DNA of 64,000 bases, taken from contig CAVVCZ010000002.1 in assembly GCA_963746845.1 (NCBI GenBank), forward strand, positions 192,001 to 256,000, given 5' to 3'. The position numbers were made by a program, and so were the translations under genes. The notes under the pieces are model-generated. The model was not told the DNA's origin. It saw only the letters and a program-made list of their open reading frames with translations, and did not search any database. Positions 1-64,000 of the stretch are shown piece by piece. How positions within the stretch are numbered: the stretch's first letter is position 1; the number at the start of each line of letters is the position of its first letter. This DNA comes from an uncultured Chloroflexia bacterium (GTDB lineage: Bacteria; Chloroflexota; Limnocylindria; Limnocylindrales; CSP1-4).

Positions 1-654
1 TCGAGCGCCCGCCACCTGGCCTCAGGCTACGATCCGCTGTCCCTCGACGAGTTCACCCGGTTCATGCCGATCCCCGTGGCGGTCGGCAATACGACGAACA
101 GCGCCGCCGCGTTCGCGCTGATGGAGCAGGGTGCGGCCGCCGTGTTCGTGGGCGTCGGGCCGGGCGCGGCCTGCACGACGCGCGAGGTGCTCGGGATCGG
201 CGTCCCACAGGTCACCGCGATCAGCGACGTGGCCGCGGCCCGGGACAGCTACTTCGCCGAGACCGGCCGGTACGTGCCGATCGTCGCCGACGGCGGGATG
301 CGCCGCGGCGGCGAGCTCGCCAAGGCGATCGCCGCGGGCGCCGACGTCCTGATGATCGGGTCGCCTCTCGCCCGCGCCGAGGAGGCGCCCGGCCGCGGCA
401 CGAACTGGGGGATGGCCGCGCCCTCGCCGACGCTGCCACGCGGCACCAGGATCAAGGTCGGGACCGTCGGGACGCTCGAGCGGATCCTGCTGGGCCCGGC
501 CCACGTCACGGACGGGTCCGAGAACCTCGTCGGCGCGCTCCGTCAGTCGATGGCCGCGCTCGGCGCCCGAACGATCCGCGACCTCCAGCGGGTCGAGATG
601 ATCCACGCCCCGGCGGTCAGCACCGAGGGCAAGTCCTGGCAGCGAGGTCGCTGA
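1..654 (+). CDS. guaB: GuaB3-family IMP dehydrogenase-related protein (5' truncated by window edge)
   Basis: Frame open from base 1; motifs GVGPGAACTTREVLGIGVPQ, VPIVADGG and NWGMAAPSPTLPRGTRI; guaA lies nearby. Confidence 0.9.
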   Translation, partial: SSARHLASGYDPLSLDEFTRFMPIPVAVGNTTNSAAAFALMEQGAAAVFVGVGPGAACTTREVLGIGVPQVTAISDVAAARDSYFAETGRYVPIVADGGMRRGGELAKAIAAGADVLMIGSPLARAEEAPGRGTNWGMAAPSPTLPRGTRIKVGTVGTLERILLGPAHVTDGSENLVGALRQSMAALGARTIRDLQRVEMIHAPAVSTEGKSWQRGR

Positions 655-667
655 GCCGGCCTGGGCG

Positions 668-1042
668 ATGGACGACGACCTCGTCCGGGACGGCCGGTAC
701 GCCCGGCTGGAGATCCGCGGTCACCGTTCGGGTCTCCCGCGTCCGGTGACCGTCGGGTTCGTGGACCGGCCGGACGGCACCATCGTCGTCGCGGCGCGCG
801 CCGACCAGACGGCCTGGGCCCGGAACCTCGAGGCCGACCCGGAGGTCCTCGTCACGATCGGGACCGACGCGGTGCGGGCGACGGCCGAGCTGCTGGCAGA
901 TGACGACCCGCGCCGGCCGGCAGCGATCCGCGACCTGATCCTGCGCTATGGCACGCCGTCCGAGGGCCTGGGTCGGGGCCCGGTGTTCGTCCTCACGACC
1001 GCGCCGCCCGCCGGCGACCCCGATCACGCCGCGGCCGGGTGA
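668..1042 (+). CDS. Deazaflavin (F420)-dependent nitroreductase-family oxidoreductase (DUF385-like)
   Basis: LEIRGHRSGLPRPVTV and WARNLEADPEV match the split-barrel nitroreductase family pattern. Confidence 0.75.
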   Translation: MDDDLVRDGRYARLEIRGHRSGLPRPVTVGFVDRPDGTIVVAARADQTAWARNLEADPEVLVTIGTDAVRATAELLADDDPRRPAAIRDLILRYGTPSEGLGRGPVFVLTTAPPAGDPDHAAAG

Positions 1043-1046
1043 TCCA

Positions 1047-1114
1047 TACGTCATCCGTCGCACGAACCACCGTACGTCCGGACGATGGCCGGACGGGACC
1101 TCGACCGGCAGCAT
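1047..1114 (+). promoter_or_regulatory. Promoter P1: box TACGTCATCCGTCGCA (1047-1062), CGATG (1083), -10 CAGCAT (1109-1114)
   Basis: Same elements and spacing as P2-P4. Confidence 0.6.
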
Positions 1115-1156
1115 GTGAACCACGGCACCTGCCGATCGCCCTCAAGGGATGGACCG

Positions 1157-1279
1157 ATGGACCCGCTCGGGACCCTGATCGTGTCACTGGGAACGCTGAT
1201 CGTCCTCGATCTCGCTGCGCTTCAGCTCGGCGGACCGCGACGCTCGCGGAACCGATCCCGAAGCGTTCGCTCGCGCTGA
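1157..1279 (+). CDS. 40-aa micro-protein, one transmembrane helix plus Arg/Ser-rich tail
   Basis: MDPLGTLIVSLGTLIVLDLAALQLGGPRRSRNRSRSVRSR; purine-rich AAGGGA/GGA upstream; lies directly downstream of P1. Confidence 0.6.
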   Translation: MDPLGTLIVSLGTLIVLDLAALQLGGPRRSRNRSRSVRSR

Positions 1280-1415
1280 CGGTCGTTCCTCCACGACCGG
1301 CACAACTGAATAGACGCCGACCCTCGAGGGTCTCCTCCCTCCTCCCCCTCGATCGCCGGCCGACCTGATCGAAGCGGCGCCGCCCTCCTCCTCCCGGCGC
1401 CGCTTCGACGTTTCT
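1280..1415 (+). ncRNA. Putative 3'-UTR-derived sRNA with three CCUCC-loop hairpins
   Basis: Hairpins at 1280-1299 (loop TCCTCC), 1324-1352 (loop TCTCCTCCCTCCTCC) and 1369-1408 (perfect 14-bp stem, loop CCCTCCTCCTCC, then CGTTTCT); ACAACTGAATAG at 1302-1313. Confidence 0.6.
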
Positions 1416-1577
1416 CCCGCCTTCCGTTCGCGACCGAGAACCGTTTCGTCGTCGGCGACTCCATGATGTCCGACGGGGCCGTGACGGCCGGCAACGACAA
1501 GCCACCACACGACGTTCCCCGGCGGCGGTTCCCGGACCCGGCACCGGGTCGCCGCCGGCACATCTTCCCGCCGCCGC

Positions 1578-1645
1578 TACGTCATTCGGCGTACGTCGGT
1601 CGCCGTCGTCCGTCGGTGGTCGTCGTGGGGCACCTGTCCTAGCGT
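1578..1645 (+). promoter_or_regulatory. Promoter P2: box TACGTCATTCGGCGTA (1578-1593), CGGTG (1614), -10 TAGCGT (1640-1645)
   Basis: Palindromic TACG-N8-CGTA; spacing conserved with P1, P3 and P4. Confidence 0.65.
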
Positions 1646-1694
1646 CTCGTCGTTGGATCCGTGGCAGCCAGAACCCGACCAACCCCTACCCATG

Positions 1695-1727
1695 ACAACT
1701 GAAGAACAACCGAAGAACAACCGAAGA
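1695..1727 (+). repeat. Tandem 11-bp repeat ACAACTGAAGA-ACAACCGAAGA-ACAACCGAAGA (copy A)
   Basis: Read directly; identical to 3133-3165. Confidence 0.95.
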
Positions 1728-1742
1728 GCGTTGCAGCAGCCA

Positions 1743-1780
1743 AGCGGCCGGACTGTCGGATCCACGACGGGCCGGTCGTT
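1743..1780 (+). terminator. Hairpin ending the P2 transcript (possibly bidirectional with DUF1028)
   Basis: AGCGGCCGG/CCGGTCGTT outer stem and CTGTCG/CGACGG inner stem. Confidence 0.5.
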
Positions 1781-1796
1781 CGGTGTCCGGCGCGGA

Positions 1797-2687
1797 TCAG
1801 CCCTCGATCAGGGCCCGCGCTCCGTCCACCAGCTCCGGCTGGGCGCGGCTCGCAGCGAGCCGGCGCAGAAACTCGGGCCAGCGCGGGTTGACCGCGGTCG
1901 CCTCGGCGAGCAACGCCTGCGCCGGCTCGACCAGTCCGGCGCTCGCCATCCCGATCGCTCGCCAGACGAGGACCTGGGCGTCGCCGGGGGCGAGCCGCGA
2001 GGCCTCCTCCGACGCGCGACCGGCGCCTTCCGCGTCACCGGACCGGCCCAGCTCCTCGGCCCGGTCGAGCGCCTCGAACCCGAGCTGGAGCCGGGTCAGC
2101 CGCTCGAGCTCGTCGAGGGGCGCCGGATGATCGTCGACCCGGATGTCGAACGACCGCGTCCAGCCCGGCTCGTCCGGCGTCCCGGACACGATCAGGGCGG
2201 CCGCCTGCCGGCCCCGGATGTCGCCGCCCTCCCGTTCCGCCGCGCGGAGCGCCGCGAGCAGGCGATCCACGAACGAGACCGCCGGCTCCGCCCAGGCGGC
2301 GAGCATCGCCGCGGGGACCGTCGAGCGCTCCATCATGTTGGCCTGGATCGCCACCCCGTCGGCGGTGAGGTGGCCCGCCGCCTCGACGCACGCCGAGCCG
2401 GTCCAGGAGGCCGTCCGGCCGCTCGCGTCGACGATCCCGACCTGGCGGACCTCGCGACCCGGGTCCGCGTCGAGCACCCGGCCCAGCGCGTCCGCTGCCG
2501 CGACGCCGGCCCGCAGGAGGGCCAGGCCGTCCGGGCCATGCGCGATCTGCGTGAACGACTGGGTGGCGACGGCCCCGACCCCGGATTCCATCCACGGCAC
2601 TGAGGCGCCGACGAACGGCCAGCACGTCTGGACGGCGACACCGAAGCGCCCCGTCGCGGGATCGCGGGCGACGATCGAGTAGGTCAT
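1797..2687 (-). CDS. DUF1028 (Ntn-hydrolase-like) domain protein with C-terminal TPR-like helices
   Basis: MTYSIVARDPATGRFGVAVQT, GVGAVATQS, RQVGIVD, GGDIRGRQAAAL and DIRVDDHPAPLDELERL; GGAGG RBS before ATG 2687. Confidence 0.88.
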   Translation of the reverse strand: MTYSIVARDPATGRFGVAVQTCWPFVGASVPWMESGVGAVATQSFTQIAHGPDGLALLRAGVAAADALGRVLDADPGREVRQVGIVDASGRTASWTGSACVEAAGHLTADGVAIQANMMERSTVPAAMLAAWAEPAVSFVDRLLAALRAAEREGGDIRGRQAAALIVSGTPDEPGWTRSFDIRVDDHPAPLDELERLTRLQLGFEALDRAEELGRSGDAEGAGRASEEASRLAPGDAQVLVWRAIGMASAGLVEPAQALLAEATAVNPRWPEFLRRLAASRAQPELVDGARALIEG

Positions 2688-2745
2688 CTGGCTGCCTCCG
2701 CTGGGCGCTCGTGCGTCGAACGACCCGTCATGAACGGCCCTCGCA

Positions 2746-2812
2746 TACGTCATCGGTCGTAACGCGGCCATGGCAGGTGCCGATGCCGCCGCCGTCCGGC
2801 CGGTCCTAGTGT
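2746..2812 (+). promoter_or_regulatory. Promoter P3: box TACGTCATCGGTCGTA (2746-2761), CGATG (2781), -10 TAGTGT (2807-2812)
   Basis: Palindromic TACG-N8-CGTA; conserved spacing. Confidence 0.65.
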
Positions 2813-2868
2813 GCTCGCACGAGGACCGCAAGGGCCGGTCCACCGCTCGGAGAACGGAGTCGCACACC

Positions 2869-3081
2869 ATGGACAGCCAGCAGGTCATGCATGAGGCAGG
2901 AGACCGGGGCCGTCGTGGGTGCCTCGTGGAGGGATGTCCGTGCAAGGACGCCAGGATCGTCTCCATGCGCCGGGCCGCCTTCTTCGCCGCCTGGGCCCGG
3001 AACCGGGGCGAGACCGCCGACCGCTTCGTCTCGCCTGAGGCCGGCTGGCGGATCCCGACCCTCATTCCCTCGGCCGCCTGA
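2869..3081 (+). CDS. 70-aa small protein with H...CLVEGCPC putative metal-binding motif
   Basis: GGAG RBS at 2856-2859; MDSQQVMHEAGDRGRRGCLVEGCPCKDARIVSMRRAAFFAAWA...; lies downstream of P3. Confidence 0.65.
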   Translation: MDSQQVMHEAGDRGRRGCLVEGCPCKDARIVSMRRAAFFAAWARNRGETADRFVSPEAGWRIPTLIPSAA

Positions 3082-3132
3082 CGAATTCTCAGAGACCTCG
3101 CAGACGACGACCGGACGATCGCCCTGCGTCCG

Positions 3133-3165
3133 ACAACTGAAGAACAACCGAAGAACAACCGAAGA
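3133..3165 (+). repeat. Tandem 11-bp repeat 3x ACAACYGAAGA (copy B) in the 3' UTR of the 70-aa gene
   Basis: Read directly; 34 bp (3132-3165) identical to 1694-1727. Confidence 0.95.
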
Positions 3166-3178
3166 CGCCACTCCCGAA

Positions 3179-3208
3179 ACGACCGGCCGCCGCCAGCGAG
3201 CCGGTCGT
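3179..3208 (+). terminator. Hairpin ending the P3 transcript
   Basis: ACGACCGGC/GCCGGTCGT stem; shares the GCCGGTCGT arm with the 1743-1780 hairpin. Confidence 0.5.
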
Positions 3209-3275
3209 CTCAATTCCCGGCCCCGCGGGAGCCGTCGAGACGGCCCGGGCGGTCGGCCGGGTGACCCGGGGCGGC

Positions 3276-3342
3276 ATCGTCATCCGTCGCCCCGTGGCGT
3301 CGCCGTCCGCCGATGGTCGCCCGCGTGGTCGCCGACGAGGAT
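3276..3342 (+). promoter_or_regulatory. Promoter P4: degenerate box ATCGTCATCCGTCGCC (3276-3291), CGATG (3311), -10 GAGGAT (3337-3342)
   Basis: 13-bp core CGTCATCCGTCGC identical to P1; conserved spacing. Confidence 0.55.
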
Positions 3343-3389
3343 CAGGGTCGCCAGCAACCGCCATCCGGCGCCACTCGGAGACGACCCAC

Positions 3390-3833
3390 ATGTTTCGCGG
3401 ATCCCGCCTCGCGGCCTCGTTCCTGCTCGTCCTCACCGGTCTGACCGCTCTCGCGACCGCCCTGTTCGTCGTGCCGGCGGCCGTCGGGGCCGGCGGCGGG
3501 CGGTGGCTGACGCCGGTCGTCCTCTTCCTCGCGATCCTCCACTTCGTCGCGCTCGTCGGCATCTACCGCGGGCGTGACTGGGGCCGCAACCTCGCGGTGT
3601 TCGTGGCCGAGCTCGGCGGCGGGATCGCGATCCTCGGCGCCATCTCGCTGCTCACCGGTGCCCATCCGTTCGGCGCCGACAGCGCGACGGGCCTCGGCCT
3701 GATCGCCTGGTCCGCGGGTGTCTACGCGCTGCTCGGGATCGCGGCCGGCCGGATCCCGGTCCTGTCGCGACTGACCCCGATCGAGCGCCGCCGGGTCGTC
3801 TTCGGCCCGAGCTTCGCCGGCATCGTCCGCTGA
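3390..3833 (+). CDS. Small integral membrane protein (about 4 TM)
   Basis: GGAG RBS at 3377; ATG 3390; four hydrophobic segments. Confidence 0.75.
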   Translation: MFRGSRLAASFLLVLTGLTALATALFVVPAAVGAGGGRWLTPVVLFLAILHFVALVGIYRGRDWGRNLAVFVAELGGGIAILGAISLLTGAHPFGADSATGLGLIAWSAGVYALLGIAAGRIPVLSRLTPIERRRVVFGPSFAGIVR

Positions 3834-3892
3834 CGCGAGGTGCGGCGCGGCCGGCCGGGGGGGACCGGGCCGGTGCCCCGTAGACTCGGCGG

Positions 3893-4276
3893 GTGACCGA
3901 CGAGCCGACCCTCTTCGACGCCGCGGGCGGCATGCCGTTCTTCGAGGCCCTCGTCGGGCGGTTCTACGAGGGCGTGGCGGTCGACCCGGTCCTGCGACCG
4001 CTCTACCCGGAGCCGGATCTTGCCGGCGCTCGTCACCGGCTGACCCTGTTCCTCGCCCAGTACTGGGGCGGCCCGACCACCTACGACGCCGAGCGTGGTC
4101 ACCCACGGCTCCGGATGCGCCACGCGCCGTTCGCCATCGGTCCGACGGAGCGTGATGCGTGGCTCGTCCGGATGCGCGAGGCGGTCACCTGGTCCGAGCC
4201 GCCGGCGCCGGTCGCCGCGCGGCTCCTCGCCTACTTCGACATGGCGGCGGAGGCGATGCGCAACCGCGACGGGTAG
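3893..4276 (+). CDS. glbO: Group II truncated haemoglobin (GlbO-like)
   Basis: LFLAQYWGGPTTY and RGHPRLRMRHAPFAIG; leaderless, TAGACT 6 nt upstream of GTG. Confidence 0.9.
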   Translation: MTDEPTLFDAAGGMPFFEALVGRFYEGVAVDPVLRPLYPEPDLAGARHRLTLFLAQYWGGPTTYDAERGHPRLRMRHAPFAIGPTERDAWLVRMREAVTWSEPPAPVAARLLAYFDMAAEAMRNRDG

Positions 4277-4315
4277 CGGACGGCTAGACTGGGTCGAAGC
4301 GACGAGGAGGGCGGA

Positions 4316-6085
4316 TTGACGGAGGCGGACCAGGAGCCATCGACCCCGGCCGCCGCGACCGGCCGACCGCCGAGGGAGCGCGGCAAGACCGTCCACGGTG
4401 AGCCGGCGAACGCGGGGCATCGCGTCCTCGCCCCGGACGATGCCGAGGTCGAGGCCTATCTCGAGACCGCCCTCAAGGCGCCGATTCCCACCCGCTCGGC
4501 CGACGACCGCCCCGACGTCGGTGAGCCCGATTCGGTCGTCGTCCTCGACTTCGGCAGCCAGTTCGCCCAGCTCATCGCCCGCCGCGTCCGCGAGCTCAAC
4601 GTCTACTCCGAGCTCATCCCCCACGACACGCCGTGGGCCGAGATCGAGCGCCGCCGGCCCAAGGCGATCATCCTCTCCGGCGGCCCGAACTCCGTGTACG
4701 ACACCGACGCCCCGAAGCCCGACGCGGGCGTCTGGTCCGGCCGGATCCCGGTCCTCGGGATCTGCTACGGCGCCCAGCTGATGGCGAGCGAGCTCGGCGG
4801 CGACGTCGTCGCGACCTCGAAGCGCGAGTACGGGCCGGCAACCGTGACCATCACGGACGCGGACGGGCTGTTCACCGGCCTCGATCGCGACCAGCCCGTC
4901 TGGATGAGCCATGGCGATTCGATCACCCGGCTCCCCGAGGGCTTCCGCTCGACCGCCCAGACCGGCTCGTCGCCGTTCGCCGGTCTCGCCGCCCCGGACC
5001 GGAACCTGTACGGGATCCAGTTCCATCCCGAGGTGGTCCACACCCCGGCCGGCCGCGACGTGCTGCGCAACTTCGTGCTCGGCATCGCCGGTGCCTCGCC
5101 GACCTGGACGCCAGCGAACTTCATCGAGCAGACGGTCGCCGAGATCCGTGGGCGGGTCGATGCGCACGCGGCGGCCACGGGCTCCGACGGGCTCGTGATC
5201 TGCGCCTTGTCCGGCGGCGTGGACTCCGCGGTCGCGGCGGCTCTCGTCCATCGGGCGGTCGGGGATCGGCTGACCTGCATCTACGTCGACCACGGGCTGA
5301 TGCGCAAGAAGGAGTCGGAGCTTCTGCGCGAGACGTTCGCCGAGCACCTCGGGATGCGTCTCGTGATGGTCGACGCGCGCGAGCGGTTCCTCGCCCGGCT
5401 CGCCGGTGTCGAGGACCCGGAGCAGAAGCGGAAGATCATCGGGGACGAGTTCATCCGGGTCTTCGAGGAGGAGTCGCAGAAGCTCGGGCGGATCGACTTC
5501 CTGACCCAGGGGACGCTCTATCCGGACGTCATCGAGAGCGCGACCGCCGAGACGAAGGCGGCCCAGAAGATCAAGACCCACCACAACGTCGGCGGGCTGC
5601 CGGCCGACCTGCGGTTCCAGCTGATCGAGCCGCTCCGGTATCTGTTCAAGGACGAGGTGCGCGCGGTCGGGCTGGAGCTCGGCCTGCCCGATGCGATCGT
5701 CCTCCGCCAGCCCTTCCCCGGACCCGGTCTGGCGATCCGGATCATCGGCGAGGTCACCGCGGAGCGGCTCGACACCCTTCGCGAGGCCGATTGGATCGTC
5801 ATCGACGAGATCAAGGGGGCCGGGCTGTACCGCTCGCTGTGGCAGTCGTTCGCGATCCTCACGCCGGTGCGGAGCGTCGGCGTGATGGGCGACGGCCGGA
5901 CCTACGCGAACGTCGTCGCCGTCCGGGCGGTCACGTCGGAGGACGGGATGACCGCCGACTGGGCGAAGCTCCCGTACGATGTGCTCGCAACGATCTCCAG
6001 CCGGATCGTCAACGAGGTCGCGGGCGTCAACCGGGTCGTGTACGACATCTCGTCGAAGCCCCCCGCCACGATCGAGTGGGAGTAG
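4316..6085 (+). CDS. guaA: GMP synthase (glutamine-hydrolysing) with ~70-aa N-terminal extension
   Basis: [33 protein letters not shown] and [14 protein letters not shown]; AGGAGG before TTG. Confidence 0.97.
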
Positions 6086-6144
6086 GAGTCGGCCCCTCGC
6101 GCCCGTCGCGTTCCCCTCGCGGGCCGTCGTTTCCTCCCGGGTCG

Positions 6145-6360
6145 GACATGCATCGCAGTGCTGGATCGGAGCCTGTGTGACGCGTTGCCTGCCAATTCGC
6201 CACCGATGGGGCGGCCTCCCACGCTCGGGACAGCGTGGACGTACCCCGGCGCCCCACCCCGCGCCGCCCAAACCGTTGCGGAAGCCCGTCGCGTAGCACT
6301 GCGGCGCAAGTCGGGGGCGGTTGCGGGCGCGACAGCCGTGACCCCAGCACAGCCGCCCGT
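6145..6360. ncRNA. Candidate structured RNA in the guaA downstream intergenic region
   Basis: Long-range stem 6145-6162/6295-6312 (15 of 18 Watson-Crick), nested stems, and a further hairpin 6315-6358. Confidence 0.45.
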
Positions 6361-6413
6361 ACTAGGCCGTTCGGGGGGTTCGCGTGCGATGTGCACCCGT
6401 TATTGTGTGCCGC

Positions 6414-7040
6414 ATGTCGGACGACGCCTCCACGGCTGCCCTGCCCGAGCCTCGCTGCACCTGGTGTTCGGCGGTGCTGCCGCCGGACCACGGAGCTACC
6501 TGCCCGTCATGTGGCGCCACCCTGATCGGTGACGGCGAGCCGGCCGTTCCGGGCCTCACCGCGCTCGATGCCGACGCGATCCTCCGCAATGCCCGTGGCG
6601 GCAGCAAGCCGAAATCGCGCGGCCGCCTGCTCGGGTGGATCGGCGGCGACTACGAGACCGAGACCGGTGAGAAGTCGCCTCCCGGGTCGCTCGCGCCGCC
6701 GCCCGTCGAGGTCCGCCGCGAGATGCTCCGCCTCGAGCTCGAGGCGCAGGTCGCGAACGCCCAGGCCGAGGTCGAGGCCATGGCCGCCGACGCCGCGATC
6801 GAGTCCGGCGTCCCCCTGAAGTCGATCGAGCAGATGGTCGAGGCCGCCGACGTCGCCGACGGGATGGACCCGAACGCGGCCGCACAGCTCGCGCCACTCG
6901 CAGCGGCCCCGGCCGAAGCGGCCCTCGGGGTCGAGGCGGCCTCCGTCGCCGGCGCCGAGGACTCAGCCGACGCCGAGCCGGCACCCGAGGCCGAAGCCGA
7001 GCCTGCCGCCGCCGAGACCGACAAGGCACCGTCCGCCTGA
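6414..7040 (+). CDS. Zinc-ribbon protein with coiled-coil and Ala/Glu-rich tail
   Basis: CTWC...CPSC; leaderless, TATTGT 7 nt upstream of ATG. Confidence 0.75.
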   Translation: MSDDASTAALPEPRCTWCSAVLPPDHGATCPSCGATLIGDGEPAVPGLTALDADAILRNARGGSKPKSRGRLLGWIGGDYETETGEKSPPGSLAPPPVEVRREMLRLELEAQVANAQAEVEAMAADAAIESGVPLKSIEQMVEAADVADGMDPNAAAQLAPLAAAPAEAALGVEAASVAGAEDSADAEPAPEAEAEPAAAETDKAPSA

Positions 7041-7095
7041 CCCGCGCCGCCTCGGTCGTCGGGGCGAAACCCGGACCAGCGGATACCCTTCGGCC

Positions 7096-7554
7096 GTGCC
7101 CGACCGATTGCCCCTGCCCGGCCCGTCGTTCCTGCGCGAGCATGCCCTCGAAGCGAACGGCCGGATGCTGCGTGCCGGGCTGACCCGCCCCTCGACGACC
7201 GACGACGGCTGGTGGCTGGCCATCGCATGGATCGCCGACGACGACGGGATCGTCCCGTTCGTCGACCTCGCCCCGGTGGCCGGTCCTCGGCCGGAGCCGC
7301 CGCTCGCCATGCTCGGCCCCTCGCTCGCGGGCGGTCTGAGCGGGCTGATCCTCGAGGACGCCGGCCGGCTCTGCATCCGCCTCGCGACCGTCGTCCCGGC
7401 CGACGATCCGATCCGCCCGTGGCGCGTCCCAGCGGCGGTCCGAACGGCGTTCCGCTGGGAGCCGATGCGGGCTGCCGCGATGCGCCCGAACGAGCTCGCC
7501 GAGACCGTGCTCGCCGCGTTCCGACGCGCCGCGGAGGGCCTTGGGCGTCCGTAG
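7096..7554 (+). CDS. Hypothetical protein
   Basis: Fills the gap co-directionally; leaderless TACCCT + GTG; normal codon pattern. Confidence 0.65.
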   Translation: MPDRLPLPGPSFLREHALEANGRMLRAGLTRPSTTDDGWWLAIAWIADDDGIVPFVDLAPVAGPRPEPPLAMLGPSLAGGLSGLILEDAGRLCIRLATVVPADDPIRPWRVPAAVRTAFRWEPMRAAAMRPNELAETVLAAFRRAAEGLGRP

Positions 7555-7572
7555 GCTAGACTCGCGAACGAG

Positions 7573-10500
7573 GTGGGTGATCTCTTCGACGAGTTCATGA
7601 AGGAGATCCGGCGTCGCCAGGCCGAAGCGGCCGGACGCCGGGGCGCCGACGACGACCATTCCACGGAGGACAAGGAGCCGGACGAGGACGCCGACGACGG
7701 CCCTCGCGGCGAGAACGAGCCGCCCGATCACGCCACCGACGGTGAGTCCCGACCCCACCTGAGAACCGTCGGGTCGACCGAGGACGACGAGGCGGAGGAC
7801 GCGTCCGAGGACGACGAGCCGCCTCCGCCACCGGTTGGCGCGGGCGGTGGCGGGGGACGGGACGGTGGCAGTCGACGCGGTCGATCGGCCGGCGGTCCAC
7901 GCGACGGCGCCCCATCGATGCGCTCCCGCGTGACGACGATCGTCATCGCAATCCTCATCGCCTTCGTGGTCCTGATGCTCGTCGTCGGCATCGAGATCTG
8001 GACCGACGCGATCTGGTTCAAGAGCGTCGGCTTCGACCAGGTCTTCTGGACCCGCGTCGGCGTCCAGGTCGCGTTGTTCGTCGCCGGCCTGATCCTCACG
8101 CTCGTCTTCCTGCTGGGCAACGTGTGGCTCGCCGGCCGGCTCGTGCCGCCGCCGAGCCGCGAAGGCGGCGGCACGGTCCGCAGCTGGATCGACCGCTTCA
8201 ACGAGGCGGCCGCGAACGCCGACCGCTCACGCCAGCGCGGCCCGTGGGACCCGTGGGGCGGCCGCGGTGGCCCGACGCGCGGTCCGGTGCCGGTCGGTCC
8301 GGTCGAGCTGCCGGACCCGGTGCCGCTCGGTCGGCTCGTGATCGTGGTGGTCACCGTGCTCGTGGCGATCGGCGTGGCCGGCTCGGTCGCGGCCGCCTGG
8401 CCGACGATCCTGCTCTGGCAGCACGGCGTGCCGTACGACCCATCGGGCACCGTCGTCCCGGATCCGGTCTTCGGCCGGGACATCTCGTTCTTCCTGTTCG
8501 ACCTGCCGTTCCTGCGGTTCCTGCAGGCCGAGGCGATCGGCCTCCTGGTCGCGGCGCTGCTCGTCACCGGTGGGCGGTATCTCGTATCGGCGATGGCCGG
8601 CTCCGCGGTGTTCACGACCCGGGTCCGCGTCCATCTCGGGGTCCTTGCCGCCCTGTTCCTGATGACGATCGCCCTCGGCTACCAGCTCGACAAGCTCGAC
8701 CTCGTCCACAGCACGCGCGGGGTGGCGACGGGCGTCAGCTACACAGACCAGCATGCGCAGTTCCTCGCGTTCGACGTGCTCACCGCCCTGTCCGCGATCG
8801 CAGCCGCCCTGCTGCTCGGGGGCGCCTTCGCCCGCGTCCTGTGGCCGGTCGGGATCACGATCGCGGTCTGGTTCATCGCGTCGATCGCGATCGGCCGGAT
8901 CTATCCGGAGGTCGTCCAGCGGTTCTCGGTCATCCCGAACCAGCAGACGCTGGAGGCGCCGTACATCACGAACAACATCGCGATGACGCGGCTCGCCTAC
9001 GACCTGAACACCTGGGTCCAACAGTCGTATCGGGGGGACCAGCCCTTGACGGCCGCCGCCGTCGCGGAGGACTCGGACACGTTCAACAACGCGCGACTGT
9101 GGGACTACCGGCCGCTCGGTGACACGCTGAACCAGCTCCAGACGATCCGCCAGTACTACGACTTCTACGACGTCGACACGGATCGCTACCAGATCAACGA
9201 CCAGCTGAAGCAGGTCATGCTGTCGGGCCGTGAGATCGCCCTCGACAAGAACCCCAGCGCGACCGGCTGGGTCAACGAGCGGCTCGTGTACACCCACGGG
9301 TACGGCGTCGCGATGGTGCCGGTGAACGCGGTCACCTCGCAGGGCCAGCCGGCGCTCAACATCGCGAACCTCCCGCCGGCGTCGACCGGTGGTGCGCCGC
9401 CGATCACCCAGCCCCGGATCTACTTCGGCGAGCGGCCGTCGTCCTACGTGATCGTCGGCGCGGTCCAGGACGAGTTCGACTTCCCACGCGGCAGCAGCGA
9501 CAGCGACGTCGTGACGAACCGCTGGACCGGCACGACGGGGATCAAGCTCGACACGACCCTCACCCGGCTCCTCTTCGCGCTGCGGTTCCGCGACTTCGAC
9601 ATGCTGATCAGCAACCAGATCACGGACCAGAGCCAGCTGCTGATGAACCGCTCGATCGGCGAGCGGTTGAACGCCATCGCGCCGTTCCTCCGCTACGACA
9701 AGGATCCGTACCTGGTCATCGACAACGCCGGCCAGCTCAAGTACATCCAGGACGCCTTCACGACGAGCGACCAGTTCCCGAATGCCCAGGGGTTCGCCCC
9801 GTCCGACCTCGGGGCGAACACCGGCCTCGCGGGCGACTCGTTCAACTACATCCGGAACAGCGTGAAGGTCGTCATGGACGCCTACGACGGCACGACGACC
9901 TTCTATGTCGCCGATCCGGACGATCCGCTGATCCGGGCCTGGTCCGGGGTCTTCCCGTCGATGTTCCATCCGATGTCGGAGATGCCGGCGGACCTCGTCC
10001 CGCACCTGCGCGTCCCCGAGGAGCTGTTCGACGTCCAGACGCGGATGTTCGGCCGCTACCACGTCGTCGACCCGACGACGTTCTACACGAACAACGACCT
10101 GTGGACGGTCCCGATGGGCCAGACGAACCAGCAGAGCCTGCCGACCGAGGCCTACTACGTCGTCATGCGCATGCCCGGCACCGATGCGGCGGACTTCCTG
10201 ATCCTCCAGCCGATGATCCCGGCCAGCCGGCCGAACATGATCGCCTGGGTGGCCGCCCGGAACGGGCCGGTCGACTACGGCAAGACGACCGTCTTCCAGT
10301 TCCCGAGCCAGACGTCCGTCTTCGGGCCGGCCCAGGTCGAGGCGCAGATCGACATCGATCCGGAGATCAGCGCGCAGATCACGCTCTGGAACCAGTCGGG
10401 GAGCACGGTCGTGCGCGGGAACCTGATCGTCCTGCCCGTCGGGGACTCCCTGATCTACCTTCAGCCGGTCTATCTCGCGTCGAACAGCTCCAAGTTCCCG

Positions 10501-10920
10501 GCATTCGAGCGGATCGTCGTCGCGTCGTCGACCCACGTGGTCTGGGCGGCCACGCTCGGCGATGCGCTGAACAAGTTCCTCGCGGAGGAGGCCGGGACGC
10601 CCGGACCGTCACCGTCGCCCACCCCGACGCCCGGTCCCGGCGGCTCGCCCGCCCCGACCCCCAGCGGGACGCCCGGTCCGGTCGGCACGCCGCCCCCTGG
10701 CGTCGCGGCCCTCGTCGCCTACGCGAACGAGCATTTCGAGCTGGCCCAGACGGCCCTCCGGAACGGCGACTTCGCGCGCTACGGCGCGGAGATGGAGCTC
10801 GTCCGCCAGGCCCTCGTCAACCTGGAGGAGCTGACCGGAGGCGCGGTGCCGTCCGGTGCCCCCGTGGTGCCGTCCTCCTCGCCCGCAGCCCCGACGGCGT
10901 CGCCCAGCCCCGCTCCGTGA
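7573..10920 (+). CDS. UPF0182 family membrane protein
   Basis: WTDAIWFKSVGF, DPVFGRDISFFLFDLPF, DVDTDRY, YTHGYG, NYIRNSVK and RGNLIVLP. Confidence 0.95.
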   Translation: MGDLFDEFMKEIRRRQAEAAGRRGADDDHSTEDKEPDEDADDGPRGENEPPDHATDGESRPHLRTVGSTEDDEAEDASEDDEPPPPPVGAGGGGGRDGGSRRGRSAGGPRDGAPSMRSRVTTIVIAILIAFVVLMLVVGIEIWTDAIWFKSVGFDQVFWTRVGVQVALFVAGLILTLVFLLGNVWLAGRLVPPPSREGGGTVRSWIDRFNEAAANADRSRQRGPWDPWGGRGGPTRGPVPVGPVELPDPVPLGRLVIVVVTVLVAIGVAGSVAAAWPTILLWQHGVPYDPSGTVVPDPVFGRDISFFLFDLPFLRFLQAEAIGLLVAALLVTGGRYLVSAMAGSAVFTTRVRVHLGVLAALFLMTIALGYQLDKLDLVHSTRGVATGVSYTDQHAQFLAFDVLTALSAIAAALLLGGAFARVLWPVGITIAVWFIASIAIGRIYPEVVQRFSVIPNQQTLEAPYITNNIAMTRLAYDLNTWVQQSYRGDQPLTAAAVAEDSDTFNNARLWDYRPLGDTLNQLQTIRQYYDFYDVDTDRYQINDQLKQVMLSGREIALDKNPSATGWVNERLVYTHGYGVAMVPVNAVTSQGQPALNIANLPPASTGGAPPITQPRIYFGERPSSYVIVGAVQDEFDFPRGSSDSDVVTNRWTGTTGIKLDTTLTRLLFALRFRDFDMLISNQITDQSQLLMNRSIGERLNAIAPFLRYDKDPYLVIDNAGQLKYIQDAFTTSDQFPNAQGFAPSDLGANTGLAGDSFNYIRNSVKVVMDAYDGTTTFYVADPDDPLIRAWSGVFPSMFHPMSEMPADLVPHLRVPEELFDVQTRMFGRYHVVDPTTFYTNNDLWTVPMGQTNQQSLPTEAYYVVMRMPGTDAADFLILQPMIPASRPNMIAWVAARNGPVDYGKTTVFQFPSQTSVFGPAQVEAQIDIDPEISAQITLWNQSGSTVVRGNLIVLPVGDSLIYLQPVYLASNSSKFPAFERIVVASSTHVVWAATLGDALNKFLAEEAGTPGPSPSPTPTPGPGGSPAPTPSGTPGPVGTPPPGVAALVAYANEHFELAQTALRNGDFARYGAEMELVRQALVNLEELTGGAVPSGAPVVPSSSPAAPTASPSPAP

Positions 10921-11939
10921 CCACGCGCGGCGCGACGCTCGCCGCCTTCCTCGCGGTCCTCGGTCGACCGGCGTGGTGGCTCCTCGGGCTGGCGGGGTTC
11001 CTGGCCCGCGGCGGGATCCTCCTGTTCCTCCTCGCGATCGTGACCCTGCCGTCGCCGCTCGCCGTCTCCAACCTCGTGTCGCCGCTCCTCGTGCCGATCG
11101 TCTTCGGCGGAGTGACGCCGGCCATGGCCGTCTTCTTCGTGGTCGGGATCGCCGCCGTCGCGGCCCTGGTCCTCGTCGGGGCATGGATCGGGGCCGCCAC
11201 GGAGGTCGTGCTGATCGGAGACGCGCGCCGGGCCGCACCGGAGGAGGGCGTCCCGGCCGTTGCGGAACGGGATCCGGGCGGCTGGCAGATCAGCCGTGTC
11301 GCGATTGCCCATCTCGTGGCCCACGTGCCGCTCGCGATCGCGGTCGCCCTCGGCTCGATCCGGATCATCAACGTCGCCTACGTGGAGCTCACGACGCCGA
11401 CCGACATCTCGACGCCCCTGCCGCTCCGCGTGGTCGCCGGGGCCGTGACGCCGATCCTCGCGATCGTCGTGACCTGGATCATCGGCGAGATCGCCGGGGG
11501 CTGGGCGGCTCGCGCGATCGTCCTTGAGGGCCGCTCGATCCGTCACGCGGTCGTCGCTGCGTACGGCGACCTCGTCTCGCGGCCAGGCTCGTCGCTGCTC
11601 GCCTCGCTCCTGACGACCGCCGTGCTCGCGATCGACCTCGCCGCGATGCTGGCGGCCGTGGACCTGGCCTGGACCGCCGCGCGATCGCACCTCGTCGAGG
11701 TCCCCGCCGATCCGGTCGCGATCGGCCTCGCCCTGGCGTCATTCGCCGCGATCTGGGCCGTGGCGCTGCTCGTCGCCGGCCTCATCGACGCGTGGCGGAG
11801 CGTCGCGATGACCTTCGAGGGCGTGCGCATCCTCGCCGTGACGGAGGCATCGGGGTCCCACGCGGACGGGACATTCGGGGCATCCGCGAACGGCCGTCCG
11901 GGGGACTGGTCGGCCGGCAACGAGGGTGGCAGCCTGTAG
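10917..11939 (+). CDS. Multi-pass membrane protein
   Basis: GTGA overlap with the UPF0182 stop; about 6 hydrophobic helices. Confidence 0.75.
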   Translation: MTTRGATLAAFLAVLGRPAWWLLGLAGFLARGGILLFLLAIVTLPSPLAVSNLVSPLLVPIVFGGVTPAMAVFFVVGIAAVAALVLVGAWIGAATEVVLIGDARRAAPEEGVPAVAERDPGGWQISRVAIAHLVAHVPLAIAVALGSIRIINVAYVELTTPTDISTPLPLRVVAGAVTPILAIVVTWIIGEIAGGWAARAIVLEGRSIRHAVVAAYGDLVSRPGSSLLASLLTTAVLAIDLAAMLAAVDLAWTAARSHLVEVPADPVAIGLALASFAAIWAVALLVAGLIDAWRSVAMTFEGVRILAVTEASGSHADGTFGASANGRPGDWSAGNEGGSL

Positions 11940-11986
11940 GCTCGGCCGCGGATCGATCCGGCCGGAACTGCATCCGAGGTTCGCCC

Positions 11987-13300
11987 ATGGCGACGAAGAC
12001 GGTCGTCTGTCCCGAGTGCGGGGCAGGGGCCGCTCCCGGCCGGTATGCCTGTGCCGAGTGTGGCGCGCTGCTCGCGGCCGTCGGCACGTACCCGCGACGC
12101 TGGGAGTCGAGCGAGTCCGTCGAGGTCGTGCCCGAGCCCGCGGTGGACGCCAACGGGGCCGGTTCACATGCCGGCTCCGAACCCGAGGCGGAGGCCGAGC
12201 CCGAGCCCACGCTCGAGCCGGAGCCAGAGCCGGCCCCGGCTCCGGCCCGCGAGCCCGCTGGGGAGCCGGCCCCGATCGCCGCGGCCGTGGTCGTTCCGGC
12301 GCCGGACGCCGTTCCGGCACCGGCGGCCGCTCCGGCAGCGGAGGCCGCGCCCGCCCCGGAGCCAAAGCCACGATCCCGGGCACCCTGGAAGAAGGCGCCG
12401 ACGTCCCAGCCCGAACCCGAGCCCACGGCGGAGGTGTCATGGCCCGAGCGTCCCATGGCCCCGATCCCGACGCGCCCCGTGACCCCGGCGGCCCCGATGG
12501 CCCCGGCTCCGGCGCGCCCCGTGCCGGCGGTGCTCGGGTTGAACGAGCCCGATCCGGCCGCGCCTGGGTCGGCGGCCCTCGACGACGAGTTCGAGGACGA
12601 CCTCGACGACGACGCGAACGAGGACGACTTCGAGGACGACCTCGACGACGACGCGCCGGTCGCGGCGGCCCGGGTCGCCGTGTCCGCGTCCGTCTGGCCG
12701 CCCGAAGGCGCACCCCGTCCCGGACCGATCCCCACGGCGCGGACGCCTGCCGGGGCGTATCTGTCGCCGTCCGCGGTCCTCCCGCCCCTCGACGCGCCGG
12801 CAGCGCCCAGGCCGCCGGCGGCCGTCGCCGCGGCGGTCGCGCCCGAGACGGGCGGCACGAGCGAGCCCCGGGCCTCGCTCGCGGAGACCCTCGGGGCCAT
12901 CGGGATGACGGAGGACGTGCCGCGTCGCCTGATCGGCGCCGGCGCCGCGGTAGCCGGGCTCGGCTTCCTGCTGCCGTGGGCGGCCGTGCTGGCCGGCAAC
13001 GGGCTGGGCGGCAGCTACTGGAGCCGCTGGGGCCTCGCCGGACCCGGCCACTGGATCATCGTCGCGGCCCTGATCGCGTGCGTGGTGGTCGCCCTGACCG
13101 GTGATCGCCTGGAACGGGTCCCGATCGGGCCGATCGCGGTCGTCCTCGCGGCTGTCCTGATCGGGCTGCTCTGGCCGTACGTCTTCGGCGTGTTCGAGCG
13201 GTTCGTGGGTGTCTGGCTCGTCCTGGCAGGCACGATCCTCCTCGGGATCGGCGGAATCCTGGACGTCCGCCGTCACGATCCGGAGGAGCCACCCGTCTAG
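11987..13300 (+). CDS. N-terminal zinc ribbon, Pro/Glu-rich disordered linker, C-terminal 4-TM domain
   Basis: MATKTVVCPECG...CAECG; GAGG RBS; C-terminal GFLLPWA...TM block. Confidence 0.75.
   Translation: MATKTVVCPECGAGAAPGRYACAECGALLAAVGTYPRRWESSESVEVVPEPAVDANGAGSHAGSEPEAEAEPEPTLEPEPEPAPAPAREPAGEPAPIAAAVVVPAPDAVPAPAAAPAAEAAPAPEPKPRSRAPWKKAPTSQPEPEPTAEVSWPERPMAPIPTRPVTPAAPMAPAPARPVPAVLGLNEPDPAAPGSAALDDEFEDDLDDDANEDDFEDDLDDDAPVAAARVAVSASVWPPEGAPRPGPIPTARTPAGAYLSPSAVLPPLDAPAAPRPPAAVAAAVAPETGGTSEPRASLAETLGAIGMTEDVPRRLIGAGAAVAGLGFLLPWAAVLAGNGLGGSYWSRWGLAGPGHWIIVAALIACVVVALTGDRLERVPIGPIAVVLAAVLIGLLWPYVFGVFERFVGVWLVLAGTILLGIGGILDVRRHDPEEPPV
12590..12655 (+). repeat. Intragenic duplication: 27-bp identical units at 39-bp period, encoding FEDDLDDDA x2
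   Basis: TTCGAGGACGACCTCGACGACGACGCG at 12590-12616 and 12629-12655. Confidence 0.85.
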
Positions 13301-13428
13301 GGCCGGTCGACAGGGGGCCGTTCACCCCCCTGCTACACTGCGCCGGATGTCGGCCCGCCACCCGTGGCGGTCCAGACCGCCGGGACGGCAGCGCTCGACC
13401 GGCCGAACGGAGGCAGGCACCAAGCCGC

Positions 13429-14124
13429 ATGGACCAAATCCTCTCCGGGATCGGTGATGCCCTCGCCGGGTTCTTCGGCAGCCCCGTCGTCCAGTTCGCG
13501 CTTCAGGCGATCGCGATCTACCTGATCATCCTGTGGCTTGCCGGCGCCTACTGGGCCTTCCGCGACATGCAGCAGCGGAACGAAAACCCGATCCTGCCGT
13601 ACGTCGCGGCGAGCTTCATCATCCTGTTCACCCCGATCTTCTTCCCGCTCGCGATCTTCGTGTACAAGATCATCCGGCCGCACGAGAAGATCGGCGAGAC
13701 CTACGAGCGGAGCCTGGCCGAGGAGGCGCTCCTCGCCGAGGTCGAGGCGATCAAGAGCTGTCCGACCTGCGCCCGGCGCGTGAACGAGGAATGGATCATC
13801 TGCCCGACGTGCCGGACGCGCCTCAACCGTGTCTGCCCGAACTGCAGCCGGCTCGTTGGTCTCGACTGGTCCCTGTGCGCGTGGTGCGGCAAGGACTTCG
13901 AGCGGCCGGCGACGGCCCTCGCGGCATCGTCCGGCGGACGGCCGGCCCCGATCATGCCGCTGCCCGCGGCCGACGATCCCGCTCGTCTCGCCCGGACCGG
14001 CGAGACGACCTATGACGAGCCGGAACGGCGAACCGGCACGGATCGCAACGCGGCGCGGAGCCGCTCGTCGTCGACCCGTGCGACCGCCCCGATCCAGACC
14101 CCCGACGTCCTGCCCGAGGGGTGA
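13429..14124 (+). CDS. Membrane-anchored double zinc-ribbon protein
   Basis: Two TM helices, RPHE motif, then CPTC..CPTC..CPNC..CAWC; GGAGG RBS. Confidence 0.85.
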   Translation: MDQILSGIGDALAGFFGSPVVQFALQAIAIYLIILWLAGAYWAFRDMQQRNENPILPYVAASFIILFTPIFFPLAIFVYKIIRPHEKIGETYERSLAEEALLAEVEAIKSCPTCARRVNEEWIICPTCRTRLNRVCPNCSRLVGLDWSLCAWCGKDFERPATALAASSGGRPAPIMPLPAADDPARLARTGETTYDEPERRTGTDRNAARSRSSSTRATAPIQTPDVLPEG

Positions 14125-15170
14125 GCGGCGCCGATGACGGCGCGCCGATGACCAACGATCCGGACACCGGCGGGCCGCTCGCGCCCGTCCCCGCGCAGAC
14201 CCCGCCCGATCCGCCCGCCCGCCCGGGCGTCGGCTTCTTCACGATCGAGGGGCGCGCGGCGCCCGGGCTGTTCGTCGTCGGCTGGCTGGCGACGATCCTC
14301 GGGCTCGCGATCACGCTCGTCGGTGCCTTCGCACCGTCCGGTCTCCTCGTCTACTTCGTCGGGCCTGCGATCCTCTCGATCGGGCTGATCGCCGGCTGCG
14401 GCAACCAGTCGCTCGAACGCCGTGCTCGGGGCGAGGCGTACGCGGGCCCGTCGCCCTACCTGGTCTTCGCCGCGATGATCGCGGCCACATATGCGATCGG
14501 GTTCCCGGTCGGCGTCCTGTTGCAGGCCATCCTCGACCCGCTCGACGTCGCGGACTATGTCCGCCGGCTGATCGGCGTCAGCCTCCAGGCACTCATCTTC
14601 ATCGGCATGGTCCGGCTCACGGTCGTCGGAACCGGCGCGCTGTCGTGGTCGGACATGGGCTGGCGCAGGCCGGACCTCGGCGCGGTCGGGGACCTCCTCA
14701 CGGGCGGCGTGCTGGCGCTCCCGGTGATCGGGCTCACGTCGATCGTCGCCGCGGTGCTCGTGTCCGTGTTCCAGGTCCAGCCGGAGGCGCCACTGCCGGC
14801 GACCGGCGTCGCGAGCGGGTTCGTCATCCAGCTGATCGCGGGCGCGGTCGTCGCTCCGATCGCGGAGGAGACCGTCTTCCGCGGCTTCGCGATCTCGGCC
14901 TGGCGACGCACGGTCGGCGACAACGGAGCGCTCGTTCGGGCGTCGCTCCTGTTCGCCCTGGCGCACGTCCTCACTGTCGGCGGAGACAGCCTCGGGCAGG
15001 TCGGTGGCCTGATCGTCGTCGGGTTCGCCACCCGGCTGCCCGTGGCGTTCGCGCTCGGCTGGATCTTCCTGCGGCGGGGCTCGATCTGGGCGCCGATCGG
15101 GCTCCACATGGCCTTCAACGGGACGCTCCTGTTGATCGGGGAGCTGGCCGCTCGCGGCGCGTTCGGCTGA
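14121..15170 (+). CDS. CPBP (Abi/CAAX type II) intramembrane metalloprotease
   Basis: EETVFRG, FALAH and HMAFN motifs. Confidence 0.88.
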   Translation: MSGADDGAPMTNDPDTGGPLAPVPAQTPPDPPARPGVGFFTIEGRAAPGLFVVGWLATILGLAITLVGAFAPSGLLVYFVGPAILSIGLIAGCGNQSLERRARGEAYAGPSPYLVFAAMIAATYAIGFPVGVLLQAILDPLDVADYVRRLIGVSLQALIFIGMVRLTVVGTGALSWSDMGWRRPDLGAVGDLLTGGVLALPVIGLTSIVAAVLVSVFQVQPEAPLPATGVASGFVIQLIAGAVVAPIAEETVFRGFAISAWRRTVGDNGALVRASLLFALAHVLTVGGDSLGQVGGLIVVGFATRLPVAFALGWIFLRRGSIWAPIGLHMAFNGTLLLIGELAARGAFG

Positions 15171-15218
15171 CGCAGCGCCCGTGCATTCGCGGGTGACCGC
15201 CGGATGAGGGTCGCTCGG

Positions 15219-15292
15219 TATCGTTCGCCGCGTTCCCGGGTCCGGATGGCGGGAGGAATCGGCGGGCTTCCGTCGTTCGGGTCCGGGGACGC
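15219..15292 (+). promoter_or_regulatory. -10 (TATCGT) followed by a 26-bp leader hairpin upstream of radC
   Basis: 15230-15255 pairs fully with 15267-15292, including 7 G-U pairs. Confidence 0.55.
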
Positions 15293-15319
15293 CCTTCCGC
15301 CGCCCAGACGAGGTGGCCC

Positions 15320-16069
15320 GTGGACGACCAGACGGCACAGGATCGCGGCCGCGGACCGGGTGCCGGCCGCGTCATCCGGGAGCTCCCCGCCGACGAGCGA
15401 CCGCGCGAGCGGCTGGCCCTGCGCGGTGCCGGCGGGCTGTCGTCGGCCGAGCTCATCGCCCTCCTGTGGGGCTCGGGCTCGCGCGGCCGGTCCGCAGTCG
15501 ACCTCGCGGCAGACGCATTGGGGCGCCACGACGGCCTGACCGGGCTCGCCCGGGCCAGCGATCGCGAGCTCGAGGCGGTGCCGGGCGTGGGCGGGGCAAA
15601 GGCCGCCCAGCTGCTGGCCGCGTTCGAGCTCGGTCGGCGGCTGATGGCCGACTGGCCGGCGGCACGCTGGACGATCCGTTCGCCGCGCGACATCGCCGAT
15701 CGGTTGATCCTCCAGATGGGCCGCCTCGAGCGCGAGGAGCTGCGGGTCGTACTGCTCAACACGAAGAACGTCGTGCTGCGGGTCGCGACCGTCTACCAGG
15801 GCAACGTCTCGTCGTCGCTCGTCCGGGTCGGCGAGCTGTTTCGCGACGCGGTCCGACTCAACGCGACGGGCCTGATCCTCGTCCACAACCACCCGTCGGG
15901 CGACCCGACGCCGTCGCCGGACGACCTCCATCTCACCGCGGAAGCGCTCGCCGCCGGCCGTCTGCTGGACATCGACGTGCTCGACCACCTCGTCGTCGGT
16001 CACGACGCCTGGGTCTCGCTCCGCGACCGGGGCGTTTCGTTCGATCGCCCGGCACGACGGGCCGGCTGA
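15320..16069 (+). CDS. radC: RadC (JAB domain) protein, full-length
   Basis: ERPRERL, HhH motif GVGGAKA, HNHPSGDPTPSPDD and LDHLVVG. Confidence 0.95.
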   Translation: MDDQTAQDRGRGPGAGRVIRELPADERPRERLALRGAGGLSSAELIALLWGSGSRGRSAVDLAADALGRHDGLTGLARASDRELEAVPGVGGAKAAQLLAAFELGRRLMADWPAARWTIRSPRDIADRLILQMGRLEREELRVVLLNTKNVVLRVATVYQGNVSSSLVRVGELFRDAVRLNATGLILVHNHPSGDPTPSPDDLHLTAEALAAGRLLDIDVLDHLVVGHDAWVSLRDRGVSFDRPARRAG

Positions 16070-16229
16070 CGCTCCGACCCACGATCGTTCCGGAAGGCGC
16101 GCTCAGGCGGCCCGGGTATACTGCACGCGCTTCCCCGCCTGACAGACTCGAACGCGCGATCCGGCCACTGCCCGCATCGGAGCCGCAGCGTTCGCCGGAT
16201 CCACCACCGCGAAGGACCTGCCCCCCGTC

Positions 16230-17282
16230 ATGCTCGACCGCTTCCTCGGCATCTTCTCCCGGGACATCGGGATCGATCTCGGGACTGCCAACACCCTCGT
16301 CCACGTGCGCAACCGCGGGATCGTGATGAGCGAGCCGTCGGTCGTGGCGATCGATGCGAAGACCAAGCAGGTCCTCGCGATCGGGGCCGAGGCGAAGCGG
16401 ATGGTCGGTCGGACGCCGGCGAGCATCATCGCGATCCGCCCGCTCCGGGACGGCGTCATCAGCGATTTCGACGTCACCGAGCAGATGATCAAGTACTTCG
16501 TGAAGCGGGTCCACGACCGGGTCGGGATGATCCCGCGGCCGCGGATGCTCCTCGGCATCCCGTCGGGCGTGACCGAGGTCGAGAAGCGCGCCGTTCGGGA
16601 TGCCGCCCTGAACGCGGGAGCCCGCTGGGCCCGCCTGATCGAGGAGCCGATGGCCGCCGCGATCGGCGCCGGTCTTCCGGTCAGCGAGCCGTCGGGCAGC
16701 CTGATCGTCGACATCGGCGGCGGGACGACCGAGGTCGCGGTCATCAGCCTCGGCGGCATCGTCGTGTCCCGGAGCATCCGGATCGGCGGCGACGAGATGG
16801 ACCAGGACATCGTCACGTTCGCCCGACGCGAGTACAACCTGTTCCTGGGCGAGCGGACCGCCGAGGACATCAAGATCGCGATCGGCTCGGCATATCCCGG
16901 CGACTGGGACGCCCAGCGCGTGTCGCTCCGCGGCCGGGACCTCCTGACCGGCCTGCCGCGGAGCGTCGAGGTCGGCGCGGACCAGATCCGTGAGGCGATC
17001 GAGCCGTCCGTCGCCCAGATCGTCGACACGATCAAGGACACGATCGAGGAGACGCCGCCGGAGCTCGTTGCCGACATCATGGACCAGGGGATCGTGATCG
17101 CCGGCGGCGGTGCGCTCCTCGCCGGCCTCGACCGGCGCGTCGCGGACGCGACGCAGATGCCGGTCCACGTCGCCGACGACCCGCTGACCTGCGTGGCGCG
17201 GGGCACGGGCGTCGTCCTCGAGGAGCTCGACAAGATGGACCGCGTTCTGGTCGCCGACACCTACGCGCGTCCGCCTCGCTGA
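16230..17282 (+). CDS. mreB: Rod shape-determining protein MreB
   Basis: GIDLGTANT, PLRDGVISDF, EEPMAAAIGAG and DIGGGTTEVAV. Confidence 0.97.
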   Translation: MLDRFLGIFSRDIGIDLGTANTLVHVRNRGIVMSEPSVVAIDAKTKQVLAIGAEAKRMVGRTPASIIAIRPLRDGVISDFDVTEQMIKYFVKRVHDRVGMIPRPRMLLGIPSGVTEVEKRAVRDAALNAGARWARLIEEPMAAAIGAGLPVSEPSGSLIVDIGGGTTEVAVISLGGIVVSRSIRIGGDEMDQDIVTFARREYNLFLGERTAEDIKIAIGSAYPGDWDAQRVSLRGRDLLTGLPRSVEVGADQIREAIEPSVAQIVDTIKDTIEETPPELVADIMDQGIVIAGGGALLAGLDRRVADATQMPVHVADDPLTCVARGTGVVLEELDKMDRVLVADTYARPPR

Positions 17283-17322
17283 CGACACGCACGCCGGGGC
17301 CGATGCCCCAGGGGATCGCCGC

Positions 17323-18300
17323 ATGACCACGATGTTCGCCACCCGCACCGCTCGTCGCCGGGCGGTCGCGTTCGCCATCCTCCTCGCGACGAGCCTGATC
17401 CTCATGGCGATCTCGTCGAGCCCCGTGATCACCGAGTTCCAGAACGCGATGGGCTTCGCGCTCCGGCCGGTCCAGGGAGCGATCCACACCGTCGCCGACT
17501 CCGTCGCCGGGGCGTTCGCCGCGGTCGGCGAGATCGACCGACTCCACACCGACAACGCCGCACTCCGTCGGGAGAACGAGCGGCTCACGGCCGACAACAC
17601 CCGGGCGCAGTCCCTCGAGCAGGAGAACGAGCAGCTGACCACGCTGCTCCAGCTCAAGAACTCGTTCTCGTACGAGACCGCCGCCGCCGAGGTCATCGCC
17701 CGTGAGTCGAGCGAGGTCCGGCGGACGGTGACGATCTCGAAAGGCTCCGACGCGGCGATCGAGAAAGGCGATGTCGTGATCGCGGCCGGTGGCGCCCTCC
17801 TGGGGCGAGTCAGCGACGTCGGGCCGAACTTCGCGATCGTGACCCTGATCAGCGACCGGTCATCGACCGTGATCGGCCAGACGGAGACGAACGCGGCGAC
17901 GGGAGACGTGACCGGCCAGCTCGGCGGGGCCCTGATCATGCAGAACATCGACTCGACCGAGGTGGTCCAGCCCGGCGAGCAGGTGCTGACGGCCGGGATC
18001 GAGCTGCCGGGCGGGATCCGATCGCCCTACCCGAAGGGGCTCCTGATCGGCGAGATCACCGACGTCCGCAAGGAGCCGAGCTCGGTCGTCCAGACGGCCT
18101 ATCTCCAGCCGACCGCGAACCTCGACAAGGTGGCCTACGTCCTCGTGGTCCTCGACTACGTCGGGGGCCTGCCCGGTGCGGATGACACGCCGATCAACTG
18201 CGATCTGACCGGTCAGGGCGGGGCCCTGCCGATCGGCGAGCAGCCATGCATCCAGCCGGGCGGATCGCCTCGGCCGACGGCGACGCCTCTGCTACCTTGA
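17323..18300 (+). CDS. mreC: Rod shape-determining protein MreC
   Basis: N-terminal TM, coiled coil (LRRENERL, ENEQL), YPKGLLIG; follows mreB. Confidence 0.9.
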   Translation: MTTMFATRTARRRAVAFAILLATSLILMAISSSPVITEFQNAMGFALRPVQGAIHTVADSVAGAFAAVGEIDRLHTDNAALRRENERLTADNTRAQSLEQENEQLTTLLQLKNSFSYETAAAEVIARESSEVRRTVTISKGSDAAIEKGDVVIAAGGALLGRVSDVGPNFAIVTLISDRSSTVIGQTETNAATGDVTGQLGGALIMQNIDSTEVVQPGEQVLTAGIELPGGIRSPYPKGLLIGEITDVRKEPSSVVQTAYLQPTANLDKVAYVLVVLDYVGGLPGADDTPINCDLTGQGGALPIGEQPCIQPGGSPRPTATPLLP

Positions 18301-18321
18301 GGGCGTGATGGGCATCGCGGC

Positions 18322-19083
18322 GTGAAGGGCATCGTCCTCGCCGGCGGGACCGCGACGCGGCTCTTCCCGCTGACGATCGTCACGAACAAGCACCTGCTGC
18401 CGATCTACGACCGGCCGATGATCTACTACCCGATCGAGACCCTCGCCGGCATGGGCATCCGCGAGGTCATGGTCATCGTCGGCGGGAAGAGCGTCGGCGA
18501 CGTCGTGGAGCTGCTGGCCGACGGATCGCACTTCGGGCTCGATCTCACCTACCGATACCAGCGCGGTGCCCTCGGGATCGCTCACGCGATCGGGCTGGCC
18601 CGCGACTTCGTCGGCGATGACGCGTTCTGCTGCGTCCTCGGCGACAACATCCTCCGGGGCCCCGCGCTCGCCTCGATCGCCGCGGAGTTCGAGGCGGGTC
18701 CGTGGGGAGCGGGGACGCTCCTCTACCGTGTCCCCGACCCCGAGCGGTTCGGCGTCGCCGAGATGGACGCGGCCGGCAACGTCGTCGGGTTCGAGGAGAA
18801 GCCGGCCCGCCCGAAGAGCGACCTCATCCCGATCGGCGTCTACTTCCTCCGGCCCGACGCGTTCGGGGTCATCGACACGCTGGCCCCGTCCGGCCGGGGC
18901 GAGTTCGAGATCACCGACGTCCTGAACCACTACGTTCCGGACGGCCGCCTGTTCAGCCGGATCTACGACGGCCACTGGACCGATGCGGGGACCGTCCCAT
19001 CGCTGATCCGGGCGGCCGAGCTCGCGCGCGACGACGACGACGCCGGCCGGCTCGCCCGGCCCGTCGAGCGGCCGGTCGGGTAG
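18322..19083 (+). CDS. rfbA: Glucose-1-phosphate thymidylyltransferase
   Basis: MKGIVLAGGTATRLFPLT, NKHLLPIYD and SGRGEFEITD. Confidence 0.92.
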   Translation: MKGIVLAGGTATRLFPLTIVTNKHLLPIYDRPMIYYPIETLAGMGIREVMVIVGGKSVGDVVELLADGSHFGLDLTYRYQRGALGIAHAIGLARDFVGDDAFCCVLGDNILRGPALASIAAEFEAGPWGAGTLLYRVPDPERFGVAEMDAAGNVVGFEEKPARPKSDLIPIGVYFLRPDAFGVIDTLAPSGRGEFEITDVLNHYVPDGRLFSRIYDGHWTDAGTVPSLIRAAELARDDDDAGRLARPVERPVG

Positions 19084-19085
19084 TC

Positions 19086-20165
19086 GTGGGGGAGGTCCGG
19101 CCGGACGCGCGCCTGCTCGTCACGGGCGGCGCGGGGTTCATCGGCAGCGCCTACGTCCGCGACGTCCTCGGTCGGCGGGACGGCGCCCGGATCACCGTCC
19201 TCGACAAGCTGACCTACGCCGGCAACCGGGCGAACCTGGCCGCCGTCGAGGCCGATCCGGCGCTCGCCGCGCGCTTCCGGTTCGTCCGCGGCGACATCGC
19301 CGATCCGGAGGTGGTCGGGCCGCTTGTCGCCGAGAGCGACGCCGTCGTGAACTTCGCCGCCGAGTCACACGTCGACCGGAGCATCCTCGATCCGGAGGCG
19401 TTCCTCCGGACGGGCGTCGTCGGCGTCCACGTCCTGCTCGAGGCGGTGCGGGCTGAATCCGAGGCGCGCGTCGCGGGCGGGCGCCCGCCGCTGCGCTTCC
19501 TCCAGGTCTCCACGGACGAGGTGTACGGGGCGGTCCTCGAGGGTCGCTCACGCGAGGGCGACCCGCTCGCGCCGCGCTCGCCCTACTCGGCCGCCAAGGC
19601 ATCGGGCGAGCTTCTCGTCCACAGCTACGTCGTGACCCACGGGATCGACGCCGTCGTCACCCGCGGTTCGAACACGTACGGCCCGTTCCATCACCCGGAG
19701 AAGCTGATCCCGCTGTTCGTCACGAACGCGATCGACGACCTGCCCCTCCCGCTCTACGGCGACGGGCTCCAGGAGCGCGACTGGCTGTACGTCTCGGACC
19801 ATGCCGGCGCGATCGACCACGTCCTCCGGCACGGGGCGAGCGGCGAGACGTACAACGTGCCGGGCTCCGCGGAGATGACCAACCGGGCGGTCGTCGCGGC
19901 GCTCCTCGAGCGGCTCGGGAAACCGTGGTCGCTCGTCCGAAGCGTGCCGGACCGGCCGGGTCACGATCGCCGCTACGCGCTCGACGGCTCGAAGATCGCG
20001 GCGCTCGGCTGGACGAACCAGATGTCGTTCGCCGACGGGCTGGCGGCGACCGTCGAGTGGTTCCGGGCGAACGAGGCGTGGTGGCGCGCCGCGAAGAGCG
20101 GCGACTGGGACGACTACTACCAGCGGCAGTACGGCGAGCGTCTGGCCGCCTCGACCGAGGCCTGA
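19086..20165 (+). CDS. rfbB: dTDP-glucose 4,6-dehydratase
   Basis: VTGGAGFIGS, DKLTYAGN, FAAESHVDRS, STDEVYG and DRPGHDRRY; start approximate. Confidence 0.95.
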   Translation: MGEVRPDARLLVTGGAGFIGSAYVRDVLGRRDGARITVLDKLTYAGNRANLAAVEADPALAARFRFVRGDIADPEVVGPLVAESDAVVNFAAESHVDRSILDPEAFLRTGVVGVHVLLEAVRAESEARVAGGRPPLRFLQVSTDEVYGAVLEGRSREGDPLAPRSPYSAAKASGELLVHSYVVTHGIDAVVTRGSNTYGPFHHPEKLIPLFVTNAIDDLPLPLYGDGLQERDWLYVSDHAGAIDHVLRHGASGETYNVPGSAEMTNRAVVAALLERLGKPWSLVRSVPDRPGHDRRYALDGSKIAALGWTNQMSFADGLAATVEWFRANEAWWRAAKSGDWDDYYQRQYGERLAASTEA

Positions 20166-20168
20166 GCG

Positions 20169-21089
20169 GTGCGCGTCGCCGTCACCGGTGCCGGCGGCCG
20201 GCTCGGGCGGGCGCTCGTGACCGCGCTCGAGGAGGCGCCGTTCACGGGTCCGTTCGGCCCGCTCTCGTGGACGCGGCCGATCTTCGACCTCGATGCGCCG
20301 GACGGGTTCGCGGCGCTGCTCGAGCGCGACCGGCCGGAGGTCGTCGTCCACGCCGCCGCCTGGACCGACGTCGACGGCTGCGCGCGGGACCCGGAGCTGG
20401 CGATGGCGCGGAACGGGGCCGCGACCGCGGCGCTGGCCCGGGCGACCGCCGAGCGGGGGATCGATCTCGTCGTCGTCTCGACGAACGAGGTGTTCGACGG
20501 CCGGCGGACCGACGGGCTCGGGTACGGCCCGGACGATCCGACCGGCCCGATCAACCCGTACGGCGCGTCCAAGCTCGCCGGTGAGGACGGTGCCCGGGCC
20601 GCGTACGCCGCCGCCGGAGACGGCCCGGCGCTCGGGGTCGTCCGGACCGCGTGGCTGTTCGGGCCGCCTGGCAACGACTTCCCGGCCAAGATCCTTGCGG
20701 CCGCGGATCGCGCGGTTGCGGCCGGCGAGCCGCTGCGCCTCGTCGCGGACGAGATCGGCTCGCCGACGGCCGCCCACGACCTGGCCGAGGCGATCGCGGA
20801 GCTGATCGGCGGCGCGGCGATCGCCGGGACCCATCACGTCGTCAACATGGGCGTCGCGAGCCGCGCCAAGTGGGCCCGCGAGGTACTCCGCCAGGCCCGC
20901 CTCGACGTGCCGACCGCGGACGTCCCGGCGTCCACGTGGCCGCGGGCCTCGACTCCTCCCGCGTGGGCGGTCCTCGCCGCGACGCCGCTGCCCGGCGGCG
21001 AGCCGCTCCGCGCCTGGCCGCTTGCCCTCGCGGACCGGATGCCCGGCCTGTTGCGCGACCGGTCGCGACCGACGCCGGCGAGCCGCTGA
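20169..21089 (+). CDS. rfbD: dTDP-4-dehydrorhamnose reductase
   Basis: TGAGGRLG, AAAWTDVDGC, YGASKLAGE and GSPT. Confidence 0.9.
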   Translation: MRVAVTGAGGRLGRALVTALEEAPFTGPFGPLSWTRPIFDLDAPDGFAALLERDRPEVVVHAAAWTDVDGCARDPELAMARNGAATAALARATAERGIDLVVVSTNEVFDGRRTDGLGYGPDDPTGPINPYGASKLAGEDGARAAYAAAGDGPALGVVRTAWLFGPPGNDFPAKILAAADRAVAAGEPLRLVADEIGSPTAAHDLAEAIAELIGGAAIAGTHHVVNMGVASRAKWAREVLRQARLDVPTADVPASTWPRASTPPAWAVLAATPLPGGEPLRAWPLALADRMPGLLRDRSRPTPASR

Positions 21090-21094
21090 CCCCG

Positions 21095-21688
21095 ATGGCC
21101 GACCTCAGCCGCGCGCCATCGAGCCTGGCCGGCGTCCGGTACGGCGCGATCGCCCGTCACGGCGACGGCCGGGGTGCGTTCCGCGAGTTCTGGCGCGTCT
21201 CGGCGTTCCCGACCCTGGAACCGGCCGAGACCGGCGCCCCGCCCGGCGTGCAGCCGCGCTTCGTCCAGGCCAATCTCTCGACCTCGGCGGCCGGGGTCCT
21301 GCGCGGGCTCCACTACCACCGTCGCCAGCTCGACTACTGGGTCGTGGCCGCCGGCCGCGCGTTCGTCGCCCTCGTCGACGTCCGGCCGCTCACGACGGGG
21401 GCGGGGGATCGGCCGCTGGTCGAGACCCGCGAGCTGGCCGCCGACGAATGGGTGGTGATCCCGACCGGTGTCGCCCACGGCTTCCTCGCCCTCGAGGACC
21501 TCGAGCTCCTCTACCTCGTGACGAACGAGTACGACGGGAGCGACGAGCTCGGGTTCGCGTGGGACGACCCCACGGCCGCCGTATCGTGGCCCGCCGTGCC
21601 GGCGAGCCCCGACGGCCGCCCGATCCTGTCGGATCGCGACCGGTCGAACCCGTCGTTGCTGGAGCTGGTGGCCCGCGTCCGGGGCTGA
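21095..21688 (+). CDS. rfbC: dTDP-4-dehydrorhamnose 3,5-epimerase
   Basis: DGRGAFRE, GVLRGLHYH, GVAHGF and ILSDRD. Confidence 0.9.
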   Translation: MADLSRAPSSLAGVRYGAIARHGDGRGAFREFWRVSAFPTLEPAETGAPPGVQPRFVQANLSTSAAGVLRGLHYHRRQLDYWVVAAGRAFVALVDVRPLTTGAGDRPLVETRELAADEWVVIPTGVAHGFLALEDLELLYLVTNEYDGSDELGFAWDDPTAAVSWPAVPASPDGRPILSDRDRSNPSLLELVARVRG

Positions 21689-21730
21689 CGGGCGCGACGC
21701 GGTCAGGCGCTGGCCCGCGAGGCTCGAACC

Positions 21731-21932
21731 TGCCAGATCGTCGCCCGACGACGACTACGCGCCAGAACCCGCGACATCGGTGCCAGATCGTCGCCCGGTG
21801 ACGACGAGGCCGACTCGCGTACCGCGTGGGGGCACTGGCCACCCACGACGAGCGCGCCGGGTGGCGCGCCAACCCTCGGAAATCGGGCGTCGAACGGACC
21901 CAATCGACATGGGGCGACGATCTGTCATCGAT
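21731..21932. repeat. Intergenic 17-bp repeat: two direct copies plus one inverted copy
   Basis: TGCCAGATCGTCGCCCG at 21731 and 21781; inverted GGGGCGACGATCTGTCA at 21911-21927. Confidence 0.8.
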
Positions 21933-22296
21933 CCGGGCCGCTGATGCCCATCGTCGACACCCGATGACGAGATGGCAGGATCGGGTCGGTAGATCCGACC
22001 TCGGGCGGGCCGCCGCCGCCGGTCGCCGGATCGAGCGTGCGCCGCCGGCGAGTTGTCCACAGCCGCATCGACGTACCGTGGATCGCACGCACCATCCCGG
22101 CTGAGCCCCCAGGCCCACCGGACCCCACCGTTCCGCCCGCGTCCCGACTCGCGAGCGGTCGATCGGGCCATCGCGCCCCGGACCATCCCGCGATTGGCCC
22201 GCGCGGCCTCCGCGAGCACGCTGCGTGGGCACTCATTCGGGCGCGCGGGCGCTCCTTGTCCGCGAGCCGTGCTCTCGAGCTCGACCGGAGCCGAAT

Positions 22297-24600
22297 TTGC
22301 GTCGTTTCGCCGCCGTTGCCGTCCTGGTCGCCATCAGCGCGTTCATCGTGTCCGCGCCGGCGTCGGCGGCCGTGCCGATCAGCAGCGCCAAGGTCGTGAT
22401 CATCGTGGGTGCGACCGAGGGCTCGACGAGCGCCTACCGCTCGTATGCCGATCAGGCCTACGCCGAGGCGATCAAGTACACGTCGAAGGTCACGAAGGTC
22501 TACAGCCCGAACGCGACCTGGTCGAAGGTCAAGGCCGCAGTCGCCGGAGCGAACATCGTCCTGTACTACGGCCACGGCAACGGCTGGCCGAGCCCGTACA
22601 CGTACGACCCCAAGTACACAACGAAGGACGGGATGGGTCTGAACGACCCGGCGAACCTGTCCGACAGCGTCCACAAGTACTACGGCGAGCCGTCGATGGC
22701 CACCCTCGGACTGGCCCCGAACGCGATCGTCCTCCTGGGCAACCTCTGCTACGCCTCGGGCAACTCGGAGCCCGGCCAGACGGCACCCACCGTGACGGTC
22801 GCCCGCCAGCGGATCGACAACTACGCCGCCGGCTTCATCAAGGGCGGCGCCCGCGCGGTCATCGCGGACGGGCACGGCGGGCTCGTCAGCTACATCCGCG
22901 GCCTGTTCACGACCGGCCAGACGATCGTCGACCTGTGGCGGTCGGTGCCCGACTTCCACAACCACGTCGCGACCTTCGCCTCGACCCGCTCGCCGGGCTA
23001 CACGGCGTACTCCGACACGGACACCGCGACGGCCGGCTACTACCGCTCCCTCGTCACCAAGCCGACGATGACCACGACGGCCGTGACCAACGCGGTCGGC
23101 GACACGGGGCTCGACCCGACGAGCCTCGTCATTCCCGGCCGCGCCGAGGTCGACGCACCCGACACGCCGCTCCTTCCCGCGGCGTCGGCGGCCGGGCTGG
23201 CGGCCGTGGCCGACGAGCCGACCCTCGACCTGCCCGAAGGCACGCGTCTGAAGATCATCGCCATCGGGCTGCCGGCAACCGCCGATACGCCGGCCCTGCT
23301 CCAGGTCGAGGGTCTCGACGACCCGACGATCACCGGGTTCGTGCCCGCGGACCACCTCGCCCCGAAGGACAGCCGGGCGCCCGTCCTCATCGGGATCGAC
23401 AGCGGGCTCGCTCGCTTCTCGCCCAACGGCGACGGCGTGGCCGACACCCAGGCGATCGGCGCCCTGTTCTCGGAGACGGTGAGCTGGACGTTCGACGTCC
23501 GCGACCACGACGGGACGGTGCTCGCCACCAGGACCGGCAATGGCAAGGAGGTGTCCGCGAGCTGGGACGGGCTCGTCGGCGGGTCCCCGGTGCCGGACGG
23601 CACGTACACGTGGAACCTCCGCGGGACGGACGCCTGGCAGAACGGCGTCGCGACCGGGACCGGCACGCTCGTCGTCGATACCAGCCCGCCGTCGATCGCG
23701 ACGATCGCACCCGACACCGGCGTGACGACGGCGTTCAGCCCGAACGGCGACGGCGTCGCGGACACCGTCTCGACGACGGCCACTCCGACCGAGTCGGGCT
23801 CGATCGCGGTCCGCGTCGCCGATGGCGGGAACGTCACGGTCCGCACGTTCAGCGTGCCGTCCACGACCGGTCCGACGGCCCTGACCTGGGACGGGAAGAA
23901 CAACAGCGGCGCGGTCGTCCCGGACGGCGACTACACGATCACGATGGCCGCTCGTGACGCCGTCGGCAACGGCGGACCCGGTCGGACCCGGACCGTGCGC
24001 GTCATCACGGTGCTCGGCTTCGTCGCCAGCTCGGCAACGCTGATCTACCCGAACGACCTCGACCGCTTCGCGCCGACGTCGGTGCTGTCGTTCAAGCTGG
24101 GCCGCCCCGCGACCGTGTCGTGGACGATCCGGAACGCCGCCGGGGCGATCGTCGTGACCCATCTCGACAACGTCGCGCTCCCGGCGGGGGCGCAGGCGTG
24201 GACGTTCAACGGCCGGCGGGCCGACGGGACGATGTTGCCGGTCGGGGCCTACACCTCGACCGTCGTCGCGACGGACGGATCGTTCATGGCGGCCCAGTCC
24301 TCGAAGGTGGAGCTCAACGCGTTCGCGATCGTCACCTCGACCGGCGGGCCGAAGCGGGGCTCGAAGCTGACGATCACCGCCACCTCGGCCGAGCCGCTGA
24401 AGGGCAATCCGAGCCTGTACGTCACCCAGCCGGGCCTGTCGACCTACGTCCTGGCGATGAGCCGGGTCGACAGCCGGACCTTCCGGCTCACCTTCACGCT
24501 GAAGTCCTCCGGATCCGCGGGGACACTGAAGGTGAAGGTCTGGGCGAAGGACTACGACGGGCGGACGCAGGCGACGACGAGGTCGCTCACCCTGCACTGA
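22297..24600 (+). CDS. Secreted protein: putative clan-CD cysteine-peptidase-like N-domain plus FlgD-type Ig repeats
   Basis: GGAG + TTG start, signal peptide ending ASA-A; LYYGHG...LLGNLCYASG; FSPNGDG and WDG..VPDG.Y repeats. Confidence 0.8.
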   Translation: MRRFAAVAVLVAISAFIVSAPASAAVPISSAKVVIIVGATEGSTSAYRSYADQAYAEAIKYTSKVTKVYSPNATWSKVKAAVAGANIVLYYGHGNGWPSPYTYDPKYTTKDGMGLNDPANLSDSVHKYYGEPSMATLGLAPNAIVLLGNLCYASGNSEPGQTAPTVTVARQRIDNYAAGFIKGGARAVIADGHGGLVSYIRGLFTTGQTIVDLWRSVPDFHNHVATFASTRSPGYTAYSDTDTATAGYYRSLVTKPTMTTTAVTNAVGDTGLDPTSLVIPGRAEVDAPDTPLLPAASAAGLAAVADEPTLDLPEGTRLKIIAIGLPATADTPALLQVEGLDDPTITGFVPADHLAPKDSRAPVLIGIDSGLARFSPNGDGVADTQAIGALFSETVSWTFDVRDHDGTVLATRTGNGKEVSASWDGLVGGSPVPDGTYTWNLRGTDAWQNGVATGTGTLVVDTSPPSIATIAPDTGVTTAFSPNGDGVADTVSTTATPTESGSIAVRVADGGNVTVRTFSVPSTTGPTALTWDGKNNSGAVVPDGDYTITMAARDAVGNGGPGRTRTVRVITVLGFVASSATLIYPNDLDRFAPTSVLSFKLGRPATVSWTIRNAAGAIVVTHLDNVALPAGAQAWTFNGRRADGTMLPVGAYTSTVVATDGSFMAAQSSKVELNAFAIVTSTGGPKRGSKLTITATSAEPLKGNPSLYVTQPGLSTYVLAMSRVDSRTFRLTFTLKSSGSAGTLKVKVWAKDYDGRTQATTRSLTLH

Positions 24601-24787
24601 CCCTGCGGCGACGGTCCCGGACCGCACCCGACCCCACCGTACCCCAGCGAACAGGACCATCGGAGGACTGTCCGGTCCGGCCGCGCGCGCCCACGATCCG
24701 TGGGTCGGCTACGGCGGGTCGAGACGTGGCGGTCGACGCCGAGATTCCGTCGCCGCGGCGACGGGGAGGATCGCCGGAGGATCGCCG

Positions 24788-27700
24788 TTGTCGTCCCGAA
24801 ACCGCCGCTTCCCGGTTCGGCGCGGCCGTCCCGCATCGGTCACGCTGCTCGTCCTCGCCCTGCTGGCGTCCGGTGCCTCGCCCGGCACGACCCACGCGGC
24901 CGCCCCCGATCCGGTGCCGGTCCGCCTGGCCATCCCGTCGACCGATGTCGCAGACCGCGGTGAGGACGGCGAGCCGGCGCCCGCGACCGCCGCATCCGAC
25001 GCGATCGCCGATGTCGGCGGCCTCCAGCCCTCGATCCAGTACGTCGAGGCGCTGGCCCACGAGCACGATCGGATCGCCTTCACCCCCGGAGCCCGGGTCG
25101 CCGTGCCCTTCACGCCGCGCGCCGGCGACCGCTGGTCCGTGGGCGGCGCCGTACCGACAGGGCTGCCGAGCGGCCGGCTGGACGGCCGGGCGATGCGCAC
25201 GGAGCCACCGGGGCACAGCGACGGTCCCACCCGGCCTCTCCCGGATCGATCGATCGACCTCCCGAACGAGATGGGCCGCGGGATCCGCAGCATCAGCGCC
25301 TCGTACGTTCCGGAGGCCGCGACCGGAACCGTCACGACCCAGGCCACGGTCACGAGGACCGGCCTGCGCCGCGAGATCTTCGGCTTCCTGCCGTACTGGG
25401 AGCTGAACGCGACCTCGCTCCGGCTGGACTACAAGCGGATCTCCACGATCGCCTACTTCGGGATCGGCGCGGACGCCGCCGGCAACCTCCAGCGGCGGAA
25501 CCCCGACGGCTCCACCTCGGTCGGCTGGAGCGGCTGGACCAGCTCGAAGCTGACCGGCATCATCTCGGCCGCTCACAAGGCCCACACGCGGGTCGTGCTG
25601 ACGGTCCAGAGCTTCGGCTGGAACAGCTCCGGCCTCGCCCGCCAGCGCAGCCTCCTGGGCAGCCCCACGGCCCGTGCCAACCTCGCCCGCCAGATCGCGG
25701 CGGCCGTGCGGGATCGTGGGGCGGACGGCGTCAACCTCGACTTCGAGCCGCTCGCAAGGGGCTACGACACGGAGTTCACGGCGCTCGTCCGCGGGATCCG
25801 CTCCCAGCTGAACCGGATCCACCCGGGCTACCAGATCACGTTCGACACGACCGGCTCGATCGGCAACTACCCGATCGAGGCGGCGACCGCGGCGGGTGGC
25901 GCGGACGCGATCTTCATCATGGGCTATGACTACCGGACGTCCGGCTCGAGCCCGGTCGGGTCGATCGCCCCGCTGAACCGGGACGGCTACGACATCCGCG
26001 ACACGATCGCCGCCTACACGGCGCGCGTGCCGGCGTCGAAGCTGATCCTCGGCGTCCCGTACTACGGCCGTGCCTGGTCGACGCCGAGCAACGTCCCGAA
26101 CGCGAGCAACACGAGCTCCGCGAAGACCGGCCCGTCGACGACCGTGACCTACGACACCGCCGCCGACTACCTCGCCCAGTACGGGCGGAAGTTCGACGCG
26201 ACCGAGGGAGTCGCCTGGACGGCGTACCGCCGCCAGAACTGCACCGCGACGTACGGGTGCGTCACGTCATGGCGGCAGCTGTACGTCGACGACGCCGCGG
26301 CGATCGGGCGGAAGTACGACCTCGTCAACGCCTACAACCTCCGCGGAGCGGGCATCTGGGCGCTCGGCTACGACGGGACGCGGCCCCAGCTGTGGAACGC
26401 GATCCAGGCGAAGTTCATCACCGACTCGACGCCGCCCACGGTCGGGATCCGGACGCTCCCCGTGCGGAGCGTCAACCCGGGCATCCCCGTGGCGTGGACC
26501 GGGACGGACGACGTCGCCATTGCCAGCTACGACACGCAGGTCTCGACCGACGGCGGGGCGTGGGCGACATGGCTGACCGCGACCAAGGCCGGGTCGGCGG
26601 TCTGGCCGGGCGTCGACGGGCACGTCTACGCGTTCCGGGTCCGGGCACGCGACCTGTCGGGCAATCGCAGCGCCTGGAACGTCGTCTCGACGGCCGGTCA
26701 GGCCGGCCCGGCCCTGGCCGTCGGTGGGTTCGGGGTCGTCAGGCTGGACCGAGTCGGGGTCCGCTCGGCGCCGGACGCATCCGCCGCCCGGATCGCCCGG
26801 GTCTCGTCCGGCGCCCTGCTCGCGATCGTCGGCGGCCCGAAGACCGCCGATGGCTTCACCTGGTACCAGGTCGTCGGCCCGCTCACGGAGTGGACCGCGC
26901 TCCGTCCCGTGATCCGGGGCGGCTGGATCGCCGCCCGATCCGGCGGACAGGTCGTCGTCGCGCCCGCGAAGGCGCCGAACGCCACCCGGATCGATGCCTA
27001 TCTCGGTCACCTCACGTTCAACGGGACCGGTGGCGCGAGCGTCGGCTCGAGCGCATCGGCCGTGGGCCAGCGTGCGTTCTCGCCCAACGGCGACCGCTCG
27101 AGGGACGCGATCCGGATCGACTGGACGAACGCCGTCTCGCTGGACCGGCTCGTGCTCCGGGTGTTCCGGGCGAACGGCTCGCTCGTCGGCGAGGTGCCGG
27201 TCGCCCAGCGCTCGAAGGGCGCGCAGACCACGACCTGGAACGGAAGCGTCGGCGGGCATCGCCTGATTGACGGCCGCTACCTCGTGAGCCTGATCGGCCG
27301 GAAGGGCGCCACCACGTACTACAACCCCGCCTCGACGTTCCGCCCCGCGAGCCTCGGCGCCTACGGCGTGACGATCGATCGGGTCGCGCCGACCGTCAAG
27401 GCGGCCTCCGCGACCGGGTCGCTGATCTCGCCGAACGGGGACAAGGTCCTCGACTCCGTCAAGGTGTCCCTGTCCGCCGGCGGGGCCACCGTCTGGGCCT
27501 TCGGCGTCGCGCCGGTCCTCGGGACGCGGACGGGCAGGCCGATCCTCATCCGGTCCGGCAGCGGGAGTGCCGCGAGCGTGACCTGGAGCGGCCAGACCAG
27601 TGCCGGGACGATCGCGCCCGATGGGACGTACCGACTGCAGCTGCTGGTCGGCGACCCGGCCGGGAACCGCGTGAGCCGGTCGTGGACGGTGCGCCTCGAC

Positions 27701-28591
27701 CGAACGCCGCCGGCGATCGTCGCCACGGCGCCCGCGTCGTTCTCGCCGAACGGCGACGGCGTCGCCGACACCGCCCGGCTCGCGTGGTCGACGCCCGAGG
27801 CGATCACGGGCACCGCCCGGATCTATCACGGCTCGACGCTCATCCGCTCGTGGTCGATCACGAGGGCGGCCGCCGGAGCGGTCACCTGGACCGGCACGAG
27901 CACGTCCGGGAGCCGGGTCGCCGATGGCTCCTACACGATCCGCGTCAGCGGCCGCGACGCGGCCGGCAACGTCGCAGCGCGCTCGGTCGCGATCAAGGTC
28001 GATCGGACGCTGGCCTCGGTCCGCTGGACGCCGGCCGCGTTCTTCGTGCAGGACGGCGACGCGTTCGCGCCGACGGCGACCGTGACCTTCAAGCAGAGCC
28101 GGACCGCGAAGGTGAGCGCGGCGATCTACGCCGGGCCGACGCTCGTGCGGACGATCTGGACCAACCGGAGCCTCGGCGCCGGGACGCACGCCTGGACGTG
28201 GGACGGACGGAACGCGGTCGGCGGTATCGCGCCGCGCGGGACGTACACGGTCCGGATCACCGCGGTCAGCGCGATCGGCACCTCCGTCCTGAGCCGCAGC
28301 ATCCTCCTCGACGCGTTCGCGGTGGGCCTGTCCGCCGCCACGGTCACGGCCGGTCAAACCCTGACGATCACGCTGTCGCCGACCGAGCCGTTGAAGGCGG
28401 CCCCGACGGTGACCTTCACCCAGCGCGGCCGGGCGCCGGTCACCAAGGCGGCGGCGTCGATCGGTGGCGGCCGCTACCGCGTGTCCTTCACGGTGGCGAC
28501 GAAGGGCGTGGGAACGGCGACGATCGCGATCTCCGGACGGGACGTTCGGGGCGGCCTCAACACGACTTCCCGCACGGTCGCGGTCCGATGA
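24788..28591 (+). CDS. Secreted GH18-family glycoside hydrolase with FN3-like, SH3-like and FlgD-Ig domains
   Basis: GFLPYWE, ADGVNLDFE, IMGYDY, KLILGVPYYG and GIWALGYD; SPNGD repeats. Confidence 0.88.
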   Translation: MSSRNRRFPVRRGRPASVTLLVLALLASGASPGTTHAAAPDPVPVRLAIPSTDVADRGEDGEPAPATAASDAIADVGGLQPSIQYVEALAHEHDRIAFTPGARVAVPFTPRAGDRWSVGGAVPTGLPSGRLDGRAMRTEPPGHSDGPTRPLPDRSIDLPNEMGRGIRSISASYVPEAATGTVTTQATVTRTGLRREIFGFLPYWELNATSLRLDYKRISTIAYFGIGADAAGNLQRRNPDGSTSVGWSGWTSSKLTGIISAAHKAHTRVVLTVQSFGWNSSGLARQRSLLGSPTARANLARQIAAAVRDRGADGVNLDFEPLARGYDTEFTALVRGIRSQLNRIHPGYQITFDTTGSIGNYPIEAATAAGGADAIFIMGYDYRTSGSSPVGSIAPLNRDGYDIRDTIAAYTARVPASKLILGVPYYGRAWSTPSNVPNASNTSSAKTGPSTTVTYDTAADYLAQYGRKFDATEGVAWTAYRRQNCTATYGCVTSWRQLYVDDAAAIGRKYDLVNAYNLRGAGIWALGYDGTRPQLWNAIQAKFITDSTPPTVGIRTLPVRSVNPGIPVAWTGTDDVAIASYDTQVSTDGGAWATWLTATKAGSAVWPGVDGHVYAFRVRARDLSGNRSAWNVVSTAGQAGPALAVGGFGVVRLDRVGVRSAPDASAARIARVSSGALLAIVGGPKTADGFTWYQVVGPLTEWTALRPVIRGGWIAARSGGQVVVAPAKAPNATRIDAYLGHLTFNGTGGASVGSSASAVGQRAFSPNGDRSRDAIRIDWTNAVSLDRLVLRVFRANGSLVGEVPVAQRSKGAQTTTWNGSVGGHRLIDGRYLVSLIGRKGATTYYNPASTFRPASLGAYGVTIDRVAPTVKAASATGSLISPNGDKVLDSVKVSLSAGGATVWAFGVAPVLGTRTGRPILIRSGSGSAASVTWSGQTSAGTIAPDGTYRLQLLVGDPAGNRVSRSWTVRLDRTPPAIVATAPASFSPNGDGVADTARLAWSTPEAITGTARIYHGSTLIRSWSITRAAAGAVTWTGTSTSGSRVADGSYTIRVSGRDAAGNVAARSVAIKVDRTLASVRWTPAAFFVQDGDAFAPTATVTFKQSRTAKVSAAIYAGPTLVRTIWTNRSLGAGTHAWTWDGRNAVGGIAPRGTYTVRITAVSAIGTSVLSRSILLDAFAVGLSAATVTAGQTLTITLSPTEPLKAAPTVTFTQRGRAPVTKAAASIGGGRYRVSFTVATKGVGTATIAISGRDVRGGLNTTSRTVAVR

Positions 28592-28614
28592 GCGGCGTCT
28601 ACACTGGCCCGACG

Positions 28615-29451
28615 ATGACGACCGATGCCCGCTCCGACGCGGTCTCCGTGGCCCTCGCCGACGGTCCGGCGACGGAGCCCGACCCGCGCTCCGCCGGCGA
28701 CGGCGTCTGGATCGTCCTCCCGACCTTCAACGAGGCCGAGAACCTCGGGCCAATCAGCGCGGCCATCCTGCTCGCGCTCCCCCGCGCGACGCTCCTCGTG
28801 GTCGACGACGGATCACCCGACGGCACCGGCCGGATCGCCGACGACATGGCCGGCGTCGATGCTCGGATCCGGGTCCGCCATCGCGCGGCGAAGCAGGGGC
28901 TGGGACGGGCTTATCTCGACGGGTTCGGCGTCGCTCTCGTCGGCGGCGCGTCCACGATCGTCCAGATGGACGCGGACTGGTCGCATGATCCGACGTCGCT
29001 GCCGGCGCTCATCCGGGCGGTCGAGCACGGCGATGCCGACCTCGTGATCGGCTCGCGCTACGTCAAGGGCGGCGGTGTCGTCGACTGGGGGATCGGCCGG
29101 CGGCTGATCTCGCGTGGGGGCAGCCTGTTCGCCCGGATGGTCCTCGGGCTCGGGCCGCACGACCTGACCGGCGGCTTCAAGGCCTGGCGGTCCTCGACGC
29201 TCGCGGCGATCCCGTTCGACGGGGTCCATGCGGGCGGCTACGTCTTCCAGATCGAGATGACCTTCCGGGCTGCCCGTCGAGGCGCGCGGATCCGGGAGAT
29301 CCCGATCACCTTCCGCGATCGACGGGTCGGCCAGTCGAAGATGAGCCGGCGGATCGTGGCCGAGGCGCTCGTCGTCGTCGTCCAGCTCCGGGCCGAGGAG
29401 ATCTGGGCGCGACTCCGGCGGTCCACGCCAAGCGAGGCCGAGACGCGGTGA
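28615..29451 (+). CDS. Polyprenol-monophosphomannose synthase-like GT2
   Basis: PTFNEAEN, VDDGSPDGT, QMDADWSHDP, DLTGGFK and GYVFQIE; alternative start at 28588. Confidence 0.9.
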   Translation: MTTDARSDAVSVALADGPATEPDPRSAGDGVWIVLPTFNEAENLGPISAAILLALPRATLLVVDDGSPDGTGRIADDMAGVDARIRVRHRAAKQGLGRAYLDGFGVALVGGASTIVQMDADWSHDPTSLPALIRAVEHGDADLVIGSRYVKGGGVVDWGIGRRLISRGGSLFARMVLGLGPHDLTGGFKAWRSSTLAAIPFDGVHAGGYVFQIEMTFRAARRGARIREIPITFRDRRVGQSKMSRRIVAEALVVVVQLRAEEIWARLRRSTPSEAETR

Positions 29452-30809
29452 CGATGCCGGCGATGCCGCTGGACGGGACTCCATCCCGCCTCGCGGCCGC
29501 CGCCGACGACCCGCCGGCCGGCGTCCGCGTCGTCCTCGACGCCCGCCCGATCCAGGAGCCCGAGCGGTCGCCGCTCACCGCGGCGTACCTGCGGGGCCTG
29601 CTCGGGGCATTCGATGCGGCGCCGCTCGTCGGGGAATCGTTCGCGCTCCTCCTCCGGTCCGACCTCGACGACCCGACGGTCGCGTACCCGGATCTCGATG
29701 TCGTCGGTCGGCGCCTGCTGCCACCCACCCACCTCCTCCGCTCGGCGGCGCTGACGATCGACCCGCTCGTCCTGAGCGGGGCCAGCATCGGCGCCGCGTG
29801 GCGCGCGTCGGCGGGCGGCGCGGCCGGTGCGGTGTACCACGCTGTCGGGGCGTCGGTGCCACTGCTGACGGGCCTGCCCCTCGTCGTGACCCTCCTCGAC
29901 CTGGCGCCGTGGGAGCTCGCCGGCTCCTACCAGCGGACACCCACCACCCGGTTCGGCCAGCGGCTCCGGGGCCGGCTGCTCCGCGAGGCGGCCGCCGTGA
30001 TCGTCGGCAGTGAGGCCGCCGCGACGGCCGCCCGGCGCCTGCTTCACGTCCGCCGCGACCGGATCCGGGTCATCCCGTTCGCGCCGCGCCCGGCGTTCAC
30101 GTTCTGGCCCGGACCCGGGGCCGGGACCACCGGGCCCGGCACGGGCAAGCCGAACGCGTCGACGAAGGTCGTCGCCGCGGGGCGTCCCCGGGCCGACACC
30201 CGCGCCGAGCGGGAGCGGCTCGGCTTGCCCGAGCGGTACTTCGTCTATTCCGGCCGCTACGACGCCCGCCAGGACCTCGCGACGCTCCTCCGGGCGCTCG
30301 AGCTGCTCGGGCGGCTCGGCCGGCCCGCGGAGCTGCCCGAGGCGGTCTCGTGGCCGCCGCGTGTCCTCCTGCTCGACGCCTCGCCCGGCGATCGTGCCTC
30401 CCTGGCACGGGCTGCCGGCCGGGTCGACGTCGGCGAGACCCTGGCCTACGCCCCGCGGCTGTCGGACGATCGCGTCGCGGCGCTCGTGCGCGGCGCGCGG
30501 GCGGCGCTGTTGCCGGCGGTGTCCGATGCGATGGGCCTTCCGGCGATCGAGGCGATCGCCTGCGGGACGCCCGTCGTCGCGTCGGCGGTCGGCTCGCTGC
30601 CCGAGATCGTCGGCACCGCGGGGATCCTCGTCGAGCCACGCAACCCCGAGCGGCTCGCCTCGGCGCTCGCCACGGTCTGGGCCGACGAGCGTGTCCACGA
30701 CGGGCTGGCGGGCGTGGCTCGTGACCGGGCGGAGGCGAACGCCTGGACGCCGGCCGACGTCGCGCTCGCGACGCGCCGGGTCTACGCGGAGGCGGCCGCG
30801 CGCCGCTGA
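29448..30809 (+). CDS. GT4 glycosyltransferase (mannosyltransferase-like)
   Basis: GLPAIEAIACGTPVVAS and SLPEIVG. Confidence 0.85.
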   Translation: MTMPAMPLDGTPSRLAAAADDPPAGVRVVLDARPIQEPERSPLTAAYLRGLLGAFDAAPLVGESFALLLRSDLDDPTVAYPDLDVVGRRLLPPTHLLRSAALTIDPLVLSGASIGAAWRASAGGAAGAVYHAVGASVPLLTGLPLVVTLLDLAPWELAGSYQRTPTTRFGQRLRGRLLREAAAVIVGSEAAATAARRLLHVRRDRIRVIPFAPRPAFTFWPGPGAGTTGPGTGKPNASTKVVAAGRPRADTRAERERLGLPERYFVYSGRYDARQDLATLLRALELLGRLGRPAELPEAVSWPPRVLLLDASPGDRASLARAAGRVDVGETLAYAPRLSDDRVAALVRGARAALLPAVSDAMGLPAIEAIACGTPVVASAVGSLPEIVGTAGILVEPRNPERLASALATVWADERVHDGLAGVARDRAEANAWTPADVALATRRVYAEAAARR

Positions 30810-30816
30810 GCCGAGG

Positions 30817-32055
30817 TCAGGACGGGCTCGGGCTCGGGCTCGGGCTCGCGCCGGGTGCCGACGGGCTCGGCGCCGGAGTGGCCGGCGCCGGCTTGCCGGC
30901 GGTGAACGTCAGCTTCGAGCCGTACGGCATCACCTGGACGAAGGTCTGGCCGACCGTGAGCGTGACCGGTTTGCCCTTCTTGTCGAAGAACCGGGTCGGC
31001 GACGTCAGGGCGGTCTTCTTCCAGGTGCCCTGGATCGTCTTGCCGTTCGTCGCGATCCAGGCCGGTCCGGAGCCGACGACGGTCGCCTCGAGACGGTGCT
31101 TCTTCGACCCGTCGTTGAGCGGTCCGAAGTGCATCAGCATGACGATGACGTTCTTCGGCGCGACCCGCTGCTTCGTCGAGGCGTCGATCTGCTTCTTCTC
31201 GCTCGTGTTCGAGCGGAGGTAGGTGTTCGTCGTGCGGTCGTAGTCGTACCGGATCCTGTTGGCCGAGTAGTTGACGAGGATCTGGCCACCGACCGGGCGC
31301 TGGTCCAGCGGCGCGTCCGGGGCGAAGGTCCACGGCCACTTGATCGTGCCGTCCTTGGCGCCGACCGACGAGACGAGCCGGCGGAGCTGCTTGCCGGTCG
31401 TGTACAGGTTGTGCGGCGCGAAGCGGGTCTTGATCCGGCGGAACGAGCCGCCCCAGCGGAACTCGTCGGTGTTGTAGACGAGCTGGCCGTTGCCCTTCGC
31501 ACGGAGCGTCGCGAGAGCCTGCGGCGAGCCGCCGGCGTGGGTGTACACCGCACGGAGCTCGGCCGCCCACGCGATGAAGTAGTAGCGCGAGCTGCGGACG
31601 GGCCCGACGTCGGTCGGGATGTTCTCCTGGAAGACCATCATGTAGCGCGGGATGCCGCCCTCGGCGGGCGCCTGCCAGACGATCGACGCGGCGCTGAACC
31701 CCGATTGCGGGCGGGCCGGCGAGAGGTCGTCGATCATCACGGCGATCGGGTGACGGGTCGCCGCCGCGGGCGTCACGAGGCGGCCGGTCAGGGGCGCCGG
31801 CACGAGGACGGGCGTCGGGGCGGGTGTCGGCGACGGCGAGAGGGTCGGCGACGGGCTGGACGGCTCCCCCGACGCACTCGCGCTCGGGCTCTCCTCGGGG
31901 GCCGCGGACGGCGGCGTGCTTCCGAGGCCGGCGATCAGCCCCGATCCGGTCGGGGCGGACGAGGACGGCCCCGACAGGACGCCGGCGAATGCGCCGAACG
32001 CGATTCCGCCGACGACCGCGAGGGCGGCAATACCCGCGAAGGCCGCGCGCTTCAC
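30817..32055 (-). CDS. DUF3048 domain exported protein (YerB-like) with Ser/Pro linkers
   Basis: APLTG, AVMIDD, ARPQSG, EGGIPR, GPVRSSR and APHNLY; start approximate. Confidence 0.88.
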   Translation of the reverse strand: MKRAAFAGIAALAVVGGIAFGAFAGVLSGPSSSAPTGSGLIAGLGSTPPSAAPEESPSASASGEPSSPSPTLSPSPTPAPTPVLVPAPLTGRLVTPAAATRHPIAVMIDDLSPARPQSGFSAASIVWQAPAEGGIPRYMMVFQENIPTDVGPVRSSRYYFIAWAAELRAVYTHAGGSPQALATLRAKGNGQLVYNTDEFRWGGSFRRIKTRFAPHNLYTTGKQLRRLVSSVGAKDGTIKWPWTFAPDAPLDQRPVGGQILVNYSANRIRYDYDRTTNTYLRSNTSEKKQIDASTKQRVAPKNVIVMLMHFGPLNDGSKKHRLEATVVGSGPAWIATNGKTIQGTWKKTALTSPTRFFDKKGKPVTLTVGQTFVQVMPYGSKLTFTAGKPAPATPAPSPSAPGASPSPSPSPS

Positions 32056-32304
32056 CCTTTCGACCGGGAGCTGGGAGACATCTGGGGGTTCCCTCGCTGG
32101 CCCGCGCCACCGGCGCGGGGTCGTCGGTCGTCCTGTCGGAGCGGCCGGGACGGCACGGCGCGCAGGATACGACATCCCGCCGATTCGCCTGTCCACCGGA
32201 CGCCGACCACCCCTCGACCGTGACGGTCGACGACCGGCGCGGTAGGCTGACGGCCCAGCACCGGACGGGCCCGCCGCGGTGATCCTGGACGACGGAGGGA
32301 CCTG

Positions 32305-33111
32305 ATGACCGAGCGTGAGACTCCGGATCCGTCGACCGACGCGGCCCTCGCCGGCGCGGAGGCGGCGGCGGAGGAGGAAGCGGCGATCGAGGCGGCCGGC
32401 GGTTCGTCCGCGGTGACACCGAAGGCCCGGACGAGCAGCCGTCGGTCCAGTGGGGCGGGCAAGGCCGATCCGTCGCTGACGGCCGCCGGCTCGGCCAAGG
32501 CGTCGTCGAAGCCATCGTCCTCGAAGCGCACGGCCGCGAAGACCACGACGCCGAAGGTCGCGTCGACCGCGAAGGCGCCGGCCACCGCGAAGGCTCCGGC
32601 CGGCCCGAAGGCACCCTCCGAGGCGGAAGCCGCATCGACGGCCCCGGCCGCCCTCCCGTCCGAGCCGCCGCGGTCCGTCACCGGCGACACGTTGACCGTG
32701 AGCCAGGGCGGGCTCCAGACCGTCCACGCGACGAACATCGACGTCCACCAGGGCGGGATCGCCCGCGCCGACGCGACGGACATCGCCGTCTCGCAGGGCG
32801 GCGTGGCGCTCGCCCGCGGCGACCGCGTCTCGGTCGAGCTCGGCGGGATCGGCGCCGCGTTCGCGAACGAGGTCCGACTGACCCAGGGTGCGGTCGGGGC
32901 GATCGTCGCGCGCGATGTCCAGATCGAGCAGTCGGTCGTCCGGACGGTCGTCGCGAACGAGTTCCACGCGCGCCAGACCACCGGCGTCCTGTTCCTCGTC
33001 GCGCGGCACGTCGAAGGCGATGTCCGGACGCTCCTCGACTGGCGGGGAGCCATCGCGATCGGGGCCGCGTTCGGCGTCGTGACATCCCTGCTCCGGCGGG
33101 GCCGGCGCTAG
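32305..33111 (+). CDS. Hypothetical protein: Ala/Lys/Ser-rich N-terminus, xQGG repeat region, C-terminal TM
   Basis: GGAGGG RBS; VSQGG/VHQGG/VSQGG/LTQGA repeats. Confidence 0.75.
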   Translation: MTERETPDPSTDAALAGAEAAAEEEAAIEAAGGSSAVTPKARTSSRRSSGAGKADPSLTAAGSAKASSKPSSSKRTAAKTTTPKVASTAKAPATAKAPAGPKAPSEAEAASTAPAALPSEPPRSVTGDTLTVSQGGLQTVHATNIDVHQGGIARADATDIAVSQGGVALARGDRVSVELGGIGAAFANEVRLTQGAVGAIVARDVQIEQSVVRTVVANEFHARQTTGVLFLVARHVEGDVRTLLDWRGAIAIGAAFGVVTSLLRRGRR

Positions 33112-33198
33112 ACGTCGTCGGGCGCGGCGGTCGGAGGGCCGGCTCGGGATATACTCGCGGCGCTTTCCGACCGCCCAGCAGGAGCGTCCGACCGACCC

Positions 33199-33870
33199 GT
33201 GATCGACCCCTCCGCGCGCGTCCATGCGACCGCGGACCTCGAGCCAGACGTGACCGTCGGGCCGGGAACCGGCATCTGGCACCGGGCACAGATCCGGACC
33301 GGCGCCCGACTCGGCGCCGAGTGCATCGTCGGACGGGACGTCTTCATCGACGAAGGCGTCGTGATCGGCGACCGCGTGAAGATCCAGAACGGCGCCCTCA
33401 TCTATCACGGCGTGAGCGTCGGGAACGGCGTCTTCATCGGACCCGGCGCGATCCTGACGAACGACCGCTACCCGCGGGCGATCACCTCGACCGGCGAGCT
33501 CGCCCGGGCCACCGACTGGGCGGTCAGCCCGATCGTCCTCGAGGACGGCTGCTCGATCGGGGCCGGGGCGGTGGTCGTCGCCGGCGTCACGGTCGGGCGG
33601 TACGCGACGGTGGGTGCCGGGGCCGTCGTCACGCGCGATGTCTCGAGGCACGCCCTCGTCGTCGGCAGCCCGGCCCGTCGGATCGGCTGGGTCTGCGCCT
33701 GCGGTGCACGGCTCGTCGATTTGGTCGGCGACCCGGTCCAGGCCGTGCCGCCACCCTACGCCGCCCACCGAGAGCTGCTGTGCGGCACCTGCAAGCGTGT
33801 CTACGCCTACGTCCCCGACGCCGAGACCCTCGAGGAGCGGTCCGGCCCCCGCCAAGGAGCACCTGCATGA
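33199..33870 (+). CDS. Hexapeptide-repeat N-acetyltransferase (WbpD-like) with C-terminal Cys cluster
   Basis: KIQNG, FIGPGAILTND.YPR and VGSPARRIGWVCACG. Confidence 0.88.
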   Translation: MIDPSARVHATADLEPDVTVGPGTGIWHRAQIRTGARLGAECIVGRDVFIDEGVVIGDRVKIQNGALIYHGVSVGNGVFIGPGAILTNDRYPRAITSTGELARATDWAVSPIVLEDGCSIGAGAVVVAGVTVGRYATVGAGAVVTRDVSRHALVVGSPARRIGWVCACGARLVDLVGDPVQAVPPPYAAHRELLCGTCKRVYAYVPDAETLEERSGPRQGAPA

Positions 33871-35024
33871 TCCCGATCGCGCGCCCCGACATCGGCCAGG
33901 AAGAGATCGACGCCGTGACCGAGGTCCTGCAGAGCGGGATGATCGCCCAGGGCCGCAAGGTCAAGGAGCTCGAGGACCGCTGGGCCGAGTTCGTCGGGGT
34001 CAAGCACGCGGTCGCGACGGGCAACGGCACGCTCGCGCTGATGATGATCTTCAGCGGGATCGGCCTCGAGCCGGGCGACGAGGTGATCACCGTCAGCCAC
34101 ACGTTCGCGGCGACGGCGAACGCGATCCTGTCGACCGGGGCGACGCCGGTCTTCGTCGACATCGAGCCCGACACCTACGTGATCGACGCGAAGAAGATCG
34201 AGCGGGCCATCACGCCGCGGACGCGGGCGATCTGCCCGGTCCACCTGTTCGGCCTTGTCGCCGACATGGACATGATCCGGGCGATCGCCGACCGTCACGG
34301 GCTGGTCGTCGTCGAGGACGCGTGCCAGGCGCATGGGGCGACGTTCCGCGATCGGATGGCGGGCTCGTTCGGGCACGGGGCATTCAGCCTGTACGCGACC
34401 AAGAACATGACCACGGCCGAGGGCGGCTTCGTCACCACGAACGACGACGCATTCGCCGACTGGCTCCGCCTCTACCGGAACCAGGGCATGCGTGCCCGCT
34501 ACCAGTTCGAGATGCTCGGCTACAACTATCGGATGACGGACCTCGCGGCCGCGATCGGGCTGGCCCAGCTCGTGAAGCTGCCGCGGAATACGGCGCGTCG
34601 CCAGGCGATCGCGGCGCGCTACGACGGGGCATTCGGCGAGCTGCCGATCGGGCTGCCGATCACGCCGGACGGCCGGACCCACGTCTTTCACCAGTACACG
34701 ATCGAGGTCGGCGGTGCGCGCGATGCGATCGTCACGGAGCTGCGGGAGGCCGGCGTCGGCGCGGATATCTACTACCCGATCCCCGTCCATCGCCAGAGCT
34801 ACATCATGGAGCGGGGTCTCCACGCCGACCTGCCCGTCACCGACGCGGCCGCGTCGCGGACCCTCGCGCTGCCGATGTTCCCGGGTCTCTCCGACGCCGA
34901 GCAGGACCAGGTGATCGAGGCCGTCCGGGCAGCCGTCGCGAAGCACCTCGGGCCGGACGCCCGTGGCGCCGCGGGCTCCGACGGGGCCTCGGCCGCGGCG
35001 GGAGCCGCCGGGGCGGTGCGATGA
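33867..35024 (+). CDS. DegT/DnrJ/EryC1/StrS aminotransferase (WbpE-like)
   Basis: EDACQAHGA, FSLYATKNMTTAEGG and GYNYRM. Confidence 0.92.
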   Translation: MIPIARPDIGQEEIDAVTEVLQSGMIAQGRKVKELEDRWAEFVGVKHAVATGNGTLALMMIFSGIGLEPGDEVITVSHTFAATANAILSTGATPVFVDIEPDTYVIDAKKIERAITPRTRAICPVHLFGLVADMDMIRAIADRHGLVVVEDACQAHGATFRDRMAGSFGHGAFSLYATKNMTTAEGGFVTTNDDAFADWLRLYRNQGMRARYQFEMLGYNYRMTDLAAAIGLAQLVKLPRNTARRQAIAARYDGAFGELPIGLPITPDGRTHVFHQYTIEVGGARDAIVTELREAGVGADIYYPIPVHRQSYIMERGLHADLPVTDAAASRTLALPMFPGLSDAEQDQVIEAVRAAVAKHLGPDARGAAGSDGASAAAGAAGAVR

Positions 35025-36073
35025 CGTCGACCTGGCGGCCCGCCGGCACCCGCGAGCTGCGGGTGGGCCTGGCGGGCCTCGGGTCGATGGGCCGCAACCA
35101 CCTCCGCCTCCTGTCCGCCCGGGACGACGCCCGGCTCATCGCCGTGGCCGACCCGGTCGCGGCCGCGCTCGACGCCGCGACGGCCCAGTCGGGCGCCCAG
35201 GGCTTCGCCGAGCCGCTCGCGATGATCGCCGAGGCGGACCTCGACGCGGTCGTGGTCGCGGCGCCGACGACGGCCCACGTCCCGCTCGCCCTCGCGGCGA
35301 TCGAGCGGGGGATCGCGGTCCTCGTCGAGAAGCCCCTCGCGGCCACGATCGACGAGGCAGCACGGATCGTCGCTGCCGCGCGGAAGCACGGCGTGCCGGT
35401 CCAGGTCGGCCACATCGAGCGGTTCAACCCCGCCGTCCTCGAGCTCGGGCGCCTGATCGGGGAGGGCTGGCTGTCGTCGATCTACTCGATCGCCTCGCGC
35501 CGGGCGGGGCCGTTCCCCGTCAGGATCCGGGACGTGGGCGTGACCGTCGACCTGGCGACTCACGACGTCGACATCCTGAGCTGGATCGCCGGGGAGCGGC
35601 CGTCGCGGGTCTACGCCGAGACCGCCCAGCGGATCCACGCGACGAACGAGGACCTCCTGTTCGGGCTCCTTCACTTCCCGTCCGGCGCCACCGGGATGCT
35701 CGACGTCAACTGGCTGACCCCGGCGAAGCGTCGTCAGCTCCTCGTCGTCGGCGAGGAGGGGATGTTCGAGCTCGACTACCTGACCCAGCGGCTGACCTTC
35801 ACCAGGGCGACGGACACGACGAACCCGCGTCTGATCGGCGGCTATGCGCCGACGTTCGAGGGCGACCTGGTCGAGCTTCCGGTGGCGTCCACGGAGCCGC
35901 TGGCCGCCGAGCTCGATGCGTTCCTCGACGTCGTCCGGAACGGCGGCCGGCCGATCGTCGACGCCGAGGACGGCCTGTGGGCCGTCGCCATCGCCACCTC
36001 GCTCCTCACCGCCGCGGCCGAGGGCCGGGCGATCGACCTGACCACGCTGTCCTCGAGGTTCGCCACCGCATGA
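35021..36073 (+). CDS. Gfo/Idh/MocA oxidoreductase (WbpB-like 3-dehydrogenase)
   Basis: GLGSMGRNH, VEKPLA, GHIERFNPA and DLATHD. Confidence 0.9.
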   Translation: MTSTWRPAGTRELRVGLAGLGSMGRNHLRLLSARDDARLIAVADPVAAALDAATAQSGAQGFAEPLAMIAEADLDAVVVAAPTTAHVPLALAAIERGIAVLVEKPLAATIDEAARIVAAARKHGVPVQVGHIERFNPAVLELGRLIGEGWLSSIYSIASRRAGPFPVRIRDVGVTVDLATHDVDILSWIAGERPSRVYAETAQRIHATNEDLLFGLLHFPSGATGMLDVNWLTPAKRRQLLVVGEEGMFELDYLTQRLTFTRATDTTNPRLIGGYAPTFEGDLVELPVASTEPLAAELDAFLDVVRNGGRPIVDAEDGLWAVAIATSLLTAAAEGRAIDLTTLSSRFATA

Positions 36074-37503
36074 CGATCGTGTCGCGCCCTTCCTCCGTAC
36101 AGAGCCTCCTTGGCGGTTCGATCGAGACGCCGGTTCACGCCTGCGGCCACGTGCCGGCCGTCGAGGTGTCGCCGTGGGTCGGCGCGGCCGGCACCGCCGG
36201 GACGGTCGCGGTCGTCGGGGCCGGGAAGATGGGCCTGCCGCTGTGCGCCCAGTTCGCCGATCACGGCTGGCACGTCGTCGCCGTCGACGTCCAGCAGTCG
36301 GTCGTTGACGCGATCAACGCCGGCCGGTCCCACGTCGCCGAGGAGCCCGGCCTCGCCGAGCTCGTCGCAGCCGCGCATTCGGGCGGGCGCTTGCGGGCCA
36401 CGACCGACGCCGCCGAGGCGGCCCGTTCGGCCGACGTCGTCGTCCTCATCGTCCCGGTCCTGCTCGACGACGAGCAGCAGCCGGACTACCGGTTCATGGA
36501 TGCTGCGGTCGCGTCGATCGCGCCCGGCGTCCATGCCGGATCGCTCGTGATCTTCGAGACGACCCTGCCCGTCGGCGACACGCGGACGCGCTTCCTGCCG
36601 CGGCTGGCGGAGGCGTCCGGGCTGACGCCGGACGAGGACCTGTTCGTGGCCTTCTCGCCGGAGCGGCTGTACAGCGGGTCGGCGCTCCGTAACCTCGCGA
36701 CCTATCCGAAGCTCGTCGGCGGGATCGGGCCCGTCTCGACGGATCGCGCCGCGGCGTTCTACGACGCCGTCCTCGACACCGAGGTCGTGGCGATGAGCAA
36801 CGCCGAGGCCGCCGAGTTCAGCAAGCTGGCCGACACGACCTACCGCGACGTCAACATCGCCCTCGCCAACGAGTTCGCCCGCTACGCCGAGCGGGTCGGC
36901 GTCGACATCCACGAGGTGATCGTCGCGGCGAACTCCCAGCCGTACTCGCACATCCACCAGCCGGGCCTGGGCGTCGGTGGTCACTGCATCCCGGTCTATC
37001 CCCACTTCCTGCTGTCCCGGGCGCCCGAGCTGGAGCTGGTCGAGCTGTCGCGGCGGACGAATGACGGCCAGGTGGGCGTCGCGATCAAAGCGCTTCAGCA
37101 GGAGCTCGGCGGCCTGGCGGGCGTTCCGGTGCTCGTCCTCGGCCTGACGTATCGCCACGGCGTCCACGAGCTCGCGTACTCGCGCGCCCTGCCGCTGATC
37201 GAGCGGCTGGTTCACCAGGGCGCGGCCGTGTCTGCGTATGACCCTCTGCTGACGCCGGCCGAGATCGCCCGATCCGGCGCGACGCCGTGGACATGGGGCG
37301 AGACGGCGCCGTTCCGGGCGATCATCACCCAGACCGGCGACCCGCTCTTCGGGCGTCTCGACCCGGCCTGGTTCCCCGATCTCGAGGTCCTGTTCGACGG
37401 GCGCGACAGCCTGCGCGACCTGGACCTCCCACCCACGGTCGCCTATCGCGGGATCGGGGTTCCGCCCCGGCCACGCGCGGCCGCCACCGACCCAGCGGCG
37501 TAG
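36070..37503 (+). CDS. UDP-N-acetylhexosamine 6-dehydrogenase (WbpA/WecC family)
   Basis: GAGKMGLP, FSPER, NIALANE and GVGGHCIPVYP. Confidence 0.9.
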   Translation: MTIVSRPSSVQSLLGGSIETPVHACGHVPAVEVSPWVGAAGTAGTVAVVGAGKMGLPLCAQFADHGWHVVAVDVQQSVVDAINAGRSHVAEEPGLAELVAAAHSGGRLRATTDAAEAARSADVVVLIVPVLLDDEQQPDYRFMDAAVASIAPGVHAGSLVIFETTLPVGDTRTRFLPRLAEASGLTPDEDLFVAFSPERLYSGSALRNLATYPKLVGGIGPVSTDRAAAFYDAVLDTEVVAMSNAEAAEFSKLADTTYRDVNIALANEFARYAERVGVDIHEVIVAANSQPYSHIHQPGLGVGGHCIPVYPHFLLSRAPELELVELSRRTNDGQVGVAIKALQQELGGLAGVPVLVLGLTYRHGVHELAYSRALPLIERLVHQGAAVSAYDPLLTPAEIARSGATPWTWGETAPFRAIITQTGDPLFGRLDPAWFPDLEVLFDGRDSLRDLDLPPTVAYRGIGVPPRPRAAATDPAA

Positions 37504-37529
37504 CCGGCCGGGCCGGGCCGCGTTCCCGC

Positions 37530-38636
37530 TTGCGGATCGTCAGCGTCGTCGGGACGCGCCCCCAGCTGATCAAGGCGGCCGCGCTGTCGCCGGTGCTCCG
37601 GCAGCGGCACGACGAGGTGTTCGTCGACACTGGCCAACACTGGGACGAGTCGATGGCCGGGGCGTTCTTCGGCGAGCTCGGGCTGCCCCGGCCGGACCAT
37701 TCCCTCGGCATCGGCGGCGGCAGCCAGGCGGAGCAGACGGGGAGGATGTTGTCGGCCGTGGAAACGGTCCTCCTCGCCGAACGACCGGACGCCGTGCTCA
37801 TCTACGGAGACACGAATTCGACCCTGGCGGGGGCGCTGGCCGCGGCGAAGATCGACGTCCCGGTCGCCCATGTCGAGGCCGGACTCCGGTCATTCGACCG
37901 GCGCATGCCCGAGGAGGTGAACCGGGTCGTCGCCGATCACCTGTCGCGCTGGCTGTTCGCCCCGACACCGACCGCGGTCGCCAACCTGGCCGCCGAGGGG
38001 ATCGTCGACGGCGTCGCCCTGGTGGGCGACCTCATGCAGGACCTGGCCGCCCGGGCCGTCGACGAGGTCCGCGATCCCGCGGTGCTGGCCGGGGCCGGGT
38101 TCGAGGTGACGCCGGGCCGCTACCTGTTCGCGACGGTCCATCGCGCCGAGAACCGCCCGCCCGAGGCGATCGCGGCCTGGGCCGCGCTCCTCGGCGCCGT
38201 CGCGACCCCCGACCGCCCCGTGATCCTCGCGCTCCACCCCGGGACGCGGGCAGCGCTGGATGCCGCCGGTATCCGGCTGTCCGAATGGGTCCGGGTCGTC
38301 GACCCGCAGGGGTACCGGACGACCCTCGCCCTCCAGCTCCATGCCGCCGCCGTCCTGACCGACTCGGGCGGCGTCCAGCGCGAGGCTGCCTGGCTGGGCG
38401 TCCCGTGCCTCGTCCTGCGTGACCGGACGGAGTGGCTGGAGGCCGTCGCCAGCTCCGGCGGCCGGATGGTCGTCGTCGGGCTCGACGCCGAACGGGCCCG
38501 CGCGGAGCTCGCGCGGCTTGCGCCCGAGGCGTCGGCGCCGGCGGACGCGGCGCATCGGGCAGCCAGCCTCGTCCTGGCGCCGTCCGGCGCCGCGGCGGCG
38601 ATCGTCACGCACCTCACGGATGACGCACCGCGATGA
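37530..38636 (+). CDS. wecB: Non-hydrolysing UDP-GlcNAc(-type) 2-epimerase (WecB/WbpI)
   Basis: GTRPQLIK, TGQHWD, GDTNSTLA, HVEAGLRS, MPEEVNR and TDSGGVQREA. Confidence 0.92.
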   Translation: MRIVSVVGTRPQLIKAAALSPVLRQRHDEVFVDTGQHWDESMAGAFFGELGLPRPDHSLGIGGGSQAEQTGRMLSAVETVLLAERPDAVLIYGDTNSTLAGALAAAKIDVPVAHVEAGLRSFDRRMPEEVNRVVADHLSRWLFAPTPTAVANLAAEGIVDGVALVGDLMQDLAARAVDEVRDPAVLAGAGFEVTPGRYLFATVHRAENRPPEAIAAWAALLGAVATPDRPVILALHPGTRAALDAAGIRLSEWVRVVDPQGYRTTLALQLHAAAVLTDSGGVQREAAWLGVPCLVLRDRTEWLEAVASSGGRMVVVGLDAERARAELARLAPEASAPADAAHRAASLVLAPSGAAAAIVTHLTDDAPR

Positions 38637-40099
38637 CCGCCCCCGGGACGCGACGGCGGATCGCCTACGTCTCCTTCTCCACGGGCGCGTATGACTCCCG
38701 GACCGAGCGGATGGCGTGCTCCGTCCTCGACGCCGGTCACGAGGTGATCGCCTACGCGCGCTGGGAGCCCGGACTGCCGCTCATCGAGGAGCGCGACGGC
38801 TATCGGCTCGTCCGGGTCCCGGTCGACACGATGATGGCGATCCCGGGCCTCGCCGGGCGCGCCCGGCGCCGGCTCGCCCGGCAGGTGGCGGCGTCAGAGG
38901 TCGGTGCAGGGCGGGCCGCCGGGTCCGCCACCGAGCCCGCCGCCGGGTCCGTGGCGGCTGCGGCGCCTGCGGCCCGCCCCGCGGATCCCCGCGCCGTCGG
39001 CCCACTGGCCGCCGTCCCGCCGTCGCGCGGCCTGACCGGCCGCGTCCGCCGGACGGCCGAGGGCACGGTGCTGTTCGAGCCGCTCCGCCGAGTCCGGGAC
39101 CTGGCCCGCCTGCCCCGGCGCTGGCTGCTGTTCCCTGCGTCCCTCCGGGCCTTCGCGGTCGCCCTCGATGCCGTCGCCGAGCCGGCCGACCTCTGGCACG
39201 GGATGTCGATCCAGGGGCTGCCGGCCGTCGTGCGGCGCAAGGGCCGGTCCGGCGGTGTCGCCGTCTACGACAGCCGCGACATCTACATGCACGCCCGTGA
39301 GCTGGCGCGCGTCGGCGGTCTGCGACGGCGGCTGTTCGAGGCCGCGGAGCGGCGCTGGGCCCACGCCTGCGACGCGGTCCTCACCGTCAACGACGAGTAC
39401 GCGGCCATCCTCGAGCGACAGCTCCGGGTCCCGCGACCCGCCGTCGTGATGAACTGCCCCGCCCGTTGGACCCCGCCGGAGCCGCGTCCGGACCTGATCC
39501 GGACGGCCCTCGGGCTCGAGCCCGGAATTCGCGTCGTCCTCTACCAGGGCGGCCTGTTCAGCGAGCGCGGGATCGAGCAGTCCATGGACGCGATCCTCCG
39601 CGTCCCCGACGCGGTCCTCGTGCTCCTCGGCTACGGCCGGCTCCGGGCCTCGCTGGCCGAGACGATCGAGCGCGAGCCGTACCGCGGGAAGGTCTTCCTC
39701 CTCGACGCCGTGCCGCCATCGGAGCTTCTCGGCTGGACGGCGTCCGCGGACGTCATGGTCATGGCGATCCAGCCGAGCTCGCTCAACCACCGGCACACGA
39801 CGCCGAACAAGCTGTTCGAGGCGATGGCCGCAGGGGTCCCGGTCGTCGCGAGCGACCTGCCGGGGATGGCGAGGATCGTGCGCGAGACCGGCTGTGGCGC
39901 CCTGTGCGACCCCACGTCCCCGGACGCGCTCGCGGTGGCCATCCGCGAGCTGCTCGACGCCTCGCCGGGGGAGCGCGAGGCGATGCGCGGTCGATGCCTC
40001 GCCGCCGCGCGCGATCGGTACAACTGGGAGTCGCAGGTCGGGACGCTGCTCGCCCTGTACGACCGGCTCCTGGCGGGCGCACCCCAGCGACTCCGATGA
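38633..40099 (+). CDS. GT4 glycosyltransferase
   Basis: LYQGG..RGIE and PNKLFEAMAAGVPVVASD. Confidence 0.88.
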   Translation: MTAPGTRRRIAYVSFSTGAYDSRTERMACSVLDAGHEVIAYARWEPGLPLIEERDGYRLVRVPVDTMMAIPGLAGRARRRLARQVAASEVGAGRAAGSATEPAAGSVAAAAPAARPADPRAVGPLAAVPPSRGLTGRVRRTAEGTVLFEPLRRVRDLARLPRRWLLFPASLRAFAVALDAVAEPADLWHGMSIQGLPAVVRRKGRSGGVAVYDSRDIYMHARELARVGGLRRRLFEAAERRWAHACDAVLTVNDEYAAILERQLRVPRPAVVMNCPARWTPPEPRPDLIRTALGLEPGIRVVLYQGGLFSERGIEQSMDAILRVPDAVLVLLGYGRLRASLAETIEREPYRGKVFLLDAVPPSELLGWTASADVMVMAIQPSSLNHRHTTPNKLFEAMAAGVPVVASDLPGMARIVRETGCGALCDPTSPDALAVAIRELLDASPGEREAMRGRCLAAARDRYNWESQVGTLLALYDRLLAGAPQRLR

Positions 40100-41442
40100 C
40101 CTCGACGGCGGCAGACGCGCACGGCGCCGTCGCGGCCCGTCGCTCGGTCGTCCTCGTCGGGAACCCGGCGCATCCCTATTCGCGCGGCGTGCGGATCGCG
40201 CGCGTCCTCGCGGCGCTCGGCGACGCCGTGGAGATCGCCGCGATCGCCGGCGACGACGCGCCGGCCATCGAGACGGACGGACCGATCGTCACCCGCCGCT
40301 ACCGCCCCAGCGGGCCGTATGCGCGGCTGGGCGCCTCGCACGGGGCCGGTACGGCCGCGCCGTTGCCCGGGCCGGCGGAGACACCCCCGGCCGCGTGGCG
40401 CTCGTGGCGGGTCGTCCGGGTCGCGACGAAGACCGCGGTCACGATCCGGCGGTGGCTGCTCTGGCCGCACACGGTCCGCGGCTGGTGGGCGACGCTCGAT
40501 CGGGAGCTCGCGCCGGTCGAGCTGTACCACGCGTGCGGCAGCCTGACCGTCGCTGCGGCCCTCGCGGCGCGTCGCCGGGATCGCCGGGCCGGGCGCCGGT
40601 CGATCGTCGTCTACGACGCGATCGACGACGTCATGGGCTCGAACAACGTCCTCGGGATGCCGCGGATCGTTCGTTGGTGGCTCGGACGACGCGAACGGGG
40701 CTGGGCGCTGGCTGCCGACGCTCGTCTGACGGTCAACGACGAGCTGGCCGCCCGCCTCGCCCGACGCTGGAGGATCGACCAGCGACCGGTCGTGATCCCG
40801 AACTGGCCGGAGCCGCGGCCCGTCCCCGCGGGCGTGGACCGGATCCGGGCGACGCTCGGCCTGCCCGCGACGACCCGGGTCGTCCTCTTCCAGGGCCGGC
40901 TCGGGCCGAACCTCGGGCTGGACGAGGCGGCGGAGGCGATCCTGCTCGTCCCGGATGCGGTTCTCGTGCTCATCGGGTTCGGGCGATGGTTCGCCCGGAG
41001 CCTGGAGCGCGACGCCGACCCTCGCTTCGCCGGTCGGCACCGCACCCTGCCGGCCGTCCACCCCGACGAGCTGATCGAGTGGACGGCGTCGGCGGACGTC
41101 TCCGTCATCCCGCTCCCACCGGTCTCCGCCAACCAGCGAGCGGCGACCCCGAACAAGCTCTGGGAATCCCTCGCCGCCGGGACACCGGTGGTCATCGGCC
41201 CCGGGCTGCCGGTCATGGCGGAGCTCGTCCGGCGTCACGACCTCGGGGCGATCGCCCCGTCGCTCGGTCCGTCCGACCTCGCGGGCGCGATCGGCGGGGT
41301 CCTCGACGTCCCGACCGAGACGGCCGCCGCCCGCCGCAGCCGGATCGCGAATCTCGCGTCGACCACGTTCAGCTGGCCGGTCGCGGCCGAGCGCTACGCG
41401 ACGCTCGTCCGGGACCTGCGCGCCGGGTCTCTCGATGGCTGA
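40096..41442 (+). CDS. GT4 glycosyltransferase
   Basis: LFQGR and PNKLWESLAAGTPVV; ATGA overlap. Confidence 0.85.
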   Translation: MTSTAADAHGAVAARRSVVLVGNPAHPYSRGVRIARVLAALGDAVEIAAIAGDDAPAIETDGPIVTRRYRPSGPYARLGASHGAGTAAPLPGPAETPPAAWRSWRVVRVATKTAVTIRRWLLWPHTVRGWWATLDRELAPVELYHACGSLTVAAALAARRRDRRAGRRSIVVYDAIDDVMGSNNVLGMPRIVRWWLGRRERGWALAADARLTVNDELAARLARRWRIDQRPVVIPNWPEPRPVPAGVDRIRATLGLPATTRVVLFQGRLGPNLGLDEAAEAILLVPDAVLVLIGFGRWFARSLERDADPRFAGRHRTLPAVHPDELIEWTASADVSVIPLPPVSANQRAATPNKLWESLAAGTPVVIGPGLPVMAELVRRHDLGAIAPSLGPSDLAGAIGGVLDVPTETAAARRSRIANLASTTFSWPVAAERYATLVRDLRAGSLDG

Positions 41443-43333
41443 CGGACCGGCCGCGATCGGAAGAGATGGCCCGCTCCATGTGCTTGTCGTCGCGCGCTGG
41501 TATCCCGCGTACGACGGCCGGGGTGCCGGGATCTTCGTGGCCGACCACTGCGCCGCGCTCGCGGCGCGCGGGGTCGAGGTGACGGTCGGGTCGTGGGACC
41601 ACCTGGCGCGCTTCAGCGGGGACGCCGCGACGGCCGCTCGTCTCGGCCGGCGCTGGATCGACGCGGCCGCGGCCCGTCCACCGATCGCGACGCCCCGGGC
41701 CTGGGGGGCACCGGACACGCCGGTGGCCCGGCTGCGGGCGGTCGCGGGTCCGCGTCGCGAGGCGGCCGCGGATCTGCTCGACCAGGCGCGGGCCCAGACC
41801 GACCCGCTGGTCGCCTTCGGGCGCGCACTCCACCGTCGCCGGCCGATCGACGTGATCCATGCCCACACGGGCCTGCCGGACGGCCTGGCCGCCCTCGCCC
41901 TCGCGAAGGATCTCGGCGTCCCGCTCGTGACGATCGAGCACGACAGCAAGGTTGCCGGCCGGATGGCGGACGCCGAGGTCCGCCGTCGGTATGCGGAGCT
42001 GCTCGGGGACGGCCGTGCGCTCGTCGCGGTGAGCGCCACCCTCCGGGGCCGGCTCGCGTCGGCGCTCGGCGTGGAGCCGTCGCGCATCGACGTCATCCCC
42101 AATCCGGTCGCGGTCGACGCGTTCCCGCTCGCCGATCCGGCGGGACGCGACCCGGACGAGCTGCTGTTCGTCGGTCGTCTCCGTGCCGACAAGGGGATCG
42201 CCACGCTGATCGAGGCTGTCGGTATCGTGCGCCGTGCGCGGCCGGACCGGCCGCCCCGGCTCCGGCTCCAGGGGCAGCACGGCCCCGAGGACGCGGAGGC
42301 GTGGCACCGGCTCGCGGCACGGAACGGGCTTGCAGAGTCGCTCCGGCTGGAGACGCCGGCCGACCGGTCCGTCGTGTCCGACGCGATGCAGCACGCCGGC
42401 CTGTTCGTGCACCCGAGCCCGTTCGAGACGTTCGGGATCGTCGCCGCGGAGGCGCTCGCGACCGGGCTGCTCGTCGCGGCGACGCCGTCCGGCGGCGTCG
42501 AGGAGATCGTCGGAACCGACGGGCGGCTCGGGGAGATCGCGGCCGGGCCGACGGCGCCTGCGCTCGCCGCGGCCATCGGGCGGGCGCTCGATCGCCGATC
42601 GAGCCTCGATCCAGGGACGCTCCGGCAGTCGATCGTCGAGCGGTTCGGTGCGGCGGAGGTGGCCGATCGGTTCCTCGCGATCGACACCCGCCTGCTCGAG
42701 ACGGCGAGCCACACGACCACCGAACCGGCGCCGGCGACCGCATCGGCGGCGCGGCCCGACGGGCCCACGGCGTTCGAGCCGCCGCTCATCGTCGCGTTCC
42801 GCCGCCGCGCCATCGATCTGCGCTTCGCTGCGCTCGCACCCGAGCTCCAGGCTCGGCTCCCCGTGCTGACGACTCCGTCCGCCGCGACCGGGTCGTCCAC
42901 GGACCCGTCGCCGACGTCGACCGGCGGGTGGACGGTGGTCGACGACGACCGGGCGATCCGCGAAGCCCTCGACGGCCTGGGGCGGCCGCCGGTCGCCGAC
43001 GCTTCGGCCCGTGCGGCCTGGCTCGTCCGCCATCCCGTCGCGGCCGTGCGCCGCCGGTGGATCGCCCGCGACCGGACGCGGGTCCGCCTCGCCGAGCGAC
43101 GGGAGGCGCTCGCCGTGTGGATGGCCGGCCATCGCGGAGGAGGGGCGCGAGGCCTCGTCCTGCTGCCGCTGGACGCGGACGACCTGGTCGCCGTCGAGCC
43201 GTTCCTCGGCGAGGGCGTCGAGCTGGCGGCCGGCGGGCTGCGCTGGCTGGCGGATGCCTGGGACGAAGCCGTCGCCAGGGGAACGGCGCGGCGGCCCGGA
43301 ACGGTGTCGGAGGAGTCGGACGCGCCGGGCTGA
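41435..43333 (+). CDS. GT4 glycosyltransferase with extra C-terminal domain
   Basis: LFVGRL..KG and ETFGIVAAEALATG. Confidence 0.85.
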   Translation: MADGPAAIGRDGPLHVLVVARWYPAYDGRGAGIFVADHCAALAARGVEVTVGSWDHLARFSGDAATAARLGRRWIDAAAARPPIATPRAWGAPDTPVARLRAVAGPRREAAADLLDQARAQTDPLVAFGRALHRRRPIDVIHAHTGLPDGLAALALAKDLGVPLVTIEHDSKVAGRMADAEVRRRYAELLGDGRALVAVSATLRGRLASALGVEPSRIDVIPNPVAVDAFPLADPAGRDPDELLFVGRLRADKGIATLIEAVGIVRRARPDRPPRLRLQGQHGPEDAEAWHRLAARNGLAESLRLETPADRSVVSDAMQHAGLFVHPSPFETFGIVAAEALATGLLVAATPSGGVEEIVGTDGRLGEIAAGPTAPALAAAIGRALDRRSSLDPGTLRQSIVERFGAAEVADRFLAIDTRLLETASHTTTEPAPATASAARPDGPTAFEPPLIVAFRRRAIDLRFAALAPELQARLPVLTTPSAATGSSTDPSPTSTGGWTVVDDDRAIREALDGLGRPPVADASARAAWLVRHPVAAVRRRWIARDRTRVRLAERREALAVWMAGHRGGGARGLVLLPLDADDLVAVEPFLGEGVELAAGGLRWLADAWDEAVARGTARRPGTVSEESDAPG

Positions 43334-43338
43334 CGCCG

Positions 43339-44268
43339 TTAGGGGCGCTTGACGGTGCCCCCGTAGCGCGCGATCTCCTCCGCCGCCTTCGCCTTCGCCG
43401 CCGCCGAGTGCTCCTGGTGGACGGCCACGACATCGGCCGGATCGCCCTCGACGACGATGTGGCCCTTCTCGAGCAGGATCGCCCGGTTGCAGTACTCGAT
43501 GACCCAGGTCATGTCGTGGGTCACGAGCACGATCCCCTTGGCCTGCTTCACGAGCTCCCCGACCCGGCCCTTGCTCTTCGCCCGGAACACCTGGTCGCCC
43601 GTCGCGAGGACCTCGTCGAGGAGGAGGACGTCCGGATCGACCGACGTCGCGATCGCGAACCCGAGCCGCGCCCGCATGCCGGACGAGTACGTCCGGATCG
43701 ACGCGTCGATGAACTCGCCGATGTCGGCGAAGGCCACGATCCGCTCGACCCGCTCGGTCAGCTCCGCGTGACTCATCCCCATGAATGCCCCGGCGAGCAG
43801 GATGTTCTCTCGGCCGGAGAGCTCCGGGTCGAAGCCTGCCCCGAGGGTCAGCAGGCTCGAGATCCGGCCGCGGACCGAGATCGCCCCGGCGGACGGCGTG
43901 ATGATCCCGGCGAGGACCTGCAGGAGGGTGCTCTTGCCGGCGCCGTTCGGGCCGATGATCGCGAGGGATTCGCCCGAGACGAGCCGGAACGTGACGTCGC
44001 GCAGGGCCCAGAAGTCCTTCGGGCCGTCCTTGCGCTTCAGCAGGTCGCGGAAGGTCTGGCGGACGGTGTTCTTGCGGGTCAGCCGCAGGCTGTACCGGAC
44101 GCCGAGCTCGCGGACATCGATGACCGTCGTGCCGAAGGTCCGGTCCGTGGCCGCGTCGTCGGCATGGGCGGCCGCCCGCGCCGCCTCGACCGAGAGGACG
44201 TCGTCGTCGCGGGTCGTGCCGGCCGGGGGCAGCGTGGACACGGAGGCGGTGCCCGGATCGCTCGTCAC
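43339..44268 (-). CDS. wzt: Polysaccharide ABC exporter ATPase (Wzt/TagH-like)
   Basis: FWALRDV, GPNGAGKSTL, YSSGMRARLGF and LLDEVL. Confidence 0.93.
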   Translation of the reverse strand: MTSDPGTASVSTLPPAGTTRDDDVLSVEAARAAAHADDAATDRTFGTTVIDVRELGVRYSLRLTRKNTVRQTFRDLLKRKDGPKDFWALRDVTFRLVSGESLAIIGPNGAGKSTLLQVLAGIITPSAGAISVRGRISSLLTLGAGFDPELSGRENILLAGAFMGMSHAELTERVERIVAFADIGEFIDASIRTYSSGMRARLGFAIATSVDPDVLLLDEVLATGDQVFRAKSKGRVGELVKQAKGIVLVTHDMTWVIEYCNRAILLEKGHIVVEGDPADVVAVHQEHSAAAKAKAAEEIARYGGTVKRP

Positions 44269-45122
44269 AGGACCTTGGCGAACGCGGGCTCGAGCCGCTT
44301 GAAGAGGTACACCGCGAGGATGACCAGGATCACGGACACCCCGAGGACCCGCGCCAGCCCCGCCCACTCGGGCATCGTCCCGTAGTAGATGACGTTCCGG
44401 TACGACTCGAACAGCGCGGTGAACGGGTTCAGGTTGAGGATGATGCTGACCGCGCCGTGGCGGTTCAGCAGCGACTCCAGCTCCGACGCGCTGTAGAGCG
44501 CGGGTGACAGGTAGAACCACAGGCGGAGCAGGTGCCGGGTGACGTTGCCGACATCGCGGAAGAAGACGTTCGCCGATGCGACGAACACCGCGACCGCCAA
44601 CGTGAACACGAACTGGACGGCCGCGACGACGGGGATCAGTAGCAGCGTTGCGCTGATCCGCTCCGGGTACATCAGGACGAGGATCCCGGCCAGCGGGATC
44701 AACCCGAACGCGAAGCTGACGATGCCGGCGATGACGGCCCCGAACGGCAGGATGATCTTCGGGAACTGGACCTGCTTGATCAGCCCTTCCTGGCTCGTGA
44801 CGGACGTAACGCCGTCTCCGACCGAGCTCGAGAACCACTTCCACGGGAGGATCGCCGCGAAGATGAAGAGCGGGTAGTCCGGGACCGTGTTGCCGCCGCG
44901 GATGACGGTGACGAGCACGACGTAGACGAGCATCTGGAGGAGCGGGTCGATCACCCACCAGAGGTTGCCGAGCAGGGTGTCGGCGCCCTTCCGCTTCATG
45001 TCGGCGCGGACGAGATAGCCGATCAGCCGGCGGCGCGACCACAGCTCCCGGAAGGCTTCCGCTACGAGGCCGAACGCCCCCGGACGGACGCTCGTGTCGT
45101 AGACAAGGGTCGACGTCGTCAT
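44265..45122 (-). CDS. wzm: Polysaccharide ABC exporter permease (Wzm/TagG-like)
   Basis: LGNLWWVIDPL, FFRDV, WFYLSPALY and LNP; GTGA overlap with wzt. Confidence 0.92.
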   Translation of the reverse strand: MTTSTLVYDTSVRPGAFGLVAEAFRELWSRRRLIGYLVRADMKRKGADTLLGNLWWVIDPLLQMLVYVVLVTVIRGGNTVPDYPLFIFAAILPWKWFSSSVGDGVTSVTSQEGLIKQVQFPKIILPFGAVIAGIVSFAFGLIPLAGILVLMYPERISATLLLIPVVAAVQFVFTLAVAVFVASANVFFRDVGNVTRHLLRLWFYLSPALYSASELESLLNRHGAVSIILNLNPFTALFESYRNVIYYGTMPEWAGLARVLGVSVILVILAVYLFKRLEPAFAKVL

Positions 45123-45211
45123 GGGCCGGTGGGAGGGTATCACGGGTCGCACGTCGGGCCGCCGGATACGATGGCGCCGATGCGACCCCCGGCGCACCGG
45201 ACGATCGGCCC

Positions 45212-46651
45212 ATGAACGTGACGATGTACGTGATGAACGACGTCCGGCACGACTCGCGCGTGCTCCGTGAGGCGGCGACGCTCGCCGAGGCCGGCCATCG
45301 GGTCACGATCGTGGGCTCGAGTGGGGCGGGGGAGGCGGATCCCGCGGCGGCCGGCCCGGAGCGGGTTGGCGACGTCACGATCGTGCGTGTCTCGGAGCGG
45401 TCGCGGACGCCGGCCGTCGTCGTCTGGGCCGATCGACCCTGGACGCTCCGGACGCGGGCCGCGACCGCGGTCCTCACCGGCGTCCGGCGGTTCCCGTCCG
45501 GCGTGCCGGCGGCCGCGACCGCCGCCGTCCTGACCGTTGCATCGCTCCCGTGGCTGCTCGTCCGCGGCGCGTGGGTCGGCGGACGGGCCGCGCTCGGACG
45601 GGCGACGCCGCGACCGGGCTGGCTCGGCTACTGCGCGGTCTGGCTGGGACGGCGACGGACCTGGGCGAGACGCGCCGCCGCGATCGCGCCGAGCTCGGAT
45701 GTCCATCACGCGCACGACCTCGAGGCGCTGCCGGCGGCCATCGCCGGCGCGCGCCGCGACGGCGGACGGGTCGTCTACGACAGCCACGAGATCTTCGTCG
45801 GCTGGGGACCGCTGCTCGCCCAGCCCCGCTGGCTCCGGGCGTGGTTCGCCCGGTGGGAACGACGACAGGTCCGGTCCGTGGCGGCGATGGTCACCGTGAA
45901 CGACGAGATCGCCGCGGTCCTGAATCGGACGTTGCGGCCGCCGCGGATCACCGTCGTCTACAACTGCCCGCCGCGCTGGACCCCGCCGGCAATGGATCCC
46001 GGGCATCTCCGCCTCGCGGCGGCGATCCCCGACGACGCGCCGATCGTTCTCTGCCACGGCAATCTCCAGGCGAACCGGGGCCTCGAGGAGACGGCCGGGG
46101 CCCTTGCCCGCCCGGAGCTGGCGGACGCCCACCTCGTGTTCCTCGGCTACGGGCGGCGCGTCGTCGAGCCGATCCTCGCGGACCCGCGGCTCGCCGGCCG
46201 TGTCCACGTCCTGGACCCCGTCCCGCCGGACGCGCTGCTCGGCTGGATCGCCGGCGCCGACGTCGACGTCATGGCGATCCCGGCCGTCGACGAGAACAGC
46301 CGGCTGAGCAGCCCGAACAAGCTGTTCGAGAGCCTCGCCGCCGGCGTCCCGATCGTCACGAGCGACCTCCCCGTCCGGCGACGGATCGTGCTCGAAGACC
46401 CGGAAGGCCCGCTGGGTGCGGCCTGCGACCCGGCCGACCCTGCGTCGATCGCCGCTGCGATCGGCTCGATCGTCCACGCGTCCCCGGACGACCGGACGGC
46501 CCTGCGATCCCGGTGTCTCCGGGCGGCCCACGAGCGCTGGAGCTGGGACCGCGAGGGGGCGAAGCTCGTGGCGCTGTACGCGGACCTCGCGACGACGGCG
46601 CCGGTGGCTCCCGCCGCGACCGCGTCGTCCGCGTCCCGCGCGGCCTCATGA
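45212..46651 (+). CDS. GT4 glycosyltransferase
   Basis: DSRVLREA, HAHD, YDSHE and PNKLFESLAAGVPIV. Confidence 0.88.
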   Translation: MNVTMYVMNDVRHDSRVLREAATLAEAGHRVTIVGSSGAGEADPAAAGPERVGDVTIVRVSERSRTPAVVVWADRPWTLRTRAATAVLTGVRRFPSGVPAAATAAVLTVASLPWLLVRGAWVGGRAALGRATPRPGWLGYCAVWLGRRRTWARRAAAIAPSSDVHHAHDLEALPAAIAGARRDGGRVVYDSHEIFVGWGPLLAQPRWLRAWFARWERRQVRSVAAMVTVNDEIAAVLNRTLRPPRITVVYNCPPRWTPPAMDPGHLRLAAAIPDDAPIVLCHGNLQANRGLEETAGALARPELADAHLVFLGYGRRVVEPILADPRLAGRVHVLDPVPPDALLGWIAGADVDVMAIPAVDENSRLSSPNKLFESLAAGVPIVTSDLPVRRRIVLEDPEGPLGAACDPADPASIAAAIGSIVHASPDDRTALRSRCLRAAHERWSWDREGAKLVALYADLATTAPVAPAATASSASRAAS

Positions 46652-47703
46652 CCGAGCCCTGGATCATCCTCCAGGAGGAGACCCGCCGGCGGTTCGGCGG
46701 CGATCTGCGCCGGGCGAGCATCCTGCGGCCGCTCGCCGAGCGGACCGGGGCGACCACCGCCGGCTGGGCGAAGGCCACCGTGGACGACGCGCTCGACCGC
46801 GCCGGTCGCGGGCCCATGTGGCGACGACGGCCGCCGCCGCGGCTCGGGTCCGTCGAGGCCCTCGACATCGACACGCTCCGCGAGGTCGTGCGCCGGGCCC
46901 GGCCGACCGTCCTCGACGTCCATGACGACCCGGTCGCCCAGCTCGCCGCGCTCGGGGTCGACCCGGGCGAGACGCGTCGGCGCGAGCTCGTCGAGCGGGC
47001 CGCTCGGAACCGGGACGCCTTCGAGTGGCTGCTCGCGCCGACGCCCGCGTTCGCCGACCTGGCCGGGCTCCCGCGCGAGCGGACGATCATGGCCCCGAAC
47101 GGCACCGACACGGCGACGATCACCCCGCGCCCGTTCCCGGATCGCCCGGCGATCGGGTTCGCGTCCGGGGCGGCTGCGGGCCGCGGGATCGAGCTCCTCG
47201 TCGAGGCGGCCCGGATCGTCCGCGAGCGTGAGCCGGACCTGCGGCTGCTGCTCTGGCTCGTTGCCACGGGTCGGGACAGCCAGGCCTATCTCGACGGGCT
47301 CGTGGCGTCGCTCGCGGGCGAGCCGTGGATCGAGATCGGGTCGGCGCCGTACGACCGGATGGCCGACGAGCTGGGCCGCGCGACCGCGATCGTCATCCCG
47401 CATCCGCCGGGGGCGTACCTCGACTCGGCGCTGCCGATCAAGCTCCTCGACGCGATGGCCGCCGGGCGACCGGTGGTCGTCACGCCGCGCCGGCAGACCG
47501 TCCTCGTCGTGGAGGAGGCCGCGTGCGGGATCGTCACCGGCGACCGGGCCGACGACCTGGCGACCGCCATCGCCGGGCTGCTGGACGATCCGGCGCGGGC
47601 GGCCGATCTCGGCGCGAGCGGGCGTCGCATCGCCGAGGCCGTGTACGACTGGCGGGTCATCGGCGCGGCCGTGGCGGACACGATCCTCCGGTCGACCGGG
47701 TGA
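46648..47703 (+). CDS. GT4 glycosyltransferase
   Basis: PNGTD and PIKLLDAMAAGRPVV. Confidence 0.85.
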   Translation: MTEPWIILQEETRRRFGGDLRRASILRPLAERTGATTAGWAKATVDDALDRAGRGPMWRRRPPPRLGSVEALDIDTLREVVRRARPTVLDVHDDPVAQLAALGVDPGETRRRELVERAARNRDAFEWLLAPTPAFADLAGLPRERTIMAPNGTDTATITPRPFPDRPAIGFASGAAAGRGIELLVEAARIVREREPDLRLLLWLVATGRDSQAYLDGLVASLAGEPWIEIGSAPYDRMADELGRATAIVIPHPPGAYLDSALPIKLLDAMAAGRPVVVTPRRQTVLVVEEAACGIVTGDRADDLATAIAGLLDDPARAADLGASGRRIAEAVYDWRVIGAAVADTILRSTG

Positions 47704-49637
47704 GCGGTCCGACGGCCTGGCGGCTGGTCGACCGCCCGCCGGTCGCGGCGGATGCGGTCGAGATCGACACGGATGTCGGTGATGACGACGCCCGTGCCGC
47801 GAGGGTCGTGGTCCTCGACGCGGCGTGGACACCGGGGCCGGACGCCGGACCGCTCGCCGACGCCATCGCCATCCGGCCGCTCGCCCGGCTGGCGTTGTCC
47901 CGGCACGATCCGCACGGGGAGGCCCTCGAGCTCGCCGACCGGCTCGACGCGCAGGCGGGTCTCGACGCGGCGCTGAACGCCGGCGATGTCTCCCTCTGGC
48001 CACGGCGACGGCTCGTCGCCTGGCGACGGCTCCACGACCTGATCCTGTGGCGGGAGATCATCGCGGAGCTGGGGATCCGCCCGGGGGAGACCGTGACCGG
48101 TGACCCGCCCGACGCGCTCCGCGACCTGCTCGCCGTGATGGGTGGCGATGCGAACCTTCGGGAAGCCGCCGCCGCATCGACGGTCCGGTTCTCGACGAAG
48201 GCGCCGCCGTCGCTCGCCCGTCGCGTGGTCCGACGCGGTCGCGCGCTCGTGCGTCCGCGCGCGCCGGCCGCACCCGTCGCTGTGCCGCCCTTCGCCGAAG
48301 ATCAGGGGCGCCTCGAGGGGTGGTTCGCGGGCGGCCGGCGGCCGCTCCTCGTCCTGACCGATCCGGCCGTCCACCAGGTGATCGACACCGTCGACGGTCC
48401 GAGGCGTCTCGATCCGTTCCTCGGCCCGATCGTCGAACGGCTGCGCGGGACGAGGCTCGATCCCGTCACCATCGATCTCTCGAGCGCGGCCGGCGATGCC
48501 TTCCGCACCGTCCCTCTCCGCGCGATCACCTCCGTGCCGGACGATCCGACGGACCGAGCGGCCGCGGACCGGGCCGCGACCGCGGCACGGACCCGGCTCG
48601 CGGGGGCCTCGGCATCGATCGACCTCGACGGGATCGACGTCGGCCCGTTCCTCGTCGAGGCCGAGCGGGCCTTCGCCGCCGACGGCCTGGGACCGTGGAT
48701 GCTCGCCCGGGCGCGGATCGAGCGGTTCCTCGCGGATCGGCGGCCGGCGGGGATCCTCCTCGTCAACGAGTACGGCCGGCCGGAGTGGCTGTCCGCCGCC
48801 CGCCGGCACGGGATCCCGGTCGCGGCGGTGCAGCATGGGGTCATCCACCGCGCTCACCCGGGCTACGTCCTGCCGCGGAGAACGGCCGGCCTCGTCCTGG
48901 CCGACCGGACCTACGTGTTCGGCCCGTTCGAGCGGCAGCAGCTGACGAGCGGCGTGTACCGCGACGACGAGGTCCGGATCGGTGGCTCGCCCCGGCTGGA
49001 CCTGCTCGCCCGGAGCGAGGCCGCGCGCGCGGCGTCCGGGGGCGACGCGGGCGACGACGCGCGCGATCGTGCTGCGCTGCGGGCGCGGCTCGACGCCCGG
49101 CCCGGAGAGCGACTCGTCGTCTTCTCCTCGACGAACAACGCCGACATCCGCCGGCTCGTCGTGGCGCCCGCCCTCGAGGCGATCCTCGACCAACCGTTGC
49201 CGGGCGTCCGGCTCGTCGTGAAGCTCCACCCGGCGGAAGCGCCACATGACGAGTACGAGCGTCTCGCCGCCGGCCTGGCGGCGGCCGGCCACTTCGAGCC
49301 GCCGCCTGTCAGCGTCATCCGCGACGTGGACCTGTACACGCTGCTCCGCGCCGCGGACGCCCATCTCGGGATCTACTCCACGGTCCTGTCCGACGCGGTC
49401 GTGGCGGGCGTCCGGAACCTCGTCGTCGTCGGTCTCCCGGGCGGCGACCTCCTCGACTACGTCGAGCGCGGGGTCGCCCGGCCGGTCCGCGACGGGAGCG
49501 ACGTGCTCGCGGCGCTGGATGCGCCGCCACCCGCACCGGACGACGCCGCCCGCGCGGCGTTCGTCGCGGATCACTTCCTGTCCGGCGATGCGGGCGCGCG
49601 GATCGCGGCGGACCTCGCCGCGTGGCTGGGCGGGTGA
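47700..49637 (+). CDS. GT-B fold protein, candidate CMP-nonulosonate (pseudaminyl) transferase
   Basis: VQHGVIH, GSPRLD, VKLHPAE and YSTVLSDA resemble sialyl/KDO/CDP-polyol transferase HP and ST motifs. Confidence 0.6.
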   Translation: MSGPTAWRLVDRPPVAADAVEIDTDVGDDDARAARVVVLDAAWTPGPDAGPLADAIAIRPLARLALSRHDPHGEALELADRLDAQAGLDAALNAGDVSLWPRRRLVAWRRLHDLILWREIIAELGIRPGETVTGDPPDALRDLLAVMGGDANLREAAAASTVRFSTKAPPSLARRVVRRGRALVRPRAPAAPVAVPPFAEDQGRLEGWFAGGRRPLLVLTDPAVHQVIDTVDGPRRLDPFLGPIVERLRGTRLDPVTIDLSSAAGDAFRTVPLRAITSVPDDPTDRAAADRAATAARTRLAGASASIDLDGIDVGPFLVEAERAFAADGLGPWMLARARIERFLADRRPAGILLVNEYGRPEWLSAARRHGIPVAAVQHGVIHRAHPGYVLPRRTAGLVLADRTYVFGPFERQQLTSGVYRDDEVRIGGSPRLDLLARSEAARAASGGDAGDDARDRAALRARLDARPGERLVVFSSTNNADIRRLVVAPALEAILDQPLPGVRLVVKLHPAEAPHDEYERLAAGLAAAGHFEPPPVSVIRDVDLYTLLRAADAHLGIYSTVLSDAVVAGVRNLVVVGLPGGDLLDYVERGVARPVRDGSDVLAALDAPPPAPDDAARAAFVADHFLSGDAGARIAADLAAWLGG

Positions 49638-49681
49638 CCCCGACCGATCGTGGGGCCCTGCACGGCCGGTACGATGAAGCG

Positions 49682-51001
49682 GTGCCGCCCACCCCCGGCC
49701 CGGCCCGCCGCCGGCCCGTCGCGATGCTCACCCACAGCTACTACGAGGAGGACCCGCGCGTCCGGCGCGAGGCCGAGGCCCTCGTCGCGGCCGGGCGACC
49801 GGTCGTCGTCTACGGGCTTCGCCGGCCGGGAGACCCGCGGATCGGGGAGCTCGACGGTGTCGAGATCCACCGGATCGACGTCCAGCGTCACCAGGGCGCC
49901 GGCGTCGTGACCTACGTGCGCGAGTACCTCGCGTTCCTCGCTCGCGCCGGGGCGGCACTGACGGGCGACCATCGGCGCCGGCGCTTCGCGCTCGTCCAGG
50001 TCCACACGATGCCGGACTTCCTCGCGTTCGCCGGGCTGCCCCTCCGGATCGCCGGCGTGCCGCTCCTGCTCGATCTCCACGAGGCGATGCCCGAGTTCTT
50101 CCCGATTCGGTTTCCACGCGCCGCGAGCCCGGCGGCGCGGCGCCTGCTCCGCTGGCAGGAGCGGCTGTCGATCCTGGCCGCGACGCATGCCATCACCGTC
50201 AACGACGTCCTGCGCGATCGTCTCGTCGCGATCGGCGTCCCGCCGCGCAAGGTCACCGTCGTCCCGAACCATCCGTCGGTCCGTCGGTTCGACCCGGCGA
50301 CGACGGCCGCGCGGGCCTTCCTCGGAGACGGCGTCCTCCGACTCGTCTACGCCGGCGCCCTGACGCCGGTGTATGAGCTCGACGTCGCCGTCGACGCGGT
50401 CGCCCGGCTCCGGACGCTCCGGCCGGAGCTTCCGGTCCACTTCGACGTCTATGGCCGCGGCGACAGCGAGGAGGCGCTCCGGTCGCGGGTGACGTCCCAC
50501 GCCATCGAGGACGCCGTGACGTTCCACGGCCGGATCCCGTTCGAGGACGTCCCGGCCGCGATCGCGGCCGCGGACATCGGGCTCGCGCCGACCCACCTCG
50601 ACAGCTACACCCGGTTCAGCCTCTCCACGAAGATCTTCGAATACGGGGCGATGGCCCGGCCGGTCGTCGCGACGCGGCTCCCGCTCGTCGAGCGGACGTT
50701 CGGGGCCGACGCCGTCACAACCTACGCCCCCGGCGACGCGGACGATCTCGCCCGAGCGATCCTCGGTCTCGTCGACGACCCGGCGCGGCGGGAGCGACGC
50801 GTGGCGGCCACGTCACGGCTCGTCGCCGACCTGGCCTGGGAGCGAACGGCCCGCGACTACCTGGCGCTCGTCGAACGGCTCGCGGAACGCGCACGCGGCG
50901 GCGCCGGCGACGAGACGGCCTCGGTCGACGGGCTATCCTCAGGACCCGGGCCATCTGCCGAGCCCGACGGCCCACCCGGGGAACCGCAGGAGGACGCGTG
51001 A
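49682..51001 (+). CDS. GT4 glycosyltransferase
   Basis: DPRVRREAEAL, HTMPD, DLHE and STKIFEYGAMARPVV; leaderless TACGAT + GTG. Confidence 0.87.
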   Translation: MPPTPGPARRRPVAMLTHSYYEEDPRVRREAEALVAAGRPVVVYGLRRPGDPRIGELDGVEIHRIDVQRHQGAGVVTYVREYLAFLARAGAALTGDHRRRRFALVQVHTMPDFLAFAGLPLRIAGVPLLLDLHEAMPEFFPIRFPRAASPAARRLLRWQERLSILAATHAITVNDVLRDRLVAIGVPPRKVTVVPNHPSVRRFDPATTAARAFLGDGVLRLVYAGALTPVYELDVAVDAVARLRTLRPELPVHFDVYGRGDSEEALRSRVTSHAIEDAVTFHGRIPFEDVPAAIAAADIGLAPTHLDSYTRFSLSTKIFEYGAMARPVVATRLPLVERTFGADAVTTYAPGDADDLARAILGLVDDPARRERRVAATSRLVADLAWERTARDYLALVERLAERARGGAGDETASVDGLSSGPGPSAEPDGPPGEPQEDA

Positions 51002-52383
51002 CGACCGATCGGACGATGGCGATCATCGGCCTGGGCTATGTCGGCCTGCCCCTCGCGATCAGCTTCGTCGAGGCCGGTCTCGCAGTCACCGGCGTCGACG
51101 CCAGCACGACCCGCGTCGCGGAGCTCGCCGCGGGCCGGTCCCCGATCGACGACATCGACGACGCCCGCCTGCGGGCGGCGCTCGACCGAGGGCTGCGGAT
51201 CGTCGGCCCGGACGAGGCGCGTCTCGCCGAGGCGGACGTGATCGTCGTCTGCGTCCCGACGCCGATCGACAAGGCGAAGGTCCCGGATCTGTCGCCCGTG
51301 CTGTCCGCCGCGGAGCTGATCGTGACCGCGCTCCAGGCTGGTCAGCTCGTCATCCTCCAGTCGACGACCTTCCCCGGCACGACGACCGGGCCGTTCCGGG
51401 CGATCCTCGAGGGGACCGGCCTCGTCGCCGGCCGCGACTTCGACCTCGCGTTCGCACCCGAGCGGGTGAACCCCGGCGACCCCGCGTCGGCGTCGAAAGG
51501 CGTCCCGCGACTGGTCGGGGCGACGACGCCGGCGGCCACCGCCCGCGCCGCCGCGCTCCTGCGCCACATCAACGACGACGTCCGCGAGCTGTCGTCGCCC
51601 GACGCGGCCGAGCTCGCGAAGCTCCTCGAGAACGTGTTCCGGAACATCAACATCGCGTTCGTGAACCAGCTCGCGCTCCTGTGCGAGCGGATGGGTCTTG
51701 ACGTCTGGGAGGTCATCGACGCGGCTGCAACCAAGCCGTTCGGGTTCATGAAGTTCACGCCCGGCCCCGGCGTCGGTGGCCACTGCATCCCGGTCGACCC
51801 GTACTACCTCGCCTGGCGGGCGCGCGAGTTCGACTTCGTCGACCGGTTCGTCGAGCTTGCCGGCGACATCAACTTCGCGATGCCGCGCCACGTCGTGGAG
51901 CTCGTGGCCGAGGCGCTCAACGAGCACGGCCGGGCGATCCGCGGCACGCGGGTCGGCATCCTCGGCGTCGCCTTCAAGCCGAACGTCCGGGACGCCCGGA
52001 ACTCGCCGGCGGCGGACGTCATCGCCCTGCTCGCGGAGCGTGGCGCGGAGGTCGTGTTCCACGATCCGCACGTGCCGAAGTTCCGCACCTCCGACGGCGT
52101 CGAGCGGTCGTCGGTCGGGCTCGACGAGGTCCTCGGCGGCTCCGACGTCGTCGTCGTCCTCGCCGCCCACCGGGCGATCGACTGGGATCGGGTCTATGCC
52201 GAGGCGCCGCTGATCGTCGACACGGTCAACAGCTCCGCCGGCCGGTCGGTGCGGCCGCGGGGCGTCCTTCGGCTCGGTGCCGGGTGGGGGGCCGCGACGA
52301 GCGCGACGCCGGCCGACGCACGAACGAACGACGCGCGCGCATCGACGACGGCCGGGATCGCGGCGGCCGCTCCGCGCCGATGA
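50998..52383 (+). CDS. UDP-GlcNAc 6-dehydrogenase-like nucleotide-sugar dehydrogenase (WbpA family)
   Basis: GLGYVGLP, CVPTP, PERVNPG, KLLEN and GVGGHCIPVDP. Confidence 0.92.
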   Translation: MTTDRTMAIIGLGYVGLPLAISFVEAGLAVTGVDASTTRVAELAAGRSPIDDIDDARLRAALDRGLRIVGPDEARLAEADVIVVCVPTPIDKAKVPDLSPVLSAAELIVTALQAGQLVILQSTTFPGTTTGPFRAILEGTGLVAGRDFDLAFAPERVNPGDPASASKGVPRLVGATTPAATARAAALLRHINDDVRELSSPDAAELAKLLENVFRNINIAFVNQLALLCERMGLDVWEVIDAAATKPFGFMKFTPGPGVGGHCIPVDPYYLAWRAREFDFVDRFVELAGDINFAMPRHVVELVAEALNEHGRAIRGTRVGILGVAFKPNVRDARNSPAADVIALLAERGAEVVFHDPHVPKFRTSDGVERSSVGLDEVLGGSDVVVVLAAHRAIDWDRVYAEAPLIVDTVNSSAGRSVRPRGVLRLGAGWGAATSATPADARTNDARASTTAGIAAAAPRR

Positions 52384-53123
52384 CGGCGCCCCCGTCGCGG
52401 ACCGTCGCGATCATCCAGGCGCGGGTCGGCAGCAGCCGGCTGCCCGGCAAGGTGCTCCTGCCGATCCTCGGCCGGCCGATGCTCAGCCGGGTCGTGGAAC
52501 GGACCGCGCGGGCTTCGTCCGTCGACGAGGTGGTGGTCGCGACGACCGAGCGGCCGGAGGACGATGCGATCGCCGAGCTCGCCTCGAGCGAGGGCTGGTC
52601 CCTCAGCCGGGGCAGTGAATCCGACCTGCTCGACCGGTACATCGTTGCGGCCAGGGCCCACGAGGCGTCCGTGATCGTCCGGATCACGTCCGACTGTCCC
52701 CTGATCGATCCGTCCCTCGTCGACGAGGCCGTCGCGGCCCGGGTCGCGGCCGACGCCGACTACGCCAGCAACGCCCTCGAGCCCCGCACGTACCCGCGCG
52801 GGCTCGACGTCGAGGTGATGACCCGCGCGGCGCTCGAGACGGCGTGGCGCGAGGACACCGACCCGGCCCGGCGCGAGCACGCAACGCCCTACCTGTATCG
52901 GCATCCCGAGCGGTTCTCGCTGATCCGCGTCCCGTCCGACCTCGATCGGTCGGACGATCGCTGGTGCGTCGACACGGCGGAGGACTTCCAGCTCGTCTCG
53001 AAGCTCTACGAGGCGCTCGGCCGGGACGACTTCGGCTGGCGCGATGCCCTCGCCGTCGTGGACGCCCATCCGGGCTGGTCGGACCTCAACCGCCACGTCG
53101 TCCAGAAGGCCGTCCCGACATGA
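52380..53123 (+). CDS. SpsF/PseF-like cytidylyltransferase
   Basis: QARVGSSRLPGKVL, RGSESDLLDRY, RITSDCP and REHATPY. Confidence 0.88.
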   Translation: MTAPPSRTVAIIQARVGSSRLPGKVLLPILGRPMLSRVVERTARASSVDEVVVATTERPEDDAIAELASSEGWSLSRGSESDLLDRYIVAARAHEASVIVRITSDCPLIDPSLVDEAVAARVAADADYASNALEPRTYPRGLDVEVMTRAALETAWREDTDPARREHATPYLYRHPERFSLIRVPSDLDRSDDRWCVDTAEDFQLVSKLYEALGRDDFGWRDALAVVDAHPGWSDLNRHVVQKAVPT

Positions 53124-54226
53124 GCGACGCCCGGGCCCCGGAACTCGTCCTCCGCGGGGACGCCGATGCCCGGAACGGGATCGGGCACGCGATGCGGCTG
53201 CTCGCGCTCGGCGAGGCCTGGGTCGAGCGTGGCTGGACCGCGACCTGGCTGGTCGCCGATGCGCCTGTGTCCCTGCGCGATCGCGCCGGAGCCGCGGGGA
53301 TCGAGATCGTCGGGATCGACGACCGCCCCGGCTCCGCGGCGGATGCGGACGCGGTCGTGGCGTTCGTCGGGCGCTCGAACCGGGCCGTCGTGGTCGACGG
53401 GCCGGCCTTCGATGCCGCCTGGCTCGACCGCCTCGCCCCGATCGCGGATCGGACGGCCGCGGTGGATGACCGGGCGGCCTTCGACCGCTACCCGGTCCGG
53501 ATCGTGCTGAACCAGAACGCCCACGCCGACCGGCGCTCGTACCCGGCCGACCGTCCGACCCAGTACCTGCTCGGCCTTGACTACGCGCTTCTCCGCCGGG
53601 AGTTCCGGGTCGCCGACCCGAGCCCGCGACTCCCGGCCCGGGCCGATCGTCTCCTCGTTGCGTTCGGCGGCGCCGATCCGGCCGCGATGACGGGTCGGGC
53701 GATCCGGTCGCTCCGATCGTCCGACGCGTCCGCCGATGCGGAGCCCAGCGTGACCGTCGTCGTCGGACCGGCCAACCCGGCCGCGGGCGAGATCCAGGCC
53801 CTCGCCGCGGAGGCCGCGGGCCGGATCACGGTGGTCGAGTCGCCCGAGCGGATGGTCGACCTGATGGCCGCGACGGACCTCGCGGTGGTGTCCGGTGGGT
53901 CGACGGTCTGGGAGCTCGCGCGGATGGGCGTGCCCGCGATCGTCGTCGAGACGGCCCCACCCGAGGTCGATCTGTGCCGCGGCCTCCGTGCCATCGGCCT
54001 GTTCGATCCGCTCGGGCCGGCGGCGACCCTCGACGACGCGACGCTGGCCGCGGCGATCGCCCGTCGTCGCGCGGACGCCCCGTGGAGGGAGCGGATGTCC
54101 CGCCTCGGGCAGCGCCTGGTGGACGGCCACGGGACGGATCGGGTCATTGCCGCGCTCCTCGCCGCGATCGGGTCTCCGATCGACCCGGACGCCGCGATCG
54201 CGGCCCCGGCGCGGGCCGACGGCTGA
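53120..54226 (+). CDS. PseG/SpsG-like UDP-sugar hydrolase
   Basis: GIGHAMRLLAL, FGGAD and GGSTVWEL..GVP. Confidence 0.85.
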   Translation: MSDARAPELVLRGDADARNGIGHAMRLLALGEAWVERGWTATWLVADAPVSLRDRAGAAGIEIVGIDDRPGSAADADAVVAFVGRSNRAVVVDGPAFDAAWLDRLAPIADRTAAVDDRAAFDRYPVRIVLNQNAHADRRSYPADRPTQYLLGLDYALLRREFRVADPSPRLPARADRLLVAFGGADPAAMTGRAIRSLRSSDASADAEPSVTVVVGPANPAAGEIQALAAEAAGRITVVESPERMVDLMAATDLAVVSGGSTVWELARMGVPAIVVETAPPEVDLCRGLRAIGLFDPLGPAATLDDATLAAAIARRRADAPWRERMSRLGQRLVDGHGTDRVIAALLAAIGSPIDPDAAIAAPARADG

Positions 54227-55170
54227 TGGGCGAGCGCTACCTCGTCACGGGCGGGGCGGGCGTGATCGGTGGCGAGCTGCTCCACCTCCTCGCCGAGCAG
54301 GGGGCGACGGTCCTCTCGGTGGATCGGCTGCCGCTTCCGGACCCGGCGCCGCCCGGGGTGGAGCATCTCCGGGCGGAACTCGCGATCGACGATCTCGCGC
54401 CGGTCATCGCGTTCCGGCCGGACCGGATCCTCCACCTGGCGGCGACATTCGAACGGTCGGTCGAGACGCCCGAGTTCTGGGCCCAGAACTGGTCCGACAA
54501 CGCGATCGCGACGCATCGGCTCATCGAGACGGCCGGCGGGATCCCGGGGCTCGAGGCCTTCGTGTTCGCCTCGAGCTATCTCGTGTACCGGACCGATCTC
54601 TATCTCCGCGAGGAACCGGCCGCCGACGGCGTCGCGCTCGCCGAGAGCGCCGAGCTCCGGCCGCGCAACCTGTGCGGGGCGGCCAAGCTCTACGCCGAGG
54701 CCGAGCTCGACTTCGCCCGGTCCGCGGGGTCGGACCGCTTCCGGACCGTGTCGGCGCGCATCTTCCGGGTCTACGGGCGCCGCTCCCGGGACGTCGTCTC
54801 CCGCTGGATCCGGGCCGCCCTTGCCGGCGACGAGATCGAGGTCTACCAGCCCGAGAACCGCTTCGACTACGTCCATGCCGCCGACGTTGCGGAGGGTCTC
54901 CGCCGGATGGCCGACGATCCGGCCGCCAGCGGCCCGATCAACCTCGCGACCGGCACGAGCCGGTCGGTCGGCGAGATGCTGGCCATCGTCGAGGGGGCCA
55001 CGGGTCGGCGCCTCCGGGCGACCCATCGCCCGTCCGATGACCCCTTCGAGGCCAGCCGGGCGGACACGACCCACCTCCGCGAGACCCTCGGCTGGACGCC
55101 TCCGACCGACCTCGAGACCGGGATCGCGCGGGTCGTCGCGCACGAGATCGGGGCGCGGCCGCGCGACTGA
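54226..55170 (+). CDS. NAD-dependent epimerase/dehydratase
   Basis: VTGGAGVIG, FASSYLVY, CGAAK (atypical YxxxK) and FDYVH. Confidence 0.85.
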   Translation: MGERYLVTGGAGVIGGELLHLLAEQGATVLSVDRLPLPDPAPPGVEHLRAELAIDDLAPVIAFRPDRILHLAATFERSVETPEFWAQNWSDNAIATHRLIETAGGIPGLEAFVFASSYLVYRTDLYLREEPAADGVALAESAELRPRNLCGAAKLYAEAELDFARSAGSDRFRTVSARIFRVYGRRSRDVVSRWIRAALAGDEIEVYQPENRFDYVHAADVAEGLRRMADDPAASGPINLATGTSRSVGEMLAIVEGATGRRLRATHRPSDDPFEASRADTTHLRETLGWTPPTDLETGIARVVAHEIGARPRD

Positions 55171-55201
55171 CGGCCGCTCGGCGCGCGAGGGGCCGCCCGG
55201 A

Positions 55202-55951
55202 TCAGCCGTCGACCACCAGGTACGAGATCAGCGGGTTGAGGGGGCTCCGCCGGATCGCGTATCGCGACAGGCCGACCGTCTCCATGACCGCGAGCGTCTC
55301 GCCCGGGAACTCCGGGCAGTTGAGCTCGTCGAACGCGATGACGCTGCCGCGTGTCACCCGCGGCAGCAGGAGCTCGAGGCACCGCTTCGTCGGCGCGTAC
55401 AAGTCGAAGTCGAAGTAGGCCAGCGCCACCACGGTGTGCGGGTTCTCCTCGAGGAAGCGCTCGAACGTCACGGTCGCGTCGCCCTGGACGAGCTCGAACT
55501 TGCGCTTGGTCGCGATCGGGCTGTCCGCCTCGTGCAGCTCGAGCACCTCGGTGAGGTGGTCGAGGTAGCCGGGCGACACCGCGTAGTCCCCGGCGGCCAC
55601 GCGACCCCCGTCCTTCGCGTCGACCGACGGGAACCCGCCCCACGAGTCGAAGCCGATCACCCGGCGGTTGTAGTTGAACGGCTCGTACATGCCCCGGAAC
55701 GTCGAGAACAGCGCGAGGTTCTGCCCCCAGCGGACGCCGAACTCGGCGACCACCCCGTGGACGGGCAGGATCATCTGGTAGATCTCGTGCATGAACAGGA
55801 TCCGGGACATCGTCTGGCGCCGGACGTAGAGCCCGAGGTTGGACATCAGCTCGGCGGCCGGGATCGGGCTCTCGGCGAGCAGGTCCCGAAGGCGGGCCAT
55901 CCGGCGTTTCTCGTCCTCGGTCGAGCCCTCGACCACCCGGATGTCCTGCAT
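55202..55951 (-). CDS. TylF/MycF-like O-methyltransferase
   Basis: EFGVRWG, GFDSW.GFP, DFDLYAPT and FDELN. Confidence 0.8.
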   Translation of the reverse strand: MQDIRVVEGSTEDEKRRMARLRDLLAESPIPAAELMSNLGLYVRRQTMSRILFMHEIYQMILPVHGVVAEFGVRWGQNLALFSTFRGMYEPFNYNRRVIGFDSWGGFPSVDAKDGGRVAAGDYAVSPGYLDHLTEVLELHEADSPIATKRKFELVQGDATVTFERFLEENPHTVVALAYFDFDLYAPTKRCLELLLPRVTRGSVIAFDELNCPEFPGETLAVMETVGLSRYAIRRSPLNPLISYLVVDG

Positions 55952-56203
55952 GTCGATCTCCCAAGCTGATCCGAGGGTTCAGGCGTCGTCCAGCCGGTCG
56001 CGACGTGTGCCGCCGGTCCGAACATCCGGAGTCTATGGCGCCACGAGTGGCGGGTGCCGTGCGGCTCGTTCATGCGATGTCGCTCGGCGTGCGGGATGGG
56101 CTAGGATCGGTCGGCCGCCCGGGGCAGCGGGGCGAGGTGCCCTGAGGGTGAGAGGAGGACCCGATGGTGACGGTTCGGCACAGCGAACAGACGGTCGGCG
56201 ATC

Positions 56204-57157
56204 GTGCCTGAGGGTGTCGCCTCGGGGTCCACCCTCGACTCGAGGGAACCCTCCGGCCCGCTGGATCACCGGATCATCATCGATGCTGAGTGGGGCTATC
56301 GACGCCTCGCCGAGATTCCGTCGAGCCCCGAGCTCGACCGCTTCTACGAGAGCGGCTACCGCGACCAAATCGATCCCAACGGGCGGGCGCCGGGTCTCGC
56401 CCGGCTGGTCGCGGGCGGCCCGGATGCCGAGCGCGAGCGGCAGTGGCTGGAGGCCACCCTCCACGCCGACGTTCGCCTGGCTCTTGGCGGAGCCCTTGTC
56501 CACGGCGCCCCACAGCGTGTCCTCGACATCGGCGCCGGGACCGGTGCGCTCGTCGCGAGCCTCGTGGACGACGGCTGGGCCGTGGTCGGCATCGAGCCGG
56601 CGATCGAGATCGGTGCGGTCGGACGATCTGCCGGCCTCCCGGTCGAGGCATGCACGGCAACGGAGTACCTCGCGCGCTGGGAGGCGGAGCCCGAGCCATT
56701 CGGGGGCGTCTGCCTGATGAACGTCCTGGAGCACGTCCCCGACCCGATCGGGCTCCTCCGAAGCGCGATCCGCTTCCTCGCACCGGGCGGACGCCTCGTC
56801 ATCCGGGTGCCGAACGACTTCAACCCCCTCCAGCTGGCCGCACAGGCGGCACTCGGGCTCGAGCCGTGGTGGATCGCGGTGCCGGACCACGTGAACTACT
56901 TCGACCATGCCACCATCGTCGCGATCCTCGAACGGCTTGGGCTCGACGTGGTCGAGCGGAGCACGGACTTCCCGATGGAGGTGTTCCTCCTGATGGGCGA
57001 GGACTACACGTCGAGCCCGGAGGTCGGCCGACGGGTGCACGAGCAGCGGCGGCTGCTGGAGTTGCGCATGGACGCGGACACCCGGCGAGCGATCGGTCGC
57101 GCCCATCACGCCGCGGGGATCGGTCGGAACACGTTCGTGGTCGGACAGGTCAGGTGA
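56204..57157 (+). CDS. Class I SAM-dependent methyltransferase
   Basis: VLDIGAGTG, NVLEHVPDP, VPN and PDHVNYF; start uncertain. Confidence 0.85.
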   Translation: MPEGVASGSTLDSREPSGPLDHRIIIDAEWGYRRLAEIPSSPELDRFYESGYRDQIDPNGRAPGLARLVAGGPDAERERQWLEATLHADVRLALGGALVHGAPQRVLDIGAGTGALVASLVDDGWAVVGIEPAIEIGAVGRSAGLPVEACTATEYLARWEAEPEPFGGVCLMNVLEHVPDPIGLLRSAIRFLAPGGRLVIRVPNDFNPLQLAAQAALGLEPWWIAVPDHVNYFDHATIVAILERLGLDVVERSTDFPMEVFLLMGEDYTSSPEVGRRVHEQRRLLELRMDADTRRAIGRAHHAAGIGRNTFVVGQVR

Positions 57158-58164
57158 GCGCGGGCCCCCACCCGCCCGGCGATACCACCCGCCCGAACGT
57201 CCTGATCACGAGCGCGGCCCGCAAGGTGCTTCTCGTCCGGGCCTTCCGCACCGCGCTCGCCCGGCTGGGTGGCGGGTCGGTCGTCGCCTCGGACCTGGAT
57301 CCGCGGGCGGCTGCGCTGTACGAGGCGGATCGTCGTCGCACACTCCCCCGCTCCGACGATGTCGCGTTCGTCGACGCCCTCCGTGCGCTCTGTCGCGAGG
57401 AGGCCATCGGCCTCGTCGTCCCGACGAGAGACGAGGAGCTGCCGGTCATGGCCGCCGCCCGGCCCCTGCTCGCCGAGGACGGGACGCTCGTTCTCGTCTC
57501 GTCGCCCGAGGCCGTCGAGACCTGCCGGGACAAGGGACGGTTCGCCGATGCAGTGGCGGCGGCCGGCCTCGACGCACCGCTCCGGTACGACGAGCCGGAG
57601 ACGGCGCCGTTGCCGGCCTTCGTGAAGCCCCGGTTCGGCAAGGGCGGCACGGCGGCCGCGGCCGCCACGACCCGCGCGGGGCTGACGGCCGCCGTGGCCG
57701 CGGCCGGGCCCGGCGCGATCATCCAGGAGCGGATCGTCGCACCCGAGTACACGGTCGATTGCTTCCTGGATCTCGACGGCGTCCCGATCTCCGCCGTGCC
57801 GAGGGAGCGGGTGGTCGTCGTCGACGGGGAGTCTGTCGTGACGCGGACCGTGCACGACCCGGAGCTCACAGCGGCCTCGGTCCGGCTGGCGACCGCCATC
57901 GGGCTGGTGGGCCACGTGACGATCCAGGCGTTCCGGACGACCGATCGGATCGCCTTCATCGAGATCAACCCGCGCTACGGCGGCGCGGCGAACGCCGGCT
58001 TCGCCGCCGGAGCCCCGACCCCGGAATCCGCGATCCGACTCGCCCGCGGCGAGCGGCTCGACCCCCGCGTCGGCCAGCACATGGCCGGCCTGGTCATGCT
58101 CCGGGCGAGCGACGACCGGTTCGTCCGCGAGGGGGATCTCGGGTTCGACGAACCGCGGCCGTGA
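57154..58164 (+). CDS. ATP-grasp protein (carbamoyl-phosphate-synthase-like)
   Basis: VPTRDEEL, CRDK, FVKPRFG, EYTVD and IEINPRYGG. Confidence 0.88.
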   Translation: MSAGPHPPGDTTRPNVLITSAARKVLLVRAFRTALARLGGGSVVASDLDPRAAALYEADRRRTLPRSDDVAFVDALRALCREEAIGLVVPTRDEELPVMAAARPLLAEDGTLVLVSSPEAVETCRDKGRFADAVAAAGLDAPLRYDEPETAPLPAFVKPRFGKGGTAAAAATTRAGLTAAVAAAGPGAIIQERIVAPEYTVDCFLDLDGVPISAVPRERVVVVDGESVVTRTVHDPELTAASVRLATAIGLVGHVTIQAFRTTDRIAFIEINPRYGGAANAGFAAGAPTPESAIRLARGERLDPRVGQHMAGLVMLRASDDRFVREGDLGFDEPRP

Positions 58165-58877
58165 GCCGGCCCGCGGCGGTCCTGTTCGACCTCGACGACA
58201 CGCTGTATCCGGAGCGTCGCTACGTCGACGGCGGCTTCGCGGCGGTCGCCGCCTTCCTCGCCCCGATCACCGGCCGCCCGGCCGACGACCTGACGGCCCG
58301 CCTGATCGCGCTGCACGACCGCGAGGGTCGCGGGCGCCTGTTCGACACGCTCCTCGCGGAGCTCGGACGCGACACGGACCGCGATCTCGTCCTCGCCTGT
58401 CTCCTCGTGTACCGGACGCACGCGCCGCGCCTGGAGCCCTTCCCGGGTGTCGTGGATGCGCTCGCCGCCCTGCGCGCGGCGGGCATCCGGACGGGCCTCG
58501 TGTCCGACGGCCATGCGGCCACCCAGCACCGGAAGCTGGCCGCCCTGCCCGACGTCGCGCGGCAGCTGGACGCGATCGTCATGACCGGCGATCTCGGCCC
58601 GGACCACGCCAAGCCGTCACCGACGCCGTTCCGGGTCGCGGCGCTCGTGCTCGGGGTCCCGCCCGATCGCGCGGTCTACGTCGCGAACGATCGGCGCAAG
58701 GACTTCCGCGGTGCCCGGGCGGCCGGGCTGCGGACGATCCGGGTCGGCCGTCCCCCGGACGAGGGACGTGCGACGATGGCCTCCCCGACCGGGGACGAGG
58801 GCGACGAGGCCGACAGCGTCGTCGACGGCGTCGGCGAGGCGCTCCCCCTGCTCCTCGGCGAAGGAGGCGAGCCCTGA
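58161..58877 (+). CDS. HAD-superfamily hydrolase
   Basis: FDLDDTLY, SDG, KPSP and YVAND..KDF. Confidence 0.9.
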   Translation: MSRPAAVLFDLDDTLYPERRYVDGGFAAVAAFLAPITGRPADDLTARLIALHDREGRGRLFDTLLAELGRDTDRDLVLACLLVYRTHAPRLEPFPGVVDALAALRAAGIRTGLVSDGHAATQHRKLAALPDVARQLDAIVMTGDLGPDHAKPSPTPFRVAALVLGVPPDRAVYVANDRRKDFRGARAAGLRTIRVGRPPDEGRATMASPTGDEGDEADSVVDGVGEALPLLLGEGGEP

Positions 58878-58879
58878 CC

Positions 58880-59935
58880 GTGCGCGACATCGTCATCAAC
58901 GGCCGGCCGATCGGCCCGTCGCGGCCCGTCTACGTCATCGCCGAGATGTCGGCGAACCACGCCCAGTCGTACGAGGCGGCCGTCCGGATCGTCCACGCGG
59001 CCGCAGACGCCGGTGCCGACGCGATCAAGCTCCAGACGTACACCCCGGACACGATCACGATCGACAGCGACGCGCCGCCGTTCCGCCACAACACGGGCTC
59101 CCTCTGGGAGGGGAAGACCCTCCACGACCTGTACGGCGAGGCGTACATGCCCTGGGACTGGCAGCCGAAGCTGATGGAGGTCGCCGCGGAGGTCGGGATC
59201 GACTGCTTCTCGTCGCCGTTCGACCCGACCGCGGTGCGCTTCCTCGACGATCTCGCCGTCCCTGCCTTCAAGGTCGCGTCGTTCGAGCTCGTCGACCTCC
59301 CGCTGATCCGGCAGATCGCGGCGACCGGCAAGCCGGTGATCATGTCGACGGGGATGGCGACGGTCGAGGAGGTCGACGAGGCCGTCGCCGCGGCCCGTGC
59401 CGGGGGCGCGACGCAGATCGCCCTGCTCAAGTGCACGAGCGCCTATCCATCGCCACCCGCGACGGTCAACCTCGCCGCCATCCCGATGATGGCCGAGCGC
59501 TGGGACGTCCCGATCGGCCTGTCCGACCACACCGTCGGCGAGTACGCGGCCGTCGCGGCGGTCGCCCTCGGCGCCACGATCGTGGAGAAGCACCTGACGA
59601 CCGGTCACGGGGACGACACGCCCGACGCGGCGTTCTCGCTCGACACGGACGAGTTCCGGCGGATGGTCGCGGGGATCCGCGTCGCCGAGCAGGCGCTCGG
59701 GCACGCGACGCTCGGACCCGGCCCGGAGGAGGCCGAGAGCCGGCGGTTCCGACGGTCGCTCTACGTGGTCGAGGACGTCCTCGCCGGAGAGGTGCTGACC
59801 GCGGCCAACGTCCGGTCGATCCGGCCGGCCGGTGGCCTCCACACGCGCGAGTACGAGGCCGTGCTCGGCCGGCGCGCCGCCGCTGACATCGCCCGCGGGA
59901 CGCCGCTCACGTGGGAGCTCGTGGCCCGGGACTAG
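58880..59935 (+). CDS. pseI: Pseudaminic acid synthase (NeuB family)
   Basis: IAEMSANH, KLQTYTPDTIT, KVASFE, LKCTSAYP, GLSDHT, RRSLY and SAF domain. Confidence 0.9.
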   Translation: MRDIVINGRPIGPSRPVYVIAEMSANHAQSYEAAVRIVHAAADAGADAIKLQTYTPDTITIDSDAPPFRHNTGSLWEGKTLHDLYGEAYMPWDWQPKLMEVAAEVGIDCFSSPFDPTAVRFLDDLAVPAFKVASFELVDLPLIRQIAATGKPVIMSTGMATVEEVDEAVAAARAGGATQIALLKCTSAYPSPPATVNLAAIPMMAERWDVPIGLSDHTVGEYAAVAAVALGATIVEKHLTTGHGDDTPDAAFSLDTDEFRRMVAGIRVAEQALGHATLGPGPEEAESRRFRRSLYVVEDVLAGEVLTAANVRSIRPAGGLHTREYEAVLGRRAAADIARGTPLTWELVARD

Positions 59936-62340
59936 CCGGGTCCGGGGACCGAGCGGCGGTCGGCCCGGCGGATCACGGATGCCCAGCCGGCCAGCCCGCC
60001 GAGCGCGACGAGCAGGACCACGAACCCGAGACGCGTCGCGACCGGTTCGTACGCGAAGGTGACCTGATGGGGGCCCGGTCCCACCTCCACGCCGCGGAAC
60101 GCGAGATCGACCGGGACGACCGGGGCGGGCACGCCGTCGACCGATGCGACCCAGCCCGGACCCGTGGCGTCCGTCAGGACGACGATCCCGGCCGGCCCGT
60201 CCCGGACGGCCAGCTCCTGCCGGTCCGGCGTGTACCGCGTGATCTGGACCGGGCGCGAGACGCCGTCCGTCGCGGTCGGGATCGACGACGAGATCCGGCC
60301 GCGGTCCTCCGGAAGGACGAAGACGGTGCCCGCGAGCTGGTCCCGGGTTGCGGTGCCGAGGTTCGCCAGGATCTCGTCGCGGGTGGCGGCGGGGGCGACG
60401 GCCGCGGCGACGAACGCCCGCGGGATGACATCGGGGATCTCGTAGACGACATCGGTGCCGTCGCGGTAGCGCTCCTCGAAACGCGGGTCGACGGCGTAGT
60501 CGCCCCGGACGACGAACCAGCGGATCCCCATGAGCTGGGCGACCTCGGGATCGATCTCGGGCCCGAACGCGTACGCCCGAACGCCCCAGCTGTGGAAGTA
60601 GGTGTAGAGCGTCGGATCGTCGCGCAGCGTCGGATCGGTCAGGACGCCGAACAGGTCGTGGACGCCGAGTGGGTAGATGGCCTGATAGCCGTCCGCCTGG
60701 AAGATCCCGACCCCGCCCATCCGGTCGCCGAAGAGGCCGAGGCTCAAGACCCGGTTCTGTTCGGGCGGGCCCTGGGCCTGGACGAAGGCCTGCGCCGGGG
60801 TCCTGGCGATGTCCTCGGCGTACGTGCCGAGGGAGCCGTTCAGCAGGCGCTCCCCGTGCGCGTAGGCGGCGCGATCGAGGATGAGCAGCCCGACGACGAG
60901 CAGGACGACCACGCGGCCGACCGGACGACCGCGCATCCAGACCGCGGCGCCCAGGGCGATCGCCGCGACGCCGATCACGAGCGAGCCGACGATCAGGAGA
61001 CGTCCGAGGTTGGCCGTTCCGAGCGGGCCTCCGTGGCGGATGGCCGCCAGGAGCGGGCCTCCGGCGGCCGCGATCTGCCACGCGACGAGCAGCCCGAGGG
61101 CGAGCCCGATGACGACGAGCCACGCCAGACGGCCGGATGGCAGTCGCCGGCGCAGGTCGGCCGTGGCGGGGTCGGTCGGCCACCAGCGCAGGACCCGCGC
61201 GGCACCGATCGCGCACAGTGCCGCCACGGCAAACGGCATCGCGTGACGGATCCGGACGAGCTGGAACGACCGGAGGAACCCGAGGTTCTCCTGGATCGGC
61301 GTGAACAGGACGGCTGCCGCGTCGAGCAGGGGGATCGCCACCAGCAGCCCGACGATGAAGAGCTCTCCGCGGACGCGTGGCCGGCGTCGCACCACCGAGA
61401 TCGCGATCGCGATCAGGGCAAGGCCCGCCGCACCGCTGAAGAATGTGCCATAGCGACCCGGTGACAGGCCGACATTCGCCCCGACCGGGACCCCGAACAG
61501 GAGGCTGCTGTAGAACGTGAGAGTGTCGGTGATGACGCTGAGGACACGCGAGTCGTAGAGGTCCGCCAGGTTCCAGGCCGCGCGCTCCGACCCGGGCAGC
61601 CAGGTGAGCTGGGCGAGGAGCACCGGGCCGGTCAGGGCCAGGCTGAGGACCCACGCCCCCAGCCAGATGCCGACGCGGTCGCGGACCCGCGTCCCCTCCG
61701 GGCCGGCGACCAGCAGCCACGCCAGCTGGAGCGCCCCCATGATCAGCGCGACCTGGGACTGACCGGCGTACATCAGGAATGCATCCAACAGGACCAGCCC
61801 GACCACGGCGCGCCAGCGGACCCGCGACGGCCGGACGGCCCGGTCGGCCAGCCACAGGGCGATCGGGAGGCCGAGGGCGCTGAACCCGTAGATGTAGTGC
61901 CAGAAGCCGAACAGGTAGACGATCGATCCGATGAGGCACGGGCCGAAGGGCAGTCGGAGGTTGTCACGGAGGAACAGGTGCATCCCGAGCCCGGCGGTCG
62001 CGGCCATCAGCCACGCGGTGAACGCGTACGCGGCGAATGAGCCGAACGCGAACCCGAGCGCGACGTCCGGGGCGAAGGGCGCGATCGAATGCTGGGCGAG
62101 GATGTCGTTGCCGGTCCCGAAGTACGGGTCCCACCAGGTCAGCCCGTAGCGGCTCCATTGCTCGACCGTCGCGCCGATGCGCGCGACGCCGCCGGCGGGA
62201 TCGAACACGTCCAGCTCGTAGCCGAGGCCTCGCTGGCGGAAGAGCAGTGTCTCGAGCGTCGGGAAGGAGAACAGCGCGAGGAGGCCGTACAGGCCTGCCA
62301 GTCGCAGCGCCTCCGGCAGCGATCCAACCGCCCGCCTCAC
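59932..62340 (-). CDS. YfhO-like polytopic membrane glycosyltransferase (GT-C)
   Basis: WWDPYFGTG, many TM helices, C-terminal PGWVASVDG..V..AFRGV..G.H.V.F.Y.P. Confidence 0.82.
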   Translation of the reverse strand: MRRAVGSLPEALRLAGLYGLLALFSFPTLETLLFRQRGLGYELDVFDPAGGVARIGATVEQWSRYGLTWWDPYFGTGNDILAQHSIAPFAPDVALGFAFGSFAAYAFTAWLMAATAGLGMHLFLRDNLRLPFGPCLIGSIVYLFGFWHYIYGFSALGLPIALWLADRAVRPSRVRWRAVVGLVLLDAFLMYAGQSQVALIMGALQLAWLLVAGPEGTRVRDRVGIWLGAWVLSLALTGPVLLAQLTWLPGSERAAWNLADLYDSRVLSVITDTLTFYSSLLFGVPVGANVGLSPGRYGTFFSGAAGLALIAIAISVVRRRPRVRGELFIVGLLVAIPLLDAAAVLFTPIQENLGFLRSFQLVRIRHAMPFAVAALCAIGAARVLRWWPTDPATADLRRRLPSGRLAWLVVIGLALGLLVAWQIAAAGGPLLAAIRHGGPLGTANLGRLLIVGSLVIGVAAIALGAAVWMRGRPVGRVVVLLVVGLLILDRAAYAHGERLLNGSLGTYAEDIARTPAQAFVQAQGPPEQNRVLSLGLFGDRMGGVGIFQADGYQAIYPLGVHDLFGVLTDPTLRDDPTLYTYFHSWGVRAYAFGPEIDPEVAQLMGIRWFVVRGDYAVDPRFEERYRDGTDVVYEIPDVIPRAFVAAAVAPAATRDEILANLGTATRDQLAGTVFVLPEDRGRISSSIPTATDGVSRPVQITRYTPDRQELAVRDGPAGIVVLTDATGPGWVASVDGVPAPVVPVDLAFRGVEVGPGPHQVTFAYEPVATRLGFVVLLVALGGLAGWASVIRRADRRSVPGPG

Positions 62341-62395
62341 GGCACGGCCGGTGCCATCAGCCGGCTGACGGTCCGGCGGTTCGGCGGTTCACGGG

Positions 62396-63598
62396 TCACG
62401 CGGCCCGGTAGGCGGTCGTGACCTTGTCGAGCGCCGCGACGACGTCGTCGACGTCCGCGGTCGTCATCGATGCGAACAGCGGCACGGTCAGCAGCCGCTC
62501 GTACGCCCCCTCGGCGATGGGCATCGAGATCCCCGGGAACCGCTCGCGATAGTAGGGATGCCGGTGGACGGGGATGTAGTGGACGTTGACCCCGATCCCC
62601 TCGGCCCGGAGGGCCCGGAACACCGTCCCTCGGTCGACGGACAGCCGGTCCAGCCGGAGCTGGACGAACGCGAAGTGCCAGGCCGGGTCGGCCCGCGGAT
62701 CGACGACGGGCGGATCGAGGAGCTCGTGACCGCTGAGGCGCCGGAGATAGTGCGCCGCCAACTCGCGGCGCCGGGTGAGGAACGCGGGAACCCGCGCCAG
62801 CTGGCTCGTCCCGAGCGCCGCGCCGATGTCGGTGAGCCGGTAGTTGTAGCCGAGCTCGACCATCTCGTAGGTCCAGTCGCGCCGCGCCGCGAGCTCGGTC
62901 GCGATCCCGTGGTTCCGGAACCGGCGGAGGCGGGTCGCGAAGTCATCCCGGTCGGTCAGGACCGCACCGCCCTCGCCGGTCGTGAGGATCTTCGCGGGAT
63001 GGAGGCTGAGGACGGTCAGGTCGGCGAGCGTCCCGACCGCCCGTCCGTCGAGCGTCGCACCGAGCGAGTGGGAGGCGTCGGCGATGATCGTCAGCGGGCC
63101 GCCCGGCGCGGCGTCCGCGACCGCACGGAGCGCCGCGTAGTCCGCCGGCTGGCCGGCGTAGTCGACCGGCAGGAGCGCCCGGGTCCGCGACGTGATCGCC
63201 GCCGCGACGCGATCCGGGCGGATCAGGAGCGTGCCGGGATCGATGTCCGCGAAGCGCGGCTCGGCCCCGGCATACAGGACGCAGTTCGCCGTCGCGGCGA
63301 ACGTCATCGGCGTCGTGATCGCCTCGTCGCCCGGTCCGAGCCCCGCGACAACCGCCGCTCCGTGGAGGGCCGCCGTCCCCGAGCTGAACGCGACGGCATG
63401 GCGCACGCCCGCGAACGCGGCGAGCGCCTCCTCGAAGGCCGGGACCCGGGGGCCGGTCGTGAGCCAGTCCGAGCGCAGGGCGGCCGTGACGGCGGCCACG
63501 TCCTCGTCGGAGATCGACTGCCGGGCGTAGGGCAGCATCGTCGTCCGGATCGGCTCGCCGCCGTCGATCGCGAGACGGGCGGTGGTCGGCGAGCCCAT
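62396..63598 (-). CDS. pseC: PseC-like UDP-4-amino-4,6-dideoxy-HexNAc aminotransferase
   Basis: LPYARQSI, LRSDWLTTGP, DASHSLGA, SLHPAKILTTGEGG, LGYNYRLTD and VHYIPVH. Confidence 0.85.
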   Translation of the reverse strand: MGSPTTARLAIDGGEPIRTTMLPYARQSISDEDVAAVTAALRSDWLTTGPRVPAFEEALAAFAGVRHAVAFSSGTAALHGAAVVAGLGPGDEAITTPMTFAATANCVLYAGAEPRFADIDPGTLLIRPDRVAAAITSRTRALLPVDYAGQPADYAALRAVADAAPGGPLTIIADASHSLGATLDGRAVGTLADLTVLSLHPAKILTTGEGGAVLTDRDDFATRLRRFRNHGIATELAARRDWTYEMVELGYNYRLTDIGAALGTSQLARVPAFLTRRRELAAHYLRRLSGHELLDPPVVDPRADPAWHFAFVQLRLDRLSVDRGTVFRALRAEGIGVNVHYIPVHRHPYYRERFPGISMPIAEGAYERLLTVPLFASMTTADVDDVVAALDKVTTAYRAA

Positions 63599-64000
63599 CA
63601 CCGAACGGCGACCCCGGCTTCCATCCGGCCGGCCATCCAGTTGCGAACCCGGCCGAGCCCCTCCTCGAGCGACACGGCCGGGCGCCAGCCGAGGACGCGA
63701 ACGGCCTCGCGGGCATCGCACCGGAGCACGGCGATCTCGCTCTGCGGATGGATGTGCTCGACGTGCACGATCCGCGACGGGTCCGGTTCGATCAGGGCGG
63801 CCAGCCGGTTGACGGTCACGTCCGCGCCCGTGCCGGCGTTGAGGATGCGGCCGGTCGCGGCCTCGGCGAAGAGGGCGTCGCACACGAACCGCGCGCAATC
63901 CGACGCGTAGAGGAGGTCGCGCGTCTGCGTTCCGTCGCCGAAGATCCGGAGCGGCTCCTCGCGCAGGGCGAGACGCGTGAAGATCGCGACGACGCCGCCC
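63598..64000 (-). CDS. NAD-dependent epimerase/dehydratase, C-terminal part (5' end beyond window)
   Basis: GGVVAIF..., IFGDGTQTRDLLYASD and LGWRP..LEEGL; TGATG coupling to pseC. Confidence 0.85.
   Translation of the reverse strand, partial: GGVVAIFTRLALREEPLRIFGDGTQTRDLLYASDCARFVCDALFAEAATGRILNAGTGADVTVNRLAALIEPDPSRIVHVEHIHPQSEIAVLRCDAREAVRVLGWRPAVSLEEGLGRVRNWMAGRMEAGVAVR

Follow-up and report, generated by a model that had tools for sequence, protein, structure and literature searches.

A conserved promoter architecture between guaB3 and guaA suggests a small regulon of small proteins and RNAs in an uncultured Chloroflexota lineage

Layout of the guaB3-guaA locus

We examined a 64-kb window (the whole stretch of DNA that was analyzed) from a soil bacterium of an abundant, uncultured lineage of the Limnocylindria/CSP1-4 type. 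Between guaB3 and guaA, it carries four tandem units that specify, in order, a 40-aa membrane peptide (pep40), an RNA with no open reading frame (ORF), a 70-aa cysteine protein (Cys70), and a membrane protein with four hydrophobic segments (TM4). The order guaB3, F420-type reductase, unit 1, unit 2, (DUF1028), unit 3, unit 4, globin, guaA recurs in 29 related loci. Each unit is preceded by a 16-bp distal box, a proximal element, and a -10-like hexamer:

1047-1062, + strand: distal box of unit 1, TACGTCATCCGTCGCA; kept in orthologous loci
1083-1088, + strand: proximal element of unit 1, CGATGG, with ATGGCC as a weak -35-like hexamer 18 nt 5' of the -10
1109-1114, + strand: -10-like hexamer of unit 1, CAGCAT; A2 and T6 conserved
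1123-1134, + strand: palindrome of unit 1 in the sequence, CGGCA-CC-TGCCG, just 3' of the predicted start
1578-1593, + strand: distal box of unit 2, TACGTCATTCGGCGTA, a TACG-N8-CGTA palindrome; present in orthologues
1614-1619, + strand: proximal element of unit 2, CGGTGG; sequence and orthologues
1640-1645, + strand: -10-like hexamer of unit 2, TAGCGT; A2 and T6 conserved
2746-2761, + strand: distal box of unit 3, TACGTCATCGGTCGTA, palindromic; present in orthologues
2781-2786, + strand: proximal element of unit 3, CGATGC; sequence and orthologues
2807-2812, + strand: -10-like hexamer of unit 3, TAGTGT; A2 and T6 conserved
3276-3291, + strand: distal box of unit 4, ATCGTCATCCGTCGCC; present in orthologues
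3311-3316, + strand: proximal element of unit 4, CGATGG; sequence and orthologues
3337-3342, + strand: -10-like hexamer of unit 4, GAGGAT; A2 and T6 conserved
near 1121, 1652, 2819, and 3349, + strand: predicted transcription starts of units 1 to 4

The positions of box, CGRTG, and xAxxxT hexamer that an earlier sequence-only reading of this DNA had reported held for all four sets on recounting, as did its gaps of 46, 46, 45, and 45 nt from box end to hexamer and its 26 nt from CGRTG to hexamer (4/4). The box core is CGTCAT..G.CG, and the best consensus of the 16-bp distal box is TACGTCATCCGTCG.A. The proximal CGRTGG lies 19 to 20 bp past the box, where it abuts or replaces a weak -35, and the -10 follows another 18 bp on. 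The hexamers at the -35 position (ATGGCC, GTGGTC, ATGCCG, and ATGGTC) match TTGACA at 2 to 3 of 6 positions; no TTGACA-like -35 is found 16 to 18 bp upstream in the cassette promoters, and a consensus promoter scan over positions 950 to 3950 returned no promoter. The -10-like hexamers carry the conserved A2 and T6 of primary-sigma promoters, at a fixed place. The palindrome of unit 1 consists of 4 pairs that are invariant in 23 to 25 of 25 sequences, with no compensatory changes, and may form a hairpin at the 5' end or else be a second operator. The box of unit 3 is located in a divergent intergenic region.

Rarity and conservation of the box

The degenerate box WWCGTCATYSGKCGYM has 4 matches in the window against 0.51 expected, a number reached in 0 of 100 shuffles, and only 6 in the whole 3.56-Mb genome, 4 of which are at the guaB3-guaA locus. 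A scan of related genomes and a synteny check of the guaB3-guaA interval, both proposed in the sequence-only reading, agreed with this picture. The strict box gave 49 matches in 32 of the 43 genomes of the genus, mostly clustered on one contig and one strand, and is nearly absent outside the locus; the reversed control gave 0. The promoter layout is kept in 29 related genomes, and the boxes are retained in orthologous loci while the flanks diverge.

Spacing was evaluated on 75 promoter instances from 30 genomes. The gap between box and CGRTG is 19 or 20 nt in 69/75, and an xAxxxT hexamer follows CGRTG at exactly 26 nt in 59/75 and at 25 to 27 nt in 72/75, against a background of 0.018 (1.8%) per position. 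Over these instances, conservation reaches 80% in no columns other than those of the box, those of CGATG, and the hexamer's A and T. The view that the four sites represent one promoter architecture is thus borne out by genus-wide conservation with fixed spacing. Other genera also have a Cys-protein gene in the same guaB3-to-globin/guaA interval; their box variants have diverged and share the core CAYnnGTC plus CGRTGG.

A box at an unlinked ABC-exporter locus

Outside the cassette, the source genome (G000) contains one convincing site, on contig C4, and one candidate (C8:24132); a looser box pattern gave matches that were swamped by background. At C4:377038(-), the box TACGTCATCTGTCGCA, one mismatch away from the cassette box, is followed 25 nt further on by TTGACG-N18-TAGACT. 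This promoter (consensus TTGAC-N18-TAGACT) precedes a leader micro-ORF, a terminator, and an ABC-exporter operon. In relatives, the box is doubled in tandem, with the proximal copy ending 3 nt before the -35. Of 201 family genomes, 14 have the composite of box and promoter (control, 0); they belong to three genera (6/9 in g1 plus G000, 6/9 in g5, and 1/9 in g3).

At the ABC locus, the box has an unmistakable -35/-10 pair downstream of it and is therefore an upstream element that works at the DNA level, not a -35 in its own right. The distance from box to -10 is 65 bp at the ABC promoter versus 61 to 62 bp in the cassette, so a single fixed geometry does not hold. The occurrence of the box at an unlinked, conserved locus argues for a trans-acting factor and a small regulon. 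There are no regulators among the genes beside the extra box sites. The sequence-only reading had proposed looking near NarL-type two-component genes in particular; none of the sites was seen to have a two-component gene as a neighbor.

Products of the four units

The 40-aa peptide, the ORF-less unit, the 70-aa Cys protein, and the four-segment membrane protein that had been described downstream of the promoters were all recovered:

1157-1279, + strand: pep40, 40-aa peptide that spans the membrane once and has an Arg-rich tail; ORF intact in relatives
1302-1312, + strand: single motif copy ACAACTGAATA in the pep40 3' untranslated region (3'UTR); sequence and relatives
1316-1357, + strand: pep40 3'UTR hairpin with a C/U-rich loop (UCUCCUCCCUCCUC); consensus structure
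1369-1408, + strand: closing terminator-like 14-bp hairpin of unit 1 with a CCCUCCUCCUCC loop; consensus structure, weak sub-threshold Rfam CcsR1/ar14 matches
1695-1727, + strand: three tandem 11-nt repeats ACAACYGAAGA of unit 2, predicted unpaired; sequence and fold
1728-1793, + strand: closing 3' hairpin of unit 2, facing the end of the DUF1028 gene; predicted fold, GAGCGUUGCAGCAGCC and stem kept in relatives
2869-3081, + strand: Cys70, 70-aa protein with invariant C18, C23, and C25, of no known family; ORF and homologues
3133-3165, + strand: three tandem repeats ACAACYGAAGA in the Cys70 3'UTR; sequence
3179-3208, + strand: closing terminator-like hairpin of unit 3, ACGACCGG...CCGGTCGT; compensatory change
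3390-3833, + strand: TM4, 147-aa membrane protein with four hydrophobic segments, of no known family; ORF and relatives

The pep40 ORF is intact in 28/28 copies (39 to 40 aa), and its variable sites by codon position are 24/13/36 of 39. Third positions are likewise the most variable in Cys70 and TM4 (36/39, 51/56, and 123/130 for pep40, Cys70, and TM4, respectively). Judged by intact ORFs and this codon pattern, all three are real and conserved proteins. With 40 aa, one hydrophobic segment, and an Arg-rich tail, pep40 has the build of the small hydrophobic peptides of type I toxins. We found 148 homologues of pep40 and 321 of Cys70; the names among them point to Candidatus Limnocylindrales (Chloroflexota). 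The locus therefore yields three conserved families with no assigned function (the 40-aa peptide, the Cys-rich 70-aa protein, and the four-segment membrane protein), together with two RNA modules outside all Rfam families. The suggestion that standard annotation misses these effectors applies to the RNA parts; homologues of pep40 and the Cys protein are already public as "hypothetical protein."

The word ACAACYGAA, reported as common to units 1 to 3, has 7 matches in the window against 0.14 expected, all of them in these units, and the hairpin ends described for the same units were also found. Those of units 1 and 3 are backed by compensatory changes and that of unit 2 by its fold and relatives. 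The two pep40 3'UTR hairpins show compensatory changes in 13 of 25 pairs (consensus structure of 21 sequences). In the unit 3 hairpin, 3 of 9 pairs have a compensatory change, from A-U to G-C in 8/25 sequences.

By origin, unit 2 is no independent small RNA gene but the ORF-less remnant of a duplicated Cys-protein unit. Among the 19 loci with a recognizable unit 2 box, the ORF is kept in 8 and lost in 11, the locus of the window among them. The repeats are still present in all 11 loci without the ORF (11/11), which suggests that the RNA part has been retained for its own sake. Since units 2 and 3 are paralogous, part of their likeness is inherited and not independently selected.

A putative regulator and rival explanations

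We consider it likely that the four sites form one promoter family served by one sequence-specific regulator, with a small regulon that includes the ABC operon. This regulator, encoded elsewhere, would bind the box and set the activity of the weak core promoters, and it probably switches all four units. The 40-aa membrane peptide, the ORF-less RNA, Cys70, and the four-segment protein would then be coexpressed, with nothing of the former Cys-protein unit left in the unit 2 RNA but the repeat array (ACAAYYGAAGA)n and the terminator. The leader micro-ORF, the terminator, and the ABC-exporter operon elsewhere in the genome would also belong to the regulon, which is plausibly membrane or stress related. 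The original proposal of one regulator over a suite of small RNAs and peptides gains from the shared, conserved architecture, the unlinked box locus, and downstream units that are real small proteins or structured RNAs.

Activation is the most likely mode of the putative regulator. Core promoters lacking a -35, as in the cassette, are typical of activator dependence, and the best-conserved cassette box precedes the predicted start by some 60 to 75 bp, outside the core promoter. Both points speak against a repressor or dual regulator acting on the same cis-elements, in which case the boxes would be operators that silence the units and the ABC leader until a signal arrives. We regard such a factor as unlikely, although the consensus-strength ABC promoter (TTGAC-N17-20-TAGACT) would need no activation and fits repression at least as well. 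Repression is also favored by the two tandem boxes of the relatives' ABC locus, with the proximal one so close to the -35, and by unit 1 having a further, invariant palindrome where its transcript is predicted to begin.

The strictly fixed spacing of box, CGRTGG, and -10 could also mean that RNA polymerase itself recognizes box and CGRTGG as built-in promoter elements, whether by an alternative sigma factor or in an UP-like manner, with no separate regulator. The finding that, in another genus, an ECF sigma gene neighbors a Cys-protein paralogue (L061) would suit this view, which we nevertheless hold to be very improbable: the box ends 45 to 46 bp before the -10, too distant for a -35; it coexists with a complete housekeeping -35/-10 pair at the ABC locus; and the -10 keeps A2 and T6, the positions that primary-sigma promoters conserve. 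UP elements, moreover, are A/T tracts, unlike the CG-dinucleotide-rich box. There is hardly any case for the conserved stretch acting as RNA, that is, as a read-through leader or 3'-end structure in which the box pairs with the CGRTG region. In the window, CATCGG of the unit 3 box is complementary to the downstream CCGATG, but the pairing is broken in orthologues (e.g., CATCCG with CCAATG and CATCGG with CCCATG), and both the clear -35/-10 pair downstream of the ABC box and the divergent intergenic setting of the unit 3 box argue against it. That the likeness merely survives from the tandem duplication of a single ancestral unit, with no present regulatory meaning, seems scarcely credible. Units 2 and 3 are demonstrably paralogous; yet the boxes are near invariant over 30 genomes while flanks and even ORFs decay, the products of units 1 and 4 are unrelated, and the unlinked box locus occurs in three genera.

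As to the family of the proposed regulator, the boxes resemble the NarL/LuxR-type sites named in the sequence-only reading in being 16 bp long and upstream of the -35 and, in units 2 and 3, in having TAC...GTA with inverted halves. The NarL heptamer is TACYYMT, and a 7-2-7 site consists of two inverted heptamers with 2 bp between them. The cassette boxes do not match this heptamer (position 4 is G), the TACG-N8-CGTA symmetry is confined to units 2 and 3, and the boxes of units 1 and 4 are not palindromic. In terms of output, PhoPQ (MgrB, MgtS, and MgrR) and Cpx (CpxP and the 3'UTR-derived CpxQ) are regulons of small membrane proteins and small RNAs. Here, too, one regulator would drive tiny membrane proteins and regulatory RNAs, including RNAs from small-ORF 3'UTRs; the differences are that the cassette units lie in tandem at a single locus and that the host is an uncultured Chloroflexota bacterium.

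There is also a likeness to MalT/LAL regulators. According to PMC7567727, MalT sites are built on GGA(T/G)GA (reverse complement, TCATCC); they cover the -35 region of promoters without a -35 sequence. By that motif definition, the core hexamer is present in the cassette: the box core has TCATCC in units 1 and 4 (TCATTC in unit 2 and TCATCG in unit 3), and the proximal CGRTGG occupies the -35 position. The palindrome TCATCC-N5-GGATGA of the published sites is missing, and no MalT box lies over the -35. There are 20 bp between the end of the TCATCC box and the -35 position downstream of it and 26 bp between TCATCC and CGRTGG, which agrees with GGATGA at only 4/6 positions. The source genome has several AAA+TPR+GerE genes, among them a large LuxR-family AAA_16+TPR+GerE gene upstream of guaB3, just outside the window (G000 C2:187762-190887), and such a gene is also found beside a Cys-protein paralogue. 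The gene upstream of guaB3 or a close orthologue of it adjoins the locus in only 5 of the 43 genus genomes (G000, G016, G011, G013, and G057). Among the papers listed by literature searches, there was no work on promoters, regulators, or small RNAs of the Limnocylindria/CSP1-4 type. A sharply defined cis-element with fixed geometry and few targets offers a workable entry point to a regulator in a lineage without genetics.

An RNA word shared with rRNA and SAM-I leaders

The 11-nt 3' repeat of the units recurs family-wide in the leaders of SAM-I riboswitches and of rRNA. In SAM-I riboswitch transcripts, the word (11 to 12 nt) is at the predicted first bases throughout the family, and in the rRNA leader, ACAAYYGAAGA occurs once, overlapping the 3' end of GCACCTTGACAAC. 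The latter matches 8/11 positions of GYTCTTTAANA, the gammaproteobacterial consensus of BoxA, the NusB/NusE site, as given in PMC5725501, where BoxA is also described as acting outside rRNA. Unlike BoxA, the cassette repeats are without the U-rich 5' half: the repeat units read GAAGAACAACC, with no CTTT. The occurrence of one word in the RNA module of the locus, the rRNA leader, and the SAM-I leaders hints at a shared RNA-binding factor.

The pep40 3'UTR has two conserved hairpins whose CCUCC-rich loops resemble the ribosomal anti-Shine-Dalgarno sequence. Its loops are comparable to those of C-rich-loop small RNAs (actinobacterial 6C and the alphaproteobacterial CcsR/ar14 "cuckoo" RNAs), but here the element is part of a peptide gene's 3'UTR. 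Matches to Rfam models stayed far below threshold for CcsR1 (17.3 versus 65.3 bits) and ar14 (17.8 versus 58.8 bits), and 6C gave no match.

A speculative and unlikely extension is that the (ACAAYYGAAGA)2-6 arrays in the box-controlled 3'UTRs and in unit 2 are decoys for a factor that reads the word, coupling stress to rRNA synthesis or maturation and to sulfur/methyl metabolism. Once the regulator fired, the arrays would soak up perhaps a Nus-type elongation/antitermination factor or a processing RNase, and the CCUCC loops of the pep40 3'UTR would at the same time mask Shine-Dalgarno sites. Among the copies of the word, only that of the rRNA leader is preceded by CCTTG.

Promoter architecture of the guaB3-guaA interval

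The sequence-only reading had described four promoters of one architecture between guaB3, here placed in the IMPDH family, and guaA. That observation is confirmed, and every coordinate was borne out on reading the window sequence. The genes and the four promoter-led units of this cassette lie in the following order.

1-654, IMPDH-family gene (Pfam)
668-1042, F420H2-dependent reductase-like gene (Pfam)
1047, 1083 and 1109, starts of the 16-nt box, CGRTG and xAxxxT hexamer (predicted −10) of unit 1 (pep40, a 40-aa membrane peptide)
1578, 1614 and 1640, the same elements of unit 2 (ORF-less)
1797-2687, minus strand, DUF1028+TPR gene (Pfam), between units 2 and 3
2746, 2781 and 2807, the same elements of unit 3
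2869-3081, Cys70 ORF of unit 3 (70-aa Cys protein)
3276, 3311 and 3337, the same elements of unit 4 (TM4, a 147-aa four-TM protein)
3893-4276, truncated globin (Pfam)
4316-6085, guaA (Pfam)

From units 1 to 4, the gaps between box end and hexamer are 46, 46, 45 and 45 nt, and the distance from CGRTG to the hexamer is always 26 nt. A degenerate form of the box has four matches in the window against 0.51 expected, a number that none of 100 shuffles reached, and only six in the whole genome (3.56 Mb, 71% G+C, 12 contigs), four of them in the cassette. The word ACAACYGAA is similarly concentrated, with seven copies in the window against 0.14 expected, all within units 1 to 3. A consensus scan of positions 950 to 3950 returned no promoters and no terminators; the promoter and terminator elements of this region are not consensus-like. 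A low-scoring ZMP/ZTP riboswitch hit (3236-3300, minus strand; 19.4 versus 39 bits; E = 4.9), which runs antisense across the unit-4 box region, is most likely due to chance.

A DNA search covering 41 relatives recovered the interval in 23 of the 24 other genomes of the genus. We compared 29 orthologous loci, leaving out one duplicate (L002) and one unrelated locus (L028), and found the same gene order in all 29. The Cys protein was present in 28 and pep40 in 27 of these loci, the absent copies corresponding to contig ends; TM4 was present in 15 and DUF1028 in 14, and the DUF1028+TPR gene looks like an insertion into the cassette. Ahead of each unit the boxes are retained across related loci, within flanks that have diverged. 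Spacing was measured in 75 promoter instances from 30 genomes, after 10 regular-expression matches inside coding sequence had been discarded by hand. Box end and C[GCA]RTG were separated by 20 nt in 38 instances, by 19 nt in 31 and by another length in 6. In 59 of the 75 instances, the A2 and T6 of the hexamer lay exactly 26 nt beyond CGRTG, and in 72 they lay within 1 nt of that position (background, 1.8% per position). Conservation of ≥80% was confined to TACGTCAT..G.CG, CGATG and, within the hexamer, A and T. Motif and spacing are hence both conserved in orthologous loci (29 related loci, 75 instances), and together they form the predicted signature of a primary-sigma −10 with an upstream site at a set distance and without a canonical −35, an arrangement in which a consensus promoter scan comes up empty.

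Small proteins and RNA modules of the cassette

The unit-1 peptide, pep40 (MDPLGTLIVSLGTLIVLDLAALQLGG, followed by an Arg-rich tail), is intact at 39 to 40 aa in all 28 copies, and its 148 database homologues are labeled hypothetical. At codon positions 1, 2 and 3, its variable sites number 24, 13 and 36 of 39. Just after the predicted unit-1 start, the palindrome CGGCA-CC-TGCCG (1123-1134) is invariant in 23 to 25 of 25 sequences, and no compensatory change was found in it among these 25; it could be a 5′ stabilizing hairpin or a second operator. The pep40 3′ untranslated region (UTR) carries one ACAACUGAAUA and a pair of hairpins whose loops are CCUCC-rich and in which 13 of 25 pairs show compensatory changes (21 sequences). 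Its scores against Rfam CcsR1 and ar14 were far below threshold. Long-stem CCUCC-loop hairpins occur about 20 times in the genome; CCUCC-loop hairpins as a class (stem ≥8) are not enriched over GGAGG-loop hairpins (63 versus 63). At C5:356341-356385 (minus strand; C numbers denote contigs of the source genome), an unrelated gene is closed by a hairpin that nearly duplicates the unit-1 terminator (GAAGCGGCGCC...CCCUCCUCC loop...).

Cys70 matched no Pfam family at E values up to 1, and its 321 homologues are all hypothetical. Residues C18, C23 and C25 are invariant, the stretch KDARIVS..RRAAFFAAWA..HGETA is conserved, and variable sites at codon positions 1, 2 and 3 number 30, 26 and 51 of 56. 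AlphaFold2 run on 41 aligned Cys-protein sequences gave a mean pLDDT of 55, too low for a fold search. A Cys-family profile search of 1.84 billion representatives yielded 125 matches, and a Pfam scan of 12 longer ones showed no informative fused domain; an apparent globin fusion seems to be read-through into the neighboring gene. The Cys70 3′ UTR holds two to six ACAAYYGAAGA units, predicted to be unpaired, followed in the text of the alignment by compensatory changes in a terminator hairpin, including A-U to G-C in 8 of 25 sequences. TM4, with its four hydrophobic segments, belongs to no Pfam family; its variable sites number 87, 78 and 123 of 130 at the three codon positions. The ESM Atlas returned only unnamed clusters for Cys70 and TM4. 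Homologous proteins carry the names "Candidatus Limnocylindrales bacterium" and "Chloroflexi bacterium," which place the source genome in the Chloroflexota (Limnocylindria type).

History of the Cys-protein family and of unit 2

The Cys-protein family was found in 26 of 161 genomes of the bacterial family (a tally that includes the unpublished genome G244). By genus (g numbers), it occurs in 8 of 8 genomes of g1, 10 of 12 of g5, 3 of 4 of g22 and single genomes of g26, g29, g30 and g40; it was not found in the genomes searched of g3, g4, g6, g8, g17 and g24. In g5, g30 (for which the synteny example is G244) and g40, the Cys gene likewise lies between the IMPDH-family gene and the globin gene or guaA, and it is preceded by diverged box variants with a shared core, CAYnnGTC, plus CGRTGG. 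By its presence in these genera, the arrangement is older than the genus. The source genome also encodes a second Cys paralogue (C7:19501-19701, plus strand), which has no box.

Unit 2, by comparison of the loci, is a duplicate of unit 3 within the genus. A recognizable unit-2 box is present in 19 loci, 8 of which have an ORF of 62 to 75 aa with the motif RPIHRAC(V/L)V.GC.C. The other 11, including that of the source genome, have lost the ORF, and the repeats and terminator persist downstream of the boxes. This retention of the RNA module after ORF loss argues that the RNA part functions independently of the ORF. The predicted fold of unit 2 is no more stable than that of shuffled sequences (z = −0.04).

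Box sites beyond the cassette

A strict form of the box (TACGTCATYSGKCGYA) had 49 matches in 32 of 43 genomes of the genus, almost always clustered within a genome on a single contig and strand; the reversed pattern had none. The strict box occurred in 16 of 201 genomes of the order and in none of 42 genomes of a small-genome sister family. The position weight matrix scan suggested by the sequence-only reading as a source of further sites, run on the source genome, ranked the cassette boxes at the top and C4:377038 (minus strand) next; a looser box+CGRTG pattern could not widen the regulon, giving 6 to 13 matches per genome in five genomes, mostly in apparent coding sequence. The C4 box (TACGTCATCTGTCGCA) is followed 25 nt on by a predicted consensus promoter, TTGACG-N18-TAGACT. 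The region downstream (C4:375500-377100, minus strand) has an attenuator-like predicted layout. Its micro-ORF has a Shine-Dalgarno site and encodes 25 to 28 aa that end in a conserved ...GRS(V/A)PISS; a strong U-tailed terminator comes next, and beyond it lie an ABC ATPase gene, a small ORF and an ABC-2 permease gene. The micro-ORF peptide is kept in genus g5.

The composite of box and promoter was found in 14 of 201 family genomes (6 of 9 in g1, plus the source genome; 6 of 9 in g5; 1 of 9 in g3; control, 0). In relatives, the C4-type site has its box doubled in tandem at a distance of 24 bp, and the copy nearer the promoter is of the unit-4 type (ATCGTCATCCG.CG) and ends 3 nt before the −35. 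This conserved, unlinked site indicates that the box acts at the level of DNA, upstream of what would be a genuine promoter, and argues for its use in trans.

Several other matches were of less certain standing. At C8:24132 in the source genome, a candidate box is followed 19 nt on by CGATGG and then by a gene for a 148-aa membrane protein, which proved unrelated to TM4. L028 (G047:C216:22200-28200), in another genome, has a perfect unit-1-type box with none of the cassette genes around it and may represent either an assembly fragment or an additional member of the regulon there. Motif matches also occur in the first ~45 kb of contig C6, where the sequence is markedly richer in A+T than the genome at large (71% G+C); this stretch might have been acquired as a foreign island or placed in the wrong bin.

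Candidate regulators

The locus represents a conserved promoter family, probably dependent on one regulator and predicted to drive small proteins and RNA modules; the family has at least one distant member. The earlier proposal of a single regulator for a small RNA and peptide suite is supported in part; a regulator gene beside the extra sites was not found, the adjoining genes being of GNAT, ABC, phosphomutase and glyoxalase types.

It is possible, if on balance unlikely, that the box-binding factor is a GerE-type protein. Motif and neighborhood point to LuxR-family STAND (LAL, MalT-like) proteins as box binders. The box core contains TCATCC, and one study describes an Actinoplanes MalT site, TCATCC-N5-GGATGA, which overlaps the −35 of 17 promoters and which it relates to the E. 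coli MalT box GGGGA(T/G)GAGG (PMC7567727). The immediate upstream neighbor of the IMPDH-family gene, 1.1 kb ahead of window position 1, is a gene for a 1,041-aa AAA_16+TPR+GerE (LAL/MalT-like) protein (C2:187762-190887, plus strand); in the closest relatives, a tandem pair of such genes occupies this position. Another LAL-type regulator (C7:16982-19300, minus strand) is divergent from the box-less Cys paralogue on C7, a neighbor pair also seen in a g22 genome (L062). The lead is weakened, however, because the palindrome as described for Actinoplanes is absent from the cassette promoters, CGRTGG matches GGATGA of that site at only 4 of 6 positions, and close orthologues of the C2 gene occur at the cassette locus in just 5 of 43 genus genomes.

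The repeat word outside the cassette

The 11-nt repeat word (ACAACYGAAGA or ACAAYYGAAGA) has copies in the window at 1302, 1695-1727 and 3133-3165. Both Rfam SAM-I riboswitches of the source genome start 1 to 6 nt after ACAACTGAA, at these junctions:

C8:11975-11998, minus strand, repeat word at SAM-I junction
C9:28071-28095, minus strand, repeat word at SAM-I junction

Here the word occupies the predicted first transcribed bases, after TTGACC-N18-TACGAT and TTGCTC-N17-CACCAT. Across the family, 42 of 121 genomes and 19 of 39 genera show the junction pattern (control, 0; G244 is counted here), among them genera without the Cys family.

The rRNA operon leader (C4:1256230-1256339, minus strand) also carries the word, beside a BoxA-like CCTTGACAAC; two TTGACA promoters precede it, and the 16S 5′ end follows after ~85 nt. 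This arrangement is shared by 52 of 151 genomes of the family and by 24 of 49 genera (control, 0; G307, an unpublished genome, is counted here). The word overlaps the 3′ end of GCACCTTGACAAC, which matches 8 of the 11 positions of the BoxA consensus GYTCTTTAANA, given in PMC5725501 as gamma-proteobacterial; the cassette repeats, in contrast, have no counterpart to BoxA's U-rich half. No independent site for TCTTCRRTTGT, the repeat's complement, was seen in the genome, which is 92% complete and in which a search for Hfq found none. As the word recurs at SAM-I junctions and in the rRNA leader, the repeat arrays might conceivably be decoys for a factor that reads it, a reading to which we give little credence.

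What the first reader, a model, noticed from the sequence alone, without database searches (positions are those of the whole stretch)
1280..1415. Three consecutive hairpins displaying CCUCC (anti-Shine-Dalgarno) loops behind a micro-protein gene
Seen: directly after the stop of the 40-aa ORF are three stems whose loops are TCCTCC, TCTCCTCCCTCCTCC and CCCTCCTCCTCC; the last is a perfect 14-bp stem followed by CGTTTCT. Established: alphaproteobacterial 'cuckoo'/CcsR sRNAs have hairpins with CCUCCUCCC loops and are processed from the 3' UTR of a small-protein mRNA, and actinobacterial 6C RNA uses C-rich loops. Inference: a cuckoo-like trans-acting sRNA in a lineage that does not look proteobacterial, able to pair with GGAGG ribosome-binding sites, several of which occur in this window (DUF1028, guaA, 13429). 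Leaderless mRNAs would be immune to it.
Basis: partly seen in the sequence, partly recalled or inferred. Interest (0 to 1): 0.78.

Follow-up and report, generated by a model that had tools for sequence, protein, structure and literature searches.

The report
CCUCC-loop small RNA in soil Chloroflexota
A conserved RNA of about 100 bases, with two hairpins whose loops copy the ribosome's own mRNA-docking sequence, sits behind small-protein genes in a family of uncultured soil Chloroflexota and probably acts as a brake on translation, much like look-alike RNAs known from other phyla.

Summary
Window 1280-1408 holds three hairpins with CCUCC loops right after a 40-aa ORF. Two of them are the core of an RNA family that no Rfam model reaches at its gathering score: HP2 (1324-1352) and HP3 (1369-1408), plus an A-rich linker (1302-1312). 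A covariance model built here finds it in 104 of 151 genomes and 34 of 49 genera of the window's family. Record titles of relatives name Chloroflexota, Candidatus Limnocylindrales. Outside that family I found almost nothing. The loops are kept (CCUCC in 95 of 98 HP3 loops and 94 of 98 HP2 loops) while the HP2 stem covaries freely. The RNA lies on the coding strand just after one of two unrelated arginine-rich small-protein genes, and in at least four loci stands alone. The 16S tail is CCUCCU, GGAGG is enriched before start codons, and Hfq and RNase E were not found. Best reading (about 0.6): a trans-acting anti-Shine-Dalgarno sRNA that works like CcsR/cuckoo and 6C but is a member of neither. 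No transcript of the hairpin region and no target was shown. HP1 is not conserved.

The parts
1047..1064 (+). Conserved upstream motif TACGTCATCCGTCGCACG, about 110 nt before the micro-protein ATG. It may be an operator or promoter element of the transcription unit.
   Evidence: Conserved block ATACGTCATCCGTCGCAC-N12-ACCTTCGGACGATGG in the MAFFT alignment of 20 same-genus upstream regions. One of 4 copies in window 900-3800 (family D2). Its function was not tested.
1157..1279 (+). 40-aa micro-protein gene (MDPLGTLIVSLGTLIVLDLAALQLGG + RRSRNRSRSVRSR): a hydrophobic helix followed by an alternating-arginine tail.
   Evidence: An ORF of 38-40 aa is kept in 18 aligned same-genus loci with 18 invariant residues. 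It has no Pfam or NCBIfam family. RNA-library contigs from 4 of 4 soil metatranscriptome runs cover 1142-1280 at 85-99% identity. Homologues occur in 13 of 151 family genomes.
1280..1299 (+). HP1: 7-bp hairpin with loop UCCUCC. It is not part of the conserved core.
   Evidence: A hairpin is predicted at this place in about 12 of 20 same-genus loci, but the loop sequence varies.
1302..1312 (+). Conserved single-stranded A-rich linker ACAACUGAAUA. It is a candidate processing site or a second seed.
   Evidence: ACAACYGAATA is kept in most rows of alignments A2 and A6, in both gene contexts. It is unpaired in the MFE fold. The role is inferred. RNase Y and RNase J are present in the genome; RNase E/G was not found.
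1324..1352 (+). HP2: variable-sequence stem (extended 1316-1360) presenting loop UCUCCUCCCUCCUCC, the first anti-Shine-Dalgarno loop.
   Evidence: CCUCC occurs in the HP2 loop region in 94 of 98 aligned members. All 6 modelled HP2 pairs show changes on both sides. Compensatory changes also appear on a plain MAFFT alignment.
1369..1408 (+). HP3: perfect 14-bp G+C-rich stem (GAAGCGGCGCC / GGCGCCGCUUC) with loop CCCUCCUCCUCC. It is the second anti-Shine-Dalgarno loop and the probable terminator hairpin.
   Evidence: CCUCC is in 95 of 98 HP3 loops and CCUCCUCC in 87 of 98. Across the 12 modelled pairs, 99.5% of cells are paired and 9 pairs show compensatory changes. This stem occurs only twice in the genome, once at each of the two RNA loci.
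1409..1415 (+). Weak U-tract CGUUUCU after HP3.
   Evidence: Across 98 members the 8 nt after HP3 hold 2-4 U in 85 cases. The consensus terminator scan did not call it.
1297..1414 (+). Whole extent of the covariance-model match, taken as the conserved RNA unit (linker + HP2 + HP3 + tail).
   Evidence: Model R1 scores 96.1 bits at G000:C2:193297-193414, which is window 1297-1414. Model R2 scores 83.5 bits. Reverse-strand matches to the same places score only about 20-30 bits.

Best explanation
Window 1297-1414 (+) encodes one copy of a lineage-specific small RNA family of soil Chloroflexota (Candidatus Limnocylindrales). The RNA has a single-stranded A-rich leader, a hairpin of free stem sequence (HP2) and a strong terminator-like hairpin (HP3). 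Each hairpin shows a CCUCCUCC loop, the same sequence as the 3' tail of the organism's own 16S rRNA.

Shown:
- The family exists.
- Its structure is under selection.
- The loops are nearly invariant.
- It lies on the sense strand just behind one of two unrelated arginine-rich small-protein genes, or stands alone behind a conserved upstream motif.
- The genome holds two copies.

Inferred:
- The RNA is made as the 3' end of the small-protein mRNA, or from its own start in the stand-alone loci.
- It may be cut free in the A/U-rich linker by RNase Y or RNase J.
- Its exposed C-rich loops pair with GGAGG ribosome-binding sites of other mRNAs and block 30S binding.
- The G-C-rich pairing lets it work without Hfq.

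On this reading it works like the alphaproteobacterial CcsR/cuckoo RNAs and the actinobacterial 6C RNA, as an independent invention rather than a member of those families.
For: Conservation and structure
- R1, built from 20 same-genus sequences, finds full-length matches in 104 of 151 family genomes and 34 of 49 genera.
- On 98 aligned members (97 distinct rows), 96.3% of pair cells are paired against 82.2% in shuffles. 15 of 18 pairs change on both sides. Slid-partner controls give 36-57% paired.
- An independent MAFFT + RNAalifold run gives 9 of 19 pairs with compensatory changes.

Loops
- CCUCC is in 95 of 98 HP3 loops and 94 of 98 HP2 loops, although the HP2 stem sequence is free.

Strand
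- All 80 of 80 loci fetched through the 116-aa protein carry the RNA on the protein's strand just after its stop. 78 of these 80 pass E <= 1e-7.
- The same holds behind the micro-protein in 20 same-genus loci and in 3 of 4 loci from other genera.
- Reverse-strand scores are far lower.

The RNA, not the ORF, is the selected unit
- The RNA is found in 34 of 49 genera and the 116-aa protein in 26 of 49 genera of the same draw.
- In four loci (L052, L062, L067, L175) the conserved upstream motif sits 120-175 nt before HP3 with no ORF between.

Target logic
- The 16S 3' end is GGAUCACCUCCUUUCU, and GGAGG is enriched at -14 to -9 of candidate starts (peak 86 against a background of about 40).
- Neither small-protein gene has a GGAGG site of its own.

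Chaperone and nucleases
- No Hfq and no RNase E/G were found. RNase Y (154 bits) and RNase J (102.5 bits) are present.

Precedent (passages read)
- CcsR RNAs have two hairpins with CCUCCUCCC loops and are cut from the 3' UTR of a small-protein mRNA (PMC8034643).
- 6C binds targets through C-rich loops without a chaperone (PMC6486639).

Expression
- RNA-library contigs of 4 of 4 soil runs from 4 studies cover the micro-ORF. Loose ends in 3 of the 4 runs (X15, X16, X18) reach a median of 74-124 nt of unlike sequence beyond their last matched place, at or before the stop; X19's contig stops matching at 1245.
Against: - No transcript of the hairpin region was seen. At 85% likeness or more, no contig covered 1282-1500. 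Contigs cannot show strand or ends, and DNA carry-over in RNA libraries cannot be excluded.
- No target was identified. An RNAduplex scan of 2,124 candidate starts with GGAGG gave a broad, unspecific energy distribution.
- The HP3 stem is almost invariant in sequence, not only in pairing: 3 of 12 pairs never vary and most others vary in 10 or fewer of 97 rows. A plain seed-presenting hairpin does not explain this. It hints at a protein partner or a DNA-level role.
- The U-tract is weak, and the consensus scans called neither a terminator nor a promoter.
- The minus strand folds as well as the plus strand.
- The genome is 92% complete, so the missing Hfq and RNase E are 'not found', not 'absent'.
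Confidence: 0.6

Rival explanations
1. Protein-bound RNA module. The hairpins, above all the sequence-invariant HP3 stem, are a binding platform for the co-encoded arginine-rich small proteins or for another RNA-binding protein. The unit would work as a ribonucleoprotein or as a protein sponge, not mainly by pairing with ribosome sites.
For: - Both linked proteins carry arginine-rich stretches: RRxRxRxRxxRSR at the C-end of the micro-protein and MAGQARRGxRGxGRSSR at the N-end of the 116-aa protein.
- The HP3 stem sequence is almost invariant across genera while the HP2 stem is free.
- Precedent: CcaF1 binds the CcsR RNAs it is transcribed with (PMC8034643, passages).
Against: - The RNA persists in genera and loci without either ORF, so binding to the neighbour's product cannot be its only role.
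- The feature under the strictest selection besides HP3 is the CCUCC loop motif, which matches the anti-SD.
- No RNA-binding fold was recognised: the AF2 model has mean pLDDT 61, and no PDB match reached E <= 0.001.
Confidence: 0.17
2. Purely cis-acting 3' end. The two hairpins only terminate transcription and shield the small-protein mRNAs from 3' exonucleases, or fold back on their own leader. No free regulatory RNA exists.
For: - The position is directly after stop codons (distance -7 to +45 nt in 73 loci).
- HP3 is a strong G+C-rich hairpin followed by some U.
- HP3-like stems with other loops end unrelated genes in sister families, for example a cold-shock gene.
Against: - A terminator or stabiliser does not need conserved loop sequences, yet CCUCC is kept in 95 of 98 and 94 of 98 loops.
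- The element is kept behind two unrelated genes and also with no ORF.
- I saw no conserved GGAGG-like partner in either leader. The G-rich stretch upstream of this genome's second copy is not conserved in other genera.
Confidence: 0.15
3. The functional transcript is the minus strand. That RNA would have GGAGGAGG loops (a Shine-Dalgarno mimic) and would titrate 30S subunits or the 16S tail.
For: The minus strand folds as well as the plus strand (z = -4.56). The strand was not observed experimentally.
Against: - Co-orientation with the upstream gene in 80 of 80 loci fetched through the 116-aa protein, in 20 same-genus loci and in 3 loci from other genera.
- The U-rich tail follows HP3 only on the plus strand.
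- The conserved upstream motif lies on the plus-strand side.
- The conserved linker is A-rich on the plus strand.
Confidence: 0.04
4. Chance or composition: ordinary GC-rich hairpins whose loops happen to be pyrimidine-rich.
For: The genome is 71% G+C, and a permissive scan finds 313 hairpins with a CCUCC loop.
Against: - Full-length model matches in 104 of 151 genomes, with E-values down to 1e-28.
- Covariation exceeds all 500 shuffles on every measure.
- The HP3 stem occurs only at the two loci of this genome.
Confidence: 0.01

Closest known systems
CcsR / 'cuckoo' RNAs of Alphaproteobacteria (Rfam CcsR1 RF02791, ar14 RF02344)
   Same: - Adjacent hairpins with variable stems, each loop carrying CCUCCUCC(C), an anti-Shine-Dalgarno sequence.
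- Several copies per genome.
- Copies lie in the 3' UTR of a small, arginine-rich protein gene, or elsewhere (PMC4615179 and PMC8034643, passages read).
- The hairpin and loop sizes here fall inside the ranges the cuckoo matcher allows: hairpins of 24-50 nt and loops of 9-27 nt.
   Different: - Different phylum.
- Rfam scores are far below the cut-offs: CcsR1 17.3 against 65.3 bits and ar14 17.8 against 58.8 bits, and only on HP3.
- The neighbouring proteins are not DUF1127 (no Pfam hit at E <= 1).
- There is a conserved A-rich leader and a nearly invariant second stem, which the cuckoo description lacks.
- Hfq and RNase E, both involved with CcsR, were not found here.
- This RNA is one unit per locus, not a tandem array of four.
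6C RNA of Actinobacteria (Rfam RF01066)
   Same: - Two hairpins with C-rich loops in a high-G+C, Hfq-less bacterium.
- In 6C the loops pair with G-rich ribosome sites without a chaperone (PMC6486639, passages read).
   Different: - The loops here are CCUCC repeats, not C runs.
- Rfam scores 21.2 bits against a cut-off of 47, with HP3 aligned to the first 6C hairpin and unconserved sequence to the second.
- Not in Actinobacteria.
- No over-threshold 6C was found in the genome. That search also missed the cut-off in its Corynebacterium control, so it is weak evidence.
C-rich-loop sRNAs of Firmicutes (RNAIII and the Rsa class; RsaE/RoxS). RNAIII/UCCC is as cited in PMC4615179; RsaE/RoxS is recalled.
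   Same: The same principle: exposed C-rich loops that target ribosome-binding sites. This genome's RNA-decay set is also Firmicute-like (RNase Y and RNase J).
   Different: Different motif (UCCC/CCCC), different architecture, no sequence relation. I ran no test of these families beyond the Rfam scans.

Membership tests
cuckoo / CcsR (structural definition of Reinkensmeier & Giegerich, PMC4615179) | 2 to 4 adjacent hairpins with variable stems | tested here: met
   Two conserved adjacent hairpins (HP2, HP3) in 98 aligned members; a third (HP1) in this genome only.
cuckoo / CcsR (structural definition of Reinkensmeier & Giegerich, PMC4615179) | Each hairpin loop carries CCUCCUCCC | tested here: met
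   CCUCCUCC is in 87 of 98 HP3 loops, and CCUCC in 95 of 98 HP3 and 94 of 98 HP2 loops. The ninth C is often the first stem base, so the match to the 9-mer is near, not exact.
CcsR1 (RF02791) / ar14 (RF02344) as homologous Rfam families | Covariance-model score at or above the curated gathering score | tested here: not met
   17.3 against 65.3 bits and 17.8 against 58.8 bits. There were 0 matches at gathering in the 64-kb window and in 20 further loci.
CcsR CIN1 locus | Adjacent DUF1127 protein gene (CcaF1 type) | tested here: not met
   Neither small protein hits DUF1127, and neither reaches any Pfam family's cut-off, at E <= 1; none in NCBIfam.
CcsR | Released from the mRNA 3' UTR by RNase E; Hfq-bound; stress-induced | not testable with these tools
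   Hfq (PF17209) and RNase E/G (PF10150) were not found in the 92%-complete genome. Expression conditions are unknown.
6C RNA (RF01066) | Covariance-model score at or above 47 bits | tested here: not met
   21.2 bits at window 1370-1449. The best place elsewhere in the genome scores 23.4 bits.
6C RNA (RF01066) | Two stem-loops with conserved cytosine-rich loops | tested here: inconclusive
   There are two hairpins with C/U-rich loops, but as CCUCC repeats rather than the C runs of the 6C consensus.
Intrinsic (Rho-independent) terminator | G+C-rich hairpin followed at once by a U-tract | tested here: inconclusive
   HP3 has a 14-bp G+C-rich stem, but the tail holds only 2-4 U in 8 nt in 85 of 98 members. 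The consensus scan called nothing.
3'-UTR-derived sRNA | Same strand as, and directly downstream of, a coding gene, sharing its terminator | tested here: met
   80 of 80 loci fetched through the 116-aa protein, 20 same-genus loci, and 3 of 4 micro-protein loci from other genera. Some copies are stand-alone.
3'-UTR-derived sRNA | A discrete processed RNA species exists | not testable with these tools
   Only Logan contigs were available. They cover the ORF, not the hairpins, and show no ends.

The most novel reading that the evidence does not exclude
Soil Chloroflexota independently evolved a 'cuckoo-type' riboregulator: an RNA whose two loops mimic the 16S anti-Shine-Dalgarno tail. They also coupled it, as Rhodobacter does with CcaF1-CcsR, to tiny arginine-rich proteins that bind or mature it. 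The nearly invariant HP3 stem would be the protein's handle and the loops the mRNA seed. The module would be a chaperone-independent global brake on SD-led translation in an abundant, uncultured soil lineage, and it would spare mRNAs that lack a GGAGG site.
Probability: 0.3. Interest if true: 0.75.

Novelty: new member of a known kind. Interest (0 to 1): 0.62.

Why it matters
- I found almost nothing on riboregulation in Chloroflexota. No paper in the held library pairs 'Limnocylindr' with 'sRNA'. The two papers that hold 'Chloroflexi', 'small RNA' and 'anti-Shine-Dalgarno' together are general reviews.
- This is a well-supported structured RNA family that no Rfam model reaches at its gathering score, in a widespread group of uncultured soil bacteria. 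It gives a ready covariance model for annotating these MAGs.
- The same design appears in a third distant phylum: anti-SD loops on adjacent hairpins, behind a small basic protein gene. That would be a clear case of convergent evolution of a translational regulator.
- It would also support the idea, drawn from 6C, that G-C-rich loop-to-ribosome-site pairing replaces Hfq in high-G+C bacteria.
- The two linked small proteins have no known family. They become candidates for a new kind of RNA partner.

Tried and rejected
- **Known Rfam family: rejected.** There were 0 matches at gathering in the window and in 20 other loci, and only sub-threshold hits to CcsR1, ar14 and 6C on HP3.
- **Canonical 6C elsewhere in the genome.** None was over the cut-off. 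The tool's Corynebacterium control was also under the cut-off, so this says little.
- **Dispersed repeat or common terminator: rejected.** The HP3 stem occurs only at the two RNA loci of this genome.
- **Members in sister families: rejected.**
  - The five class-level hits in f3 and f4 rest on HP3-like stems. Three of the five have other loops and two carry a CCUCC-type loop.
  - None of the four whose upstream sequence could be read lies behind the 116-aa protein's homologue; the fifth (L158) sits at a contig end.
  - The single phylum-level hit is weak, at 33.7 bits.
- **Cis pairing with the own ribosome site.** I saw no conserved GGAGG-like partner in either leader.
- **Target prediction.** RNAduplex of the two loops against 2,124 candidate starts with GGAGG gave a broad distribution and no clear set. 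I give no list.
- **Promoter and terminator consensus scans.** Nothing was called in 900-1900.
- **Expression of the hairpin region.** RNA-library contigs gave no cover of 1282-1500 at 85% likeness or more. This is no evidence of absence.
- **Fold of the 116-aa protein.** The AF2 model has mean pLDDT 61, with a three-helix C-terminal domain at 75-84. Foldseek against the PDB gave no match at E <= 0.001. The ESM Atlas gave only unnamed Chloroflexota clusters.
- **Supplements.** Table S1 of the cuckoo paper lists all species searched, and I could not check it for hits outside Alphaproteobacteria. The main text has 0 occurrences of 'Chloroflexi'.
- **Literature search.** It was badly framed (min_terms 2) and is uninformative.
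Full report
**1. What is in the sequence**

The 40-aa ORF runs from 1157 to 1279, with its TGA at 1277-1279. Three hairpins follow it at once.
- HP1 (1280-1299) has a 7-bp stem and loop UCCUCC.
- HP2 (core 1324-1352) has loop UCUCCUCCCUCCUCC.
- HP3 (1369-1408) has a perfect 14-bp stem and loop CCCUCCUCCUCC, then CGUUUCU.

RNAfold of 1275-1425 on the plus strand returns exactly these hairpins with open loops. The energy is -58.3 kcal/mol, z = -4.48, and 0 of 200 shuffles fold as well. The minus strand folds as well (z = -4.56).

**2. Not a known family**

Rfam 15 gives no match at gathering score anywhere in the 64-kb window. With permissive settings, HP3 alone draws weak hits:
- CcsR1: 17.3 bits against a cut-off of 65.3.
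- ar14: 17.8 bits against 58.8.
- 6C: 21.2 bits against 47.

Twenty further member loci from other genera also give nothing at gathering.

**3. Lineage**

The window is contig C2:192001-256000 of a 3.56-Mb genome with 71% G+C and 92% completeness. Relatives that carry the linked protein have public titles such as 'Candidatus Limnocylindrales bacterium' and 'Chloroflexota bacterium' (taxonomy). The 16S 3' end in this genome reads GGAUCACCUCCUUUCU.

**4. Conservation in the genus**

DNA search finds the locus in 23 of 24 other genomes of the genus and in 0 of 16 genomes of a small-genome sister family (one of the 24, G010, is unpublished).

The micro-protein is kept. It has 38-40 aa and 18 invariant residues, with a hydrophobic N-terminal helix and an alternating-arginine tail.

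Behind it, HP2 and HP3 recur with CCUCC loops. The HP2 stem changes sequence while keeping its pairs. RNAalifold on a plain MAFFT alignment gives 9 of 19 pairs with compensatory change.

An HP1-like hairpin is predicted in about 12 of 20 loci, but its loop varies.

A single-stranded ACAACYGAAUA linker before HP2 is conserved.

**5. A family-wide RNA with a second, commoner context**

A covariance model from the 20 same-genus sequences (R1) finds a second copy in this genome at C5:356340-356469(-), scoring 45 bits with R1 and 74 bits with the broader model R2. It also finds full-length matches in 104 of 151 genomes and 34 of 49 genera of the family (one genome, G121, is unpublished).

In other genera the best match lies just after the stop of a protein of about 116 aa. 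That protein has:
- an arginine/glycine-rich N-terminus (MAGQARRGxRGxGRSSR);
- a variable linker;
- a conserved C-terminal domain (YRxLLLRGLAPDEAANLTAFL...LLFLRE).

It is the orthologue of the ORF before this genome's second copy.

I searched public genomes with that domain and fetched 80 loci. All 80 carry the RNA on the protein's strand directly downstream. 78 of them pass E <= 1e-7 and the other two pass E <= 1e-3.

Neither protein reaches the curated cut-off of any Pfam family, and neither has an NCBIfam hit.

**6. Structure statistics**

On 98 aligned members (97 distinct rows):
- 96.3% of pair cells are standard pairs, against 82.2 +/- 0.6% in 500 shuffles.
- 15 of 18 pairs show changes on both sides.
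- Sliding the partners by 1-3 columns drops pairing to 36-57%.

This alignment was fitted to the model, which leans towards the structure. The independent MAFFT result points the same way.

Loop content:
- CCUCC is in 95 of 98 HP3 loops, and CCUCCUCC in 87 of 98.
- CCUCC is in 94 of 98 HP2 loop regions. One of the four 'misses' is this genome's second copy, which does carry CCCUCCUCCC but was misaligned.

The HP3 stem (GAAGCGGCGCC / GGCGCCGCUUC) is almost invariant in sequence. Structure alone does not explain this.

**7. Range**

Model R2, built from the 98 sequences, gives these class-level tallies:

| Family | Genomes with a match |
|---|---|
| f1 (own family) | 30 of 44 |
| f2 | 0 of 6 |
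| f3 | 3 of 49 |
| f4 | 2 of 50 |
| f5 | 0 of 1 |

- The five hits outside f1 rest on HP3-like stems, three with other loops and two with a CCUCC-type loop.
- One of them ends a cold-shock gene.
- None of the four with readable upstream sequence is linked to the 116-aa protein.
- Across the phylum, 1 of 147 genomes outside the family has a weak hit of 33.7 bits.

As sampled, the RNA is confined to one family.

**8. The RNA is the selected unit**
- The micro-protein has homologues in 13 of 151 family genomes: 5 of 5 in the own genus, and others in at least two further genera. The RNA follows it in 3 of 4 full-length hits from other genera.
- The 116-aa protein is found in 71 of 151 genomes and 26 of 49 genera. 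That is fewer than the RNA in the same draw.
- A conserved motif (AAGTAC-N21-GTCATC-like) lies about 500-630 nt before HP3 in the protein-linked loci, which is about 100 nt before the ATG.
- In four loci (L052, L062, L067, L175) the same motif lies 120-175 nt before HP3 with no ORF between (the tally includes one locus of the unpublished G121).

The same RNA is thus kept behind two unrelated genes and also on its own. This argues against a mere terminator or an mRNA-specific 3' element.

**9. Mechanism**

The loops repeat the anti-Shine-Dalgarno sequence of the 16S tail. GGAGG is enriched at -14 to -9 before candidate start codons, with a peak of 86 against a background of about 40 among 22,024 candidate starts, many of them false. 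Real GGAGG sites occur in the window, for example DUF1028 at 2687(-) and the ATG at 13429. The two linked small-protein genes lack GGAGG.

Hfq and RNase E/G were not found. RNase Y and RNase J are present.

By analogy with CcsR and 6C (PMC8034643, PMC4615179 and PMC6486639; passages read, not whole texts), I infer three steps:
- The RNA is co-transcribed with the small gene, or made from its own start.
- It may be cut in the A/U-rich linker.
- It pairs through its loops with GGAGG ribosome sites and represses translation without a chaperone.

None of these steps was observed.

**10. Expression**

I laid four soil metatranscriptome runs from four studies, all as Logan contigs. All four cover the micro-ORF (1142-1280) at 85-99% identity, and one reaches a summed word depth of up to 443. 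Contigs of three of the four runs (X15, X16, X18) go on for a median of 74-124 nt of sequence unlike the window beyond the last place they match, at or before the stop codon. The single contig of the fourth run (X19) stops matching at 1245 and runs on for 90 nt. This is expected of relatives with a divergent 3' region. Contigs show no strand and no ends, and DNA in RNA libraries cannot be excluded. No contig matched 1282-1500.

**11. The linked proteins**

AlphaFold2 with a 41-sequence alignment predicts a disordered N-terminal half and a three-helix C-terminal domain (residues 50-104, pLDDT 75-84; mean pLDDT 61). Foldseek finds no PDB match at E <= 0.001. The Atlas returns only unnamed Chloroflexota clusters. 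That these proteins bind the RNA, as CcaF1 binds CcsR, is a hypothesis. It rests on their arginine-rich segments and on the invariant HP3 stem.

**12. Verdict**

This is a real, conserved, lineage-specific structured RNA (confidence about 0.95). It most likely acts as an anti-Shine-Dalgarno sRNA (about 0.6). It works like cuckoo/CcsR and 6C and meets the structural description of cuckoo RNAs, but it fails the homology tests for all three Rfam families and lies in another phylum. I file it as a new member of a known kind.

Noticed in passing
window 1047-1064, 1578-1595, 2746-2763, 3276-3293: Four copies of the motif TACGTCATYCGNCG lie within 2.3 kb, at spacings of 531, 1168 and 530 nt. The first is conserved about 110 nt before the micro-protein ATG in all same-genus loci. 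A copy also recurs about 170 nt after the RNA in many relatives. Roughly eight sites that look intergenic occur genome-wide. It is probably an operator or promoter element shared by neighbouring units.
   Followed up: partly
window 1694-1738 and 3132-3176: A tandem 11-nt repeat (GAAGAACAACC) x3, strikingly A-rich for a 71% G+C genome, occurs at exactly two places in the whole genome. The two copies flank the minus-strand DUF1028 gene, which runs 2687..1797. Function unknown.
   Followed up: partly
G000 contig C5:356340-356820 (-), outside the window (loci L002/L034): The second copy of the RNA lies behind a 116-aa protein of no known family (arginine-rich N-terminus, three-helix C-terminal domain). 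This is the commoner context of the RNA in the family. A SAM-hydroxide-adenosyltransferase-like ORF follows on the same strand (that name is recalled from the sequence, not tested).
   Followed up: yes
loci L034, L045-L068, L151-L157, about 100 nt before the 116-aa protein's ATG; L052, L062, L067, L175 directly before the RNA: A conserved upstream motif AAGTAC-N(~10)-GGGAC-N(~6)-GGGTCATC is present in 23 of the 24 loci my pattern classed as protein-linked and in 8 of the 9 it classed as without an ORF. Four of those eight are probably protein-linked loci that the pattern missed (one of the 24 loci, L063, is from the unpublished G121). It does not look like a sigma-70 promoter. It may be a promoter for another sigma factor, an operator, or a 5' RNA hairpin.
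   Followed up: partly
window about 1118-1156: The leader of the micro-protein gene has a conserved small hairpin, ACGGCACCUGCCG, and an atypical purine-rich ribosome site, AAGGGAUGGACC, in place of GGAGG.
   Followed up: no
G000 C5:375025-375063 (-), C1:8358-8394 (+), C2:272330-272366 (+), C6:345473-345508 (+), all outside the window: These are other strong single hairpins (11-14 bp) with CCUCC-type loops. Those on C5 and C1 lie just after stop codons, and their stems resemble each other (GCGGGCCGGGC...). They may be terminators with pyrimidine loops, or further anti-SD elements.
   Followed up: no
loci L074, L075, L096: Contigs carrying the Limnocylindrales-type protein plus RNA are filed in public MAGs titled Verrucomicrobiia, Acidimicrobiales and Saccharimonadales. 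These are probably mis-binned contigs.
   Followed up: no
window 1142-1280: The micro-protein ORF of this genus appears at high summed depth (up to 443) in contigs of one soil metatranscriptome run and at lower depth in three others. The tiny gene may be strongly expressed in soil.
   Followed up: partly
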